Virus record (IMG/VR): IMGVR_UViG_3300023208_000397
Span: 1 to 57,908 of that record
Strand: one strand, 5' to 3'
Source of the DNA: a virus
Taxonomy: Duplodnaviria > Caudoviricetes
DNA length: 57,908 nucleotides
In this document: positions 1-57,908 of the stretch, piece after piece
Numbering within the stretch: position 1 is the first letter of the stretch
Layout: each line of letters begins with the position of its first letter
The notes under the pieces: model-generated
Database searches by the model: none
Seen by the model: the letters and a program-made list of their open reading frames with translations, nothing else
Told to the model about the DNA's origin: nothing
Position numbers and translations under genes: made by a program

Positions 1-225
1 TCAGCCATGGTGCGGCTCCTTGGCGGCACTTTGGGCCTGCCGCTTCCGGATGGAGTAGGCGAACCCTTCATTGAACAGGTACTGGCCCCGGGTGCCAGGC
101 TTGTAGGGGCAGGGGAAGGTGCCCCAGGTGCGGCCCAGGATGATCCCGACGCGAAGCGGGGAGGACCGGCCGAACTCCGCGCGGGCGGCTTCGTGGGCCT
201 TCTTGAGCAGCTCGCGCTCTCCCAT
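1..225 (-). CDS. Hypothetical phage protein
   Basis: ORF coupled by a TGATG overlap to the upstream gene, with a GGAGG RBS. Confidence 0.55.
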   Translation of the reverse strand: MGERELLKKAHEAARAEFGRSSPLRVGIILGRTWGTFPCPYKPGTRGQYLFNEGFAYSIRKRQAQSAAKEPHHG

Positions 226-728
226 CACGACCCCTCCTTTCCGATGCCGCCCATGTCCAGCAGCGGCGTCGTGTAGCTCAGCATGAGGGGATGCTTGGGG
301 TCGCCGGCATTGGTGAGGCCGAAGTGCTTTACAGGCTTGCCGGAGGAAACCAGCGCGTCCATCAGCACATCAAAAGCAAACTGCAGCTTCGGAGGAACCT
401 TGCTGATGTTGCCCCAGCACGGCACCAGGATGTCGGCCTCGCCGATGATGCCGGTCGTGTGGTCGCCAATGTCATCGCCGAATGGATCATCGACGCTGGC
501 CAGCTCACGCACGTCGGTGGCGCGGTAGGCGAAGACATTGCCAACGATGAACCGCGAGGCGCCCCAGCGTTTGGCAAAGCCGATCCATTTGCGCACAGTG
601 GCATCGTCCAGGTTGGCGTCCGCAGTGCTGGGGTTGATGCCGAAGAAGGCGTAGACCGGTCCCTCCATGGCGACCGAGCGGTCCAGACGGTAGCGGTACT
701 TGCCGCACGGGCTGATGATGGCGCTCAT
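225..728 (-). CDS. DUF1643 family protein
   Basis: SPCGKYRYRL, GINPSTAD, DDATVRK, GNVFAYRATD and PKHPL motifs. Confidence 0.85.
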   Translation of the reverse strand: MSAIISPCGKYRYRLDRSVAMEGPVYAFFGINPSTADANLDDATVRKWIGFAKRWGASRFIVGNVFAYRATDVRELASVDDPFGDDIGDHTTGIIGEADILVPCWGNISKVPPKLQFAFDVLMDALVSSGKPVKHFGLTNAGDPKHPLMLSYTTPLLDMGGIGKEGS

Positions 729-2374
729 CACGCACACTCCTTGCCGATGCCGCCCAGCTTCACGCCCCAGCGGTCGGCCAGGTCGCGCTCGGCGATGCGG
801 ATGATGCGCGCGAACTCGGGAGCGTCCTCGCCGCAGTCGTCTTGCTTGCGCAGCACTTCGATCTGCTCATCCGTCAGCGGCTCGCGCTCCTCGGCCTGCT
901 GGGCGGCCATGGCTTCGGCCTTCGTGAAGACATGGGCGTTTGCGTTCACGTCGCGCGACGGCAGGCAGCCAAGGGCCCGAGCTGTCGCCCAGAAGAGCTC
1001 TCGCCATTGCTGGGCCTCGCGGCCGTAGTCCCAGAATCGCTTCAGCCAGTGACCTTCCGGTGCCGGGTTCTGGTTGCACTGGCCGAGCGCGAGGGCTCCC
1101 ACGATGGCGTCGTCTGTGCGCGCACGAATTCCCTCCGGGTCTGCATCAATGCTGTAGGCCCGCTGCTCTGCCTGGGGTGCTGCCATCTGGGGCTCCTGAG
1201 GCTCCAGGTCAGGGCGCGCTGCCAGCCAGTCCTCGGCCAAATCCATGATCGGCACTTCGCCGCGTTCAGATCGGCCTCCAAGGGTGTCATCCTGCAGGTC
1301 AATCGCATACTGATGAAGATCAGCAAGAATCCGCTGGGCCTCATCCAACAGTGCAGCTAGGTGACCAGCTGCCGCCGCGTGGCCTGCTTCGGATGCTCCA
1401 TCATCATGGTGGGCGGCTCGCACGGTTGGGACCGGTGCATCCGGGAACAGCACCTTCCAGCGCTCGATCATGTGATCAAGGCCGCCAGAGCAGGCCGCCT
1501 GGATGACGTTGCGTAGGCGGTTGATCTCGTCTGCCCGGTGTGCCGCCAGTTTCGCCTCGGCGGTCTTTGCACGCTCTGCCCAGTCGTGGATGGCTTCCTT
1601 ATGCGCGAGGTGAAGCTCGCACCATTGCACTTGAGTACCGCCGTCCCAGCGGCAGTTGCATCCAGTCATCTGGGGCACGGCCTGCTGCGCGAGGGCGGCT
1701 TGCGTGCGCTTGGGCCAACCGGACGGCGGAGTCCAGCCCATGTCGATCAGCTTGGCGCTGATCGCGCTGTCGGGGTTCAGGCTCGGGCCCAGGTCGTAGA
1801 TCGTGACGCCGGGACGAAGGTCGGACTTCAGGCCGACCATAGAGGCATGTGGGTCTGCCGGTGCTGCGGCGAGCATGGCGTCCAGCATGCGCTGAGGCAG
1901 GCCGTCCAGGCCGTGGGCGCGAAGCAGGACTTTGCAGGCGGCGACATGCATCGCCTCGGAGACGACGATCCGGCGAGCGGGCACGGCCTGCTGCGCGAGG
2001 GCGGCTGCCTGGCCAGGCAGGGGCGAGTGCTTGGGCTTGGCGGCCTGCTTGGCCCGGATGGCCTCCACCTTGGTCCAGATGCGCGCCAGCTCCTTCTCGC
2101 CGGCCTCGTGCATGCTGAGGCCCTGGGCCCGGCACAGCGCCGCCAGCGTCACCATCACGCCGCCGGCCTCTTGTTGCACCTCGCCGACCGGGCGACCGAA
2201 CACATAGTCCACCAGCTGATGGGCCTCGCTCTGCGTGCAGCCGCAGGCCTGCACCAGCTCCAGCGCTTCCTCAAGGAATCGGTGGTTGCGCTCGATGGTG
2301 TCGGCCGCGATCTGCTCGCCGAAGCAGGCCAGCAGCCAGGGCTCCACGCGCTGTTGAAAAGTGATGTTGCTCAA
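728..2374 (-). CDS. Mosaic early protein with an N-terminal MazG/NTP-pyrophosphatase-like helical domain
   Basis: ERNHRFLEEALELVQ...QEAGGVMVTLAALC; internal AALAQQAVP repeats link separate modules. Confidence 0.6.
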   Translation of the reverse strand: MSNITFQQRVEPWLLACFGEQIAADTIERNHRFLEEALELVQACGCTQSEAHQLVDYVFGRPVGEVQQEAGGVMVTLAALCRAQGLSMHEAGEKELARIWTKVEAIRAKQAAKPKHSPLPGQAAALAQQAVPARRIVVSEAMHVAACKVLLRAHGLDGLPQRMLDAMLAAAPADPHASMVGLKSDLRPGVTIYDLGPSLNPDSAISAKLIDMGWTPPSGWPKRTQAALAQQAVPQMTGCNCRWDGGTQVQWCELHLAHKEAIHDWAERAKTAEAKLAAHRADEINRLRNVIQAACSGGLDHMIERWKVLFPDAPVPTVRAAHHDDGASEAGHAAAAGHLAALLDEAQRILADLHQYAIDLQDDTLGGRSERGEVPIMDLAEDWLAARPDLEPQEPQMAAPQAEQRAYSIDADPEGIRARTDDAIVGALALGQCNQNPAPEGHWLKRFWDYGREAQQWRELFWATARALGCLPSRDVNANAHVFTKAEAMAAQQAEEREPLTDEQIEVLRKQDDCGEDAPEFARIIRIAERDLADRWGVKLGGIGKECA

Positions 2375-2565
2375 TTCATCTCTCCTGGCTTGATCTCGGG
2401 CCCGCAGAACAGGCGCTGCATGTGCTCCATGGCGGCCTCGGCCTGCCGCTGGGTGGCGAGGCCGTGCAGCTTCAGGTCCACGCCGTAGCTGCCGTCCTCG
2501 AAGCGGACCCAGTTCATGGTGAAGCTAGGCACGGATGCCACAGGAGTTGGAACTGGGGCGTCCAT
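2371..2565 (-). CDS. Small hypothetical protein
   Basis: Overlapping start/stop with both neighbours; GGAGG RBS. Confidence 0.55.
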   Translation of the reverse strand: MDAPVPTPVASVPSFTMNWVRFEDGSYGVDLKLHGLATQRQAEAAMEHMQRLFCGPEIKPGEMN

Positions 2566-2780
2566 CACCGCCGCCCTCCAGCCGGGCTGTGCTGCGGCAT
2601 GTCGCGCCGGCCCAGCTCCTCGTTGATGCGGTCCTTGGTGGCCTCCTTGCCCTCCAGCTTCTTGCAGTAGGGGCGGCGGCTGCAGTCGTCGGATTCGGCC
2701 GCCGGCTTGCTCTCCTGCTGCAGGCTGGCCGCGCAGGCGCCCAGCAGGGCGATGACCAGGATGAAGGCGAAGAGTTTCAT
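2565..2780 (-). CDS. Small membrane protein or lipoprotein
   Basis: MKLFAFILVIALLGAC: hydrophobic signal with a lipobox-like LGAC. Confidence 0.6.
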   Translation of the reverse strand: MKLFAFILVIALLGACAASLQQESKPAAESDDCSRRPYCKKLEGKEATKDRINEELGRRDMPQHSPAGGRR

Positions 2781-3364
2781 GTGGTGCTCTCGATTCGCTT
2801 GAAGGTGATGGCCCAGACCCAGGGGTTCGCGCCCCAGGACTCGGCGCCGTTGATGGACTCCCAGAGCTTGCGGAACGAGTCGGCCGCGCTGTCGGAGCAG
2901 CAGTGCCCCAGACCGGACACGTGGAAGGTGCCGCCCTCGCCGGGGTCGTATTCCACGCCTTCGGCCCGGGCATCGGCCTCGCTGATCGCCTGCAGCCGCT
3001 CCACGCGCACGCTGGTGATCTCCAGGGTGATGCGGCTGGCCCAGCGTGGCATGTGGATGGACGGCCGCCAGACCGGCGACAGCCACGCGTCCGGCCCGTC
3101 GTTGGTGGCGGCGTAGACGACGCGCGGATTCTTTGAGTCAGCGCCGCCGACGATGAGATGCGCTTCCCTCACCCACAGCCGGTCGCCGGGCTGGCCGTAG
3201 GGGCACGGGATGCGCGGGCCGGCGCTGTCGAGTTGCGCTAGGGCCTCGCCGGTGTGCTCGTGGACGATGTGCACACCCTTGGCGACCCGGCGCGTCTGCG
3301 TCTTCGTCCCGGCCAGGATGGCGCGCACCATCGGAGCGCTGAAGAGGATGGGGCGGTCTTTCAT
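2777..3364 (-). CDS. Conserved phage protein (ASCH/PUA-like)
   Basis: PILFSAPMVRAIL..TKTQTRR, CPYGQPGDRLWVRE, WRPSIHMPRWASRITLEI and NPWVW motifs. Confidence 0.8.
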   Translation of the reverse strand: MKDRPILFSAPMVRAILAGTKTQTRRVAKGVHIVHEHTGEALAQLDSAGPRIPCPYGQPGDRLWVREAHLIVGGADSKNPRVVYAATNDGPDAWLSPVWRPSIHMPRWASRITLEITSVRVERLQAISEADARAEGVEYDPGEGGTFHVSGLGHCCSDSAADSFRKLWESINGAESWGANPWVWAITFKRIESTT

Positions 3365-3960
3365 GCGGACTCCCCGAGAAGGGCTGTGCGTGCTGCCTTC
3401 ATGGCCTCGCAGCTTGGTTTTAGGACGCGCACGATGCGCGCTTTCTCGCATTCGAAGGACAGGCCAGGCGCGTTGCAGTCCGGGTCAGGTGTGACCTGGC
3501 CGACCGGCTCGCACTCGTAGACGACGCCATCCGGATGGCCCGCGGCGAAAACCAACGCCGCGGCCTGCACGGTTGTGACATAGACCCTGTCGCGTCGGTG
3601 CACACCTGCGGCGCCGAAGTCCGAACAGCTCGGCGCCTTGGTGATGTTGGGCGGCAGAAGGAAGGTGCCCGGCTTCAGGCCCGGGCGGCCGCCGTGCCAG
3701 TAGGTGACCGGCGACGGCTCCACCAGTTCCACCGCTGCCGCCAGCAGCTGCACCGCATCCATGCCCTGCAGCTCACCGGCCCGGATGATGTCCTGCGCCG
3801 CCTGCAGCTCGTTCTGGTTGCGCTTGGCGGCCACGCTCTTGATGACGGCCCCCAGCTCGGCCATGCGGGGCGCGAACTTGTCGCCCAGGATCCGGCGCAT
3901 CGCGTCCCGGGCCTCGTAGAGCTTGGCCGCCATGGAAACCTGCTTCTGGGTGACGCTCAT
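3361..3960 (-). CDS. Arr-like (rifampin ADP-ribosyltransferase family) domain fused to an N-terminal helical domain
   Basis: YWHGG..LKPG..LLP, VYVT and VYECEP.G.V.PDPD match the Arr motif order. Confidence 0.65.
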   Translation of the reverse strand: MSVTQKQVSMAAKLYEARDAMRRILGDKFAPRMAELGAVIKSVAAKRNQNELQAAQDIIRAGELQGMDAVQLLAAAVELVEPSPVTYWHGGRPGLKPGTFLLPPNITKAPSCSDFGAAGVHRRDRVYVTTVQAAALVFAAGHPDGVVYECEPVGQVTPDPDCNAPGLSFECEKARIVRVLKPSCEAMKAARTALLGESA

Positions 3961-4478
3961 GCCGCACCTTCCTGCACCTTGGCCAACTCCTCGGTCCAGG
4001 TGCTCCCGTTCTCCAGGGCTGTGGCCAAAGCCCAGCGCGCGGGCGCGGCCAGGTCTTTCCACAGGCAGCACTCCACCGCCTCGTGCGGCGAGGTGCTGGC
4101 TTTGCCACAGACCGGGCAGACGTGGCTGGGCACCGAGGCGGGCCCGCTCACGCGGCCGGCCTTGCCGGCGGTGATGGCCATGGCAAGCTCGCCGGCCGAG
4201 CTGTACTCCTTGCCGGTGGCGTCATCTACCCAGATCCTGTCGATGTCGCGCGGGCAGCATTGCTCGGCGTCTTCCTCGCTGGTGTGGGTCTTTTCGCAGG
4301 ACGGGCACACATAGCGGCAGGCGCTGCGGGCCCAGCGCCGGCATGCGGATTCCCACTTGTGATACGGCATGCCCTCCTCGCGCTTCGGCGGCAGGCCAAG
4401 CTCTCCGCCCTCCGGGCAGGCGTACTCGGTGTGGTGTTCGGCCGTGGCGCGGATGCTGGCCAAGGTGGCGGGGTTCAC
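3957..4478 (-). CDS. Cys-rich zinc-binding hypothetical protein
   Basis: Two CPxC...CC modules. Confidence 0.65.
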   Translation of the reverse strand: MNPATLASIRATAEHHTEYACPEGGELGLPPKREEGMPYHKWESACRRWARSACRYVCPSCEKTHTSEEDAEQCCPRDIDRIWVDDATGKEYSSAGELAMAITAGKAGRVSGPASVPSHVCPVCGKASTSPHEAVECCLWKDLAAPARWALATALENGSTWTEELAKVQEGAA

Positions 4479-5428
4479 GCTTGAGCCCCTTCGAGCGCCT
4501 CGGCAGTAGCCTGGACAGCGGCCTGGCTGCCCAGGAAGTCGTGCTCGCCGCCCAGGGCTTCGATCAGGGCCGGGATCATCGCCGACAGCTCTCCCGCGGC
4601 GATGGTGGCGTCGGCGTCGAATGCATCCGCCGTCTCCGGCTTGTCGCGCCCCTCGAAGACCAAGTCCAGGAAGCTGATCTTCTTGATCTGCAGGGTGTCG
4701 GTGAGCACGAACGACACCCGGTCCTTGTAGGACAGCGCCAGCCTCGTCGGGCGCTTGCCGGCCTGCAGGTGCTGGCGCACCTCGTCAATGTCCAGGGCGT
4801 GGCGGCCGTAGCGCACCGTGCTGCGCATCTCGTCCTCGCTCTTCAGCTCGGCGTCGCGGTCGATGGTGAAGCCCTCAGGAGCATCGCCGTCCAGCAGCCA
4901 GGCCGCCATGCAGGTGGCGGGGGCCTCGGCGCTCTGCACCAGGTGCAGGGTCAGGCCGTCCAGGGTCTTGACCAGCAGGCTCACGACTTCCTCGCAGCGC
5001 GCCGGGCTTGAGGCATCGATCATCAGCAGGTGCTGCTCGGGCGCGATCCAGACGCGGATGCTGCTGCGCTTCTTGAAGCACAGGGGCAGCAGTTCCTGTG
5101 TGGCTTGCTCCTTCAGGTCCTTGAGCGCCTTCTTGCCGGGCTTGCGGCCGGTCTGCTCCTCGATCTTGGCGGCGATCTCGTCCACCCGTTCCTTGACCAC
5201 CGAGCCGGGCAGCACGCGGGACTCGATGAGCAGCTGCAGGTGGAGATTCCCGTCGATGGATTCGACCAGTGCGCCGTGCTCGATGCCGCGCGCCGGCACC
5301 CATCCCAGGGACAGGGGCTCGGTGGCGCCGCAGGGCTGGAACTGGCCCTTGGCCAGGGCCTCCTCGATGTCTTCGAGGCTGGGCCGCCAGCCGGCGCCCA
5401 GGCGGTAGATCGTCAGGTTCTTGAACAT
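4475..5428 (-). CDS. rdgC: Recombination-associated protein RdgC
   Basis: MFKNLTIYRL, SLGWVP, FTIDRDAELK, FVLTDTLQIKKI and FDAD motifs. Confidence 0.92.
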   Translation of the reverse strand: MFKNLTIYRLGAGWRPSLEDIEEALAKGQFQPCGATEPLSLGWVPARGIEHGALVESIDGNLHLQLLIESRVLPGSVVKERVDEIAAKIEEQTGRKPGKKALKDLKEQATQELLPLCFKKRSSIRVWIAPEQHLLMIDASSPARCEEVVSLLVKTLDGLTLHLVQSAEAPATCMAAWLLDGDAPEGFTIDRDAELKSEDEMRSTVRYGRHALDIDEVRQHLQAGKRPTRLALSYKDRVSFVLTDTLQIKKISFLDLVFEGRDKPETADAFDADATIAAGELSAMIPALIEALGGEHDFLGSQAAVQATAEALEGAQA

Positions 5429-5630
5429 GGGTGGCTCCAGGTCAGACGTCGAGCGGTCCGATGGGGATGCGCTTGTCCTCTTCAGGGTGCGCGTCATCGG
5501 GCGGGGTGATCGGCTTGTTCGGGTCGGTCATGGTCGGCGTAGGAAAGTGGGCGTCCCCTGGGGGAGCACGCTAGGCAAGACTTAGGGAGGAGGCGATGCG
5601 GCCCAGCGTGGCGCGCCCGAAACTGGGTGG

Positions 5631-6281
5631 TCAGGCGGGAACGAAGCGGGCGTCCGCGCCGGGGTCGAAGTACTCGGCGTCGACGACATTGCCGGCATCG
5701 GCATGCGGATGGATGCCGCGGTAGATGCGGCGGCAGGCCTCGGTGTCGGCCATGGCGCGATGTGCGCCGACAAGCACCAGGCCAGTGAAGTGCTTGTAGG
5801 CCTCGGCCAGCGTCGGCATCTTGTAGCCGCGGCCGCTCGCCTTCGGGATCTGGACCAGGTCGGTGGCGTTGCGGGCCGTGCAATAGGCCGGGGCCGCCTT
5901 CCATTCGTCGGCCAGCTGGTCATCCTGCAGCAGACGCTTGATCGCGATCCGGATGATCCGGGCGTCGAAGCTCTCGTTGTGGGCCACGCGCTCGCCGGCG
6001 GCGCGCCACAGGCCCAGCAGAGCCTCGAGTGCCACGCGCTCCGGGATGCCCACGAGCATGGCGTGCTCCGTGGTGATACCGTGCAGTGCAGCCACGTCCT
6101 CGGGGATCACCCAGCCGTCGGGCTTGACGATCACGTCCAGGCTGGAGATGGTGCGGTCCTGGTCGACGTCCACCAGCTGGGCGCCCAGCTGCACGATGTG
6201 GGGTTGGCGCGGGTCGCCGCTGGGCTCGCTGTAGAGGGGCAGGCCGGTGGTTTCGGTGTCGAAGAAGAGCTTGATGTTCAT
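5631..6281 (-). CDS. DnaQ-like DEDDh 3'-5' exonuclease
   Basis: FDTETTG, AHNESFD and AHRAMAD (Exo I-III). Confidence 0.9.
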   Translation of the reverse strand: MNIKLFFDTETTGLPLYSEPSGDPRQPHIVQLGAQLVDVDQDRTISSLDVIVKPDGWVIPEDVAALHGITTEHAMLVGIPERVALEALLGLWRAAGERVAHNESFDARIIRIAIKRLLQDDQLADEWKAAPAYCTARNATDLVQIPKASGRGYKMPTLAEAYKHFTGLVLVGAHRAMADTEACRRIYRGIHPHADAGNVVDAEYFDPGADARFVPA

Positions 6282-6419
6282 GGTGTGGTCCAGAGTGAGA
6301 GGTTTGGAGGGGCGCCTGCCGGGTTCTGCCCGGCATGGCCGCTGGCCGCCGCTGTCGCTACCGTTACGCGCGGCCCCGGGGCCGCGTGCCGCATAGGCGC
6401 CGGGCGCCCCGTTGATGGG

Positions 6420-8219
6420 TCAGGCCGCGGCCTTGAGCTGCTGCACGACACCGCCCTGCAGCCAGTGGCCGCTCACGGTCGGGCGCAGGTCGGCCGGGAT
6501 GCTCTTGAGGGTGCCGAAGAGCAGAGCGCTCCCGATCTCACCCTCGGCGGCCAGGATGTCCAGCCAGGCGAAGAGGTCCTCGCGCCCCTTGAGGTCCAGG
6601 ACGTCGATGCGATCCAGCAGGAGCACCTTCAGGCCCGAGAGGTAGCTGATGGCCTCGGCCAGCATGGCGTCGGCGCGCCACTTCTCGGACTCGCTGAGCA
6701 GCCGGTAGGGGCGGCCGTCGGTGGTGGTGACCGCCATATCGGCGTCCAGCTTGACCACCGGCCACTCGGCATCACGGGCGGACTGCTCCAGTCGCTGGTT
6801 GAACGGCGTCAGCGCCTCGGACAGCAGCTCGCCGGGGATGCCGTCCGGGGCCAGGGCCTGGGCGATCAGGTCCCAGGCCACGACGTCCGCGTGATGGCCG
6901 GCCGCGGCCTCGGTCTTCTGCTGTGCCACCTCGGCCGCAGCCTTCTGGATGCGCAGCGTCTCCAGCTTCTTGAGCAGCTCCCCGCGCGCCGCCTTCAACT
7001 TGTCCGACTCGGCGCGGGCGCTGGCCAGTGCCGCGCCGTCGAACTCGGCCTTCAGCTGCTCGCTGATCTCCGCGGCTTCGTCCCGGGCCCGCAGGGCCGC
7101 CGCGAGGTCGCGCTGGCTGTTCGCGACCGCGGTGTCCATCAGGTCGCGGCTGGCGCGCACCTCGGGCAGCCGGGCGGCGGCGGCCGGATCGCCGACGGCG
7201 CCGATGCGGCCGTGCTCGCGCTCGTAGGCGTTCAGCGCGGCCTCGGCGTCACATTCCTGCGCCGGCGGTTCCTGGCTCACCGGAGTCTGGGCCAGCGGCA
7301 GCAGGTAGGCGACGGCCGCGGCCAGGTCATGGATGAGGCCATCGCGCTGGCTCTGGCCGGCTGCAGCCGTGACCTCAGCCAGCTGCCGCTCGGCTTCCGC
7401 GAGGTTCTTGCGGTCCGCCGCCAGCTTCTTCTCGATGCGGTCGACCTTGCCGGCCAGCTCGACCAGGGCCGGCAGCTTGCCCGCGATCTCGGCGCGGCGC
7501 TGCTCCTGGGCGGCCAGCCGGCCGATGGTCTGCTGCCACTGCTCCTGGGCGTGCTCCAGGTGCTGCAGCTCGGTGCTGAGCGTCTTGAAGGCCTCGGCAT
7601 CGTAGGCGGGCACCGGGGCCGCCCAGGTCTTGGCCTTCTCGCTGCCGTAGGCCTCGCCCGTGACTTGGCGCCAGGCGCCCTTGGCCTCGGTGGCCTTGCG
7701 CTTGGCCTCGTCGCAGGCAGCATCGAAGCCGGCTTTCAGCAGGGGGCCCACGCGCAGGGCCTTCTTCTCGTCGACGCCGCGCTTAGCCAGCCGCTCGATC
7801 ACCTCCTCGGCCTTGATGCCGATGCCCAGGAGCCCGAAGAGAAAGCTGCGGCGGCCGTTGCCGTCCAGAGCGGCAAAGCGGTGCGGCTCCAGCACGTAGG
7901 GCAGGGCCCGGTGCGGGACATAGACATCCTGGGCCGGGGTCTTGCCAGACGGCACCAGGGCGTAGGGCGTCAGGCCCCCCTCCAGCTCCACCTCGACGGC
8001 GCCGTTCTTGGCCCCCTCGTGGACCAGGGCGGCCAGGTCCTTCTTCAGGGTCACGCCCCGGGCGGCCACGTCGCCGCAGAGGGCCATGCGCACGGCCTCG
8101 GCGAGGCTGCTCTTGCCGTTGCCGTTGGGGCCGGCGAACAGGGTGATCGGGGTGTTGAGCGCCACCGAGGCGGCGCGGATGCCCAGCACGTTCTGGGCGT
8201 CGATGTGCGTGATCTTCAT
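6420..8219 (-). CDS. SMC/Rad50-like ATPase with a coiled coil
   Basis: Walker A GPNGNGKSS, long coiled coil, LSESE signature, LLLD Walker B. Confidence 0.85.
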   Translation of the reverse strand: MKITHIDAQNVLGIRAASVALNTPITLFAGPNGNGKSSLAEAVRMALCGDVAARGVTLKKDLAALVHEGAKNGAVEVELEGGLTPYALVPSGKTPAQDVYVPHRALPYVLEPHRFAALDGNGRRSFLFGLLGIGIKAEEVIERLAKRGVDEKKALRVGPLLKAGFDAACDEAKRKATEAKGAWRQVTGEAYGSEKAKTWAAPVPAYDAEAFKTLSTELQHLEHAQEQWQQTIGRLAAQEQRRAEIAGKLPALVELAGKVDRIEKKLAADRKNLAEAERQLAEVTAAAGQSQRDGLIHDLAAAVAYLLPLAQTPVSQEPPAQECDAEAALNAYEREHGRIGAVGDPAAAARLPEVRASRDLMDTAVANSQRDLAAALRARDEAAEISEQLKAEFDGAALASARAESDKLKAARGELLKKLETLRIQKAAAEVAQQKTEAAAGHHADVVAWDLIAQALAPDGIPGELLSEALTPFNQRLEQSARDAEWPVVKLDADMAVTTTDGRPYRLLSESEKWRADAMLAEAISYLSGLKVLLLDRIDVLDLKGREDLFAWLDILAAEGEIGSALLFGTLKSIPADLRPTVSGHWLQGGVVQQLKAAA

Positions 8220-8252
8220 GGCCTTCCTTTGCCTGGGGATGGTGGCGGGCGA

Positions 8253-8558
8253 TCAGCCGCGGTGCGCGCGGCGGTTCTTAGCCTGGTTGAAACGCTTGCG
8301 CGCCATGCGTCGGTCGTGGGCCACGCTCCAGCCCTTAGCCGGGTAGCGGCTGCGTGTGGCCGAGTAGCCGCCATAGATGGCGCGCTCGATTGCGCTGCGC
8401 GATTCGACCTTGGCGGGCGATGAACCCTTGTCAGCCTGCTGGCCGTTGCCACTTTTGGCGATGTGGGTCGAACCGGTGCTGGCGCCGAAGCCGGCAGAGA
8501 GGCCGGAGAAGGCCAGGGCCGCGGCTGCGGCGCTTAGAAAGACTGAACGTCCGCGCAT
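8253..8558 (-). CDS. Small basic hypothetical protein
   Basis: AGGAG RBS; hydrophobic N-terminus and Arg-rich C-terminus. Confidence 0.55.
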   Translation of the reverse strand: MRGRSVFLSAAAAALAFSGLSAGFGASTGSTHIAKSGNGQQADKGSSPAKVESRSAIERAIYGGYSATRSRYPAKGWSVAHDRRMARKRFNQAKNRRAHRG

Positions 8559-8666
8559 GTGCGCTCCTAGTGGTGGGGTTGGTGGTGGGCGGCGCACTTC
8601 GTCGGTGCTGCCAACGCCGGGCCGAAACCGGCGCCCGTTACGCGCTACGGCGCGCCGCCCGTTGAC

Positions 8667-9842
8667 TTACTCGATGGACGAGCCGCTGGCGCTGCGTGCG
8701 CGGCGGGCGCCGGCCTGGGGCTGCTGGAGCTCGGCCCGGCGCTTCTCGTAGGCGGCCTGGATCTGGCCGGCCAGCTCCTGGCTGATGTCCGCCGGCACCT
8801 CGTCGGTGAGGATGTCCAGGCCTTCCTGGCTGGTCACGGTGGCCATGCGGGCCAGGAGGTTGGCGGCATCGAAGGGCTGTGCCTCGCTCTCCTGCTGGTC
8901 GTGCTGCTGGATCTCACCGGTGGCCGGGTCCACCGAGCCGGCGGGCGTGGCGGTTTCGGAGGCCTCGACAACCTCGGCCATCGGCGCCGGGCCGGCGGGC
9001 CCGCGGCGCAGCTCGGCAGCCGGCACAGGGGTCGCGGTGCCATCGGCTGCGACATCGAAGGTCTGCAGCGGAGCATCCTGCAGCTCCTCGGTGGTCCGGC
9101 CCATGCCCATCACGATGTCCGGGGCGTGGATGCGGCCAAAGAAGGCGCCGCTGCGGTACTGCAGCATCTGGAACTTCATCTCCGTCTGCCACTTGCTGCC
9201 CGGCTTGCTGTACCAGCCTTCCTCCACCGCAAGCTTCATGGACACCGGCGAGGACTCGATCACAGGCAGGCCGGCGTCACGCGCCTGCTGCAGGGTGTAG
9301 ACGCCCTTGGGCAGCACGAAGCCGGCCGGAAGCGTCCAGGCGATGCAGACGTGATCGTCCAGCTCGACCATCTTGTCCTCGAAGTCGTAGCCGCCCTTGT
9401 TCTTGTTCCAGCCGAGCTTCTCGCGGTACTTCGCCTTGATCATGCCGCGCGACTTCATGTCGAAGCGCAGGGGCTGGAAGCGGCCCGAGGCGTTGATAGC
9501 GGCGATCACGAACTGGGCGGACCAGGACAGCTTGCCCTCGATGATGTTGGCCTGCTGCATGACCGCCGTGATGCTCATGCCCACGGCGCGGGCGGTTTCG
9601 ATGGCGACCAGGCAGTTGCCCATGGCCGAGGGGTTCTCGATCCACTGTCCGCCGTCGCGATCCTTCTTGAACACCATCGCCCGAAATTGCGTCGGGACGG
9701 CGTCGCTGGTCGCGAAGGCCTTGGCGATGCGCTGGGCCAGCTCGAAGCCGCGGAGGCTGAACATATCGATCTTGAGGTCGGCCTGCTGGGCCAGGGCGCC
9801 GCCCTGCTGCTGCAGCGTCGCGACGGGAAGAGGGGCGTTCAT
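8667..9842 (-). CDS. RecT-like single-strand annealing protein
   Basis: GNCLVAIE, AVMQ..IIEGK.SWSAQF, GWYSKPGSKWQT and MLQYR motifs; adjacent to an exonuclease. Confidence 0.7.
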   Translation of the reverse strand: MNAPLPVATLQQQGGALAQQADLKIDMFSLRGFELAQRIAKAFATSDAVPTQFRAMVFKKDRDGGQWIENPSAMGNCLVAIETARAVGMSITAVMQQANIIEGKLSWSAQFVIAAINASGRFQPLRFDMKSRGMIKAKYREKLGWNKNKGGYDFEDKMVELDDHVCIAWTLPAGFVLPKGVYTLQQARDAGLPVIESSPVSMKLAVEEGWYSKPGSKWQTEMKFQMLQYRSGAFFGRIHAPDIVMGMGRTTEELQDAPLQTFDVAADGTATPVPAAELRRGPAGPAPMAEVVEASETATPAGSVDPATGEIQQHDQQESEAQPFDAANLLARMATVTSQEGLDILTDEVPADISQELAGQIQAAYEKRRAELQQPQAGARRARSASGSSIE

Positions 9843-9866
9843 CGTTGATGGTCCTCGGTGGGTGGG

Positions 9867-10679
9867 TTACTCGTGATAGGGGCAGGTGGACCAGCGGGCG
9901 CAGTAGCGCTCGCTGCAGAGCACGCTCTGGGGGTTGGGCGGAAAGAGCCCGGTGCGGAACATCTGGGCCGCGATCTCGATCAAGCCCGGCGCGTCCTCGC
10001 TGCCGACCATGGCCCGCTTGGCGTTGAACACGGGGCTCACGGCCGCTGCCGGCTTGCCCTTGGTCTGCAGGGCCAGGATCTGGCCGCCGACCGTGGGAAT
10101 GCCCTCGGTGTGCTCGAACATCAGCTGGTAGGTGCCGAGCTGGGCGCCGCGGCCCTTGATGACCGCCTCGCCCTTCTGGACCACGGCCGAGCCGGTCTTG
10201 ATGTCGGGGATGACCACGCCCTCGGCAGACTCTGCAACCCGGGCCCGGTCCATGCTGCCGGTCAGGCGCACGATCTGGCCGCCGCCGCAGTCGATGTCCA
10301 GCGGGGTCAGGGTCTGCTCCACGCTGCGGAAGGTGAAGCGCGGGCTGATGTCGTGGCAGTAGATGCTGTGCAAGCTCAGGCCGATGGCCTCGGCCTCGCC
10401 GACCGTCAGGTCGTCGCGGCTGAAGTCGACCTCGCGCTCGGGATTGCGCAAGGTGGCCACCACCAGGTCGGCGGCGTCCATCACGCTCACCGGGGCAGCG
10501 CCCGGCAGGCGGCCGGCGTCGAAGGCGGCGGTGCTGGCGTGTACCGCGGTGCCGAGCTGGGCGCGCAGGCCGGCCGGGCGCTTGTAGCCCAGCAGGTGCT
10601 CGCCCTCCCACGCGTAGGCGCAGTCGAACAGCTTGCCCCAGCTGCTGGCGCGGACGGTGAGGATGTGGGGGGCGCTCAT
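9867..10679 (-). CDS. PD-(D/E)XK Cas4/RecB-like exonuclease
   Basis: GTAVH, LTGSMD, DIKTG and QLGTY motifs; one N-terminal and three C-terminal Cys (Fe-S staple pattern). Confidence 0.85.
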   Translation of the reverse strand: MSAPHILTVRASSWGKLFDCAYAWEGEHLLGYKRPAGLRAQLGTAVHASTAAFDAGRLPGAAPVSVMDAADLVVATLRNPEREVDFSRDDLTVGEAEAIGLSLHSIYCHDISPRFTFRSVEQTLTPLDIDCGGGQIVRLTGSMDRARVAESAEGVVIPDIKTGSAVVQKGEAVIKGRGAQLGTYQLMFEHTEGIPTVGGQILALQTKGKPAAAVSPVFNAKRAMVGSEDAPGLIEIAAQMFRTGLFPPNPQSVLCSERYCARWSTCPYHE

Positions 10680-11008
10680 GGCTTCGCCACCCACAGCAGC
10701 AGGGCGATGAAGCCCAGACCCAGCAGAGACCAGCAGGCGGCCTTGGCGTGCAACAGGCGGCGCTCCCAGGGGCGCAGCGCGCCCATGCGCTGACGGCGGC
10801 AGGGCTCGGCACCGATCTCCGTGCAGGCCTCGGCCGGGGCCAGAGCCGCGTGCACCACGTTCAGTGCCGCAGCATCGAGCTCGCCGACGGTGAGCCGGCG
10901 CGAGAACAGCGCCTGCTCGGCGGCCTCGGCCATGTCGTCCATGCCGGCGTGGGCCACGGCCACGTCCCAGTCGCGCGGCGCCGGGACTCGGATGTCTTCG
11001 GCGGCCAT
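10676..11008 (-). CDS. Hypothetical protein with a C-terminal transmembrane helix
   Basis: Position in the operon; hydrophobic C-terminus. Confidence 0.6.
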   Translation of the reverse strand: MAAEDIRVPAPRDWDVAVAHAGMDDMAEAAEQALFSRRLTVGELDAAALNVVHAALAPAEACTEIGAEPCRRQRMGALRPWERRLLHAKAACWSLLGLGFIALLLWVAKP

Positions 11009-11011
11009 GGC

Positions 11012-11431
11012 TCAGGCCTCCGCAGCTTCAGCCGCGTACTGCTGCAGCAGCTGGTCGGCGTCGATCAGGTAGCGCGCGGCGATCAGGCGCATGGCCTCGA
11101 AGCAGCCGTCGCGGTCGCCGCGGTCGGCGGCCACCAGGGCGGCGTGCACGAGCTCGGCGGTGTCGGCGGCCTGCAGGCGCTCCGGGGTGCGGGTGGCGCG
11201 GTCGCTGTCGACCTGCTGACGGCCGTAGCACTCGGCGCCCAGGAACTCGGCGAAGTGATCGGTGTTGCTCAGCAGGCGCTGAGCGGCGTACTCGACGTGG
11301 ATGTCACGGATGCCGGCCGCTTCGGCGCGGGCGGCGTGGCGCGCTTCGGCGCGCGAGACCAGGCAGGGGACGAAGCCCTGGTAGGCCGAGAGGTGGGTGA
11401 CGTTGTGAGCACCCCGAGTCGCTGTCTGCAT
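11012..11431 (-). CDS. Hypothetical protein, first gene of the leftward early operon
   Basis: GGAG RBS just downstream of the OL operators. Confidence 0.65.
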   Translation of the reverse strand: MQTATRGAHNVTHLSAYQGFVPCLVSRAEARHAARAEAAGIRDIHVEYAAQRLLSNTDHFAEFLGAECYGRQQVDSDRATRTPERLQAADTAELVHAALVAADRGDRDGCFEAMRLIAARYLIDADQLLQQYAAEAAEA

Positions 11432-11464
11432 CGCCATCTCCGTGTTGGTATGGAATGCAGTATC

Positions 11465-11499
11465 TACAAGAAAAACTAGCAATGCAAGAGAAACTAGTA
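11465..11499. promoter_or_regulatory. OL: two 17-bp repressor operators
   Basis: TACAAGAAAAACTAGCA (11465-11481) and TGCAAGAGAAACTAGTA (11483-11499); same motif and 18-bp spacing as between cI and cro. Confidence 0.8.
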
Positions 11500-11605
11500 T
11501 TTGTAGGGGTTTGCACCTAGTTGTGTATACGGATCAGGCCGGCCCAGTGAGCTTGTGGCGGTGCCATGCCCGAGCAATCATCAGGCGCTGACAACAGGGG
11601 TGTTC

Positions 11606-12058
11606 ATGAGAAAGCTCAGGGGGCTTTGCGCAGCCATCGCCATGCTGTTTGCTTGCGGCGCAGCGGGCGCCGAAGAGGCTGAGATCGATCTCTACGATCT
11701 AGGGCACACGCTGGCGAGGTGTGCAGGCTTCTACAAGATGGCTGCAAGCATTGCCCAGAAGGCCGGCAAGCCTGCAGCGGCAGATCACCTGTCCAACCTG
11801 CACCGAGGGTGGATGCTCGCTGGTGCCTATGCCATCGGTGCAGCGGGCGAAGGGAAGTCGGTCGTTGCGCAGCCTGTTCAGGTCGCCACAGGCCTTGCAG
11901 ACTCCCGCGCAACAGAGTTGCTCGCAAAGCTTGAGCTCGACCCTGGTGCGGTCCTGGCGATGAAAAGCGAGCATGACCGCGTGTGTGAGCCGCTTACCCC
12001 TTATCAGGTGAAGCTCGTTGACATGATGCGAAGAAGCGCGGCCGGCGTCCGGCCGTAG
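11606..12058 (+). CDS. Secreted/periplasmic hypothetical protein
   Basis: Signal peptide MRKLRGLCAAIAMLFACGAAGA-EE. Confidence 0.7.
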   Translation: MRKLRGLCAAIAMLFACGAAGAEEAEIDLYDLGHTLARCAGFYKMAASIAQKAGKPAAADHLSNLHRGWMLAGAYAIGAAGEGKSVVAQPVQVATGLADSRATELLAKLELDPGAVLAMKSEHDRVCEPLTPYQVKLVDMMRRSAAGVRP

Positions 12059-12064
12059 TAATGC

Positions 12065-12520
12065 ATGTCCTTGCTGATCTGTCTTGTGGTCGGCATCGTT
12101 GACGGCGACACCATCAACGTGCGCTGCCCAGATGCGGATCAGACCTCGGTCAGGATCGAGAAGATCGATGCACCTGAGAAGGGGCAGGCGTGGGGCGAGC
12201 GCAGTCGCCAGGCCTTGGCCATGTTGTGCCACCGCCAGTCCGCGGAAATAAGGCCATCCGGCCATGATCGATACGGCCGCATGCTGGCCAGCGTCTCGTG
12301 CGGTGGCGAAGACGCCGGCCGTGCGCAGGTCGCAGCGGGGCTCGCGTGGGCCTATCGCGCATACCGGCCAGGGCGTGAGCTGCTGGAGTTGGAAGAGGCT
12401 GCCCGTGCCGCGCGCCGCGGACTATGGGGCTCTTCCGATCCGATGCCACCATGGGAATGGCGGCTCAACGCTCGCGCTTCGCGGCCTGTGCCTGCAGGAT
12501 CAGCTCCAGCGCCTCATTAG
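12065..12520 (+). CDS. Thermonuclease (SNase family)
   Basis: VDGDTI, IDAPEKGQ, DRYGR, GLAW and RRGLW...PWEWR motifs. Confidence 0.92.
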   Translation: MSLLICLVVGIVDGDTINVRCPDADQTSVRIEKIDAPEKGQAWGERSRQALAMLCHRQSAEIRPSGHDRYGRMLASVSCGGEDAGRAQVAAGLAWAYRAYRPGRELLELEEAARAARRGLWGSSDPMPPWEWRLNARASRPVPAGSAPAPH

Positions 12521-12677
12521 GCACGGGGCCGCCGATGATGATGATGTTGCCGCCGCCAATCTGGCCGACGATCTGGCTTGCCGCATCGCCCTGGCTTGCC
12601 TGACTGGCTGGCTGTTCGTGCGGCGGGATATTCACAGTTTTGAGCAGGCGCTTCAGCGCTGCTGACGTGTCGGTCAT
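12465..12677 (-). CDS. Small hypothetical protein
   Basis: Plausible ORF with a GGAG RBS; overlaps the nuclease 3' end. Confidence 0.45.
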   Translation of the reverse strand: MTDTSAALKRLLKTVNIPPHEQPASQASQGDAASQIVGQIGGGNIIIIGGPVPNEALELILQAQAAKRER

Positions 12678-12788
12678 CTCAAGTCGCTCCCATGCGATGG
12701 GCGCGCCTGTCGTCAGCTACCGGCGCGCCCGTGGTCCACCCGGTTGCGGGCTGCTGCCTTTTCCGGTTTCGGGTAGTCTCGCGCGGCT

Positions 12789-13526
12789 ATGCCCCTCGCC
12801 ACAACTGTAAGAACCCCGCAACGAACAACACCTGACCTGGCGCTGGCTTGCGAAGCGATAGCCAGATTCCCGGCAGCGACAAGCCTTCCTGACCTCAGCG
12901 AGTGCGCTACGCTGATGAGCGAAGCTCTAGGGTTGCCGCTGCACATCATGCTGCACTTCAGCGGCGCGGCTGCGCGCCTGCGCAATGCTGTCCACAACGG
13001 GGCCGTAGGCCTGCCGCTCAGCGAGCTGGTGTGCGATCCGCGCGTGGTGGATGCTCTGGGGTCACCGATACCGAGGTTCGTGCCGGATGGCTTAGACCCC
13101 TTCGTGAGCGGGCCCTGCATCGTCGTCGCAGGGCGCTACTCGAACACGAGTTGTGTGGTGATCTTGGGAGGTCGGGCCGATCTGACCCAGGATGAAGCGG
13201 TGGCACTTGCGGGTGCGGCCGTGATGGCGGCCAACGGCGCGGCCACAGCGATGCGCAGCATGGTCGCCGCGGATTGCCCGCTAACCGTGCGTGAGCTGGA
13301 GTGCCTCTCGTTCGTCGCGGCCGGGGCCGGCTACAGAGAGGTCGGGCAGGAGCTGGGTATCAGCCCCCGCACCGTGGAAAAGCATGTCGAGCGGTGCCGA
13401 CAGCGGCTCGGCGTGGACACCAGCCTTGCAGCTGCATTGGCTGCAGTGCGAGCCGGCTGGATCAGCGACGCCGAGCTGGAGGACATTGAGCTTAGAAGCC
13501 GCCGCCGCCAGTACGGGGCAGGCTGA
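12789..13526 (+). CDS. LuxR-family regulator with an intact C-terminal HTH
   Basis: PLTVRELECL..VAAG..YREVGQELGISPRTVEKHV..CRQRLGV. Confidence 0.88.
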   Translation: MPLATTVRTPQRTTPDLALACEAIARFPAATSLPDLSECATLMSEALGLPLHIMLHFSGAAARLRNAVHNGAVGLPLSELVCDPRVVDALGSPIPRFVPDGLDPFVSGPCIVVAGRYSNTSCVVILGGRADLTQDEAVALAGAAVMAANGAATAMRSMVAADCPLTVRELECLSFVAAGAGYREVGQELGISPRTVEKHVERCRQRLGVDTSLAAALAAVRAGWISDAELEDIELRSRRRQYGAG

Positions 13527-13557
13527 ACAGTTCGGCGAGTGCGGCGAAGATCGACAT
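13492..13557 (-). CDS. Putative 21-aa peptide MSIFAALAELFSLPRTGGGGF (absent from the ORF track)
   Basis: AGGAG RBS a few nt upstream of ATG 13557, TAA at 13494-13492, and a candidate promoter upstream. Confidence 0.55.
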   Translation of the reverse strand: MSIFAALAELFSLPRTGGGGF

Positions 13558-13601
13558 GAAAGGCTCCTGAAAAGGTTGTCTGGTCAACACGACCAGGAGC
13601 C

Positions 13602-13648
13602 ACTATCGCCGCTTGCTCAGGGTTGCGAAACTGTCAACCCTGTCAGAT
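13602..13648 (-). promoter_or_regulatory. Lux-box-like site abutting a weak sigma70 promoter
   Basis: CTGTCAACCCTGTCAG (CT-N12-AG, 13631-13646) next to -35 TTTCGC (13630-13625), a 17-nt spacer and -10 GATAGT (13607-13602). Confidence 0.5.
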
Positions 13649-13662
13649 TTACGTACATCGCC

Positions 13663-14379
13663 TCATGGGTGTATTAACCCACCGTCGACGGCCTTCAGCA
13701 CCAGGTCGGCGCTGGTGCGGGCGCCCATCTTGCGGGCCGCGCTGGCCAGCGCGGGGCTGGCGCCCAATTCGCTGATGCTCATGAGCCGCCCCTTGCGGCG
13801 CAGGACCGTGGCGCCAGCGGTCTGGACCGCGGCCCGCTCGGATCTGTTCAGCTGGTCCGTGGGGTTTGCGCCTGCGCGCATGGCCAGGATGCGCAGCGCG
13901 CCCGCCTGGGCGTGCATGGCAAGCATCTGCAGGTTGGCCTGCAGCAAAAACAGGTCCGGGCCGGAGGGGAGGGCGTCGGGGCGGTCCACACCGAGCATGA
14001 ATGCCTCGGCGTGGGTGGGGGCGTGTATCGAGACGGCCATGCCGGCGCGGAAGCCGAACGCCGCCTGGGCGTCCCACAAGTCCGAGGCACCCGCTCGCGC
14101 ATAGGTGCCTTGGTCATACTGGGCGTGCCCGGGCCGCGCCATCAACTGGGTGAGCAGCGGGTCTCGCAGGCCGTCGCCAGCGCTGTACATGGCGTCCTCA
14201 TAGCCGGCCGGTGGATTGCCGAAGGCATGCAGGCCGGAGGGGCGCTCTAGAGGGCCACGCAGCAGCACAGCAGAGGCCAGGCCAAAGCCCATGTCCTGTG
14301 CGAGCGCTACCGTCCGCGCGGTCAGCGCGTCGACGGTGTCGGCGGCGCTCAGCTCAAGCAGGGCCTGGTATCGAAGCAT
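13663..14379 (-). CDS. LuxR-solo-like protein: autoinducer-binding domain with a degenerate HTH
   Basis: GNPPAGY...RDPL, YDQGTY..AG...W..QA.FG.R.G and GVDRP..LP motifs; C-terminus has ARKMGA...GLI but lacks EIA..L.IS..TV..H. Confidence 0.8.
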   Translation of the reverse strand: MLRYQALLELSAADTVDALTARTVALAQDMGFGLASAVLLRGPLERPSGLHAFGNPPAGYEDAMYSAGDGLRDPLLTQLMARPGHAQYDQGTYARAGASDLWDAQAAFGFRAGMAVSIHAPTHAEAFMLGVDRPDALPSGPDLFLLQANLQMLAMHAQAGALRILAMRAGANPTDQLNRSERAAVQTAGATVLRRKGRLMSISELGASPALASAARKMGARTSADLVLKAVDGGLIHP

Positions 14380-14412
14380 CGCTGGATTCTGCGCGGCCGG
14401 AGGGTTTGGTGT

Positions 14413-14934
14413 CTATCGCCCCAGCGGGGCGGTACGCCGTCTCGGCTGCTTCGGTACGGCTGATGCCACTGAGGCGCGCTCTGCGAGCGCGTCATTGACC
14501 CTTGAGAGAAAGCCGGCAATCACCGCCCGCTCCTTGACCGGCTCCTGCTCGGCCATGGCAAAGACAGCGTTGTGCCAATCGCGCAGGCGCTGCAGTTCCT
14601 CGCGCTCTGGGTCTATCAAGGGGGAAGGCGCAGCACCGATGCTGGGGGCCATCTCGGTGATCGCCTGGGCGATCTTGTCAATGATGGCGTTCCGATTGGC
14701 CTCGACTGCGGCACCCTCACCGAACAGCAGATCGCTCTCTGTGCATCCCAGTGCCTTCGCTACATAGCCCAGGCGTGTTCTTTTCGGCGCTGAGCCACCG
14801 TTCTCCCATTGCTGGACGGTTTGCCAGGCCAGGGGTTTCTTCGCCCCCTCCAGCTCGCTGACCTTCGCGGCCAGGGTTGCATGTGACCAGCCCTTCGCCT
14901 CTCGGCGCCGCTTGATCTGCTCGTGAATCGACAT
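14413..14934 (-). CDS. cI: CI-like XRE repressor without an S24 peptidase domain
   Basis: IKRRREAKGWS..TLA...QTVQQWENG..PK...VAKALG HTH; divergent from cro. Confidence 0.85.
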   Translation of the reverse strand: MSIHEQIKRRREAKGWSHATLAAKVSELEGAKKPLAWQTVQQWENGGSAPKRTRLGYVAKALGCTESDLLFGEGAAVEANRNAIIDKIAQAITEMAPSIGAAPSPLIDPEREELQRLRDWHNAVFAMAEQEPVKERAVIAGFLSRVNDALAERASVASAVPKQPRRRTAPLGR

Positions 14935-14937
14935 GGG

Positions 14938-15005
14938 CACAAGTTTTTCATGTACCCGTGCATCCTCAAATGCAAGAACATCTAGCGATACTAGAAAATC
15001 TGGTA
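14938..15005. promoter_or_regulatory. OR: three 17-bp operators and divergent promoters
   Basis: CACAAGTTTTTCATGTA (14938), TGCAAGAACATCTAGCG (14971) and TACTAGAAAATCTGGTA (14989); TGGTATAGC extended -10-like element before cro. Confidence 0.8.
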
Positions 15006-15017
15006 TAGCATTGGGCG

Positions 15018-15278
15018 ATGGACCGCAGCACCCACTACCCATCCGAGGCGCACCGCGCGATTGCCATCCTGGGCGGGCCTGTTCAGGCAGCAAGGCTGCT
15101 GGATGTGCCGAACCACCGCTATCAGACGGTGCAGTCATGGCTCAAGACGCGGGTCCCCGCTGAGTACTGCCCGGTGATCGAGAAGCTGACTCGCGAGCTC
15201 GGCGATGAAGTGCGGTGCGAGTCCATCCGCTCCGACGTCGAGTGGGGGGTTCTGCGCAGCACGGCGAGGGCCTCCTGA
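15018..15278 (+). CDS. cro: Cro/YdaS-like regulator
   Basis: AIAILGG...AARLL...QTVQSW...VPAEYCPVIE...V.CE.IR.DV.W. Confidence 0.88.
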   Translation: MDRSTHYPSEAHRAIAILGGPVQAARLLDVPNHRYQTVQSWLKTRVPAEYCPVIEKLTRELGDEVRCESIRSDVEWGVLRSTARAS

Positions 15279-15289
15279 CATGGCCAGCT

Positions 15290-15694
15290 TCACCCGCCCA
15301 TCGCCCCGCGCGCGCGCCAGCACAGCACGGCAACGTGCTGCGCGTACAGCTCGGCAGCCCGCGGCCCATGCGCCTCAGCCACCTGCGCTTCCCCTGGTGG
15401 ATGGTCCGCGAACGCTTGCAGCGCTTGCGCCAGTTCCTCCGGTGCCGAGCCATTCGCAAGCTGGGCGACCAGCAGGTCAGCGAAATGGGTGGTCGCTGTG
15501 AACAGCGCGGCCGCGGCTTCATCCCCGGCATCGGTCTCTCTGCGGCCGGCCCAGCGCGCCCGAGCATCGCGCGCCAAGTCCTCGGCCTCGCCGGCCTCGT
15601 CTTCCCATGCCAGCGCTGCCATCTCCACGGATGTCCGCAGCGCCTCCTGCAGCGCGCGGTCGCTGCGGGCTCTTTCCAGCAACTCCTCGCTCAT
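15290..15694 (-). CDS. Acidic hypothetical protein, antisense to the early right operon
   Basis: Fills the gap between cro and the next gene; GGGGAG RBS; helical composition. Confidence 0.55.
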   Translation of the reverse strand: MSEELLERARSDRALQEALRTSVEMAALAWEDEAGEAEDLARDARARWAGRRETDAGDEAAAALFTATTHFADLLVAQLANGSAPEELAQALQAFADHPPGEAQVAEAHGPRAAELYAQHVAVLCWRARGAMGG

Positions 15695-15709
15695 CACCAG
15701 GTGCTCCCC

Positions 15710-15976
15710 ATGAACGACGACGATCCCATGTTCTCCAGGTCCGGCCGGACTGATGCCGGCGGGAAGTGCACAACACGCATCGACATCCCCTGCAGCGTCG
15801 AACTGGAAGAGGCGGTCATTGCCATGGCCACGATGCGGGGCGTCCCGAAGGCTGAGTTCGTGCGCGGCCTGTTGGAGCGTGCGGTGTGGGGTGATTTCGC
15901 CATGCTCCGCAGGGTAGCCAAGCAGGCTGGTCTGGGTCCATGGGATCAGCTTCCCGACCAGCAGGGACGGGGCTGA
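15710..15976 (+). CDS. Ribbon-helix-helix/CII-like regulator
   Basis: RIDIPCSVELEEAVIAMATMRGVPKAEFVRGLL; cII-equivalent position. Confidence 0.6.
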   Translation: MNDDDPMFSRSGRTDAGGKCTTRIDIPCSVELEEAVIAMATMRGVPKAEFVRGLLERAVWGDFAMLRRVAKQAGLGPWDQLPDQQGRG

Positions 15977-15978
15977 CG

Positions 15979-16488
15979 ATGAGCGTCCGTACAGACGGCA
16001 TCAGGTCCATCGCGGATCTCCGGGGGCGCTGCGTCATCGACGCCATCACCGGCTGCTGGCACTTCAAGGGATCGACCCGTCTGTGGCTGCCGGCCCTGGG
16101 CAGGCGCACGAGTCTCGGCGGGGCGATCTGCACCTTGATCACCGGCGCGCCGCCGGCTCCCGGGGTCTTCTGGTTCTGCACCTGCGAGACGCGTGAGTGC
16201 GCCAATCCAGCCCACCGGCGGGCCGGCAATCGCAGCGAGCAGATGCTCGTGGTCGGTCACAGGCACACGCCAGGCGCCCGCGCCCGCATGGCGCGCAGCA
16301 TGCGCGAGCGCTCTCGTCTCAGCGAGGAAACCATCGCCGAGATTCGGGCCGCAGAGGGCACCCTCAAGGAGATCGGCGCCCGCTTCGGCATCCACTTTTC
16401 GCACGCAGCCCGGATCCGCCGCATGGAGGTCCGTGCGCCTCTGGCCGCCCAGGGCAGCAGCGTGTTCAACCTCGGGACGCTCGCATGA
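15979..16488 (+). CDS. HNH/His-Cys zinc-loop-like protein with a C-terminal HTH
   Basis: TGCWHFKG, CETRECANPAH and LSEETIAEIR...KEIGARFGI. Confidence 0.65.
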   Translation: MSVRTDGIRSIADLRGRCVIDAITGCWHFKGSTRLWLPALGRRTSLGGAICTLITGAPPAPGVFWFCTCETRECANPAHRRAGNRSEQMLVVGHRHTPGARARMARSMRERSRLSEETIAEIRAAEGTLKEIGARFGIHFSHAARIRRMEVRAPLAAQGSSVFNLGTLA

Positions 16489-16835
16489 ACGGCATCGACT
16501 GGCTGGCCAGCCGAATCATCGCCGCCGCCAACCGCGACCTTGAAGAGGGCGCGTCCGCGGCATCTCAGCGCTTCAACCCGCGCCCACCTGGCGTCATCCG
16601 CGACGGCAGCGCGACCCAGGCGGTGCTGGAGTTCCTGGCCAAGCACCCCGGCCGCTTCTTCAGCCACCCGCAGATCGTGGCCGCCACGAGCCGCAGCCCG
16701 AAGAGCGTGGACTGGGCCCTGCTGTTCCTGCGGGCCAAGAAGAAGGTGCGCGCCGTGCCCGCGAACTCCGCGCACAGCAACAACTATCTCCGGTACTCAG
16801 TCGCTCAGGAGGGTGACGATGCGAAATCTCAGTAG
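16485..16835 (+). CDS. Winged-helix DNA-binding protein (candidate regulator)
   Basis: ATQAVLEFL..HPG..FSH.QIVAAT.RS.KSVDWALLFL. Confidence 0.6.
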   Translation: MNGIDWLASRIIAAANRDLEEGASAASQRFNPRPPGVIRDGSATQAVLEFLAKHPGRFFSHPQIVAATSRSPKSVDWALLFLRAKKKVRAVPANSAHSNNYLRYSVAQEGDDAKSQ

Positions 16836-16839
16836 GGCA

Positions 16840-17067
16840 TCAGCCCTCAACCACCACAGGCACCATGCCGCGGCGCACCTTGTCGCCCAGCAGGGTCAGC
16901 CAGCGCCGGCCATCGGCCGGATTCAGGGCGGCCAGGCCTTTCGCTTCCAGCGCCGCCTGCACATGCTCGGGCACTTCCTTCCCGCCATCGGCCTGCGGGA
17001 TGAACCAGATCAGGTCGCGCTCCTCGGCGGTGAGCACAACGGGGGCGGGCTGGGTCTGGTCGGTCAT
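16840..17067 (-). CDS. Small hypothetical protein
   Basis: GAGGAG RBS; fills an intergenic gap. Confidence 0.55.
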   Translation of the reverse strand: MTDQTQPAPVVLTAEERDLIWFIPQADGGKEVPEHVQAALEAKGLAALNPADGRRWLTLLGDKVRRGMVPVVVEG

Positions 17068-17093
17068 GGTCGGGGCTCCTCGGGGAGGGCATT

Positions 17094-19606
17094 GTGACCC
17101 AACCCGACTACACCACCTTCCTGCGGCGCAAGATCCGCATGGCCAGCTTCAAGGGCTTCGAGGTGAAGCCCGAGGCCGTGCACGAGAAGCTGTTCAGCCA
17201 CCAGCGCGACATCGTGCGCTGGGCCGTGCTGGGTGGCAACCGCGCGATCTTTGCCAGCTCGGCCTGGGCAAGTCGGTGATGCAGATCGAGTGGCTGCGCC
17301 AGATCCTCCTGCAGGTGGAGGAGGGCCCGGGCCTGATCATCTGCCCGCTGGGCGTGCGCCAAGAGCTGATCCGCGACGCGGCCATGCTCGGCGTAGATCT
17401 GCGGTTCATCCGCACCGCCGCGGAGATGACCCCGGACCACCGCTTCTACGTCACGAACTACGAGTCCGTGCGCGACGGGAAGCTGGACCCGAACCTGTTC
17501 ATCGCGGTCAGTTTGGACGAGGCGAGCGTCCTGCGCAGCTTCGGCAGCAAGACCTACCAGGAGTTTCTGCCGCTCTTCGAGCGCGTGCGCTTCAAGCTGG
17601 TGAACACCGCCACGCCCAGCCCCAACCGCTTCAAGGAGCTGATCCACTACGCCGGCTTCCTCGGCGTGATGGACACGGGCCAGGCCCTGACCCGCTTCTT
17701 CCAGCGCGACAGCGAAAAGGCCGGGAATCTCACGCTCTACCCGCATAAGGAGCAGGAATTCTGGATGTGGGTCAGCAGCTGGGCCGTCTTCATCCAGAAG
17801 CCCAGCGACCTGGGCTACAGCGACGAGGGCTATGACCTGCCGCCGATGGAGGTCCGGTACCACGAGGTGCCCACCGACTACAGCCTGGCCGGCGAAGACC
17901 GCGATGGCCAGGTGCTGATGTTCCAGGACCCGGCCCTGGGCCTGTCCGCTGCTGCCGCGGAGAAGCGGGAGAGCATGCCGGCGCGCGTGGCCAAGGTGGC
18001 CGAGCTGGTCAACGCATCGCCCGATGACCACTTCGTCATCTGGCACGACCTGGAGGCCGAGCGGCATGCCATCCAGGCGGCTATCCCGGATGCAGTGAGC
18101 GTCTGGGGCACCCAGGACCTGACCGAGCGCGAAGACCTGATCGTCGGGTTCGGCAATGGCGCATTCCGCCTGCTCAGCACCAAGCCGGTGATCGCCGGCA
18201 GCGGCTGCAACTTCCAGCGGCACTGCCACCGGGAGATCTTCGCGGGCATTGGGTTCAAGTTCAACGACTTCATCCAGGCGGTCCACCGCGTGCAGCGCTT
18301 CCAGCAGCGCCACCCGGTGGTGATCGACATCGTCTACAGCGAGGCGGAGCGCGAGGTCCTGCGCACGCTGCAGCAGAAATGGGCCCAGCACGAGGAGATG
18401 GTGGCCAACATGACCGAGATCATCAAGAAGTACGGCCTCAACCAGCTGGCCATGGCCGAGACCCTGGCGCGCAGCATCGGCGTGAAGCGCATCGAGGTGA
18501 AAGGCGACCTCTTCACGGTCGCGAACAACGACTGTGTGGAGGAGGCGCGGCTGCAGGGCGAGGGCTCGGTGGACCTGATCGTCACCAGCATCCCGTTCGC
18601 CAACCACTACGAGTACAGCCCGAGCTACAACGACTTCGGCCACACCGAGGACAACGAGCATTTCTGGGCGCAGATGGATTTCCTGACGCCCGAGCTGCTG
18701 CGCATCCTGAAGCCGGGCCGGATCTACGCCTGCCACGTAAAGGACAGGATCCTCTTCGGCAACGTCACGGGGGCCGGCGCGCCCACGGTCAGCCCTTTCC
18801 ATTGCGAGGCCATCATGCACGGCCGCCGCCATGGCTTCGATTACATGGGGATGATCACCGTCGTCACCGATGTGGTGCGGGAGAACAACCAGACCTATCG
18901 CCTGAGCTGGACCGAGCAGTGCAAGGACGGCACGAAGATGGGTGTCGGCTCGCCCGAGTACATCATCCTCTTCCGCAAGCCCCAGACCGACCGGTCCAAG
19001 GGCTACGCCGATGAGCGGGTGGTGAAGTCCAAGGATGACTACACCCGGGCCCGCTGGCAGGTGGATGCGCATGCGTTCTGGCGCAGTAGCGGCAACCGGC
19101 AGCTGACGGCCGAGGAGCTGGCGAGCCTGGGACCCGACAAGCTGGCCAGCCTGTTCACCCAGTACAGCCTGGCCAACGTCTACGACTACGAGTTCCACAT
19201 CCGCATCGGCGAGGAGCTGGAGGCCCGTGGCGCGCTGCCGGCCACTTTCATGAGCCTGGCCCCGGGCAGCCTGCACCCGGAGGTCTGGCACGACGTGACC
19301 CGCATGCTCACCCTCAACAGCGAGCAGAGCAAGCGTGCGGTCGAGAAGCACGTCTGCCCGCTGCAGTTCGACATCGTGGACCGTCTGATCGAGCGCTACA
19401 GCAACAAGGGCGAGCTGGTCTACGACCCGTTCTGTGGCCTGGGCACCGTGCCCTATCGCGCGATCCTGAAGGGCCGCCGCGGTGGCGGCTCCGAGCTGAA
19501 CCCCGGCTACTTCATGGACCAGGTGCACTACCTGAAGTCCGCGGAGCAGCAGGTCTCCATGCCCAGCCTGTTCGACACGCTGGAAGAAGAGGCGGAGGCG
19601 GCCTGA
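17094..19606 (+). pseudogene. SNF2-like helicase / N4-N6 DNA methyltransferase fusion with a frameshift near 17259
   Basis: N-terminal frame HQRDIVRWA..GNRAIFAS continues in another frame as GLGKS; later LDEAS, TATPSPN, TSIPF and DPFCGLGT motifs. Confidence 0.8.
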
Positions 19607-21882
19607 TGAAGCGCGACAACTTCACCATGCCGCTGGACCTGGGCCGCGAGTTGATCATCGACAACTTCGCCGGCGGCGGCGGCACGAGCGAGGGGCTGGA
19701 GCAGGCCTTCGGCCGGCCGGTGGACGTGGCCATCAACCACGATCCCGAGGCGCTGGCCATGCACGCGCTGAACCACCCGCACACGCTGCACCTGTGCGAG
19801 TCGGTCTGGGAGGTGGACCCGATCAAGGTCACCAAGAACCAGCCCGTGGCCCTGGTGTGGCTGAGCCCCGACTGCAAGCACTTCAGCAAGGCGAAGGGCG
19901 GCACCCCGGTGGCCAAGCACATCCGCGGCCTGGCCTGGGTGGGCATGCGCTGGGTGGCGCTCACCAAGCCGCGCGTCCTGATGCTGGAAAACGTTGAGGA
20001 ATTCCAGGACTGGGGGCCCCTGATCGTGGACGCCGAGGGTAACGCCCGGCCCGACCCAGCCAAGAAGGGCAAGACCTTCCAGAGCTTCGTCCGCCAGCTG
20101 CGCGCGCACGGCTACGCGGTGGACTGGCGCGAGCTGCGCGCCTGCGATGCCGGGGCGCCCACCATCCGCAAGCGCCTGTTCCTGATCGCGCGCCGCGACG
20201 GCCGGCCCATCGTCTGGCCCCGGGCCACGCATGGCGAGCCCACCAGCAAGGCGGTGCTGGCCGGCCAGCAGCTGCCCTGGCGCACGGCCGCCGAGTGCAT
20301 CGACTTCAGCCTGCCGGCGCAGAGCGTGTTCGGCCGGCCGCGCGCGCTGGCCGAGAACACGCAGCGGCGGGTGGCCAAAGGCCTGTGGCGGCATGTGCTG
20401 ACCAGCGCCAGCCCGTTCATCGTGGGCGTGGGCGGTCGCATGGGCCAGTCACCGGCCCGCAGCGTGCAGCAGCCGGCGCAGACCATCACCAGCAAGGCAG
20501 ACAGCTGCGTGGCCCAGCCGCAGCTGCAGCCCTACATGGTCAACACTCGCAACGGCGAGCGGCCTGGCCAGGATCCGCGCGTGCGTGGCGCGGACCAGCC
20601 TTACTGGACCGTGACCGGGCAGGGCTCGCAGGGCGCCGTGGCACAGCCCGTGGTGGCGCCGTTCATCACCGAGCACGCCCAGGCGGCGAACCAGCGCACC
20701 ATGCCCGTGGATGAGCCGCTGCGCACCTTGTGCGCCCAGGTCAAGGGTGGCCACTTCTCGGTGGTGGCCCCGGCCCTGGCGCCAATGCGCGGCACGAGCC
20801 CCGCCCACATGGGCGGCCACAGCGTGCAGGACCCGCTCAGCACCATCTCGGCCCAGGGCACCCACCACGGGCTGATGGCAGCGCGCATGGCCCCATTCGT
20901 TACCGGCCTTGCCCACGGCCTGCGAGCCGATGGCAGCTGCTCGGGGGATCGCTCCCACACTGTTGGCGAACCGCTGCGCACCATCCATGCGGGCGGAGGC
21001 AATCAGGCTGTGACGGTGGCCCATCTGGTGGACATGGGCCACGGCGAGGGCAAGGACGGCGGCAAGCGCTTCAGCCACGGCGTGCGCTCGCTCGAGGTGC
21101 CGCTGAACACCGTGACGGCCAGCGGGGCCACGAGCGCCCTGGCCGCGGTGCACCTTACGCACCTGACCCACCACGGCGAGCGCAGCGGCTACAGCCCGGC
21201 CGAGCCGGCCAAGACCATCACCGGGGCCAACCGCGGCGAGCAGGCTCTGGTGGCCGCCTGCCTGGAGCAGGCCAACGGCGGCTTCTACGACGGCGACGGT
21301 CGCTCCGTAGATGCGCCAGTTAGCACGATCACGGCCAGCGGCACGCAGCAGCGCCTGATCACGGCCTATGCCGTGAAGTACTACAGCAGCGGCGGCCAGT
21401 GGCAGGCGCTGGATGACCCGATGCACACGCTGCCCACCAAGGGCCGCATGGGCCTGGTGCAGACCATGCAGGTGCCGGCCGCCTGCCTGGCGCCCGAGCA
21501 TGCCGAGCGCGCGCGCCAGTGCGCCCAGCTGCTGCATCGCTACCTGCCCGAGCAGTTCGCCGAGCCGGCGGACATGGTGCTGGTCTTCCAGCAGGGCCAA
21601 TGGTGGGTGCTGGTGGACATCACGCTGCGCATGCTCAAGCCGCGCGAGCTGTTCAACGCCCAGGGCTTCCCGGCGCACTACGTGATTGACGAGATCCCGG
21701 ACCCGAAGCGCCTGTTCGTGGGCGGCATCCAGGCCGAGCACCCGCTGCAGGTGCCGCGCGTGCCTCTGTCCGCCACCGCCCAGGTACGGATGTGCGGCAA
21801 CAGCGTGAGCCCGCCGCAGGCCCGGGCCCTGGTTGAGGCGAATTTCGCGCATGAGCTGCAGATCTATGGGGAGGCTGCCTGA
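19606..21882 (+). CDS. C5 cytosine DNA methyltransferase with a long repetitive insert
   Basis: DNFAGGGG, SPDCKHFS, LENVEEF, TIRKRLF, LRML.PREL..AQGFP and CGNSV motifs. Confidence 0.92.
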   Translation: MKRDNFTMPLDLGRELIIDNFAGGGGTSEGLEQAFGRPVDVAINHDPEALAMHALNHPHTLHLCESVWEVDPIKVTKNQPVALVWLSPDCKHFSKAKGGTPVAKHIRGLAWVGMRWVALTKPRVLMLENVEEFQDWGPLIVDAEGNARPDPAKKGKTFQSFVRQLRAHGYAVDWRELRACDAGAPTIRKRLFLIARRDGRPIVWPRATHGEPTSKAVLAGQQLPWRTAAECIDFSLPAQSVFGRPRALAENTQRRVAKGLWRHVLTSASPFIVGVGGRMGQSPARSVQQPAQTITSKADSCVAQPQLQPYMVNTRNGERPGQDPRVRGADQPYWTVTGQGSQGAVAQPVVAPFITEHAQAANQRTMPVDEPLRTLCAQVKGGHFSVVAPALAPMRGTSPAHMGGHSVQDPLSTISAQGTHHGLMAARMAPFVTGLAHGLRADGSCSGDRSHTVGEPLRTIHAGGGNQAVTVAHLVDMGHGEGKDGGKRFSHGVRSLEVPLNTVTASGATSALAAVHLTHLTHHGERSGYSPAEPAKTITGANRGEQALVAACLEQANGGFYDGDGRSVDAPVSTITASGTQQRLITAYAVKYYSSGGQWQALDDPMHTLPTKGRMGLVQTMQVPAACLAPEHAERARQCAQLLHRYLPEQFAEPADMVLVFQQGQWWVLVDITLRMLKPRELFNAQGFPAHYVIDEIPDPKRLFVGGIQAEHPLQVPRVPLSATAQVRMCGNSVSPPQARALVEANFAHELQIYGEAA

Positions 21883-22787
21883 TGAACACCAGCGTCAAGA
21901 TGAGCCACGACGAGCTAGCCAGCGACCTGGCCCAGCACCTGCGGGGCGGCAGCCAGCGGATCACCTGGGAGGACATGCAGCTGGGCCCCGCTGGGAGCCC
22001 CCGGCCGGATGTCTATGCCATGGAGCCGACCTACAGCCGGCTGTCCTTCGAGGCCTTCGAGATCAAGGTCAGCACCTCGGACTTCCGCAGCGATGTCACG
22101 AGCGGCAAGTGGCAGAGCTACCTGCGCTATGCCAACAGCGTGACCTTCGCGGCCCCGCTGGGCCTGATCACCAAGGACCAGGTACCCGCGACCTGCGGGC
22201 TGATCCTACGCGGGCCGTCAGGCTGGCGCTACGCGAAGAAGCCGGTGCTCCATCAGCTGACCGAACTGCCGTGGCAGGCGTGGATCAAGCTGCTGCTCGA
22301 TGGCGTGGAGCGTGCCAATGGGACCCGGCGAGAGGCCTATTTCAACCAATGGTCGGCTGAGAAGAAGCTGCGCGAGCGTTTTGGCGACGATGTGGCCAGG
22401 ATGCTCTCCGACCTGCAGGGGCTGCCCGCCCGGTATCAGGCGGCCATGGACGAGCACGAGCTGAAGCTGAAGACGCTCAAGGAACTGCGCGCGCGCGTTT
22501 CGGCGGAGAACCAGGAGGTGCGAGAGCAGGCCCGCGAGGCCTGCTCCGGCAACCTGGCGAAACTCGCGGTCGCCCTGGGCCTGCCCGCCGATGCGCTGGT
22601 CTCGGACCTCAATGGCCGGGCGAACCAGGTGCTGCGACTGCTGCGGGACTCGCCAGAGTCCTGGCGCCGGCATCCTCTGCTCGACCTGGCCGACCGCATG
22701 GAGTCCGTGGCCAGGGAAGCCCGCGAGGTCGGTGCCGCGCTGTCCGGTGCACGCAGCGGCGCCGCGGAGGAGGGCGCCCAGGCATGA
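21882..22787 (+). CDS. MmcB-like PD-(D/E)XK protein with a coiled-coil tail
   Basis: RPDV...EIKVSTSDFRSD...KWQSY. Confidence 0.75.
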   Translation: MNTSVKMSHDELASDLAQHLRGGSQRITWEDMQLGPAGSPRPDVYAMEPTYSRLSFEAFEIKVSTSDFRSDVTSGKWQSYLRYANSVTFAAPLGLITKDQVPATCGLILRGPSGWRYAKKPVLHQLTELPWQAWIKLLLDGVERANGTRREAYFNQWSAEKKLRERFGDDVARMLSDLQGLPARYQAAMDEHELKLKTLKELRARVSAENQEVREQAREACSGNLAKLAVALGLPADALVSDLNGRANQVLRLLRDSPESWRRHPLLDLADRMESVAREAREVGAALSGARSGAAEEGAQA

Positions 22788-23833
22788 GCAAGAAGAACGA
22801 CACCTGGATGCCGCTCTATATCGGCGACTACCTCGCTGATACCTCGCGGCTGTCCACGGAGCAGCACGGCGCCTACCTGCTGATCCTGATGGACTACTGG
22901 CGCAATGGTCCACCGCTCGACGACGACGAGGAGCTGGCCAACATCACGAAGCTGAGCACCGCCCAGTGGAAAAAGCACGCCGCCAAGATCCGCGCCCTGT
23001 TCCGCGCCGAGGGCGGCCGTCTGATCCAGAAGCGGTCGGATGCCGAGCGAGCCCGCGCCGGCCTGGTCAGCAGCAAACGCAGCGAGGCCGGCAAGCAAGG
23101 CGCTGCCGCCCGCTGGGGCAAACAGGCACCGAGTCCTGATGCCAAAACAGATGGCAAACCGATGGCAAATGGCATGGCAAGTGACATGGCAAACGCCTCG
23201 CAAAACGATGGACCGTCACAGTCACAATCACAATACCCCTTAGCGCCACCCTCCGAGCTCGACCGCCCCGCGTGCGCACCTGCGCCCGCGTGTGAGGGCC
23301 GGCCCACCCCATCGGAGGCCGCGCCCAGCCCGCCCGAGGCACCACCGCCTGCGCCACCACCGCCGCCTCCCGCACCGGTCACCACCCCCCAGGCCCAGGG
23401 CACGCCCTACGGGGCGATCACGCGGCGCCTGATGGCCGCGGGCATCAGCCGGGCCAACCCCGGGAACCTGCTGTTCCGGGAGCTCGTGGACGCGGGCGTC
23501 ACCGCCGACGAGTTCCTGGCCTACCGAGACCGGGCCATCCAGGCGGAGGACCCGTTCGCCTACCTGCTGGGCACCGTGCGCAACGAGCGCAAGCGCGCCA
23601 AGTTCCAGGCCGCCCAGCTGCAGCTCGGCGCACCAACACCGCAGGGCCGCCCTCCGGCTCCCCAGTCCTTCCGCCAGCAGGACGAGGAGGCGGCTATGCG
23701 CCGCTGGGAGGAGGCCACAGGCCGGGTGCACCCCGACCGCCAGCGGCCGCAGGACCCGAGGCCCGTGGGCCCCGATGTGATCGACATGGAGTCGCCGGCC
23801 CTGCCGGCTCTGGAGCACGACGATGCAGCCTGA
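22784..23833 (+). CDS. DUF1376/YdaU-family replication initiator
   Basis: WMPLYIGDYLADT..LSTEQHGAYLLILMDYW. Confidence 0.88.
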   Translation: MSKKNDTWMPLYIGDYLADTSRLSTEQHGAYLLILMDYWRNGPPLDDDEELANITKLSTAQWKKHAAKIRALFRAEGGRLIQKRSDAERARAGLVSSKRSEAGKQGAAARWGKQAPSPDAKTDGKPMANGMASDMANASQNDGPSQSQSQYPLAPPSELDRPACAPAPACEGRPTPSEAAPSPPEAPPPAPPPPPPAPVTTPQAQGTPYGAITRRLMAAGISRANPGNLLFRELVDAGVTADEFLAYRDRAIQAEDPFAYLLGTVRNERKRAKFQAAQLQLGAPTPQGRPPAPQSFRQQDEEAAMRRWEEATGRVHPDRQRPQDPRPVGPDVIDMESPALPALEHDDAA

Positions 23834-24299
23834 CGAGCGCCACCCCATCGACCGGATCTTCGACCGGCTCAGCAGCACCTACGGCAAACCCTTCCTGGAC
23901 CTGTACGCGGGCACGCCGATGGGGGACGTCAAAACCGCGTGGGCCCATGAGCTGGCACCGTTTGCCACCCGGGCAGGCCTGTCGGCCATCGCCTGGGCCC
24001 TGGACAACCTGCCGGAGCGGCCGCCCAACGCCGTGCAGTTCCGCAACCTCTGCCGTCAGGCACCGGCACAGCCGGCGCCCAGGCTGCCGGAGCCCGAGGC
24101 GGACCCCCGGCGCGTACAGGCCGCGGTCGCCGATCTCGGTGCAGTCCGCAACGCCGTTGGCGCCGTCAGCGCCGCCGGTGACCGGGAGCGAGCCCGGGCG
24201 AACCTCCAGAGGCTGATCGACTCGGGCAAGCGGCTCACGCACGCCCAGGCGGCCATGGCCAGGGCCATCCTCGGCGACGGCAGCGGGGCCGCCCGATGA
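23823..24299 (+). CDS. Replication protein P-like helicase loader
   Basis: IDRIFDRL...YG..F and PPNAVQFRNLC; follows the initiator. Confidence 0.6.
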   Translation: MQPDERHPIDRIFDRLSSTYGKPFLDLYAGTPMGDVKTAWAHELAPFATRAGLSAIAWALDNLPERPPNAVQFRNLCRQAPAQPAPRLPEPEADPRRVQAAVADLGAVRNAVGAVSAAGDRERARANLQRLIDSGKRLTHAQAAMARAILGDGSGAAR

Positions 24300-24754
24300 G
24301 CCGCGGCATGCGCCTGAGCCCCCGCCAGCTGCTGGAGCTGCGGGCCCGGGCCGTGGGCCAGCCGGCGCTCGCCGCGGTGCTGGCCCAGGCCGAGCAGGCA
24401 GTCCAGGAGCCACCGCGGCGTCCGAAGTTCGGGAACGCAAAGGTCGAGGACGGCGGCCACACCTTCGACTCCCGGGCCGAGCACCGCCGCTGGCGGCACC
24501 TGGTGGTGCTGGAGCGAGCGGGCGAGATCTCGGAGCTGCAGCTGCAGGTGCCCTACGAGCTGATCCCGGCCCAGCGCCGGCCCGGTGGCGGCAAGGAGCG
24601 GCCCACGGTCTACGTTGCGGACTTCGTGTACCGCACCAAGGCTGGCACGCTCGTCGTCGAGGACGTCAAGGGCGTGGTGACGCCCGAGTTCCGTCTGAAG
24701 CGCAAGTTGATGCTCTGGCGGCATGGAATCGAGGTGCAGGAGATCCGTTTATGA
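24296..24754 (+). CDS. DUF1064 family nuclease
   Basis: KFGN.K...G.TFDS.AE, LQV.YEL, YVADFVY and VEDVKG motifs. Confidence 0.88.
   Translation: MSRGMRLSPRQLLELRARAVGQPALAAVLAQAEQAVQEPPRRPKFGNAKVEDGGHTFDSRAEHRRWRHLVVLERAGEISELQLQVPYELIPAQRRPGGGKERPTVYVADFVYRTKAGTLVVEDVKGVVTPEFRLKRKLMLWRHGIEVQEIRL
24632..24651 (+). promoter_or_regulatory. Late-promoter motif copy 1 (variant, inside a CDS)
   Basis: CGCACCAAGGCTGGCACGCT. Confidence 0.45.
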
Positions 24755-25119
24755 AATCGAAGCTGATCGCTTTCGTTGCCGCGGCCACCGGTTGGGCTTT
24801 GGTCGCCGGGTTCCTTGTCGGCCTCATCGGTCGTGTGCCGGAACGGCCTGCGCAGCCGCTATCGGCCGACGTGGCTATCGCGGTGGTCATCGTTATGACA
24901 GGGCTGATGGTTCTCGCCTACTTCGCGGGCCAAGCTGCCGCCGAGGAGGACTTTGGCGACGACGGCGCCTTGCTGGATGAAGCGCTGGATGCCCTACACG
25001 AACTCGAGGACGAGGCCGCTATCCATTTGCGACTGCGCGACGAGCGCGGAGCCCATGTCGTCAAGGAAGCCCAGCGGGTGCTGCTTACCTCTGGCCGAGG
25101 CGTGAAGGGCTGGAACTGA
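24751..25119 (+). CDS. Membrane hypothetical protein
   Basis: Two hydrophobic segments; AGGAG RBS. Confidence 0.6.
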   Translation: MKSKLIAFVAAATGWALVAGFLVGLIGRVPERPAQPLSADVAIAVVIVMTGLMVLAYFAGQAAAEEDFGDDGALLDEALDALHELEDEAAIHLRLRDERGAHVVKEAQRVLLTSGRGVKGWN

Positions 25120-25342
25120 CCATGGTCCTCAATAGCCGCGCCCTCAACCACGTCCACGGCCTGCTCCGCGACAAGGGTATGGCCTGGCGCAACGATGCCG
25201 AGGCCGCCCAGGTCCTGGCACAGCATGCGACCCAGCGGGAGCTCGCCCTGCGGCCCAAGTGCGGGCATGTGCTGGCCCGCCAGATCGCTGAATGGGTGGC
25301 CGGGCACGGCCATCTGCTGCCCGCAGGGGAGGGCGTCAAGGT

Positions 25343-25915
25343 ATGACCGAGAAGGCGCTGACCGCGGCTCAAGAGGCCTTTGCACGGGGCGTGGCCACCG
25401 GTGAGAGCCAGGCCGAGGCCTACCGCATGGCCTACCCAAAGAGCCGGGCGTGGAAGCCCGAGGCGGTGCACCAGGCCGGGGCCAAGCTAATGGCAAACCC
25501 CAATGTTTCGGCAAGGGTGAGGGCCCTGAAGGATGCGGCCGCGGCGCGCGCGGTCATCACGTCCGCCGAGGTACTGAAGATGGCGGCGAACCTGGTGCGC
25601 TTCGATGTGCGCCGGCTCTACCGCGAGGACGGCTCGCCGATCCCGATCCATGAGCTCGATGCGGAGACCGCCTCGGCGATTCAGGGCGTGGACATCCACG
25701 AGGAGTACGCGGGGCAGGGCGCTGAGCGGGTGTTCGTGGGCTACACGAAGAAGTACAAGGTCGCGGACAAGAACGCGGCGCTGGAGAAGCTGTTCAAGCA
25801 CTTCGGGCTCTACGAGCTCGACAACAAGCAGAAGGCCGATCCCCTAGGTGATCTGCTGAGGGAACTAAGGGGCAACGTGGTGGGGCCTGTGGCCCAGGAT
25901 CGGAAAGGGAGCTGA
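25343..25915 (+). CDS. terS: Terminase small subunit
   Basis: LT.AQE.FA......SQAEAYR.AY, KLMANPNV..RV and DK..ALEKL.KH.GL motifs. Confidence 0.85.
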   Translation: MTEKALTAAQEAFARGVATGESQAEAYRMAYPKSRAWKPEAVHQAGAKLMANPNVSARVRALKDAAAARAVITSAEVLKMAANLVRFDVRRLYREDGSPIPIHELDAETASAIQGVDIHEEYAGQGAERVFVGYTKKYKVADKNAALEKLFKHFGLYELDNKQKADPLGDLLRELRGNVVGPVAQDRKGS

Positions 25916-26140
25916 TGATGATCGGGTTCAAAGGTGGCGACGAAATGTTGCCCGCGATGACGGGTTTCGATCTGGCGACGCCTGGCGCCGACAAGACCTT
26001 GACGGTTGTGGTTCGTGATGGCAAGTGCTCCGCTTGCCTTGATGAGACGCCGTCTGACCGCGAGGGCATTGCGCGACCGCAGGAAGCCGCCGCGCCCGCG
26101 GGTGGGGTCGAAGATCCTTCGACCTGAGCGGCTGGTTGTT

Positions 26141-26160
26141 CGTGCCAAGGCTGGCATTTT
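26141..26160 (+). promoter_or_regulatory. Late-promoter motif copy 2
   Basis: CGTGCCAAGGCTGGCATTTT, upstream of ATG 26192. Confidence 0.7.
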
Positions 26161-26191
26161 CCGTGGCCTTATCCACGGAAAGGAAGCCGAG

Positions 26192-26434
26192 ATGAAGACT
26201 CAATCTGAGACGCGCATCGTGGCGCACATGCTTTTCACCAGGGCGAGCATGGAGGAAGAGCTCCGCGACGCGGAGAGTTGTCGCCAGACGGCCGGTAGGG
26301 CCCTGGAGAAGGCTGTGGCCAAGGAACTGCAACTCGCCGAGGACCTCGAAGCCTACGACGCACTCCTCAAGCGCAGCGGCATCGAGGTTCCTGTGGGCGC
26401 CAAGGACCAGCCCGCGTCGGATGGTGCGGCATGA
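26192..26434 (+). CDS. Hypothetical coiled-coil protein
   Basis: AAGGA RBS; follows the promoter motif. Confidence 0.6.
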   Translation: MKTQSETRIVAHMLFTRASMEEELRDAESCRQTAGRALEKAVAKELQLAEDLEAYDALLKRSGIEVPVGAKDQPASDGAA

Positions 26435-26946
26435 GCCGCCGCTACGGTCGCAATCAGAAGCGCCGGGCCCGCGCTGAGATCGCGCAGCTCATGGCGGACC
26501 TGGAGCGGTCAGCCGGCATCGCTCGACGATTTGCCGACAAGAGCGCTCGCCTGGATCGCGAGATTGAACGGGCGAAGAGCTTGCTGCCGCTCGGGTCGGT
26601 CCTGATCTCTGAGCCGGCCACATTCTGCGACGGCGGTGAGCCACGCGAGCACATGCAGGTGTGTAGTCATGGTCCGCTACCTGATCTACTCGCCAGCGAC
26701 GCTCACGCTGAAGCCTGCTCGTTGCAGCAAGACATTCCCTTGGACATGCTGCTCACCGACGTCTTGATCGACAAGGTGCGCGATGAGCTGCACTTCCAGG
26801 TGGAGTTCGCTGGCCAGATCTGGCGCTACGGAATCACCCGTGCCGGCCTCCGACGACTCGGCCGCCGGGAACTGGTGGCGATGATCTCGAAGAAGCTGGC
26901 GCAGCAGATCTCGGTTGATCTTGACCGGATGGGGATCACGCGATGA
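26431..26946 (+). CDS. Hypothetical phage protein
   Basis: MSRRYGRNQKRRAR start; ATGA overlaps with neighbours. Confidence 0.65.
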   Translation: MSRRYGRNQKRRARAEIAQLMADLERSAGIARRFADKSARLDREIERAKSLLPLGSVLISEPATFCDGGEPREHMQVCSHGPLPDLLASDAHAEACSLQQDIPLDMLLTDVLIDKVRDELHFQVEFAGQIWRYGITRAGLRRLGRRELVAMISKKLAQQISVDLDRMGITR

Positions 26947-27278
26947 CTGCCATCAGAGCCAGCGCCGTTCGTGTTCCGGCCATCCCTGGCCGGCTACGCC
27001 TTGGGCGTCCGCATCACGAGGCGCGCCTGCGGGCACTGCGGCGGCGCGCTTGCACGGTCATGCTGCTGATTGCGGAACACCACCTGCGCGGCGTGCGCAG
27101 CGAGAAGGACCTGCATCTGCAGCTTGGCTCGCACCTGCCGCGAGGAGCGAAAGTGCTTTGGACGGAGCATCAGCATCATGGCCTGCGCTATGCGATAGGC
27201 CTCCAGATGACGGAGGCTGATCGGCTCACGCACCGTTTCCCGGAGTGGATTCAAATCTCGAAAGGACGCCAAGCATGA
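26943..27278 (+). CDS. Hypothetical protein
   Basis: ATGA overlaps on both sides. Confidence 0.5.
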   Translation: MTAIRASAVRVPAIPGRLRLGRPHHEARLRALRRRACTVMLLIAEHHLRGVRSEKDLHLQLGSHLPRGAKVLWTEHQHHGLRYAIGLQMTEADRLTHRFPEWIQISKGRQA

Positions 27279-27853
27279 CGCCCCTCTACATCTTCGACCT
27301 TGATGGCACGCTGGCGCTGATTGAGCACAGGCGGCACCTGGTGGATGGGCGGTGCCAGGATTGCAGTGGCGACGGCGGAAGCCCGACGTGGGAGAACACC
27401 GAGGACGGCGGCATGCATACCGCTGGGCGGAATGTGTGTGGAACCTGCGGTGGAACCGGAGAACGCGCGAAGGATTGGCCCGCCTTCTTCGCGGCCTGCA
27501 AGCACGACCAGCCCAACTGGCCGGTGATCAGCGCCATGCACGCGCTGCTGAAGTCGGGCGCCGACGTCCAGATCTGGTCCGGCCGTAGCGCTGTGGTGAT
27601 GAACGAGACGCTAGCCTGGCTGCAGCGTTTCGTGTTCGGTGACGGCTCAGTCGATCCCGAGGAGGTCGGGCTGATGATGCGACGCGAGGGAGACTTCACG
27701 CCGGACGAGCAGCTGAAAGCTGGCTGGCTCGATGAGCTCAGCGAGTTTGACCGTCGGCGCCTGGTGGCGGTATTTGATGACCGGCAGAAGGTGGTTGATA
27801 TGTGGCGGGCCAAGGGCGTGGCCTGCTTCCAGGTGGCGCCGGGCGAGTTCTGA
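27275..27853 (+). CDS. HAD-family phosphatase (PNKP 3'-phosphatase-like) with a zinc-ribbon insert
   Basis: IFDLDGTL, WSGR, MRREGD.TPD..LK and FDDR.KVV.MWR motifs. Confidence 0.85.
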   Translation: MTPLYIFDLDGTLALIEHRRHLVDGRCQDCSGDGGSPTWENTEDGGMHTAGRNVCGTCGGTGERAKDWPAFFAACKHDQPNWPVISAMHALLKSGADVQIWSGRSAVVMNETLAWLQRFVFGDGSVDPEEVGLMMRREGDFTPDEQLKAGWLDELSEFDRRRLVAVFDDRQKVVDMWRAKGVACFQVAPGEF

Positions 27854-27856
27854 GCC

Positions 27857-27876
27857 CGTACCAAGGCTGGCACCCT
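27857..27876 (+). promoter_or_regulatory. Late-promoter motif copy 3
   Basis: CGTACCAAGGCTGGCACCCT, intergenic. Confidence 0.7.
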
Positions 27877-27998
27877 GGCCCTTCCATTCAACTCGGGAGG
27901 GCCGCCATGGGCGCCAAGCTGCAGCTGCATCACATCCCAGGCGCGGTCGGGGGCTTCCGCCTCCACGCCATCAGCTTCGCGATCCTGCTGGCCTGGCC

Positions 27999-28271
27999 AT
28001 GAGCGCCGAGCAGGCCGAGGCCTCGGCCCAGCCACTGTCGAAGAAGGAAGCCCGCAAGCTGCAGGGCTTCGAGCTCTCGCCCGCGCGCTGCCTGAACTGC
28101 GCCCGCTTTGACCCGCCGCGCCACGGCGTGCCGCCCATGGACGGCCGGCCGGGCCAGGCCTACAAGCCGCCGCAGTGCGGCCTCGGTGGGTTCCAGGTCA
28201 AGCCCAGCTCCATCTGTGACGAGTGGCAGGGCAAGGGCGGGGAGACGCTGGAGGGGCCCGGCGGTGAATAA
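27999..28271 (+). CDS. Small Cys4 zinc-binding protein
   Basis: CLNC...C.LGGF.V.....CDEW. Confidence 0.65.
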   Translation: MSAEQAEASAQPLSKKEARKLQGFELSPARCLNCARFDPPRHGVPPMDGRPGQAYKPPQCGLGGFQVKPSSICDEWQGKGGETLEGPGGE

Positions 28272-28482
28272 CCCCAAGGTCATCGAGCTGCCGGCCAGCA
28301 CCAGCTTCAGGCCCGAGCAGGCGCTGCACTCGGCGCTGGCCTGCGAGCTCACCGATGTGCTGGTCATCGGCTACGACGCCCAGGGCGAGCTCGTGATCCG
28401 CAGCTCGCAGATGACGCGCGCCGAGGCGCTGTTCATGGCCGAGGCGGCGCGGGAGTGGGCGTTGCGCGGAGGGCTTACATAG
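28264..28482 (+). CDS. Small conserved phage protein
   Basis: GGAGG RBS; LTDVLVIGYD..G.L..RSS. Confidence 0.65.
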   Translation: MNNPKVIELPASTSFRPEQALHSALACELTDVLVIGYDAQGELVIRSSQMTRAEALFMAEAAREWALRGGLT

Positions 28483-29264
28483 TGCGGGCTCGCCGAGATC
28501 AAGCCATTGAGGGCGTTGTCTATCGCATTCACTGCCGGCCGAATGGGCGTTTCTACATCGGGTCGAGCATGGCTGTTGGCCGGCGTTGGTACCGGCACAA
28601 GCTGGATCTGGCTGCTGGGCGCCACCACAGCCCGAAGCTCCAGGCCGCATGGAACAAGTATGGTGCGGAGGCTTTCGAGTTCAGCATCGTTGAGCGTGCT
28701 ACTGGGCTTGCTGCGTTGCTTATGGCTGAGCAGCGGCATATCGATGCCGCTGGGGAGCAAGCGCTGAACTGCGCAAAGAGGGCGGGCTCTCCTTTCGGTG
28801 TGGTGAGGACCAGTTCACAGCGAGCGGCAATTTCTGCTGCAAAGCTGGCGTTCTACAAAACGGACGCCGGTCGCTCCGCAATCGAAGCGCGCCGAGCGAA
28901 GGTTGTTGGGCGCGTCCAGTCGCCCGAAGAACGCGCCAGGCGGTCAGCAGCTCTGAAGGGGAGGGGCTGTGGGCGCATATGGACCGCCGAGCAGCGTGCC
29001 GCCCACGCACTTGCACTGACTGGGAGAAAGATGCCGCCAGTGAGCGAGGAAACGAGGGCAAGGATCTCGGCGGCGAAGAAGGGAAAGAGCAGATCGCCGG
29101 CGGCTGTAGCCGCGTCGGTTCAGGCCAGGATCGCATGGATCGAGCATGAGGTTTCAGACTGGCTTGTCATGCGGAAGGAGGGGCTTAGCTACAGAGAGAT
29201 AGAGCGGCGCACAGGCCGGTGTCGCCAGGTTGTGGCGCGCGAGTGCACGAAGAGGGGCGCATGA
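28482..29264 (+). CDS. GIY-YIG homing endonuclease with NUMOD3-like repeats
   Basis: GVVYRI....NGRFYIGSS...R...H; SPEERARRSAALKG and SEETRARISAAKKG repeats. Confidence 0.88.
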   Translation: MRARRDQAIEGVVYRIHCRPNGRFYIGSSMAVGRRWYRHKLDLAAGRHHSPKLQAAWNKYGAEAFEFSIVERATGLAALLMAEQRHIDAAGEQALNCAKRAGSPFGVVRTSSQRAAISAAKLAFYKTDAGRSAIEARRAKVVGRVQSPEERARRSAALKGRGCGRIWTAEQRAAHALALTGRKMPPVSEETRARISAAKKGKSRSPAAVAASVQARIAWIEHEVSDWLVMRKEGLSYREIERRTGRCRQVVARECTKRGA

Positions 29265-30844
29265 CTGGAGAACTCACTGTGGAGCAGTTGGCGGAGATCC
29301 TTGATGACCCAATCAAGCGCCTGAGCACTCTCTACAAGATCGTCACGAAGGGGGATGGCGACGGCGCCGACGACCTGGTGGTGCAGTTCAAGCCCAACCG
29401 GGCCCAGCGCCGGCTGCTCGCCAGACTCTGGCACCGCAACATCATCCTGAAGGCGCGCCAGCTCGGCTTCACCACGCTGATCTGCATCCTCTGGCTCGAC
29501 ACCGCGCTCTTCAGCAAGGACCCGATCCGCTGCGGCATCATCGCCCAGGACAAGGAAGCGGCGGAGGCGATCTTCCGCGGTAAGGTGAAGTTCGCATACG
29601 ACCAGCTACCCGAGAGCCTGAAGGAGAAGTTCCCGCTCTCCAAGGCCACGGCCTCGGAGCTGGAGTTCGGCCACAACGGCGCGAGCATCCGCGTCGCGAC
29701 CTCGATGCGCTCGGGCACCATCCACCGGCTGCTGATCAGCGAGTTCGGCAAGATCTGCGCGAAGTACCCGGACAAGGCCCGGGAGGTCGTCACCGGCTCG
29801 ATCCCCGCGGTGCCCGACAGCGGCATCGCGGTCATCGAGTCCACGGCCGAGGGCCAGGAGGGCGACTTCTACAAGATGACCCAGCTGGCCATTGCCGCGA
29901 TGGAGCAGGGCAAGCCGCTGACGCGCAAGAGCTGGCTCTTCCACTTCTTCGCCTGGTGGCAGGACCCGAACTACACGCTGCACGACGAGAGCGTGGAGTT
30001 CACCGAGGCGGACCTGACCTACTTCAACGAGGTCGAGGCCAAGATCGGGCGCACGCTCACCGATGACCAGTGGACCTGGTATGTGGTGACCCGCGAGCAG
30101 CTGTTCGCCGGTGACGCGCCGCTGATGTGGCAGGAGTACCCGAGCTTCCCGGCCGAGGCCTTCCAGGTCAGCACCCAGGGCTGCTACTACTCCACGCAGC
30201 TGTCGCGCGCGCGCCTGCAGCGCCGGATCCGCAAGCAGCTGCCGCAGGCTTCGGCGCCCGTGAACACCTTCTGGGACATCGGGCGCGGCGACATGACCGC
30301 GATCTGGTTCCACCAGCGCGTCGGGCCCGAGAACCGGTTCATCCGCTACTACGAGGCCAGCGGCGAGGACCTCGTGCATTTCACGACCTACATGCAGGGC
30401 CTGGGCCTCGTCTTCGGCCGCCACTACCTGCCGCACGAGGCGAGCCACAAGCGCATGGGGAAGACGCCGGACACGAACCAGTCGCTCAAGGAGATGCTGG
30501 AGGAGCTGATGCCCGGCCAGCGCTTCGAGGTCGTGCCACGCGTCACCTCGGTCACGGCTGGCATCCAGGCCACGCGCAACGCGTTCGCGAGTTGCTGGTT
30601 TGATGAGACGGGGTGCAAGGATGGGCTGGCCCGCCTCGGCAACTACCGGAAGGTCTGGGACAAGGTCAACGGTTGCTGGAAAGACGAGCCGCGGCACGAC
30701 GACAACAGCCACGGCAGCGACGCCTTCCGGCAGTTTGGCCAGGTGGCGGAGGCCGGCGAGGTCTTCATGTCCTCGGTGGCGCCGCCGCCGCGGGCTCCTG
30801 GTACCGGGTTCGTGCGCCGGCGCGGGTCGCCGATGGCGGCCTGA
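29261..30844 (+). CDS. terL: Terminase large subunit
   Basis: ILKARQLGFTT, ESTAEG, WDIG, YLPH and SHGSDAFR motifs. Confidence 0.95.
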   Translation: MTGELTVEQLAEILDDPIKRLSTLYKIVTKGDGDGADDLVVQFKPNRAQRRLLARLWHRNIILKARQLGFTTLICILWLDTALFSKDPIRCGIIAQDKEAAEAIFRGKVKFAYDQLPESLKEKFPLSKATASELEFGHNGASIRVATSMRSGTIHRLLISEFGKICAKYPDKAREVVTGSIPAVPDSGIAVIESTAEGQEGDFYKMTQLAIAAMEQGKPLTRKSWLFHFFAWWQDPNYTLHDESVEFTEADLTYFNEVEAKIGRTLTDDQWTWYVVTREQLFAGDAPLMWQEYPSFPAEAFQVSTQGCYYSTQLSRARLQRRIRKQLPQASAPVNTFWDIGRGDMTAIWFHQRVGPENRFIRYYEASGEDLVHFTTYMQGLGLVFGRHYLPHEASHKRMGKTPDTNQSLKEMLEELMPGQRFEVVPRVTSVTAGIQATRNAFASCWFDETGCKDGLARLGNYRKVWDKVNGCWKDEPRHDDNSHGSDAFRQFGQVAEAGEVFMSSVAPPPRAPGTGFVRRRGSPMAA

Positions 30845-30851
30845 TCTGGCC

Positions 30852-31094
30852 ATGGCCGGGCGCTCCAACTGCCTGATCTGGGCCATGGCGCTCTACCTGC
30901 GCAGGCGGCGCAAGGGCGACGAGGTCTATCTGGCGGTCAGGCGCAGCCGCTGGGGGCGGTTTCCCCACGCGCTTGTGATGCGTCGGTGTGCCGATGGCCG
31001 CTTCAGGGCCGTGAGCTACAAGCCGGTGGATCCGCGCGCGAGATCCTGCCCGCCGCCTCTTTTCAGAGGGGCGAGCAGGTGGGGGGACCTGTAG
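30852..31094 (+). CDS. Small hypothetical protein
   Basis: SNCLIWA...R.SRWG.FPH...PPLFRG; directly follows terL. Confidence 0.55.
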   Translation: MAGRSNCLIWAMALYLRRRRKGDEVYLAVRRSRWGRFPHALVMRRCADGRFRAVSYKPVDPRARSCPPPLFRGASRWGDL

Positions 31095-31317
31095 GTCCTG
31101 GAGCGCAGCGAGGCCTATGCGCGGTCGATCTGTGCCAATGGGCCGCCATGGCCCAGGCCCTGGTGCGGATGTGGCCTGGCGCCCGTCAGCTCTTGTCCGG
31201 CGAAGCTGCTCAGCCCGGGCAAGTCCAGCCGGCCCAGCCCGCGCTCCCCGGCCTGGAGGTCAGCGAGTCCACATGGGCCGAGTGGGAGGCCGCGGCCGCT
31301 GAGCGGCTGCACTGAGG

Positions 31318-31722
31318 CTACTTTCCCTTTCCAGCACCCGCCGGCCAGTCGCCGCCCAACTCAGGCCCCATGCCATCGCTCAGGACCTCGTGCGCCTCCT
31401 CGGGAGAGAAGGGGCGCATCAGCCAGCTCTGCAGGTAGGCCGGCTCGTACAGCGGCTCATCCTTTGGGCGCTCGAACCCGGTCACCGTCCAGACGGACGC
31501 CTTGGCATAGATAAGCGTCGCATCCACCAGCGGCGGCAGCAGATCCGGCGCCCAGGCCTGGTGCCCGAGCGGGCGCAGCCGCGCCACCCGCACTCTGCGG
31601 CAGGTTTCCCGGTCCGATTCCTCTTCCAGGACGAACTCTCCCGGCACGCCGGGCAAGCGCACGACGTGGTGCCGCGGGATGACGCGGCCCTTCTCACGGA
31701 GGCGGTGAACGTGGAAAAGCAT
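31318..31722 (-). CDS. SOS-regulated hypothetical protein
   Basis: ATG lies 1 nt from a LexA box; LLPPL.DA.L...TGFER...Y.QSW. Confidence 0.7.
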   Translation of the reverse strand: MLFHVHRLREKGRVIPRHHVVRLPGVPGEFVLEEESDRETCRRVRVARLRPLGHQAWAPDLLPPLVDATLIYAKASVWTVTGFERPKDEPLYEPAYLQSWLMRPFSPEEAHEVLSDGMGPELGGDWPAGAGKGK

Positions 31723-31723
31723 A

Positions 31724-31739
31724 CTGTATAAATATACAG
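31724..31739. promoter_or_regulatory. LexA (SOS) box
   Basis: CTGTATAAATATACAG, a near-consensus CTGT-N8-ACAG in otherwise GC-rich DNA. Confidence 0.9.
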
Positions 31740-31776
31740 CTTTCGGCCGTGCCGCAAGTTTTGGCCGGCTCATTCC

Positions 31777-31796
31777 CGTGCCAAGGCTGGCAGATT
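31777..31796 (+). promoter_or_regulatory. Late-promoter motif copy 4
   Basis: CGTGCCAAGGCTGGCAGATT, upstream of the portal operon. Confidence 0.75.
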
Positions 31797-31820
31797 CCCC
31801 GCAACTTCTGGGGCTGCCAC

Positions 31821-32270
31821 ATGGGTGTTTCTCTCGACCTGCGCAAAGCGCATCTCTCCCGTGTCCACGGCGACATCACGGCCGTGCTGACCTGGGTCAA
31901 TGACTCCCGCGCCATGGTCCTGATCCCGACGCTGCGCCGGGATGCGGGCTGGTACATCGTTGACGACTCGGCGGCCTACCGTTGGAACATCAACGCCATC
32001 GACTCGGTGGAGCGCGCCCAGGCCATGGCCCACGCCGATCAGCAGTCGCGCATCGCGTGCACGATGCTGGGCATTGAGCCCAGCCTGCGCAATCGGGCCC
32101 GCCTGGTCAACATCGTCACCGACATGCTGCCCGAGCTGGTGAGCATGCCCAGCGCGCCGATGCCCGAGTACCTGAAGGGGGCTGTCGGCCAGATGATCCT
32201 GAAGGCCGATGGCCAGGCCGTCGCCGGCGAGGACATCCGGATCGAGCGAGAGGGCGCGCAGTATGCGTGA
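31821..32270 (+). CDS. Conserved hypothetical protein upstream of the portal
   Basis: Strong codon bias; overlaps the portal start. Confidence 0.75.
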   Translation: MGVSLDLRKAHLSRVHGDITAVLTWVNDSRAMVLIPTLRRDAGWYIVDDSAAYRWNINAIDSVERAQAMAHADQQSRIACTMLGIEPSLRNRARLVNIVTDMLPELVSMPSAPMPEYLKGAVGQMILKADGQAVAGEDIRIEREGAQYA

Positions 32271-34653
32271 CGCGCTCGACGCGCGCCCGGTGCGCGGCCG
32301 GGCCCCGGGTGACCAGTACGACCGCCAGATGGAGGAGGCCGCCGCGTCGACGGCCGTGGCCACCGTGGAGGCCCACCCGCTGGACAGCGAGGCCAATCGC
32401 AAGATCCACCGCCAGCTGCTGCAGTGGTTCTACCTGGAGCGCGAGCTGCAGGCCGCGAACCGGCTCGAGATGGCGATGGACGCCGACGCCTACGACAACG
32501 AGCAGTGGGATCCGCAGGATGCGGCCATCGTCCGCGAGCGCGGCCAGATGCCTCTCGTCTACAACGAGGTGGCGCCGATGGCCGACTGGATCATCGGCAC
32601 CGAGCGTCGCACCCGCATCGACTGGCGCGTGCTCCCGCGAACCGAGGACGACGTCAAGCTCGCGGACACCAAGACCAAGGTCCTCAAGTACGTCAGCGAC
32701 ATCAACCGAGTGCAGTTCAACCGCAGCCGCGCCTTCGCCGATGCGATCAAGGCCGGTGTCGGCTGGGTCGATGACGGTGTGCGCGATGACCCGACGAAGG
32801 ACATCCTGTACTCGAAATACGAGGACTGGCGCAATGTCCTGTGGGACTCCAAGTCCTACGACCTGGACCTGGATGACGCCCGCTACGTGTTCCGCTGGCG
32901 CTGGGTGGACGTCGATGTCGCGCTGATGATCTGCCCGGACCGCAAGGCCCAGATCCTGGCCGCCGCCGAAGATGCGGCCACCTGGGGTGATGCCGATGTG
33001 GATGGCGACGAGTTCTCGACGCCGCTGGACCGCGAGATCAGCCGCTCGGGAGCGCTGCGCGCCCAGGGCGCTGGCGTGATCGTGGATGCCCAGCGCCGCC
33101 GGGTCCGTCTCATCGAGGCCCAGTACCGCATGCCGGTCAAGGTGAGCGTGGTGCGCGACGGCCCGTTCCGCGGGTCAATCCTGACGCCCCACGACCAGAT
33201 CCTGGCCGACAACGTCGGGCGCCTGGGCTCCAGCATCGTGGACCGGGTGATGATGCGCACCCACATTGCGCTCTTCACGGAGGGGGCGCTGCTGAGCAAC
33301 GAGCCGTCGATCTACCGGCACAACAAGTTCAGCCTGACCCCGATCTGGTGCTACCGCCGCGGCCGCGACCGACTGCCCTATGGCGTGATCCGGCGTGTGC
33401 GCGACATCCAGATGGATCTGAACAAGCGCGCGAGCAAGGCGCTGTTCATGCTCAACAGCAACCAGATCATCGCGGACGAGGGAGCCGTGGAGAGCTGGGA
33501 CGTCGCCCGCGAGGAGGCCGACCGGCCCGATGGCGTGATCGTCAAGAAGCAGGGCAAGGAGTTCGCGATCCGGCGCGACACTGATGCCGCGACCGGCCAG
33601 GTCCAGATGATGACCCTGGACGCCCAGAGCATCCAGAAATCTGGCGGCGTCAACGACGAGAACCTGGGCCGCCAGACCAATGCGGTCAGCGGCGAGGCCA
33701 TCCGGGCCCGCCAACTGCAGGGCAGCGTCTCCACCACCGAGCCCTTCGACAATCTGCGCTTCGGCACCCAGGCCCAGGGCGAGAAGCAGCTGAGCCTGAC
33801 CGAGCAGTTCTACACCGAGGAGAAGGTGGTGCGCCTGACGGGCGCCCAGGGCGCCATCGAGTGGGTCCGGATCAACCAGCCGGAGCAGCAGACCGATGGC
33901 TCGGTCCGCTTCTTGAACGACATCACGGCCAGCCAGGCGGACTTCATCGTCACCGAGCAGGACTATGCGGGCACGCTGCGTCAGGTGATGTTCGAGGCAC
34001 TGCGCGACATGGCCCAGCGCCTGCCCCCTGAGATCTCGCTGCGGCTGATGACCATTGCCATGCAGTTCTCGGACCTCCCGAACAAGGACCTGATCGCCGA
34101 CCAGATTCGCCGCCTGACCGGCGAGCGTGATCCTGAGAAGGAGCAGTCGCCCGAGGAGCTGGTCGCCGCCGAGCGGCAGGCCCAGCAGCAGGCCGAGGCT
34201 CTGGAGTTCCAGCGCCAGCAGGCCATGGGCACGCTCGAGGAGCAGCGCGCCAAGGTCCGGGAGATCAATGCCCGGGCCGCCAAGCTGGAAGCCGAGGCCA
34301 TGGCCGCCGGCGCAGGGCAGGGCAGCGAGCAGGCCGGGCAGATCGAGGCCGCGGTGCGGCAGGTGCAAGAGCAGGCCGCCCAGCAGATCGAGCGGCTCAG
34401 CGAGCAGCTGCGCGTCGCCCAGAACGATGCCGCGATCCGCGTGCGGCAGATCAACAAGGACGCGGACACGAAGCTGGAGCTGGCGGCCATCGAGCGCGAC
34501 ACCAAGCTCCGCGTCGCCGAGATCCAGGCCGCCAGCGATGAGCGCATCGCCAAGCTGCAGGCCCGGCTCGAAACCCTGGAGAACATCGCGCAGGACGCGC
34601 GCGGCGCCGGCCCGGCCGGCAGTGAAACTGAACCTGGAGAAGCCAATGGCTGA
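32263..34653 (+). CDS. Portal protein (P22/N4-like)
   Basis: YDNEQW, RGQ.PLVYN, AGVGW, PYG.IR..RD.Q.DLNKR.SK and SGEAI.ARQ.QG motifs; coiled-coil C-terminus. Confidence 0.92.
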   Translation: MRDALDARPVRGRAPGDQYDRQMEEAAASTAVATVEAHPLDSEANRKIHRQLLQWFYLERELQAANRLEMAMDADAYDNEQWDPQDAAIVRERGQMPLVYNEVAPMADWIIGTERRTRIDWRVLPRTEDDVKLADTKTKVLKYVSDINRVQFNRSRAFADAIKAGVGWVDDGVRDDPTKDILYSKYEDWRNVLWDSKSYDLDLDDARYVFRWRWVDVDVALMICPDRKAQILAAAEDAATWGDADVDGDEFSTPLDREISRSGALRAQGAGVIVDAQRRRVRLIEAQYRMPVKVSVVRDGPFRGSILTPHDQILADNVGRLGSSIVDRVMMRTHIALFTEGALLSNEPSIYRHNKFSLTPIWCYRRGRDRLPYGVIRRVRDIQMDLNKRASKALFMLNSNQIIADEGAVESWDVAREEADRPDGVIVKKQGKEFAIRRDTDAATGQVQMMTLDAQSIQKSGGVNDENLGRQTNAVSGEAIRARQLQGSVSTTEPFDNLRFGTQAQGEKQLSLTEQFYTEEKVVRLTGAQGAIEWVRINQPEQQTDGSVRFLNDITASQADFIVTEQDYAGTLRQVMFEALRDMAQRLPPEISLRLMTIAMQFSDLPNKDLIADQIRRLTGERDPEKEQSPEELVAAERQAQQQAEALEFQRQQAMGTLEEQRAKVREINARAAKLEAEAMAAGAGQGSEQAGQIEAAVRQVQEQAAQQIERLSEQLRVAQNDAAIRVRQINKDADTKLELAAIERDTKLRVAEIQAASDERIAKLQARLETLENIAQDARGAGPAGSETEPGEANG

Positions 34654-36073
34654 GCGCGTCAATCGAAATGTGGAGTGGGTCACCAACGACAACGGCGACG
34701 TTGTCGGCTATCAGCGCAAGCCCGGCGACGTGGTGTCGTTGGGCTCGGTGTCAGGGGCTGGGATTCGCACGCTGACGCTTGAAACTGCGCTGCAATCATC
34801 CATCCTGGATCAGTTGCCGAATGGAACCTACATCGGCACTGCCAATCTGCCGGAGTCGGTCGGCTTTTATGGCTCAAAGCTCTTCCTGGCCAGCGGCAAC
34901 CTGTCTGCGCTGACACAGGTCGGCCAGGACGCCACTCTGGCATCGGCCCTCAAGACCAGTGCTGGGGCGACCATCACGAACGGCACCGTCACGGGCGCCT
35001 GGGCGCTTCCGGATGGCAATGTGCTATTCACGGTTCGATCAAATGGCGGCGGAACGTCCGGCAAAGAGTACCTCTACTACGGCAAGGTCGCGGCCGGTGC
35101 AATCAATGCGGCCACAATGACCGTGGGCAACAACGCCGCCACGTATGACAACGGAAACGCCGTGCTTGACATCGGCAACAAGAGCGGCGTTCACCCGGCT
35201 GGAATTCGAATCTTGCACAGCCGCAGCATCTGTGTCGCCACTATCGCTGGCAGCACGGTGCTCTTCCTCAACGAGTACAACGTGGCGGGTGGGCGAGTAC
35301 CCGGCAGCACGAACGACCAGTGCCGCGTCTGGCGCTCCAACGACCTGGGAAAAACCTGGTCGATTTTCATGGAGTTCAACACCAACGGGACCACGACGCA
35401 GGTTCGGCATGGTCACGGCGTCGTGCAGGACCCGGCTACCGGCTACGTGTACTTCTTGTTCGGTGATGACCCGACGAGCGGGATCATCCGCTGGGACGGA
35501 TCTGCTGCTGCGCCTCCGGCAAACACCCCCATGCCCGACTACAACAAGTACGCGGGATGGCATGCCTTGGCCAGGCTGGATGCGCGAACCGACGACTATC
35601 GGACGGGTGACCTCGTGTTCAGCGGCGACATCGGCGGGTACCTGACAGACCGGGCGAACAGCCAGACATTCTGGCCTTCCACGGCTGTCTCCCGTTACGG
35701 CCAGATGGCTGCTACTAAGGGGCGCGCTGCTGATTTGAGTGCTGTGCGCGACCCACTCATTGGCCTTGCAGTGCCCGGCGGCGGTGCATTCTGGCTTTCG
35801 ATGTGGGATACCAGCATTGGCGGAACCCGTGGCTTTGATGTCTGGTCATCGCCTGATCTGCGCTCCTGGACCAAGATCGGCTTCTTGCCTGATGTCGGAT
35901 CGTCCGGATCCGTGGGCGTGCTCTTCAATGCATTTTGGTCCAGTGAAAACAAGATCGTGATCAGCATCGCCAATGCAGCCGCAAAGCTGGTGGCCGGCTC
36001 AAACAGCTACGGAGGCACTCTGGTGATGAATGCCGACGCCTTCTTTGACGGCACTCAGAAGGCCTTGGCCTGA
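34646..36073 (+). CDS. Putative virion protein: short N-terminal anchor plus a BNR/Asp-box beta-propeller domain
   Basis: GGAG RBS and overlap with the portal; Asp-boxes RSNDLGKTW and SSPDLRSW; RHGHGVVQDP. Confidence 0.75.
   Translation: MAERVNRNVEWVTNDNGDVVGYQRKPGDVVSLGSVSGAGIRTLTLETALQSSILDQLPNGTYIGTANLPESVGFYGSKLFLASGNLSALTQVGQDATLASALKTSAGATITNGTVTGAWALPDGNVLFTVRSNGGGTSGKEYLYYGKVAAGAINAATMTVGNNAATYDNGNAVLDIGNKSGVHPAGIRILHSRSICVATIAGSTVLFLNEYNVAGGRVPGSTNDQCRVWRSNDLGKTWSIFMEFNTNGTTTQVRHGHGVVQDPATGYVYFLFGDDPTSGIIRWDGSAAAPPANTPMPDYNKYAGWHALARLDARTDDYRTGDLVFSGDIGGYLTDRANSQTFWPSTAVSRYGQMAATKGRAADLSAVRDPLIGLAVPGGGAFWLSMWDTSIGGTRGFDVWSSPDLRSWTKIGFLPDVGSSGSVGVLFNAFWSSENKIVISIANAAAKLVAGSNSYGGTLVMNADAFFDGTQKALA
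34752..34763 (+). repeat. Left putative recombination site CAGGGGCTGGGA (inside the CDS, encodes SGAG)
   Basis: Inverted match (11/12) to 37187-37198; codon usage changes just after it. Confidence 0.6.
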
Positions 36074-36101
36074 TTCACCCGACCAAGCGAGGCAAAAAAA
36101 T

Positions 36102-36326
36102 ATGAAGGAAGTAGCTGATCTGAAGGCGGCGCACGAGATCCTGGAGCGAGACGAGAAGGCTGGAAGGGAGGGCTCGGGCTGGGAGTTCTTCTGCGAGCGT
36201 CTTGCAGACATCGATTTGCGCAAGGTGCTGGTCTACATCGAAACATTGGAGACAGAGGTCGCGTTGGCTCGGGAGCATCGGAGTCCCTTGGGGGCCGCTC
36301 AACCTAAGGCTAGCCCCGATGCTTGA
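36102..36326 (+). CDS. Small hypothetical protein
   Basis: GAGG RBS upstream of ATG 36102. Confidence 0.5.
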   Translation: MKEVADLKAAHEILERDEKAGREGSGWEFFCERLADIDLRKVLVYIETLETEVALAREHRSPLGAAQPKASPDA

Positions 36327-36834
36327 GCAAGAGGAATCTTTCGCCTGTGGAAGCGATTACTGGCAAGTCGGGGAACTCGCTGATCAGCTCTTGGCGAAGT
36401 GCTTCGCAAATCTCGTAGCAGGTCGGCATTTCGGGAACGTCGCCTTCGTAGCTGTAGCGCCATCTGATGAATGCGCTGGAGCCATGCGCAAGGTTGCTGT
36501 CAAAGTCAAACTCAAGTTTCACGCCGGCCGGCATTCTCATCATCACGGCGACGATCTGGGTAACGACTTCTGGCTTCGCGACCTCGGCGTCGTAGCGCGA
36601 GCGAATGCTGGCTTTTGCTTTGGCGGGCAACTTTCTAAACAACTCAACATGATCGTGCAGTCCCTTGTGCTTCAAGTTGTTGGCCGCCAGCAAAGTCTTG
36701 AGGTAGAGCTCTATCGCCAAGGCAACGAGCGTGATCCTCGGGCCGAAGAGCTCAGGCTCGCCCACCAATCTTTCCGAAGCGGCGCGGTTTCGCTCTGCGA
36801 CCTGAAAGATGTCACGCACAGTCTTCTCGTTCAT
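36310..36834 (-). CDS. HEPN-like domain protein
   Basis: AIELYLK, H.GLHD..ELF..L and F..WRYSYE pattern; GGAG RBS. Confidence 0.65.
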   Translation of the reverse strand: MNEKTVRDIFQVAERNRAASERLVGEPELFGPRITLVALAIELYLKTLLAANNLKHKGLHDHVELFRKLPAKAKASIRSRYDAEVAKPEVVTQIVAVMMRMPAGVKLEFDFDSNLAHGSSAFIRWRYSYEGDVPEMPTCYEICEALRQELISEFPDLPVIASTGERFLLLKHRG

Positions 36835-36876
36835 GTTTGCTCCCGGAGATACGCCGCGGAGCATGCCATGAGCCAT

Positions 36877-36892
36877 TGATTTCCCATCCCCT
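36877..36892 (+). repeat. 16-bp repeat TGATTTCCCATCCCCT, copy 1
   Basis: Identical to 37182-37197. Confidence 0.85.
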
Positions 36893-36905
36893 CCGCGAGG
36901 ACCGC

Positions 36906-37184
36906 ATGACCATTGAACGCGTCTACAAGTACCCGCTTCCGCCGCTCGGCGACTGGATCAGCATGACGCTGCCAGAGGGTGCTGAGCCGCTTTGTGTGCA
37001 GGTGCAGGATGGCCAGCCGTGCATGTGGGCGCGGGTGGCTATCGGCAAGCCGCCCGTGACGCACCACTTCCGTGTCGCTGGCACCGGCCACGACCTGGGT
37101 AGCAATGTTGGCCGCCACATCGACAGCTTCCAGCTTCACGGCGGCGCCTTGGTGTTTCACCTCTTCGCTGACGCTGGCGCCTGA
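36906..37184 (+). CDS. Small conserved phage protein (DUF7352-like)
   Basis: VYKYPL...LPEGAE.L.VQ.Q...C.WA.V and GTGH...VFHLF; GAGGA RBS. Confidence 0.75.
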   Translation: MTIERVYKYPLPPLGDWISMTLPEGAEPLCVQVQDGQPCMWARVAIGKPPVTHHFRVAGTGHDLGSNVGRHIDSFQLHGGALVFHLFADAGA

Positions 37185-37198
37185 TTTCCCATCCCCTG
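37182..37198 (+). repeat. 16-bp repeat copy 2 / right putative recombination site
   Basis: TGATTTCCCATCCCCTG, ending 34 nt before the recombinase ATG. Confidence 0.8.
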
Positions 37199-37232
37199 CC
37201 GACGCCGCGCCGCCGGCCCGGCCCGGCCCTGA

Positions 37233-38222
37233 ATGAGCCTCACACACTCCGAGCTTGAAGAACTGCTGCGCCTGGCCCTCACCGCCCTGCGCGGCCAGGC
37301 CCTGGCGGCCGGCGTGCCCCCAGCGGCGCCGGCCAGCCTACCAGCGCAAACCAGCGCGGGCCCCACGCTCGCCGAATGGCTGGTGACCTACCGCAAGGTC
37401 ATCGCCGAGCGCGGCTACAACGAGCAGACCCTGAAGAACCGCGCGGCCAGCCTCAAGCACATTGAGGGCGCCTGGGGCGCGCTGGCCCTGCGGGCTAATT
37501 GTCCCGTGGACATCGCCAGCCGCATCAAGCGCTGGACGCCGCACACCGCCGGCCGGATCCTGGGCGAGCTGCGCGATGTGTTCGTGGAGGCCATCGCCCA
37601 CGGCGAGGCCGAGACCAGCCCGGCCGCGCACGTCAAGGCGCCTCGCGCGCCGGGCCTGCGCAAGCGCCTGACGCTGGATACCTGGCAGAGCATGCTCACC
37701 CTGGCCCAGGCCGGCCCGCAGGCCTGGGTGCCCGCCATGCTGCTGCTGGCCCTGCACACCGGCCAGCGCCGGGCCGACCTGGCCAAGATGCGCTTCGATG
37801 ATGTGGTGGACGGCTGCCTGCGCGTCGAGCAGCAGAAGAAGGCCCGCAAGCCCATCGGCGCCCGGGTGGCCATCCCGCTGCATCTTCGGCTGCAGGCCAC
37901 CGGCCTGAGTCTGGGTGAGGTCATCGAGCTGTGCCGCGGCATCGGCGCCCCGGGCGACTACCTGCTGCGCAAGCGCGGTGGTGGCCGCATCGAGGAGAGC
38001 TCGCTCTCGGCGCGCTTCCGGGAGCACATCGTGGCCGTGGCCGGGCAGGGCGCTTACCAGCGCTTTGAGTGGCCCAGCCTACACGAGGTGCGCAGCCTCA
38101 GCGCCCGCACCTACATCGCCAGGCTTCCATGCTGTGCTCGTGTTGAAGCGGTATCGGAGGTAAGCCAAGGTGAGCGCGACCATGACCCAGGTCTTCCACG
38201 GAGGTATCCCAAGATCCTGTAG
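37233..38222 (+). pseudogene. Lambda-Int-like tyrosine recombinase without an arm-binding domain, C-terminally disrupted near 38120
   Basis: LALHTGQRRADL, QQKK and PSLHEVRSLSARTY present; the expected LLGH...Y box is absent in all + frames. Confidence 0.8.
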
Positions 38223-38339
38223 CTTGAGCGCCTCCTGGATGAGTTTGACCGGCTGCACCTGCAGGAATGTAACGACCAGAATCATCGTGCTGAACACGAC
38301 CAGATTACGCCTGACTTTGCTGTCTTCGTCTTCGATCAT
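38079..38339 (-). pseudogene. Truncated membrane protein gene
   Basis: GGGAGG RBS and two hydrophobic helices, then the ORF runs into antisense recombinase sequence near 38120. Confidence 0.55.
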
Positions 38340-38370
38340 CTGAGCCTCCCTGCTCTGATTCTCACCCAGC

Positions 38371-38390
38371 CGTGCCAAGGCTGGCACCGT
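38371..38390 (+). promoter_or_regulatory. Late-promoter motif copy 5 (leaderless spanin mRNA)
   Basis: CGTGCCAAGGCTGGCACCGT, 7 nt before ATG 38398. Confidence 0.75.
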
Positions 38391-38397
38391 GGCGGCC

Positions 38398-38898
38398 ATG
38401 CCCTGGTCCCACCTCATCGCCGCCGCCGCTGCCGCCCTGGCCGCCTGGCTCGTTCAGGACTGGCGCCTGGGCGAGCAGATCGCGCAGCTGCAGACCGCGG
38501 CCGCTGAACAGCGGGCCCAGGCCGCTGAGGACCTGACCGAGCAGGTCCGCCACGTCCTAAAAGCCGAGAGGTCCCAACATGCCCGAGTCGCCCAAGCCGA
38601 GCGCGCCGCGCGCGCCCGGGAGGTTTTGCTGCGTGACGCCGCTGCTGCTGCTCGCGCTGAGCGTGACAGCGTGCGCGACGCGTCCGCCGCCGCCGTCCGA
38701 ACTGCCCAGGAATCCGCCGCCGCCTGCCCTGAGCGAGCTGCTGCCCTCGGAGCCGTATTCGACCAGTGCACAGCGCGATATGAGGCGCTGGCGCAGCGAG
38801 CTGACCGCCACGCCTCCGACGTCCGCACGCTGATCGAGGCCTGGCCGGCCGACGTGCCAAGGCTGGCAGATTCGCCGCCACCACAGCAATCGGAGTGA
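38398..38898 (+). CDS. Rz: Rz-like i-spanin
   Basis: N-terminal TM with W.VQDWR, Ala-rich coiled coil, embedded lipoprotein ORF. Confidence 0.8.
   Translation: MPWSHLIAAAAAALAAWLVQDWRLGEQIAQLQTAAAEQRAQAAEDLTEQVRHVLKAERSQHARVAQAERAARAREVLLRDAAAAARAERDSVRDASAAAVRTAQESAAACPERAAALGAVFDQCTARYEALAQRADRHASDVRTLIEAWPADVPRLADSPPPQQSE
38579..38833 (+). CDS. Rz1: Rz1-like o-spanin lipoprotein (embedded, +1 frame)
   Basis: LLLLALSVTAC lipobox followed by a Pro-rich segment; exact start uncertain. Confidence 0.75.
   Translation: MPESPKPSAPRAPGRFCCVTPLLLLALSVTACATRPPPPSELPRNPPPPALSELLPSEPYSTSAQRDMRRWRSELTATPPTSAR
38853..38872 (+). promoter_or_regulatory. Late-promoter motif copy 6
   Basis: CGTGCCAAGGCTGGCAGATT, upstream of ATG 38902. 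Confidence 0.75.
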
Positions 38899-38901
38899 GC
38901 C

Positions 38902-39096
38902 ATGGGTATGTCTGTCGCCATGCGCAAGGAAGAAGAGGAATGGCGCGTCGAGTCCGATATGCGGACCCTGATGGAGGCCGAGGAGATCCGCCGCGATCCC
39001 AAGCGCCTGGCCAAGGCCACTGCGAAGGCTCAGGAAAAGCTGCTGGAGATCGCGGCCGTGGCCGGCGAGTCCAAGCCGCCTGCCAAGAAGGCCTGA
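38902..39096 (+). CDS. Small head-module protein
   Basis: GGAG RBS; WRVESD.RTL.EAEEI..DPKR. Confidence 0.7.
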   Translation: MGMSVAMRKEEEEWRVESDMRTLMEAEEIRRDPKRLAKATAKAQEKLLEIAAVAGESKPPAKKA

Positions 39097-39137
39097 GGGC
39101 CACCAACTTCACCACCACCTCCTAGAGGACAACGAGC

Positions 39138-40226
39138 ATGAGTTCCAAGGACCCCAACGACCAAGACCTGGGCCCCATCAGCGAGCAGGATGCCCAGCAC
39201 GCGCTGTCGACGCTGACCGACGAAGAGCGCGCCGCGATGGCGGACGAGCCGTCCGAGCACGAGGTCGCGGCCCTGCGCGCCGTGGCCGCAGCTGCCGGCG
39301 GCGACGATGACGAAGGCGAGGAAGAGGAGGGCGCTGCTGCAGCTCCCGCTCCGGCCCCGGCCCCGGCCCCGGCCGCTGCGACTCCCGCTGCCGCGCCTGC
39401 TCCCGCGGCCTCCATCCAGGCCGAGCCCTCCGGTGATGCTGCTGCCGCGGAAGCGCCGGCTGCCGCGCCCGCCCCCGCGCCGGCTGCTGTGGCCGACATC
39501 GTGATCCCCGAGGCCCGCCCCCAGGCCGGCTACGTCGCCAAGCTGCCCGATGACTACCAGGACCGGGTCACCAAGTTGGCGGCCGATTCCGAGGAACTGG
39601 CCAAGAAGTTCAAGGCTGGCGAGATCGAGCTGGACGCCTTCCAGGCCGAACAGGCCCGGCTGCTCGAGGTGCGCGACGAGCTGACCAAGCTGCGCTTGAA
39701 GAGCGAGATCTCGGAGGAGATGCAGGCCCAGAGCCAGGAACAGGTCTGGCGCAACACGGTCGCGAGTTTCATGGACCAGGTCGTGGTCGCTGGTGGCGTG
39801 GACTACCGCAAGGACGCTGCGCGCCAGAACGACCTCGACGGCTTCCTGAAGGTGCTGGCCGCGAACCCTGCCAACGAGGACAAGTCCATGGGCTGGTTCC
39901 TCAATGAGGCCCACAAGCGCGTGGTCGCCCTGCACGGCGACGGCCGTGCCGCGGCGCCGGCACCGGCCCCTGCTGCTGCGCCCGCTGCGGCACCCGCTGC
40001 GGCGCCGGCGGCTCCTGCTGCCGCACCGACAGCACCGACAGCACCGAACCGCAAGCCGCCCGTGGAGGCCGTGCCCGCGAACCTCGCCCATGTGCCCGGC
40101 AGTGACGGCCCGGGTGATGTCGGCGACGAGTTCGCTGATCTCGACGCGCTGGAGGGCGAGCGCCTGGAGGCCGCGCTGCGCGCGATGTCTCCCGAGAAGC
40201 GCGAGCGCTACCTGGCGGGGGCCTGA
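39138..40226 (+). CDS. Capsid scaffolding protein
   Basis: Acidic with Ala/Pro linkers and a coiled coil; C-terminal MSPEKRERYL; upstream of the capsid gene. Confidence 0.75.
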   Translation: MSSKDPNDQDLGPISEQDAQHALSTLTDEERAAMADEPSEHEVAALRAVAAAAGGDDDEGEEEEGAAAAPAPAPAPAPAAATPAAAPAPAASIQAEPSGDAAAAEAPAAAPAPAPAAVADIVIPEARPQAGYVAKLPDDYQDRVTKLAADSEELAKKFKAGEIELDAFQAEQARLLEVRDELTKLRLKSEISEEMQAQSQEQVWRNTVASFMDQVVVAGGVDYRKDAARQNDLDGFLKVLAANPANEDKSMGWFLNEAHKRVVALHGDGRAAAPAPAPAAAPAAAPAAAPAAPAAAPTAPTAPNRKPPVEAVPANLAHVPGSDGPGDVGDEFADLDALEGERLEAALRAMSPEKRERYLAGA

Positions 40227-40423
40227 TGTCGCTGCAGCCCTCGATCCTCTTCATCGACCTGCAGCCCGGCCAGGCCCTGGTGGTGGGCGAGGGCAACGTG
40301 ATCGTGCAGCTCGTGCACAAGACCGGGCGTGTTGCGCGGATGCGGGTGACCGCACCGCGCGACGTAAAGATCGACAAGAAAACCGACGAGCCTGGGCCCG
40401 AGGTTCGTACCAAGGCTGATTGA
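40226..40423 (+). CDS. Small CsrA-like beta protein
   Basis: LFIDLQPGQALVVGEGNVIVQLV.K.G..ARMRV.APRDVKI parallels the CsrA strand pattern. Confidence 0.55.
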   Translation: MSLQPSILFIDLQPGQALVVGEGNVIVQLVHKTGRVARMRVTAPRDVKIDKKTDEPGPEVRTKAD

Positions 40424-40425
40424 AT
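40406..40425 (+). promoter_or_regulatory. Late-promoter motif copy 7 (variant), before the capsid gene
   Basis: CGTACCAAGGCTGATTGAAT. Confidence 0.6.
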
Positions 40426-40508
40426 CCAGCCACGGTCGCTGATAAGGCGGCTGCGAAATGCGAGCGCAGGAAGTGCTCTTTCAAGTTCAAAACTGAAGGA
40501 GTGTTTCC

Positions 40509-41624
40509 ATGGCCCGTACTATCGTGGGCGTCAACGACCCGAAGGCTGTCAAGCGCTTCGGCGGCATGCTGGCGCTCGACACCTCGCAGAAGTCGTACTG
40601 GAACACGCGCTTCATGGCGCGTGGCGCCGAAGCCGAAGTCCCCATCCAGATCCTGACCGACCTGGAGTCCGACGCCGGTGAGCAGATCACCTATGACCTG
40701 CTGGCCGAGCTGAAGATGGCCCCGGTCGAGGGCGAGGACACCCTCGAGGGCAAGGAAGAAGCCCAGAAGTTCTACACCGACTCGATCTACATCGATCAGG
40801 CCCGCTGCGGTGTGAACACCGGCGGCCGGATGACCCGCAAGCGAACGCTGCACAACCTGCGTGAGAAGGCCAAGCGCCAGCAGTCCAGCTGGTGGGCCCG
40901 CCTGCAGGACGAGCTGCTGTTCATCTACACCTCGGGTTCCCGCGGCATGAACCCCAACTTCCTGCTGCCGCTGGGCTACACCGGCCGCGCCGGCAACCCG
41001 CTGTATGCCCCGGACTCCAATCACGTCCTGTACGGCAACGACGCCACCGCGTTCAACAACATCGACGCGACCGACAAGTTCGACCTGCGCATGGTGGACC
41101 GGGCCAAGACCCGTGCCGACAGCCAGGGCGGCGGCGCCACCGGCATCCCGGTCCTGCAGCCTTGCAAGATCGACGGCAACGAGACCTTCGTGTGCGTGAT
41201 GCACACCTTCCAAGAGGATGACCTGCGTAGCAACACGCAGACCGGCCAATGGCTGGACATCCAGAAGGCCGCCGCCTCGGCCGAAGGTCGCAACAGCCCG
41301 CTGTTCAAGGGTGCGCTCGGCATGTACCGCGGCGTGGTCCTGCACAGCCACCGCAATGTGATCCGCTTCAACAACGCGGGTGCGGGCGCCAACGTCGAGG
41401 CCGCGCGCGCGCTGTTCCTGGGCAGTCAGGCCGCCGTCGTCGCCTTCGGCAGCCCGGGCACGAACATGCGCTTCAGCTGGAACGAGGAGACCCGCGACAA
41501 CGGCGACAAGGTCGTGATCACCACCTCCTCGATCTTCGGCGTCAAGAAGGTGCGCTTCACTACCGACATCGGCGACCAGGACTTCGGCGTCTACGCGCTG
41601 GACACGGCCGCGGCGAGCCGCTGA
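40509..41624 (+). CDS. Major capsid protein, N4-gp56/DUF4043 family
   Basis: MARTIVGVNDPKAVK, LEGKEE..KFYTD..YIDQ.R, NSPLFKG.LG and DFGV motifs. Confidence 0.92.
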   Translation: MARTIVGVNDPKAVKRFGGMLALDTSQKSYWNTRFMARGAEAEVPIQILTDLESDAGEQITYDLLAELKMAPVEGEDTLEGKEEAQKFYTDSIYIDQARCGVNTGGRMTRKRTLHNLREKAKRQQSSWWARLQDELLFIYTSGSRGMNPNFLLPLGYTGRAGNPLYAPDSNHVLYGNDATAFNNIDATDKFDLRMVDRAKTRADSQGGGATGIPVLQPCKIDGNETFVCVMHTFQEDDLRSNTQTGQWLDIQKAAASAEGRNSPLFKGALGMYRGVVLHSHRNVIRFNNAGAGANVEAARALFLGSQAAVVAFGSPGTNMRFSWNEETRDNGDKVVITTSSIFGVKKVRFTTDIGDQDFGVYALDTAAASR

Positions 41625-41663
41625 GCGGCAGTCGGATCGACAACCTGACATAGGAGAACCGAC

Positions 41664-42131
41664 ATGCCTTTCAGCAACTCCAACGACTACACCACCGGCC
41701 GCAAGCCCCCGGTCACCCCGGCGGGCGCGGAGGTGGTGGCCTGCCGCTTCGAGCTGGATCTGACCACCGGCGACCTGGCGCTCAACAACGTGGGCCAGAT
41801 CGGCTGGCTGCCGGCCGGCTGCTTGCCCGTCGACGTCCTGGTGGATGGCGATGACCTGGACTCGGGCGCCGCGGCCATGGTGCTGCAGGTCGGTGTCTGG
41901 GACGGCGTGGGCGCCAACCTGTCCACGGCGGCCGCCGACGGTGGCAAGCACTGGGGTGTGACCACCGCGGTCAACACCGACTTCCAGCAGCGCCTGACCC
42001 CCAACGGCAACGCCATGGCGCGGGTGCAGACGACCCAGGCTGACCGCCGCATCGGTGTGAAGGTCGCGACCGCGCCGACCACGCCGGTCGCCGGCAAGCT
42101 GGGCCTGACGGTCCTGTACCGCGCCGCCTGA
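41664..42131 (+). CDS. Putative capsid decoration/cement protein
   Basis: AGGAG RBS; follows the capsid gene; beta-rich; precedes a terminator. Confidence 0.65.
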   Translation: MPFSNSNDYTTGRKPPVTPAGAEVVACRFELDLTTGDLALNNVGQIGWLPAGCLPVDVLVDGDDLDSGAAAMVLQVGVWDGVGANLSTAAADGGKHWGVTTAVNTDFQQRLTPNGNAMARVQTTQADRRIGVKVATAPTTPVAGKLGLTVLYRAA

Positions 42132-42170
42132 TCCGGAACCTAGCGCGCCTCGCCTGGCGTACCGCAACAC

Positions 42171-42196
42171 GGGGGAGGCGCTGCTTCCCCCTTTTT
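42171..42196 (+). terminator. Rho-independent terminator
   Basis: GGGGGAGGC-GCT-GCTTCCCCC hairpin followed by TTTTT. Confidence 0.8.
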
Positions 42197-42212
42197 CTAC
42201 CGGGATAGCACC

Positions 42213-42617
42213 ATGAAGCTGCAGACCACCATCGCCCCGCGTCGTGACGGCACCGTCATCGTCCGCGGCCACAAGGGCCAGGAGTTCAAGTTCACGCCCG
42301 ACGAGCATGAGGAACTGACCTGCGACGTCGCCGACGAGATGCTGGTCGCCAAGCTCCTGGCCAGCGGAAACTTCTTCCCCGCCGACGAATCCGACTTCGC
42401 TGTGGCCACGGCCCTGGTGCAGTCTGCGGTCGAGCCCCCCGTGGAGCCCGACGAGCCCGACGACGATCACGGGGAGGTCGATGACCTGCCCGACGACACC
42501 GGCGACCTGAATGCGCTGCCCATCGAAGGCGAGGCCGCAGAGGATGGCGCTGCCGCCGACGAGGCCTCCAGCGCGCCCGCCGCCCAGCCCTCGCGTCGCC
42601 GCCAGCGCGCCGCCTAA
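42213..42617 (+). CDS. Hypothetical protein with an acidic tail
   Basis: Codon bias and position in the operon. Confidence 0.7.
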   Translation: MKLQTTIAPRRDGTVIVRGHKGQEFKFTPDEHEELTCDVADEMLVAKLLASGNFFPADESDFAVATALVQSAVEPPVEPDEPDDDHGEVDDLPDDTGDLNALPIEGEAAEDGAAADEASSAPAAQPSRRRQRAA

Positions 42618-42632
42618 GGTCCCCAGCTGACC

Positions 42633-43250
42633 ATGGCCGACTGGTCGCGCTTCCTGCCCTATCTACTACCCCACGTTGCCGGGGTGGCAGAGCCGGCTGC
42701 CGAACAGGCGTTGCGGGAATCCGCCAGCCTCTTCCTGAAGAAGACCAGGGCGTGGCGGGAATGGCTTGCCGAGATCACGGCTGTCGATGGCCAGCGCACC
42801 TATGCGCTTGTGCTGCCCGCCGGCGCCCAGGTCGTGCAGATCGAGAAGGCCACGGCCAATGGATCGGACATCAGCACGCTGGCCTGGGCCGGATTCAAGG
42901 CCGACCCCGCGCTCTACCCGCCGAACGAGGCGGGCGTGGCCTCGCGTGATCGCGTGTCGGTCACCCTGGGCCAGGCCTGGCCAGCCGGTACCAAGATCCA
43001 GGTGCAGGTGTCGCTGACCTGTTCGGAGGACGCCACGGGTGTCGCCGATGCCATCTTTGCCCATCACCGCAAGGCCATCGTGGACGGGGCCAAGGCTGAC
43101 CTGATGCTCAAGCCGGGGGCGACCTACGCCGACCCCGACCGGGCGGCCGTCGCGCGCGCGGACTTTCAGGCGGCCATCGATGAAGAGGCCGCCCGCGTCT
43201 ACCGGGCTCACTCCAACAACATGCCGCGGCGCCGCCCGGCCTGGTGCTGA
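42633..43250 (+). CDS. Head-tail adaptor-like virion protein
   Basis: Position; F.PY.LP.V.G and F...T.AWR motifs. Confidence 0.65.
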   Translation: MADWSRFLPYLLPHVAGVAEPAAEQALRESASLFLKKTRAWREWLAEITAVDGQRTYALVLPAGAQVVQIEKATANGSDISTLAWAGFKADPALYPPNEAGVASRDRVSVTLGQAWPAGTKIQVQVSLTCSEDATGVADAIFAHHRKAIVDGAKADLMLKPGATYADPDRAAVARADFQAAIDEEAARVYRAHSNNMPRRRPAWC

Positions 43251-43252
43251 TC

Positions 43253-43936
43253 ATGGCCACGCTCGCCAAGAAGATCCTGCAGCGCGCCACGGACATCCTG
43301 TCCGATTCCGGGAGCAAGGCCTGGACCGTCGACGAGATCGTCCGCTGGTTCAACGACGCGCGCCGCGAGCTGGCCATTCACCGGCCCGATGCGTTCGCGA
43401 CCACCGCTGCTGTGGCGCTGGCCCCGGGGGCCCGGCAGACGCTGCCGGCCACGGCCATCAAGCTCATCAACATCCCCAACAACACCGGCGGCGCCAAGAC
43501 GGCGATCCGCCAGACCGAGCGCCGGGAGCTCGATGAGCTGCTGCCCAGCTGGCGCAGCGGTACCGCCAGCACCACGATCAAGCACTTCATCCACGACCCC
43601 AGGAATCCCCTGGAGTTCGAGGTCTACCCGCCGGCAGCCGCCGGTGCGAGCGTGGACGCCGTCTTTGCGGCGTACCCCACGGACATCGCCGAGCCCGGCG
43701 CCGGCAAGACCTTCGCCGACGTCACGGGCGACATCGGCGTCCCAGACATCTACGGCTCGGTTCTGGTGGATTTCATCCTCTACCGGGCCTACCTGAAGGA
43801 CAGCGACTTCGCCGGCCACATCGCGCGCGCCAGCGCGCACTACGGGGCCTTCGCGAATGCGCTGGGTATCGAGGTCAAGGCCTCGCTCACCGTTGCGCCC
43901 GCGGCCAAGAACCCCGGCGGCGCCAGCAGCCCATGA
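43253..43936 (+). CDS. Adaptor/tail tubular protein (DUF6682-like)
   Basis: W...E...W.ND..RE....RPDA, F.VYPP and LYRAYLKD motifs. Confidence 0.7.
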   Translation: MATLAKKILQRATDILSDSGSKAWTVDEIVRWFNDARRELAIHRPDAFATTAAVALAPGARQTLPATAIKLINIPNNTGGAKTAIRQTERRELDELLPSWRSGTASTTIKHFIHDPRNPLEFEVYPPAAAGASVDAVFAAYPTDIAEPGAGKTFADVTGDIGVPDIYGSVLVDFILYRAYLKDSDFAGHIARASAHYGAFANALGIEVKASLTVAPAAKNPGGASSP

Positions 43937-43959
43937 ACACCACTCACGAGGGAGCACGA

Positions 43960-44175
43960 ATGACCGACCAGCACAGTACCGCCGTGATGAACGGCGCCCA
44001 GGCCGCGCCCGCGCTCACCGGTATCGCGATGTGGCTGGGGGGCAAGGACATCAACTTCTGGCTGGGCGTCGCTGGCATCGCCTTCATCCTGCTCCAGGCG
44101 GCCTACCTGGTGTGGAAGTGGCGCCGTGACATCCGCCGGGATCGTGAACGCGTGGGGCTCACCGACGATGAGTAA
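43960..44175 (+). CDS. Holin
   Basis: Small, with TM segments and a basic WKWRRD C-terminus; overlaps the endolysin gene. Confidence 0.75.
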   Translation: MTDQHSTAVMNGAQAAPALTGIAMWLGGKDINFWLGVAGIAFILLQAAYLVWKWRRDIRRDRERVGLTDDE

Positions 44176-44668
44176 GCTGCGCGTCGCCATCGGCTCCCTG
44201 ACCTTGAGCGCCGCGGCCCTGGTGGGCCTGGCCGTGAAGGAGGGATACACCGACCAGGCGGTCATCCCGGTCAAGGGCGATGTGCCGACTGTTGGGTTCG
44301 GGAGCACGACGCGTGCCGACGGCTCGCCCGTGAAGATGGGGGATCGAACGACCCCGGTGCAGGCCCTGCAGCGCACGCTCGCCTACACCCAGCAGGCTGA
44401 GGCCGGCTTCAAGCACTGCGTTCGCGCGCCGCTCCACCAGGCCGAGTTCGACCTCTACCTGGACTTCAGCTACCAGTTCGGCATGGGCTGGACCTGCCGC
44501 AGCATCGCCCCGCTGCTCAACGCCGGCGACTATGTCGGCGCCTGCAACAAGCTGCTGGAGTTCCGGCGCGTGAACGGGTTCGACTGCTCCACGCCCGGCA
44601 ACAGGGTATGCGCCGGCGTCTGGACCCGGCAGCTGGAGCGCCATGCCAAGTGCATGGCGGCGCAGTAG
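44168..44668 (+). CDS. SAR endolysin (GH24 lysozyme)
   Basis: Ala/Gly-rich N-terminal helix, EG...GDVPT.GFG.T and C-terminal C.GVW.RQ..R. Confidence 0.88.
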   Translation: MSKLRVAIGSLTLSAAALVGLAVKEGYTDQAVIPVKGDVPTVGFGSTTRADGSPVKMGDRTTPVQALQRTLAYTQQAEAGFKHCVRAPLHQAEFDLYLDFSYQFGMGWTCRSIAPLLNAGDYVGACNKLLEFRRVNGFDCSTPGNRVCAGVWTRQLERHAKCMAAQ

Positions 44669-46306
44669 ATGGCCGTCGTCCGCATCGCGTCCTTCATGGG
44701 GGCAGCCCAGGCCTTGCATCCCAAGCTGCTGCCAGAGGCGGTGGGTGTGATCTCGCTGAACCAGAAGGTGGGGCGCGGCGATCTGCGGCCGCTGCGCGCG
44801 CCCGCCAATGTCGCGACCGTGCCGGCCGGCCGCCAGAGCATCTATCGCATGGGCCGCGACGTGGCCAGCGATGCGAACTACTGGCTGTCGTGGGCGACCT
44901 GGGTCAGCGTCGTGCGCGGCTTCAACACCGCGGAGAACGGCGAGCGGACCTACTACACCGGCGACGGGTTTCCGAAGTGGACGGACACGGCCAAGGCCCT
45001 GGGTGGGGCGCCGCCCGTGGCCTGGCGCGCGCTGGGCGTGCCGGCGCCGGCTGCGGCCCCGACGCTGGCCGCCGCGGGTGGTTCCGGTACCGCGGCCGAG
45101 AACCGGGCCTATGTCTACACCTACGTGAGCGACGCCGACGAAGAGAGCGCGCCGTCGCCGGCCGCGACCATCACCTGCAAGCCCAATGACACGATCACCA
45201 TCAGCGCTCTGGCCGCGGCCCCGGCCGGTAGCTACGGGATCAACCGCATCCGGATCTACCGGACGGAGACGACGTCGGCGGGTGCTGAGTTCTTCTTCCT
45301 GCGCGAGATCTCCTCGGCGGCCACCAGCACCACCGACGACAACCGGGCCCTGGGCGAGGTCCTGCCCTCGCTGACGTGGGTGACCGCGCCCGGCGTCCCC
45401 CAGGGGGGCGCCCTGAATATCACCGAGCCGACGCTGCACTCCCTGACACCGCTCTGGAATGGCATGCTCGCTGGCATCAGCGGGCGCGAGATCCGCTTCT
45501 GCGTCCCCTTCATTCCCCACGCCTGGCCCATCCAGTACGGGATCACCCCCTCCGATGTGACCCCGGTGACCCTGGCCGCCTTCGGCGAGGCCCTGGTGGT
45601 GCTGACAAATGGCCGGCCGATCATGGTCACCGGTGGATCGCCGGACGCAATGAACGAGCAGCCGGTGGAGTTCGTGCAGGCCTGTGTGTCCCAGCGCTCA
45701 GCGGTGAGCCTGGGGCACGGCGTGGCCTGGGCGTCGCCCGACGGGCTGGCCTACATCGGCGCCGCCGGCGCCCGGCTGCTGACGGCCAAGACGATGACCC
45801 GGGATGACTGGCAGGCCCTGAAGCCCGAGACCATCATCTCCGCCTTCTTCGAGGGCCGGTACTACGGCTTCTATCAGCCTTCGGCGGGCGTGAAGCGCTC
45901 GTTCATGATCGACCCGGGCAACCCGGACGGCATCTACTTCAGCGACCTGGGCGCCGACGCCGTCTATGTGGATGAGCTGCAGGGCGCGCTCTACATTCTC
46001 AACGGCACGGCCGTCCAGCGGTGGGAGGCCGGTGCCGGGCTGTCGGCGACGTTCCGCAGCAAGGTCTTCCAGCAGCAGCGCGAGCTCCCCGACTTCAGCT
46101 GGGGCAAGGTCATCGCCGACGCCTACCCCGTGACCTTCAAGCTGTTCACCAACGGCGCCGAGCGCGCCGTGGTCACCGTAACGAGCGAGGATCCGTTTCG
46201 TCTCCCCACAGGCGACCGTGTGCGCAGCGTGCAACTGCACATTGAGACCTCGGTCGCGGTGCAGGGCGCAGTAATTGCCCACAGCCTCGAGGAGATCACA
46301 GGATGA
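44669..46306 (+). CDS. Tail nozzle/DNA-stabilisation protein
   Basis: Beta-rich; YVYTYV...EES.PSP, PHAWP..Y, CVS.RS and ASPDGL motifs. Confidence 0.75.
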   Translation: MAVVRIASFMGAAQALHPKLLPEAVGVISLNQKVGRGDLRPLRAPANVATVPAGRQSIYRMGRDVASDANYWLSWATWVSVVRGFNTAENGERTYYTGDGFPKWTDTAKALGGAPPVAWRALGVPAPAAAPTLAAAGGSGTAAENRAYVYTYVSDADEESAPSPAATITCKPNDTITISALAAAPAGSYGINRIRIYRTETTSAGAEFFFLREISSAATSTTDDNRALGEVLPSLTWVTAPGVPQGGALNITEPTLHSLTPLWNGMLAGISGREIRFCVPFIPHAWPIQYGITPSDVTPVTLAAFGEALVVLTNGRPIMVTGGSPDAMNEQPVEFVQACVSQRSAVSLGHGVAWASPDGLAYIGAAGARLLTAKTMTRDDWQALKPETIISAFFEGRYYGFYQPSAGVKRSFMIDPGNPDGIYFSDLGADAVYVDELQGALYILNGTAVQRWEAGAGLSATFRSKVFQQQRELPDFSWGKVIADAYPVTFKLFTNGAERAVVTVTSEDPFRLPTGDRVRSVQLHIETSVAVQGAVIAHSLEEITG

Positions 46307-48057
46307 GCGCCGACCAGCGGAAGGACCTCCCGCCGTCCAGCAGCCCGGGCTTCCTGGACGCTGTTCGTGAGGTGCTGAGCGTCTACCTGGGCAAGCGCGG
46401 CGATCCTCTGAACCGCGGGGTCACCCTGCGCGACCTGTCCGACGCCGGGATGGTCGAGTTGTCGCCCGGGTACCTGCAGGGCCGGGGCGGCCGGCCCCCG
46501 ATTGTTGGGCCCGGCCCGAATGTCGGATCTGGCGGGGAGGGGGGCGTCGTCGAGCCCGATCTGACCCCGCCGCCGATGCCCTCGGGTGTGATCGTTGCCG
46601 CCACCTTCAGCGCGCTGATCATGCAGCACGCGGCCCCGATCTACACCCAGGGGCACGGCCATGCGCGGACAAAGGTCTACGGCGCGATCCGGGCCGCTGG
46701 CGCCCCACAGCCGGTGTTCGGTGACGCCGTGGAGATCACGCAGTTCGTGGGCAACATCTTTGCCCACCCAACAACCCTGGGCACGACCTGGCACCTGTGG
46801 TTCACCTGGATCAGCCAGGATGGGGTCGAGTCGACAGTGCCAGCCGGCGGCGCCAATGGCTTCGTGGCCACCACGGGCCGGATCGGTAACGCAGACCTGG
46901 GCCCGCTGATCGTTGAGGCCGGGAACCTGGCCGCCGCCGCGGTGGATCTGGGGTCATCCAAGGTGACGGGCACGATCACCGACCCTGCGCGCTTCGGGGC
47001 CGTGGCCGTGGGCTACACGGTCACCCAGTACCTGGTGGCCACCAGCGGACTGTTGGCGAACCTGCGCGTCGATGATGCCCAGATGGTCTCGGTGTCGGCC
47101 GACAAGCTGCTGGCCGGCGCCATCCAGGTCGGCCGCCACATCCAGAGCGCCGACTTCGTGCCCGGGACCAGCGGATGGGTGATTCGCGGCAACGGCACCG
47201 CCGAGTTCGCCGCCGCCTCCATCCGCGGCAAGATCACCGCCAACCAGTTCGACGGCCGCGGGGCTCGGATTGAGGACGAAGCCGGCAATCTGATCCTGGG
47301 GGCTGGCAACGCTCTGGCGCTGGGCTACGTGCCGCCGGGGGCGCTGAACAGCAATGTTGGCGGGGTGAATCTCGCCTTTGGCTCTCAGCTCTCCGGCAGT
47401 GCAGGCCCCGGTGAGTACGGCAAAGGTCTCGGCATCCTCTACGACTATCTTGGGGGCTACAACCCGTTCGGTATCAAGGCCGGAGATGTCTTCACAATCT
47501 CGGCAGAAGTCTGGCAGGACGGAGCATCTGCTGCGGCTGGGCAAATTGCCGTGCTCTACCTCTACTGCGCCAATTCCGTTGGCACATGGGTGGCGCAGGC
47601 TGCGGTGTCAGGGGCGGGGCAGACGTCTGTCGGTGCCCGGTCCAGCGCGACGCTCACTGTGCATCCTGATACCGTCACCATTGGGTGGGCTGTCTACCAC
47701 CAGCTCGGAGCTACGAACACGGTTGGCACGGCATTGGCGGATCGCGTCCAAGTCGAGCGCGGGTCCGTCGCGACCCAGTACAAGCCTGGCGTTGAGCCTG
47801 GGGCAACGAGAGGGGCCACGTTCGGGGTCAACATCGGCGGCCAGATTACCCCTGGCAATGCATCGACCTACATCGCCAACGCAGCAATCGGTGCGGCCCA
47901 GGTCGGCGTGTTGAGCGCTGCGAACCTCACGGTCGGCGCGATCTCCCAGACCGTCAACGGCGGCGCCGGTAGCGGCCAGAGCCGGATCGTGATGAACACC
48001 AATGAGTTCGTGTTCTACAACGCATCCAACGTGGCCCGGATCCGCATGATCCCCTGA
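46303..48057 (+). CDS. Tail fibre/tip protein with a variable CBM-like insert
   Basis: GWVIRGNG.AEF and GAT.GATFGVNI.GQI...N.STYIANAAI motifs; lower-GC segment at about 47360-47810. Confidence 0.7.
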   Translation: MSADQRKDLPPSSSPGFLDAVREVLSVYLGKRGDPLNRGVTLRDLSDAGMVELSPGYLQGRGGRPPIVGPGPNVGSGGEGGVVEPDLTPPPMPSGVIVAATFSALIMQHAAPIYTQGHGHARTKVYGAIRAAGAPQPVFGDAVEITQFVGNIFAHPTTLGTTWHLWFTWISQDGVESTVPAGGANGFVATTGRIGNADLGPLIVEAGNLAAAAVDLGSSKVTGTITDPARFGAVAVGYTVTQYLVATSGLLANLRVDDAQMVSVSADKLLAGAIQVGRHIQSADFVPGTSGWVIRGNGTAEFAAASIRGKITANQFDGRGARIEDEAGNLILGAGNALALGYVPPGALNSNVGGVNLAFGSQLSGSAGPGEYGKGLGILYDYLGGYNPFGIKAGDVFTISAEVWQDGASAAAGQIAVLYLYCANSVGTWVAQAAVSGAGQTSVGARSSATLTVHPDTVTIGWAVYHQLGATNTVGTALADRVQVERGSVATQYKPGVEPGATRGATFGVNIGGQITPGNASTYIANAAIGAAQVGVLSAANLTVGAISQTVNGGAGSGQSRIVMNTNEFVFYNASNVARIRMIP

Positions 48058-48060
48058 GCC

Positions 48061-49077
48061 ATGCCGATCCGCACTTACTTCCCAGACGGGAGCCTGATGT
48101 TCGACAGCGACACGGCCGAGGGGGGGCTGTGCGTTGGGCTCTACTCCATCCCCGCAGGAAGCAGCTTCAGCAAGAGCTGGCCCCAGCTGGCAGGCGCCAC
48201 GCTGGTTGTCTGTAGCGACGCTGGCCGCATCGTGCCCCTGCCTTCAGTTGGCGGCAGCGTTCCGACCCTGACGCTGTCACCGTCGTCGGTGGACCGCTGC
48301 TACATGGTCTGGGCCCTGGGCCTCCCTGCCATCCTGAACGGGCCTGGCATCACCGCACAGGCCGGCGATGGCAACCTGTCCCTGGTGACCGGAGGCCGCG
48401 GCCTGAACTACATCGGGAGGGCCAGCTACGTGGGGACCGTGGAGCGGCCGTCTAGTGGGGCGATCCGAACCTCAGCCTACAAGATCGTGCGGGTGACATC
48501 GGCCACCCAGCCGGTGGGCATCGTTGACCTGTCCAGCGGCTGCTCTGTCCAGTCCTCTCCCGCATTCCGGAATGTCGGCGGCAATACCTGGGAGGGCCGT
48601 CTAGTCGCCTGCGCCACCGCGCCCACTGCCTTCGGCGTCCCGCCAGCAGCTGCGGACCTGCTGGAGCCTGTGATTCAGTGCTTTGCCGTCCCGGCGGCTC
48701 CTGGGCTCGGCACACAGTTCGCGCTCTATGACGATGACCTGAGCCTGGCCTACGACCTACTGGCCGGCCGGCTGCTGACCTGCGCCCAGATGGTCAGCTA
48801 TGCCGCCGGGGACCTGGTGCCAACCCTGGGGCACTCGGTGTCGACGGTCGGTGGATCGCTCGGGCTCTTCGGCAGCGCATCGGTTCGCATTGAGAGCGCG
48901 CGCGGCACCGCCTCGTCTACGTGGTCTACGGGCTTCTGGCGCCGAAGTGGATCCACGCTCTATCTGGAGCGTGGCGTCACCGAGTATGAGATCGACAGCA
49001 TTCCGCCCGACTCGCCGATCTTTCGATTCAACAACGGGGCGCGTGTGCTCCTCGTAGACCTTGCAGGACTGCCATAG
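48061..49077 (+). CDS. Tail-associated protein
   Basis: Beta-rich; position after the fibre gene. Confidence 0.6.
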   Translation: MPIRTYFPDGSLMFDSDTAEGGLCVGLYSIPAGSSFSKSWPQLAGATLVVCSDAGRIVPLPSVGGSVPTLTLSPSSVDRCYMVWALGLPAILNGPGITAQAGDGNLSLVTGGRGLNYIGRASYVGTVERPSSGAIRTSAYKIVRVTSATQPVGIVDLSSGCSVQSSPAFRNVGGNTWEGRLVACATAPTAFGVPPAAADLLEPVIQCFAVPAAPGLGTQFALYDDDLSLAYDLLAGRLLTCAQMVSYAAGDLVPTLGHSVSTVGGSLGLFGSASVRIESARGTASSTWSTGFWRRSGSTLYLERGVTEYEIDSIPPDSPIFRFNNGARVLLVDLAGLP

Positions 49078-49079
49078 CC

Positions 49080-49736
49080 ATGCCGATCATCAAAGCCGCC
49101 TCCACCCCCCACGGCGCAGCCGTGGGCTACCACATCGCCCGCCGCGTTGAGGGCGATTTGTCCTCGGCAGAGCTGGTGGTCAGCGTCCACAGCTGGCCCA
49201 CCGAGGAGGACTACCTGCAGGCCGGTGCCACCGCGGGCCCGACCTTCCAGTTCTTCGTCCCGCTGCCGGTGTCGGTGCTCGCCGGCCCCGACGTCATGGC
49301 CTCGGTGGAGGCAGCGCTATGCGGGCTGCCGGTGGACGGCCACAACCCCTGCAAAGGCGGCGCCCGTGTGCCGCTGCCCAGCGCTCCCGACCATGCCAGG
49401 GCCCGGCAGTGGGCCATGATCAAACAGGCCCGGGCAATCCTGTCCGCGGAGCCGATCACCGTCAGCGGCCGTACCTTTGACGCCGATGAGGGCTCGGTGC
49501 GCAATGTGATGGGCGCACTGCAGGGCATGAGCATCACCGGGGGCCAGTCCATCGAGTGGACCCTGGCCGACAACAGCCGGGCCACGCTCAGCCTGGCTGA
49601 CCTGCAGGCGCTGGGCGCCTCGCTAATGGGCCGCCTGAACGATCTGCACGCCACGGCCCGGGGGCTGCGCGAGCAGCTGGACGCGGCACAAACGGTGGAG
49701 GAGATCCGGGCCGTGGTGTGGCCGAGCCAGCCCTAG
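49080..49736 (+). CDS. DUF4376-like tail fibre assembly protein
   Basis: IK.AR, FDAD..S, WTLADN and LR..LDAA.T.EEI.AV.W motifs. Confidence 0.8.
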   Translation: MPIIKAASTPHGAAVGYHIARRVEGDLSSAELVVSVHSWPTEEDYLQAGATAGPTFQFFVPLPVSVLAGPDVMASVEAALCGLPVDGHNPCKGGARVPLPSAPDHARARQWAMIKQARAILSAEPITVSGRTFDADEGSVRNVMGALQGMSITGGQSIEWTLADNSRATLSLADLQALGASLMGRLNDLHATARGLREQLDAAQTVEEIRAVVWPSQP

Positions 49737-49743
49737 CCGTTCC

Positions 49744-49763
49744 GGTGCCAAGGCTGGCAGGCT
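49744..49763 (+). promoter_or_regulatory. Late-promoter motif copy 8 (leaderless mRNA)
   Basis: GGTGCCAAGGCTGGCAGGCT, 7 nt before ATG 49771. Confidence 0.75.
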
Positions 49764-49770
49764 CCCGGCC

Positions 49771-50199
49771 ATGAAACCCGAGCTGGACTTCGACCAAGAG
49801 GCGGTTTTCGCGTGGATGCGCAGCCGCCTGCCCGGGTACGGCCGCAGCGATGGCGCCCGGGCCATTGGCCTGCGCCGCGGCGGCGTGCTGGTGGCCGGCG
49901 TGGCCTTCGATGGCTTCAACGGCCGCAACCTCTGGATGCACGTCGCGGCCGACCCGGGCGGCCGGTGGCTGACCCGTGGCTACCTGGACGCGTGCTTCCG
50001 GTATGCGTTCGTGGTCTGCGGTGTCGACCGCGTCAGCGGCTATGTGGACGCCAGCAACGAGGCCGCCCGTCGATTCGATGAGCACCTCGGGTTCAAAGAG
50101 GAAGCCCGTCTCAAGGGCGCCGCACAGGATGGCGGTGACGTGATCTTGTATGTGATGCGCCGAGAGGACTGCCGCTATGGCCAAATTCCACCGCACTGA
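49771..50199 (+). CDS. GNAT-fold acetyltransferase-like protein of the ejection module
   Basis: V..SN..A.RF.EHLGF.EE..L motif. Confidence 0.85.
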   Translation: MKPELDFDQEAVFAWMRSRLPGYGRSDGARAIGLRRGGVLVAGVAFDGFNGRNLWMHVAADPGGRWLTRGYLDACFRYAFVVCGVDRVSGYVDASNEAARRFDEHLGFKEEARLKGAAQDGGDVILYVMRREDCRYGQIPPH

Positions 50200-51295
50200 G
50201 TTCGACCTGCTGCCGGAGCGAGCATTCCGGCCGCGCGCCGGGCGCCGCCATGGCCCCATGACGCTCGAAGGGGGCGGGAAGGGAAGCGATGCGCCGGCAC
50301 CGGATCCGCGCCTGGTCGAGGCTCAGATTCGCAGCATGGGCATCCAGGACTCTGCGATCCAGAGCATCCTGAAGAACAGCAACGAGCTGCTTCCCCTCCA
50401 GAAGGAGCAGCTGCAGTTCGGGCTCGATGCCAGCCGCAAGGCCTACGAGCAGTCGCAGTCCGACCGCCAGTGGATGCTCTCCCGCCGCGACCTGCTGTCG
50501 GGCGTGCAGGACAAGCTGGTCAAGGACGCCGCCGACTTCAACACCGAGGCCCGGCGTGAGGAGCTGGCGGGCCAGGCTCTGGCCGACGTCAACACCGCGG
50601 CATCCAGCGCCCGCGACCAGTCGGCCCGGGCCCTGGCCAGGATGGGCGTCAACCCGGGGAGCGGCCGGGCCCTGGCCCTGGACCAGCAGACTCAGATCGC
50701 CCAGACCGCTGCGGGTGCCGGCGCCGCGAACAAGGCCCGCGAGTCCGCACGCGCCGAGGGCTACGCGCTGACCGACCGGGCCAGCAACGCGCTGGCCGGC
50801 TACCCGGCTATGAGCTCGGCAGCCACCGGATCCGGTGCCTCGTTTGCAGCCGGTGGTGTGGGTCTGGTGAACTCTGGGCTCGCCGGCCAGAACTCGGGCT
50901 ATGGAGCCGCGGCCACGGGTGCCGGCCAGATGGGCGCGAACGCGACGAGCATGTGGGGCGCCCAGGCGAACTACAAGAACGCCCAGGACCAGATCAACCA
51001 GGGCGAGAGCTTCGGGAGCCTGGCGGGCGGCATCGGTGGCCTCGCCGCGGGCTTGGCGAAGACTGGCCTGTTCTCGGATCGCCGCCTCAAGACCGACCTG
51101 AAGGTGGTCGGTCGCGATGCCGCCACCGGGCTGCGCCTCTGGGCATTCCGGTACATCAGCGACCCGGCCCGGCGCTACATCGGCGTCATGGCCGATGAGG
51201 TCAAGCAGGTTCGCCCCGATGCTGTCTGGCGCGGCGCCGACGGCTTTGATCGTGTCAACTACGGCCTGCTGGGCCTCGAAATGGTGGAGGCCTGA
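50177..51295 (+). CDS. Internal virion/ejection protein with a C-terminal S74-like (SDRRLK) domain
   Basis: GGGKG..AP.PDP N-terminus, Gly/Ala-rich body, FSDRRLK...GVMADEV...V.Y. Confidence 0.8.
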   Translation: MAKFHRTEFDLLPERAFRPRAGRRHGPMTLEGGGKGSDAPAPDPRLVEAQIRSMGIQDSAIQSILKNSNELLPLQKEQLQFGLDASRKAYEQSQSDRQWMLSRRDLLSGVQDKLVKDAADFNTEARREELAGQALADVNTAASSARDQSARALARMGVNPGSGRALALDQQTQIAQTAAGAGAANKARESARAEGYALTDRASNALAGYPAMSSAATGSGASFAAGGVGLVNSGLAGQNSGYGAAATGAGQMGANATSMWGAQANYKNAQDQINQGESFGSLAGGIGGLAAGLAKTGLFSDRRLKTDLKVVGRDAATGLRLWAFRYISDPARRYIGVMADEVKQVRPDAVWRGADGFDRVNYGLLGLEMVEA

Positions 51296-51296
51296 T

Positions 51297-53039
51297 ATGG
51301 CACGCAGGGGATTCTCCGACTTCGTCCGCAACTTCGGCCTGGGCTACGGCCTGGTCAACCAGATCGACCAGGACCTGCAGCTCGGCAAGATCGCTGACGC
51401 GAAGCCGGTGCAGTCGCAGGGCTTCACCGCGGAGGATGGCAAGCAGCTCGAGGCCATCGCCAACGCCAAGGATGCGGAGGGCAAGCCGCTCTACCAGGTC
51501 ACGGCCAATGAGGACGGCAGCTACGGCGTGGCCACCACCGCGGACCCGTCGATGGCCGGCGTGATCCGCCAGCAGGGCGTCACCGAGTTCCTGGGGCAGC
51601 GCACGGCCGGCGAGATGACGCCCGCCCAGGTCGACAGTGCGCGCCAGCGCGCCATGGCCGGGGTGATCATGCGGACCGATCCGGTGGGCGGCGGGCGCAT
51701 GCTGCGCGAACTCACGCAGGATGACCGCGAGGCCCAGCGTTTCAGCTGGGACAAGCAACGCAACGAGCGGGACCTGCGCCGCTCCGCGCAGGCCGAGGAC
51801 GACGAGACTTTCCTGCGCAACCTGGATGCGGAGGCGGCCCAGTGGCATGCCGAACGGCTCAAGAACCCGGACGGCACCTCGCGCGCGGCAACCACCGACG
51901 ACTTCCTGGCGGCCACCCAGTGGCGGGCCTTCAAGATGGCGGAGGCGGGCCGTCTCAACGAGGCGAGCCAGGCTTTTCGGGACTACGCGGCGCAGTCCCA
52001 CATCAAGCTGCAGCTGGAAACCGAGGCGCGCAATAAGGCCCTGGGCGAAACCGCCTCGCGCCTGGCCGCCGGCGACCTGAACTCGGTGCGCGACTTCTAC
52101 AACCAGTTCGTGCCCGATGGGGCGAAGGTCATTGATGTGCGCCGGGGTGCAGACGGCCAGATCACCATCGAGCGCGAGTCCCTGGACGGCCGCAAGATGC
52201 CGGCCACGGTGATGAAGGACACCGGGCAGCTTGTCAGCGCGCTGGCCACCTTCCGTGATCCGATGGCGATCTACAACTGGAGCCAGAACGAGTTCCGGAA
52301 CAACCTGGCGCTCAAGGCCGATGCCCGGGCGAGTGCCGCGGAAGGGCGTGCGGCCGCTGAGTTCAAGGCCGGTGAGACCCAGCGGCAGCTGGGCGGCGCC
52401 ATGGCAGGCCTGCAGATGGCCGTCATCAACGCCAAGACCCCGGAGGAACAGGCCGCTGCGCGTGCGAACCTGATCGGCGCCCAGAACGGCCTAGGGCTGA
52501 ACAAGAAGGAGGCGCCGACCGGGTACCGCTGGAAGGGGAATGGCGACCTTGAGCCGATCCCGGGCGGTCCTGGTGACAAATCCGCAGCGGCGCAGAAGAC
52601 CCCCGCTGAAGTGCAGCGAATGAACGTCGCGCTCCGTGCTCTGGACCAGGGCCTAGTGGAGTACGAGACGATACTCAAGAACTTCAACCCACGCGACCCG
52701 ACTGCGCAGCTGGACGCGCCGACCCGCGCACGCGTCGAGTCTCTGCTGGCTGACCTGCAGATGCAGTTCAAGGAAGCACAGGCCCTGGGAGCGCTCACTG
52801 GCCCCGACCTGGAGATCCTGGGTAAGGCCCTGGCCAGCCCGACCTCGCTGCGAGGTGCGCTGTACGGCCGAGACGGCCTGTCTGCCCAGCTTGGCGAGGT
52901 CCGCAAAGGCCTGGATCGCCGAAAGCAGGCTATCGCTGACGAGTTCGGGACCAAGCCGATCCCGCCCAGCACGCCGGCCGCCGGTGCCGCGCCCGCAGCT
53001 GCCGGCGGCAAGGACGGCTTCAGCGGACTGTGGAGGTAA
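51297..53039 (+). CDS. Internal virion/ejection protein
   Basis: Helical and Ala/Gln-rich; P.GYRW..G.LEPIPGGP.D motif. Confidence 0.7.
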   Translation: MARRGFSDFVRNFGLGYGLVNQIDQDLQLGKIADAKPVQSQGFTAEDGKQLEAIANAKDAEGKPLYQVTANEDGSYGVATTADPSMAGVIRQQGVTEFLGQRTAGEMTPAQVDSARQRAMAGVIMRTDPVGGGRMLRELTQDDREAQRFSWDKQRNERDLRRSAQAEDDETFLRNLDAEAAQWHAERLKNPDGTSRAATTDDFLAATQWRAFKMAEAGRLNEASQAFRDYAAQSHIKLQLETEARNKALGETASRLAAGDLNSVRDFYNQFVPDGAKVIDVRRGADGQITIERESLDGRKMPATVMKDTGQLVSALATFRDPMAIYNWSQNEFRNNLALKADARASAAEGRAAAEFKAGETQRQLGGAMAGLQMAVINAKTPEEQAAARANLIGAQNGLGLNKKEAPTGYRWKGNGDLEPIPGGPGDKSAAAQKTPAEVQRMNVALRALDQGLVEYETILKNFNPRDPTAQLDAPTRARVESLLADLQMQFKEAQALGALTGPDLEILGKALASPTSLRGALYGRDGLSAQLGEVRKGLDRRKQAIADEFGTKPIPPSTPAAGAAPAAAGGKDGFSGLWR

Positions 53040-53044
53040 GCCCG

Positions 53045-55531
53045 ATGGCGAAGAAATGGACTGAGGTCATCGCGTCGCCCGAGTATCAGGCGCTGAAGCC
53101 CGAAGACCGGGAGGCGGCGCGCGCTCAGTATTGGAACGAGGTGATCGCCCCCCAGGTGCCCAAGGACAACTTGGACGCCGTCCGCGCACAGTTCGATGCT
53201 GAGTTCGGCCCTGATGGCTCACAGCTCCCCAAGGTGGCGGCTCCAGAGCGGTCGGCGGTGCAGAGCGTTGGCCGCCAACTCGGCCTGACCGCGCGGCATG
53301 CGATTGCGGGTGTCGCGGCCATCCCGGCCATGGCCAGTGACGCGCTCACGGGCCTCTACAACACCGCGGCCGATGCAGTAGCTGGCAAGGGCAACGGCTT
53401 TCGCTTCATGCCAGCCCAGGCGGCGCTACAGGGCACGCTCTCCGCGGCCGGGCTGCCCGAGCCGGAGAACGCCCGCGAGCGCATCGTGGGCGACATGACG
53501 TCGGCGCTCTCTGGAACCGGGGCGAGCGTCAAGGCCGGCGAGGTGTTGGCGCGCGGCGCGAATTCTGTGGCCGCGGCGGTGGGGCGTGGACTGTCCCAGG
53601 GGGCCGGCGCCCAGGCTGTCGGCGCCGCCACAGGTTCGGCAGCCGCCGGCACAGTCCGGGAAGAGGGTGGTGGTGTCGGCGCCCAGATCGCTGCCGGGAT
53701 CGCCGGCGGCCTGGCGCCGTCGCTCGGCCCGACTCTCGCGCGCATGGGCGTCCGTGGGCTGCTCCGCGGCGGCGAGGAGGGCCGCAAGCGCGTCGAGGAG
53801 AACATCAAGCTCTTCCAGGAAGCTGGCGGAACCATGCCGACGCTGGGCCAGGCCACGGAGAGCCGGTCGCGTATGGCCCTGGAGTCTGGCCTGGCCAAGG
53901 CTCCCGGCGGTGCCGGCGTGATCGCCGGGTTTGCTCAGAAGCAGGCCGATGACATGCAGGCGGCGGTCCAGCGGCTGTCCGATGAGCTGGCGCCGAACGC
54001 GAGCGCGGTCAACGCTGGCGAGGCCATCAAGCGAGGCGTCGACGCCTTCAAGGCCGGCTTCAAGGCCCAGCAGGAAGAGCTCTACAACGAGCTGGGCGCG
54101 GTGCTGCCGAAGAACACGCCGATCACGGTGGATCGGACCCGAGAGGCCTTGGCCGCGATCAATGCCGACATCGACGGGGCTCCGGCCCTCTCGAAGTGGT
54201 TCAAGAATGCCCGAATCCAGGGCATTGAGCAGGCACTCCAGCAGGATCTCAAGGGCGCCGCAACCGGGGCCACGAAGATCACCGAGGCCGTTACCGGACG
54301 CGTTGCCCCGACCGGTGTCGATCTGATGGGCCAGCCGGTGTATCGCGGCCCGCAGGTCGGGGTATCGGTGCAGCCTGGAGCGACGGTCAGCCGCCCAGCC
54401 GCCACTCGCCCGGACATGATGGGGCGGCCAGTTCCTGTCGGCGGCGCCAAGGAGGTGGTGATCCCGGGCGAGCAGGTGCCGGTGCACGCTCCAGTGCGCA
54501 TGCGGCCTGATGGGATGGGTGGCCAGGTCCCCGTTGCTCCCGTGATCGGCGAGCGCACAACGATCATTCCGCAGGGCGGGACAGGCCCGTTCTCCGGTGT
54601 CGGTGTCGCAGCACGCCCGGGCGGAACACTGCCCTATGAGGCCATCAAGAAGCTGCGCACTCTGGTCGGCAACGAGATCACCGATGGTTCGCTGGTTTCC
54701 GATGTCCCGCGCAGCAAGTGGAAGGCACTCTACGCTGCGCTCAGCGAGGACCTCGGCGAGGCTGCAAAGGCGGCAGGCCCCAAGGCCGAGGAGGCCTGGG
54801 CCAAGGCCAACGACTTCACCAGCCAGCACATGACCCGCCTCGATGAGCTGTCGACCATCGTGAAGCGCGACAGCCCGGAGAAGATCTTCAACGCCGCGAT
54901 CTCAGGGACCGCTGAGGGCGACACGATCATCAAGCGGGTGATGACCGCGCTGCCGGCGGAGGAGGGGCGCGAGGTCGCGGCGGCGGTCCTTCAGCGCATG
55001 GGGCGCGCGACGCCCGGCCAGCAGAACGCCATGGGCGACGCGTTCAGTGCAGAGACTTTCCTGACAAACCTTGCCAGGCTCAGCCCCGCGGCGCGCGAAA
55101 CGCTGTTCGGCAAGGATGCAAAGGGCATCGAGAACCTGGGCAAGATGGCAGAGCTGCGGCGGGAGGGCGGGCGAGTGTTTGCCAACCCCTCCGGCACGGC
55201 CGGGGCCGGTGCACAGATGCTGGTTGGATCCAGCCTTGCCGGCGGTATCGTGGCCGCTGGCTTGGGGAACTTCGCGCCGCTTGCTGCTGCAGGCTCTGGC
55301 CTGGCTCTTTCCAACACGGCGGCCAAGGTCATGACCTCGCCACGGATCGTGCGCCTGGCGGCCACGAAGGCTCCGATCACCGAGGGCATGGGGGCGACCG
55401 CGGCGGCTACGGCCGGCCGCATCAGCACCGCCGCCGAGCTCCCGCCTGAGCAGCGCCAGGTCGGAGCCATCTATGAGACGCCCCGTGGGCGGATGCGCTG
55501 GGCCGGCAACGGCTGGGAGCCCGCACCGTGA
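53045..55531 (+). CDS. Large internal virion/DNA-transfer protein
   Basis: Gly/Ala-rich membrane-like segments; T.GQAT and NPSGT motifs. Confidence 0.7.
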   Translation: MAKKWTEVIASPEYQALKPEDREAARAQYWNEVIAPQVPKDNLDAVRAQFDAEFGPDGSQLPKVAAPERSAVQSVGRQLGLTARHAIAGVAAIPAMASDALTGLYNTAADAVAGKGNGFRFMPAQAALQGTLSAAGLPEPENARERIVGDMTSALSGTGASVKAGEVLARGANSVAAAVGRGLSQGAGAQAVGAATGSAAAGTVREEGGGVGAQIAAGIAGGLAPSLGPTLARMGVRGLLRGGEEGRKRVEENIKLFQEAGGTMPTLGQATESRSRMALESGLAKAPGGAGVIAGFAQKQADDMQAAVQRLSDELAPNASAVNAGEAIKRGVDAFKAGFKAQQEELYNELGAVLPKNTPITVDRTREALAAINADIDGAPALSKWFKNARIQGIEQALQQDLKGAATGATKITEAVTGRVAPTGVDLMGQPVYRGPQVGVSVQPGATVSRPAATRPDMMGRPVPVGGAKEVVIPGEQVPVHAPVRMRPDGMGGQVPVAPVIGERTTIIPQGGTGPFSGVGVAARPGGTLPYEAIKKLRTLVGNEITDGSLVSDVPRSKWKALYAALSEDLGEAAKAAGPKAEEAWAKANDFTSQHMTRLDELSTIVKRDSPEKIFNAAISGTAEGDTIIKRVMTALPAEEGREVAAAVLQRMGRATPGQQNAMGDAFSAETFLTNLARLSPAARETLFGKDAKGIENLGKMAELRREGGRVFANPSGTAGAGAQMLVGSSLAGGIVAAGLGNFAPLAAAGSGLALSNTAAKVMTSPRIVRLAATKAPITEGMGATAAATAGRISTAAELPPEQRQVGAIYETPRGRMRWAGNGWEPAP

Positions 55532-56946
55532 GCGCATTGCTGGATGACAGCGCGGTGTTCTCAGGAGCGCCGAGCGACCTCGGTGTGCCCAGCATGCTCA
55601 CCGATGCTGATGTCTTTGCGGGGCCGCCGCTCGGGGAGCAGTCTGCCCAGGGTGGACCGGCTTGGTTCACTACGCCAGACGGCGAACAGCTGGCCGGCCA
55701 GTACGCTCTCGTGGACGCCTCCAAGGTCTTCGCCTCCCATGATGCCGACCTGAGAGAGCAGCCTGATCACCAGGCGGTGATTGCTCCGGCAGCGCGACCA
55801 CGAGCGGAACATGAGGCGCAGGTTCAGGCCATCGTCCGGGACTTCGACCCGGCGCTGGTGGGAGCCTCTGGCGACGTGGACACGGGAGCGCCGGTCATCG
55901 GCGAGGATGGCCTGGTCGAGGCCGGAAACTCGCGCGCCGTGGCCCTGCAGCGCGTCTATCGCGCCGACGGCCAGAAGGCTGAGGACTACCGCCAGTTCCT
56001 GCGCGACCACGCCGGCGAGTTCGGGCTGGCGCCCGCGCAGGTGGACTCCATGCCAAAGCCGGTGCTGGTGCGAGTTCGCACCTCTCCTGCGGACCGTTCA
56101 ACGGTCGGCCGCCGTGCCGAAGACTTCGACCTGGGCCCATCGATTGATGGCGCATGGCGCGAGCTGCAGCAGGCCCTTGCGGCCGATGGAGGCGTGGACA
56201 TCGTTGAAGCCGACGGTCTTAGCGATGAGACCGTCGAGATCCTGGACTTCCTGGCCAAGAACCCGGACGCGCCGCAGTTGCTCCACAAGGCGCTGTCCCC
56301 AACCGGAGATGAAGATGGCACAGCCGAAGGCTCTGACGCTCGCGGGCAAGCCGCTGCAGGAGACTGGATTCCTGATCAAGCGGCTGGAGGCGAATCCTCA
56401 GCTTCGCCGAGCCCTGGTCCAGCTGGTGCGGGCGATGAAGCCGCGGCAGAGATAAAGGCTAAGCTTCCAGATGGGTGGGAGGAATTCGCGCCAGAGTCGG
56501 GCACGCTAGGCATCCCCCGGGCTGAGATGCCGCAGGTCCGTGCAGAGCACCGCGGCGCCATGGTCAACTTCCTGAATGCGCGCGGCGTGTCGCACCAGAG
56601 CGACGCAGAGGTGGATGCGTCCGACCTGAAGCCGACGCAGCGCGAATTCTCGGCCGCGAAGGTGGCGGAGGCCGCAGTACGGGAGGCCGGAGATCGATCA
56701 ATCCTGGTCTCGGCTGATGGCCATGTACTGGATGGGCACCACCAGTGGCTGGCGGCGCGTGACGCGGGCAAGCCGATCAAGGTGATCGTGCTGGATGCAC
56801 CGATTCGGGAACTGGTTCAGTTGGTGAAGGCGTTCCCCAGCTCTGAATTTGCCCAGGACTCAGAAGAGCGGGCGAAGGAGGTAATGCCAGGCCGTGTAGA
56901 CGAGCGAGCCCACGAAAATAACCAGCAGGGCGCCGACAACCGATAG
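55528..56946 (+). CDS. Protein with a DdrB-like ParB domain and a second ParB/Srx-like domain
   Basis: GAPVIG.DG.VE.GNSR..AL and PVLVR; DLKPTQ.EFS and ILVS.DGHVLDGHHQW.A. Confidence 0.75.
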   Translation: MSALLDDSAVFSGAPSDLGVPSMLTDADVFAGPPLGEQSAQGGPAWFTTPDGEQLAGQYALVDASKVFASHDADLREQPDHQAVIAPAARPRAEHEAQVQAIVRDFDPALVGASGDVDTGAPVIGEDGLVEAGNSRAVALQRVYRADGQKAEDYRQFLRDHAGEFGLAPAQVDSMPKPVLVRVRTSPADRSTVGRRAEDFDLGPSIDGAWRELQQALAADGGVDIVEADGLSDETVEILDFLAKNPDAPQLLHKALSPTGDEDGTAEGSDARGQAAAGDWIPDQAAGGESSASPSPGPAGAGDEAAAEIKAKLPDGWEEFAPESGTLGIPRAEMPQVRAEHRGAMVNFLNARGVSHQSDAEVDASDLKPTQREFSAAKVAEAAVREAGDRSILVSADGHVLDGHHQWLAARDAGKPIKVIVLDAPIRELVQLVKAFPSSEFAQDSEERAKEVMPGRVDERAHENNQQGADNR

Positions 56947-57705
56947 CTGGCGCATGGCGTGGTTGTCCTCCCTGCGCTGCGCGCGCCGATCCTCGGCCGC
57001 GAGCAGCTCTTTGCTGGCCTCCCACGACATGGGCGGCCGGTGCGGATCAAGAGGGGTTGGCTTTGGCGGTGGCACGGTGCCAGCATACCAGTGCATCAGC
57101 CTGGCCGGCAGCCCGAAGAATCTCCCTCCGAATCGGAGATAGCGCTCCGCGGCCAGGATGGTCCCCTCCAACTGTGGCCGCGTGACAGGCCTGTCCAGGA
57201 GCAGCACCTCGCGCGCGACGTGGCCGGCCAGGGCCACCGCCTGCTTCTGCAGGGGCCGCTCAACGACCAGACGTCCGGTCACCGGGTCCATGACATGCTC
57301 AGCGAGTGACGCCGACACCTCGTCGGCTACGGCCAGGGCCGGCAGATCGCAGCGGCCTGATTCACCCACGTAGACCCGCTCGACGCGTTCACGCGCAGCC
57401 CGGATGCCGGGATCGCGCCGGGCGCCAGTGAGCACGTCGGTCATGAACGACCGCCAGGAGCCGCCCAGGGCGCCCCGCAGCCCATGGTGGCCTATCGCCT
57501 CATGGGCCAGCACCTTCGCCGCCCGTTCGGGCGACAGGGCATCCTCAACCAGCAGCACCCGGCCGCGGTGGTAGGCGCCCTCGGCGTCTGCTGGGGCCTC
57601 AAAGGGGAGGGCGTCCACGCTCGGAACGACCTCGATGGGAGGGGCACCGCGCCAGCGGGCCGAGATCCGGTCGATGGCCTGGCCGACCCTGGTCCGCGCG
57701 CTCAC
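56860..57705 (-). CDS. Zincin-like metallopeptidase domain protein with a C-terminal TM helix
   Basis: EGAY..G.V.LV, VLAHEAIGHHGLR and ADEV.A.LAE motifs. Confidence 0.7.
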   Translation of the reverse strand: MSARTRVGQAIDRISARWRGAPPIEVVPSVDALPFEAPADAEGAYHRGRVLLVEDALSPERAAKVLAHEAIGHHGLRGALGGSWRSFMTDVLTGARRDPGIRAARERVERVYVGESGRCDLPALAVADEVSASLAEHVMDPVTGRLVVERPLQKQAVALAGHVAREVLLLDRPVTRPQLEGTILAAERYLRFGGRFFGLPARLMHWYAGTVPPPKPTPLDPHRPPMSWEASKELLAAEDRRAQRREDNHAMRQLSVVGALLVIFVGSLVYTAWHYLLRPLF

Positions 57706-57908
57706 GGCTTCGGCTCCCGCGCGCGGTCAATGGCCTGCTCCAGCCACTCGCGGCCCAGGCGGCGCAGCTTGGCGCGCCGCTCGGTGCCGGCGACGCGAAT
57801 GCTGATCACCTCGCCCTTTTCTTCCGCGGACAACCTTGGCCTGATGGAACCCTTGGTGCGGCCTCGCCGCTTCGGTGCGTCGACTTTGACGCTCGATTCA
57901 TCGCTCAC
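57702..57908 (-). CDS. Small DNA-binding-like hypothetical protein
   Basis: Basic; ISIRV....R.KL..LG..WL...ID. Confidence 0.55.
   Translation of the reverse strand: MSDESSVKVDAPKRRGRTKGSIRPRLSAEEKGEVISIRVAGTERRAKLRRLGREWLEQAIDRAREPKP

Follow-up and report, generated by a model that had tools for sequence, protein, structure and literature searches.

The locus described here raises the question of whether a 21-codon reading frame, lodged between two luxR-type genes of a prophage, is a gene and, if so, what its product might do. It lies in a stretch of 57,908 nucleotides of viral DNA (Duplodnaviria; Caudoviricetes; IMG/VR record IMGVR_UViG_3300023208_000397), which was analysed whole and is called the window below. 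The frame sits on the minus strand downstream of luxR2 (13663-14379, minus), which encodes an Autoind_bind domain, and converges with luxR1 (12789-13526, plus), which encodes a very divergent ligand-binding-like domain, a canonical GerE helix-turn-helix (HTH) and a 25-residue tail. Directly upstream of luxR2, across a 33-nt gap, is a gene for a cI-like XRE/HTH_3 repressor (14413-15138, minus), divergent from a cro-like gene of the YdaS family (15018-15278, plus); as the long cI frame overlaps cro, its real start is probably internal, near 14934. Seen within the window, a short frame in 68% GC DNA carries little weight, and the window alone gives the peptide ORF, its promoter and the box in front of it no weight beyond chance; comparison with relatives does.

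The 21-codon gene and its relatives

Read directly, the frame runs on the minus strand from an ATG at 13557-13555 to a stop at 13494-13492 (13557-13492) and encodes MSIFAALAELFSLPRTGGGGF, with a Shine-Dalgarno sequence, AGGAG (13568-13564, minus), 6 nt before the ATG. Its last 35 nt are antisense to the 3' end of luxR1, where the end of the LuxR1 tail is encoded. A 32-residue reading from a GTG at 13590 was disfavoured by the Shine-Dalgarno spacing and by retention of the ATG in relatives.

Relatives were collected by an alignment-based LuxR2 search of genome and metagenome contigs, which yielded loci L002-L054. Viral contigs gave no relatives, with the single LuxR2 protein or with the alignment, and neither did genome contigs searched with the single protein; blastn of positions 12700-14500 against a phage collection produced no match. 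A family peptide ORF lies beside the LuxR homologue in 48 of the 54 loci. A strict scan for a small same-strand ORF no more than 450 nt downstream of the LuxR homologue and carrying the C-terminal motif, which was defined after inspection of the data, recovered 38 of the 54 loci, and the same motif occurs in 33 of 2210 small ORFs elsewhere in these loci; ten further loci (L005, L007, L016, L019, L034, L035, L036, L037, L048 and L049) have an ORF that is variant, more distant or on the other strand. A C-terminal core of the P-x-x-G-G-(W/F) type is common to all family peptides, and searches of the peptides against NCBIfam returned noise-level matches only.

Eight copies are of the mobile-element type: the window, L030, L032, L033, L034 (truncated where its contig stops), L035, L036 with its duplicate L037, with L032 and L036 in phage or mobile contexts. 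The ORF, a Shine-Dalgarno site, the -10 element and the structured leader recur in all eight, and GGAG stands 5-7 nt before the ATG in six of the seven distinct copies, the exception being AGGGA in L033. The gene order LuxR2 -> peptide <- LuxR1 is found in every locus with enough flank (6/6), with convergent LuxR1 homologues in L030, L032, L033, L036 and L037. The module of L032 differs from that of the window in its place and orientation relative to the cro/cII genes. Homologues of the window peptide occur in L030, L032, L033, L035, L036 and L005. The peptides of the window (MSIFAALAELFSLPRTGGGGF) and L032 (MSIFELIAELLGVPRTGGW) accompany LuxR proteins that are only 48% identical, and that of L005 (MYEFFAALAELISFPRDGGW) accompanies a LuxR 36% identical to the window protein; in both comparisons the similarity of the peptides exceeds that of the receptors.

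A codon-position test on five copies gave differences of 0.40, 0.20 and 0.66 at the three positions, and the synonymous share of changed codons was 0.42 in frame versus 0.17 and 0.03 in the shifted frames. The initial annotation had taken the 21-residue minus-strand ORF with its AGGAG ribosome-binding site for a gene, to be checked by conservation of both, and had pointed to the antisense overlap of its transcript with the 3' end of luxR1; frame, binding site and overlap are all kept in relatives, and this retention, together with synonymous change, argues that the 21-codon ORF between the two luxR-type genes is a real, conserved gene. In the mobile-element copies the conserved LuxR1 tail is encoded opposite the final third of the ORF, so that conservation of the latter could partly stem from the other strand, a point that counts against reading the peptide as a signal. 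An RNA-library contig (X22, record 3) spans 13098-13554 at 96%; strandless, startless and possibly derived from DNA, it is not evidence of expression.

The LuxR-type box, the predicted promoter and the leader RNA

The promoter elements named in the initial annotation are all present and were read directly on the minus strand: a -10 element GATAGT (13607-13602), a 17-nt spacer, a poor -35 TTTCGC (13630-13625) and, abutting the latter, the CT-N12-AG element, a LuxR-type box of the form CTG-N10-CAG (CTGACAGGGTTGACAG, 13646-13631). In LuxR class II promoters the lux box is centred near -42.5; here its centre lies 43.5 nt from a predicted start site at 13595, placed 7 nt after the -10, and the proposed LuxR-type character and class II-like placement of this predicted box agree with its conservation in relatives. 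A consensus scan of the window called no sigma-70 promoter at this site. The pattern CTG-N10-CAG occurs 21 times in the window against 33 expected, and CTGACAGGGTTGACAG is the sole window match at up to 3 mismatches. No second box was found in the 58-kb prophage at that threshold, and matches at 4 mismatches were unconvincing; since the box occurs only once, it has no visible output to lysis or lysogeny genes.

The box is identical to the host-type box CTGTAAGAGTTGACAG at 13 of 16 positions. It is kept in L030, L032, L033 and L036 and lies within 3 mismatches in six of the eight mobile-element-type copies, being degenerate in L034 and L035. At up to 3 mismatches there are 44 boxes in 390,777 bases, both strands counted; 28 of these are followed by a family ORF 70-110 nt further on, and 12 others lie between the rsaM-like gene and luxR of chromosomal relatives. 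In 28 loci the ATG follows the start of the box at a distance of 71-96 nt, which narrows to 85-93 nt for 24 of those loci, and 23 nt separate the box end from the -10 in the window as in the host-type loci L017 and L016. The -10 reads GATAGT in six of the seven distinct mobile-element-type copies and TATAGT in the seventh; that of the host type is TGAAAT. A block GT-x-CGTAAA just upstream of the box (13656-13648, minus) is likewise conserved in the alignment of relatives. The -35 stretch is not conserved in sequence among relatives, which fits an activator-dependent promoter, and from the conservation of the predicted class II-type element we infer activation by a LuxR-type protein. A hairpin between CAGGGTTG and CAACCCTG (13643-13619), suggested by a first fold, was dropped as unconserved in relatives.

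Immediately beyond the -10 the RNA is predicted to form a structured leader (13601-13562, minus), in whose outer stem GGCTCCTGG (13601-13593) pairs with TCAGGAGCC (13570-13562), leaving the Shine-Dalgarno site buried; pairing between the bases right behind the -10 and the Shine-Dalgarno region recurs in the predicted folds of all seven copies. A conserved inner hairpin, TGGTC-N5-GACCA (13595-13581, minus), has 7 pairs, 3 of them with compensatory changes. The leader hairpin was considered as an intrinsic terminator of cI-luxR2 and rejected, as it has no T tract and the scan called none. A terminator-like hairpin with a T-rich tail (13402-13385, minus), found by consensus scan about 90 nt after the peptide stop and antisense within luxR1, may mark where the peptide transcript ends. 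The whole window gave no Rfam match at the gathering threshold.

With such a leader, RNA reading through from cI-luxR2 could fold and bury the peptide's Shine-Dalgarno site, and RNA begun at the box promoter, lacking the 5' arm of the stem, would be translatable. In IS10 and IS50, transposase translation from read-through transcripts is subject to fold-back inhibition. The two cases are alike in that sequence upstream of the start can pair with the ribosome site and only transcripts from outside would be silenced; they differ in that the present case consists of predicted folds and a predicted start, and there is no sequence relationship.

The receptors and their chromosomal relatives

LuxR2 matches Autoind_bind (PF03472) at 9.4e-12, and its AF2 model (pLDDT 88) has SdiA, RhlR, TraR, QscR and CepR2 as top Foldseek matches; structure comparison likewise gives LuxR1 a QscR/RhlR/SdiA-like fold. 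The C-terminal HTH of LuxR2 is degenerate, a low-confidence loop at residues 195-208 of the model replacing the expected HTH helix, and Pfam found no GerE match in LuxR2 or the mobile-element clade, GerE being present in host-type relatives and in LuxR1. The residues that contact acyl-homoserine lactones (AHLs) we take to be W57, Y61, D70, P71, W85 and G113 in TraR numbering. Set against RhlR, SdiA and the family alignment, W57, whose position is that of the Trp of an N-Y-P-x-x-W motif in the receptor alignment, is replaced by Y, F or H, position 85 has Y or W, and Y61 is variable and M in the window, with the D-P pair and the Gly retained. With its hallmark Trp and Tyr missing, the receptor pocket appears not to be AHL-like. 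A predicted complex of LuxR2 residues 1-175 (alignment A5) with the 32-residue GTG-extended ORF scored 0.03, which speaks neither for nor against binding.

The chromosomal copies belong to Sphaerotilaceae, among them Roseateles/Pelomonas, Piscinibacter, Rubrivivax and others, and have the layout rsaM-like <- | -> luxR -> peptide, with no phage repressor and no antisense partner gene. DUF4902 was the best Pfam match in 15 of 17 host-type proteins tested, one of them above the curated cut-off; in phage-type modules it was found in none of three divergent upstream ORFs (L032, L033 and L036) and in none of three ORFs near the window module, where cI occupies the place that the rsaM-like gene has in host-type loci. 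Many host loci are flanked by genes for ABC-2 exporters and for a TAP-like hydrolase. Annotation of the loci brought up no luxI gene; a search for LuxI (PF00765) matched none of five host-type genomes, a result made uninformative by control genomes that were likewise unmatched. These chromosomal relatives resemble the rsaM-luxR solo pair known as 'type 6', a divergent rsaM-like/luxR pair without luxI, from which the phage copy differs in having no rsaM-like gene. The word 'peptide' is absent from the text of the review on that type, and a small gene and box downstream of luxR fall outside its description. In the openly accessible literature searched, we found no description of a peptide partner of LuxR or RsaM. 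The peptide genes form a previously unnamed family, placed as luxI is in classical LuxI/LuxR pairs, beside what appears to be a non-AHL LuxR-type receptor.

One LuxR clade (SH-aLRT 99, 7 rows) is accompanied by precursors of 50-70 residues, with a leader of the form E-L-D-x3-L-x2-V-x-G-G and an invariant P-x3-W end. Genes for HlyD and a C39-peptidase ABC exporter follow these long-type peptides in L017, L018, L024 and L029, and in L011 HlyD alone follows before the locus ends. Cleavage after GG would leave a predicted mature part of 8-9 residues in L013, L015, L017, L024, L026 and L027, and the C-terminal hexapeptide is duplicated in the precursors of L011 and L045. The long form recurs in at least 147 database clusters, mostly named 'hypothetical protein' or unnamed.

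Candidate functions of the peptide

Taken together, these observations suggest that the product may be a peptide signal that a LuxR-type receptor senses. At roughly even chances, we favour the reading that the gene, activated by a LuxR and carried by the phage beside cI, encodes the precursor from which a small peptide is released by export to serve its LuxR module as partner signal. The 21-residue product would then be exported and trimmed by host machinery, yielding as the mature signal a short oligopeptide from the C-terminus, of the L-P-R-T-G-G type, which the ligand-binding domain of LuxR2 would sense. Activation of the box promoter would fall to LuxR1, with its intact HTH, acting by itself or jointly with LuxR2, or to a host LuxR in its stead; peptide sensing and box activation would produce autoinduction, to which a peptide transcript running antisense into luxR1 might add negative feedback. 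The phage cassette beside cI would be a diverged receptor-plus-signal copy of the host module, through which lysogens could communicate among themselves, or listen in on or imitate the signals of the host. Several features weigh against this signal reading: neither a leader nor an export signal is recognisable in the window peptide, its Gly run being C-terminal and no N-terminal leader ending in GG preceding it; the terminal aromatic, invariant in the long type, is missing in four of the six mobile-element-type peptides that are complete, the last residues of these four being GG or GGG; the 58-kb prophage yielded no gene for an exporter or a peptidase, nor a C39 ABC exporter with HlyD-type partner adjacent to the peptide gene; and we know of no precedent for peptide ligands in LuxR-type pockets.

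The initial annotation had offered three functions: antirepressor, LuxR modulator and phage-to-phage signal. The signal or exported peptide is favoured by homologues at repressor-free chromosomal rsaM-luxR pairs, by the clade with leader and exporter, and by the duplicated hexapeptides; nothing specific to an antirepressor was found, and a modulator role is possible. A LuxR-induced small antirepressor would neutralise the neighbouring cI-like repressor by binding it, causing induction without SOS, and the immediate proximity of the module to cI and cro, as well as a box promoter suited to the design of a transcription factor driving a small ORF (smORF), would agree with this. A close parallel lies in the XRE-LuxR-smORF modules of Aeromonas phages ARM81ld and Apop, where a LuxR with C4-HSL, together with XRE, activates a 156-nt smORF that inactivates cI (Silpe et al., Nature 2023, PMC10432266). 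The likeness comprises a quorum-sensing-type phage LuxR beside an XRE-type gene on one strand, as in the xre-luxR operons of Apop and ARM81ld, in the immunity or control region of a temperate phage, and a small unannotated ORF with a LuxR-dependent promoter, here a predicted one. Their ligand is host C4-HSL and their smORF is counter-oriented (PMC10432266), whereas the receptor pocket here is without the AHL hallmark Trp and Tyr and the 21 codons lie downstream on the same strand; a second, convergent LuxR and chromosomal peptide homologues with export machinery also set the present module apart. We consider an antirepressor unlikely. Homologous peptides behind the same box stand beside chromosomal rsaM-luxR pairs where there is no cI at all, which makes inactivation of cI improbable as the function of the family, and one clade is evidently exported by way of a GG leader, HlyD and the C39 ABC exporter; moreover, 21 residues are far below the 51 of the cited smORF, and the L032 module is otherwise placed and oriented relative to the cro/cII genes.

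Export is instead central to the suggestion of an antimicrobial or modified peptide, microcin- or RiPP-like and under LuxR control, of which the phage copy would be a competitive moron for lysogens. Class II bacteriocins and microcins are classically exported through a double-glycine leader, a C39 ABC exporter and HlyD, the very set found with the long-type peptides, quorum control is common among bacteriocins, and the neighbouring ABC-2 transporters could give immunity. We nevertheless regard this as rather unlikely, as the predicted mature parts are very short, the short type is leaderless, the TAP-like hydrolase is the only candidate for a conserved modifying enzyme in the neighbourhood, and nothing in the window stands out as an immunity gene. 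An intracellular modulator, binding LuxR2 or LuxR1 as an anti- or co-activator and standing in for RsaM in the phage, would fit short peptides without an obvious secretion signal and a divergent rsaM-like gene that host-type modules have and phage-type modules do not; host-type loci carry both RsaM and the peptide, so that the peptide is no simple RsaM substitute, and both the exported long forms and the duplicated terminal hexapeptides point outside the cell, which leaves this option distinctly unlikely. That the box promoter makes only an RNA antisense to the 3' end of luxR1, or that the hairpins end convergent transcripts, with the ORF incidental, is very improbable: the region does lie between convergent genes, its transcript necessarily overlaps luxR1 and the leader is strongly structured, but relatives keep the ATG, the Shine-Dalgarno spacing and the peptide and differ mostly at third positions and synonymously, the host-type peptide genes lie opposite no antisense partner, and the scan did not call the hairpins, which have no T tract, as terminators.

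Seen as a signal precursor, the peptide invites comparison with known signalling loops. In the LuxI/LuxR loop a lux (or cep/tra) box stands in front of the synthase gene, and the present locus shares a CTG-N10-CAG inverted repeat that adjoins a weak -35 and precedes the start, here predicted, by about 42 nt, and a box before the gene adjoining luxR, an architecture of positive feedback; it differs in that the gene behind the box, 16-70 codons long, encodes a ribosomally made peptide and no acyl-HSL synthase. Rgg/SHP and ComR/ComS of streptococci, other RRNPP systems and arbitrium AimR/AimP use TPR-type receptors in Gram-positive bacteria and their phages. Like the present module they combine a regulator with a tiny, often unannotated peptide gene that it drives, here by prediction, and arbitrium is, as here, phage-borne and near lysogeny control genes. 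Their peptides act through the C-terminal end and leave by ABC-type export, for which the hints here are indirect and come from the C-terminal core, which is conserved, from the hexapeptide duplications and from the exporters of relatives; the candidate receptor differs, being a LuxR-type alpha/beta/alpha domain from Betaproteobacteria rather than a TPR protein. In phage VP882, VqmA is a PAS-type DPO receptor and Qtip a 79-residue antirepressor; there too a phage sensor-regulator adjoins and controls a small gene (control being predicted here), with no homology between the systems and no sign of repressor sequestration in ours.

More tentatively, and at less than even chances, we propose that the peptide is an autoinducer of LuxR-type receptors and the first of these to be made by ribosomes. 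A whole family of Sphaerotilaceae 'LuxR solos' would then be paired with a peptide gene replacing luxI, and phages or mobile elements of these bacteria would have captured a split version (LuxR2 as sensor, LuxR1 as DNA-binding protein, and the peptide) beside cI, giving phages of Gram-negative bacteria an arbitrium-like density input into lysogeny. LuxR solos are widespread and a ligand is known for few; if the receptors pair with the encoded peptide, a subgroup of them would gain a directly testable ligand candidate. Such pairing would join the AHL/LuxR signalling of Gram-negative bacteria and the peptide signalling of Gram-positive bacteria, treated so far as separate branches. Peptide communication of the arbitrium kind has so far been described for phages that infect Bacillus and its relatives, and a receptor-plus-peptide cassette beside cI would extend its principle to a betaproteobacterial prophage. 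Even the least novel reading adds an unannotated conserved gene family with a defined operator and promoter. Among assembled contigs, near-identical DNA occurs in two lake-water metagenomes, and relatives at 95-99% in further sequencing runs.

Two LuxR genes flanking a small ORF, and their relatives

The window is a provirus record of 57.9 kb and 68% G+C with genes for recombination, a helicase, methyltransferases, terminase, portal, head, tail and lysis functions, and with a cI/cro pair. The region under study runs from an SNase-like nuclease gene (+) through luxR1 (12789-13526, +), the 21-codon small ORF (13557-13492, -), luxR2 (14379-13663, -), a cI-like HTH_3 gene (15138-14413, -) and a cro-like YdaS gene (15018-15278, +), an order that places the small ORF downstream of cI and luxR2 on the same strand, convergent with luxR1 and overlapping the final 35 nt of that gene. 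As annotated, the longest cI ORF and the divergent cro-like ORF share 120 nt; if cI began instead at an internal start near 14934 (MSIHEQ...), a divergent promoter region of 83 nt would separate the two.

The two neighbors of the small ORF are quorum-sensing-type LuxR proteins, with one half defective in each. LuxR2 has an autoinducer-binding domain by Pfam and no GerE match, and its AF2 model (pLDDT 88), which matches SdiA, RhlR, TraR and QscR, shows an alpha/beta/alpha sensor fold with a low-confidence loop where the HTH helix is expected. In LuxR1 the GerE HTH is canonical and the N-terminal domain goes unrecognized by Pfam, yet the model matches QscR, RhlR and SdiA along its whole length. 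The Trp of N-Y-P-x-x-W and the next Tyr contact AHLs in TraR-type receptors; in our alignments both are replaced across the whole LuxR family, with the D-P retained.

Only 15 close database relatives of LuxR2 were found, and their alignment, used as a query, yielded 28 bacterial-genome loci, mostly from Sphaerotilaceae (Roseateles/Pelomonas, Piscinibacter, Rubrivivax, Rhizobacter, Aquabacterium), and 25 metagenome loci. The LuxR tree, midpoint-rooted with a root that serves drawing only, resolves two clades (SH-aLRT 100): a mobile-element clade (the window, database relatives P0002-P0015, and loci L032, L033, L035 and L036) with the sensor domain and without GerE, and a chromosomal clade with both domains. 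Every mobile-element locus with enough flank, six in all (the window, L030, L032, L033, L036 and L037), shows the convergent layout of LuxR2, peptide and LuxR1, and LuxR1 and LuxR2 homologues also lie on shared contigs of the protein database, to judge by their matching sizes (4689, 12674 and 4257). Cro-like and cII-like genes accompany the module in L032, and ParB and primase/helicase genes in L036. Locus L031, from a metagenome contig of 1.2 Mb, has two LuxR2-like genes in tandem (L031:3097-4714), both with the sensor domain only, that adjoin a KdpD/KdpE-type two-component system; a search of this locus found neither a peptide ORF nor a box nor a LuxR1 partner.

A conserved peptide family with chromosomal relatives

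The initial annotation had read the small ORF as a LuxR-activated peptide, a reading that comparison with relatives supports well. A strict scan for same-strand ATG ORFs of 12-90 aa, at most 450 nt downstream of a LuxR homologue and bearing a C-terminal motif set post hoc on data already inspected, found a peptide ORF in 38 of 54 loci; among the other small ORFs of those loci, 33 of 2210 bore the motif. Ten further loci hold a variant, whether on the opposite strand (L005, L016), extended or enclosed in a longer ORF (L007, L019), cut off or with a different end (L034, L035), or at greater distance (L036, L037, L048, L049). Because L036/L037, L040/L041, L046/L047 and L052/L053 are near-duplicates, the independent peptide-bearing loci number fewer than 48. 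Six loci gave no peptide: L031, L038 (flank of 75 nt only), L039 (transposase next), L043, L044 and L054 (partial LuxR match).

The mobile-element peptides read MSIFAALAELFSLPRTGGGGF (window), MSFDDIFAFILGLPRTGG (L030), MSIFELIAELLGVPRTGGW (L032), MIFDAFIAFLLGTPRTGGG (L033), MSLYELFSFLAPWIPGG (L035) and MFATVFAAIFGLPRTGG (L036). Across five of them, differences at codon positions 1, 2 and 3 are 0.40, 0.20 and 0.66, and the synonymous share among changed codons is 0.42 in frame versus 0.17 and 0.03 when the frame is shifted; judged from these alignments, the pattern is that of a translated gene. The final third of the ORF shares its DNA with the conserved LuxR1 tail (..SRR-x-QYGAG), and we take the peptide as the constrained partner there because its P-R-x-G-G core also occurs in chromosomal peptides that overlap no other gene.

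Chromosomal loci carry a divergent gene of ~150 aa whose best Pfam match is DUF4902/RsaM in 15 of 17 tested (E-values 1.7e-6 to 0.09, with only L003 passing the curated cut-off). They share the 'type 6' rsaM/luxR-solo arrangement that an RsaM review describes in Pelomonas and a few other genera; the review nowhere mentions a peptide. The annotated locus neighborhoods showed no LuxI gene. One LuxR clade (SH-aLRT 99, 7 rows) is associated with precursors of 50-70 aa that have a double-glycine leader, end in an invariant P-x3-W and are followed by HlyD and C39-peptidase ABC exporter genes. The terminal hexapeptide appears twice, directly after the GG cleavage site and at the C-terminus, in L011:4812-4991 (LPKSTW) and L045:2917-3126 (APKAGW), which suggests that it would be the unit released from these precursors. 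In many loci an ABC-2 exporter and a TAP-like hydrolase are also encoded upstream, and the long peptide form falls into at least 147 database clusters without a functional name (mostly 'hypothetical protein' or unnamed) or a Pfam domain. Taken together, these features of the relatives and the altered AHL-contact residues across the LuxR family point to a small, putatively exported product whose active part would be its C-terminus, P-x-x-G-G-(W/F), and to a receptor that probably does not bind AHL.

Promoter, LuxR-type box and leader

Direct reading of the sequence places the ATG, AGGAG, GATAGT, 17-nt spacer, TTTCGC and box (CTGACAGGGTTGACAG) where the initial annotation had put them. The window by itself is weak evidence for this promoter and box: a consensus promoter scan of the window made no call at the peptide promoter, and CTG-N10-CAG is not enriched there (21 observed, 33 expected). 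Upstream of the host-type peptides, a box consensus, CTGTAAGAGTTGACAG, recurs exactly or nearly exactly, and the window box is identical to it at 13 of 16 positions. Allowing at most 3 mismatches to the phage or host form, we found 44 boxes on both strands of 390,777 bases (the window and 53 loci), of which 28 are followed 70-110 nt on by a family ORF, 12 lie in reverse orientation between the rsaM-like gene and luxR, and 4 lie elsewhere. Box end and -10 are separated by 23 nt both in the window, where the -10 is GATAGT, and in the host-type copies read, L017 and L016 (TGAAAT), and in the alignment this stretch is constant in length and variable in sequence. To judge by sequence, such a layout, which resembles lux and cep boxes, is that of a LuxR promoter dependent on an activator. 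The initial observation is confirmed and strengthened.

A mismatch scan of the window found no further copy of the box, so no direct LuxR output to the lysis genes is visible. A weak box-like site, ATGACAGGGCTGATGG (24895-24910, +; 4 mismatches to the phage box), lies inside a predicted ORF ~380 nt before the small terminase gene and is probably due to chance. Host-type modules also contain a second LuxR-type box, CTGACAAGGTTTACAG or CTGACAAGTTTGACAG, between the divergent rsaM-like gene and luxR (minus strand of each locus: L011:3907, L018:3935, L022:3935, L028:3911, L042:241, L045:2035, L048:2364, L049:5203, L050:3826, L051:1848, L052:3054 and L053:3826), which, with 2 mismatches, comes nearer to the phage-type box than does the host box preceding the peptide.

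In all seven distinct mobile-element copies, the minimum-energy fold of the leader pairs bases just 3' of the -10 with the Shine-Dalgarno region (Z-scores -1.0 to -5.0), and the inner hairpin has compensatory changes at 3 of its 7 pairs. With a start ~7 nt after the -10, RNA from the box promoter would lack the 5' arm of the outer stem, which would be present solely in read-through RNA from cI-luxR2; on this predicted start, we infer that the LuxR-driven transcript alone would be translated well. One relative (run X3, contig record 17, 13376-13656, with 3 other letter differences) has a 1-nt deletion at 13595, the predicted start, which at a depth of 2.8 may be an assembly error.

Possible roles and known systems

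The initial annotation had offered the peptide as an antirepressor, a LuxR modulator or a phage-to-phage signal; among these, comparative sequence evidence best supports an exported signal, a role we consider about as probable as its negation. The nearest phage precedent is the XRE-LuxR-smORF module of Aeromonas phages, in which LuxR, C4-HSL and XRE turn on a 156-nt smORF that inactivates cI (PMC10432266). Like that module, the window has luxR after an XRE-type gene, together with a putatively LuxR-controlled small ORF, but it differs in ligand pocket and in the size and orientation of the ORF, and it has a second LuxR and a peptide with chromosomal, exported homologues. Functionally, the window module seems closer to Rgg/SHP, ComRS or arbitrium, with a LuxR protein as the scaffold. 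Literature searches, with most subscription journals outside their coverage, found no description of such a LuxR peptide partner, and we see a real chance, though short of even, that this is a categorically new peptide-LuxR signaling system with a phage-borne form.

Elsewhere in the window, an integrase-family gene (37233-38222) falls between the genes for portal and major head, mid-way through the structural region and not at a prophage end, so the record may be permuted or may contain a second element. An acyl-CoA N-acyltransferase gene (49771-50199; GNAT-like, phrog_4470, moron category) sits among genes for tail and virion proteins. The 16-bp sequence CTGTATAAATATACAG (31724-31739), a perfect palindrome, is AT-rich in surrounding DNA of 68% GC; it lies where two predicted ORFs on opposite strands overlap (31318-31773, -; 31749-32270, +), and could be an operator or origin-like site.
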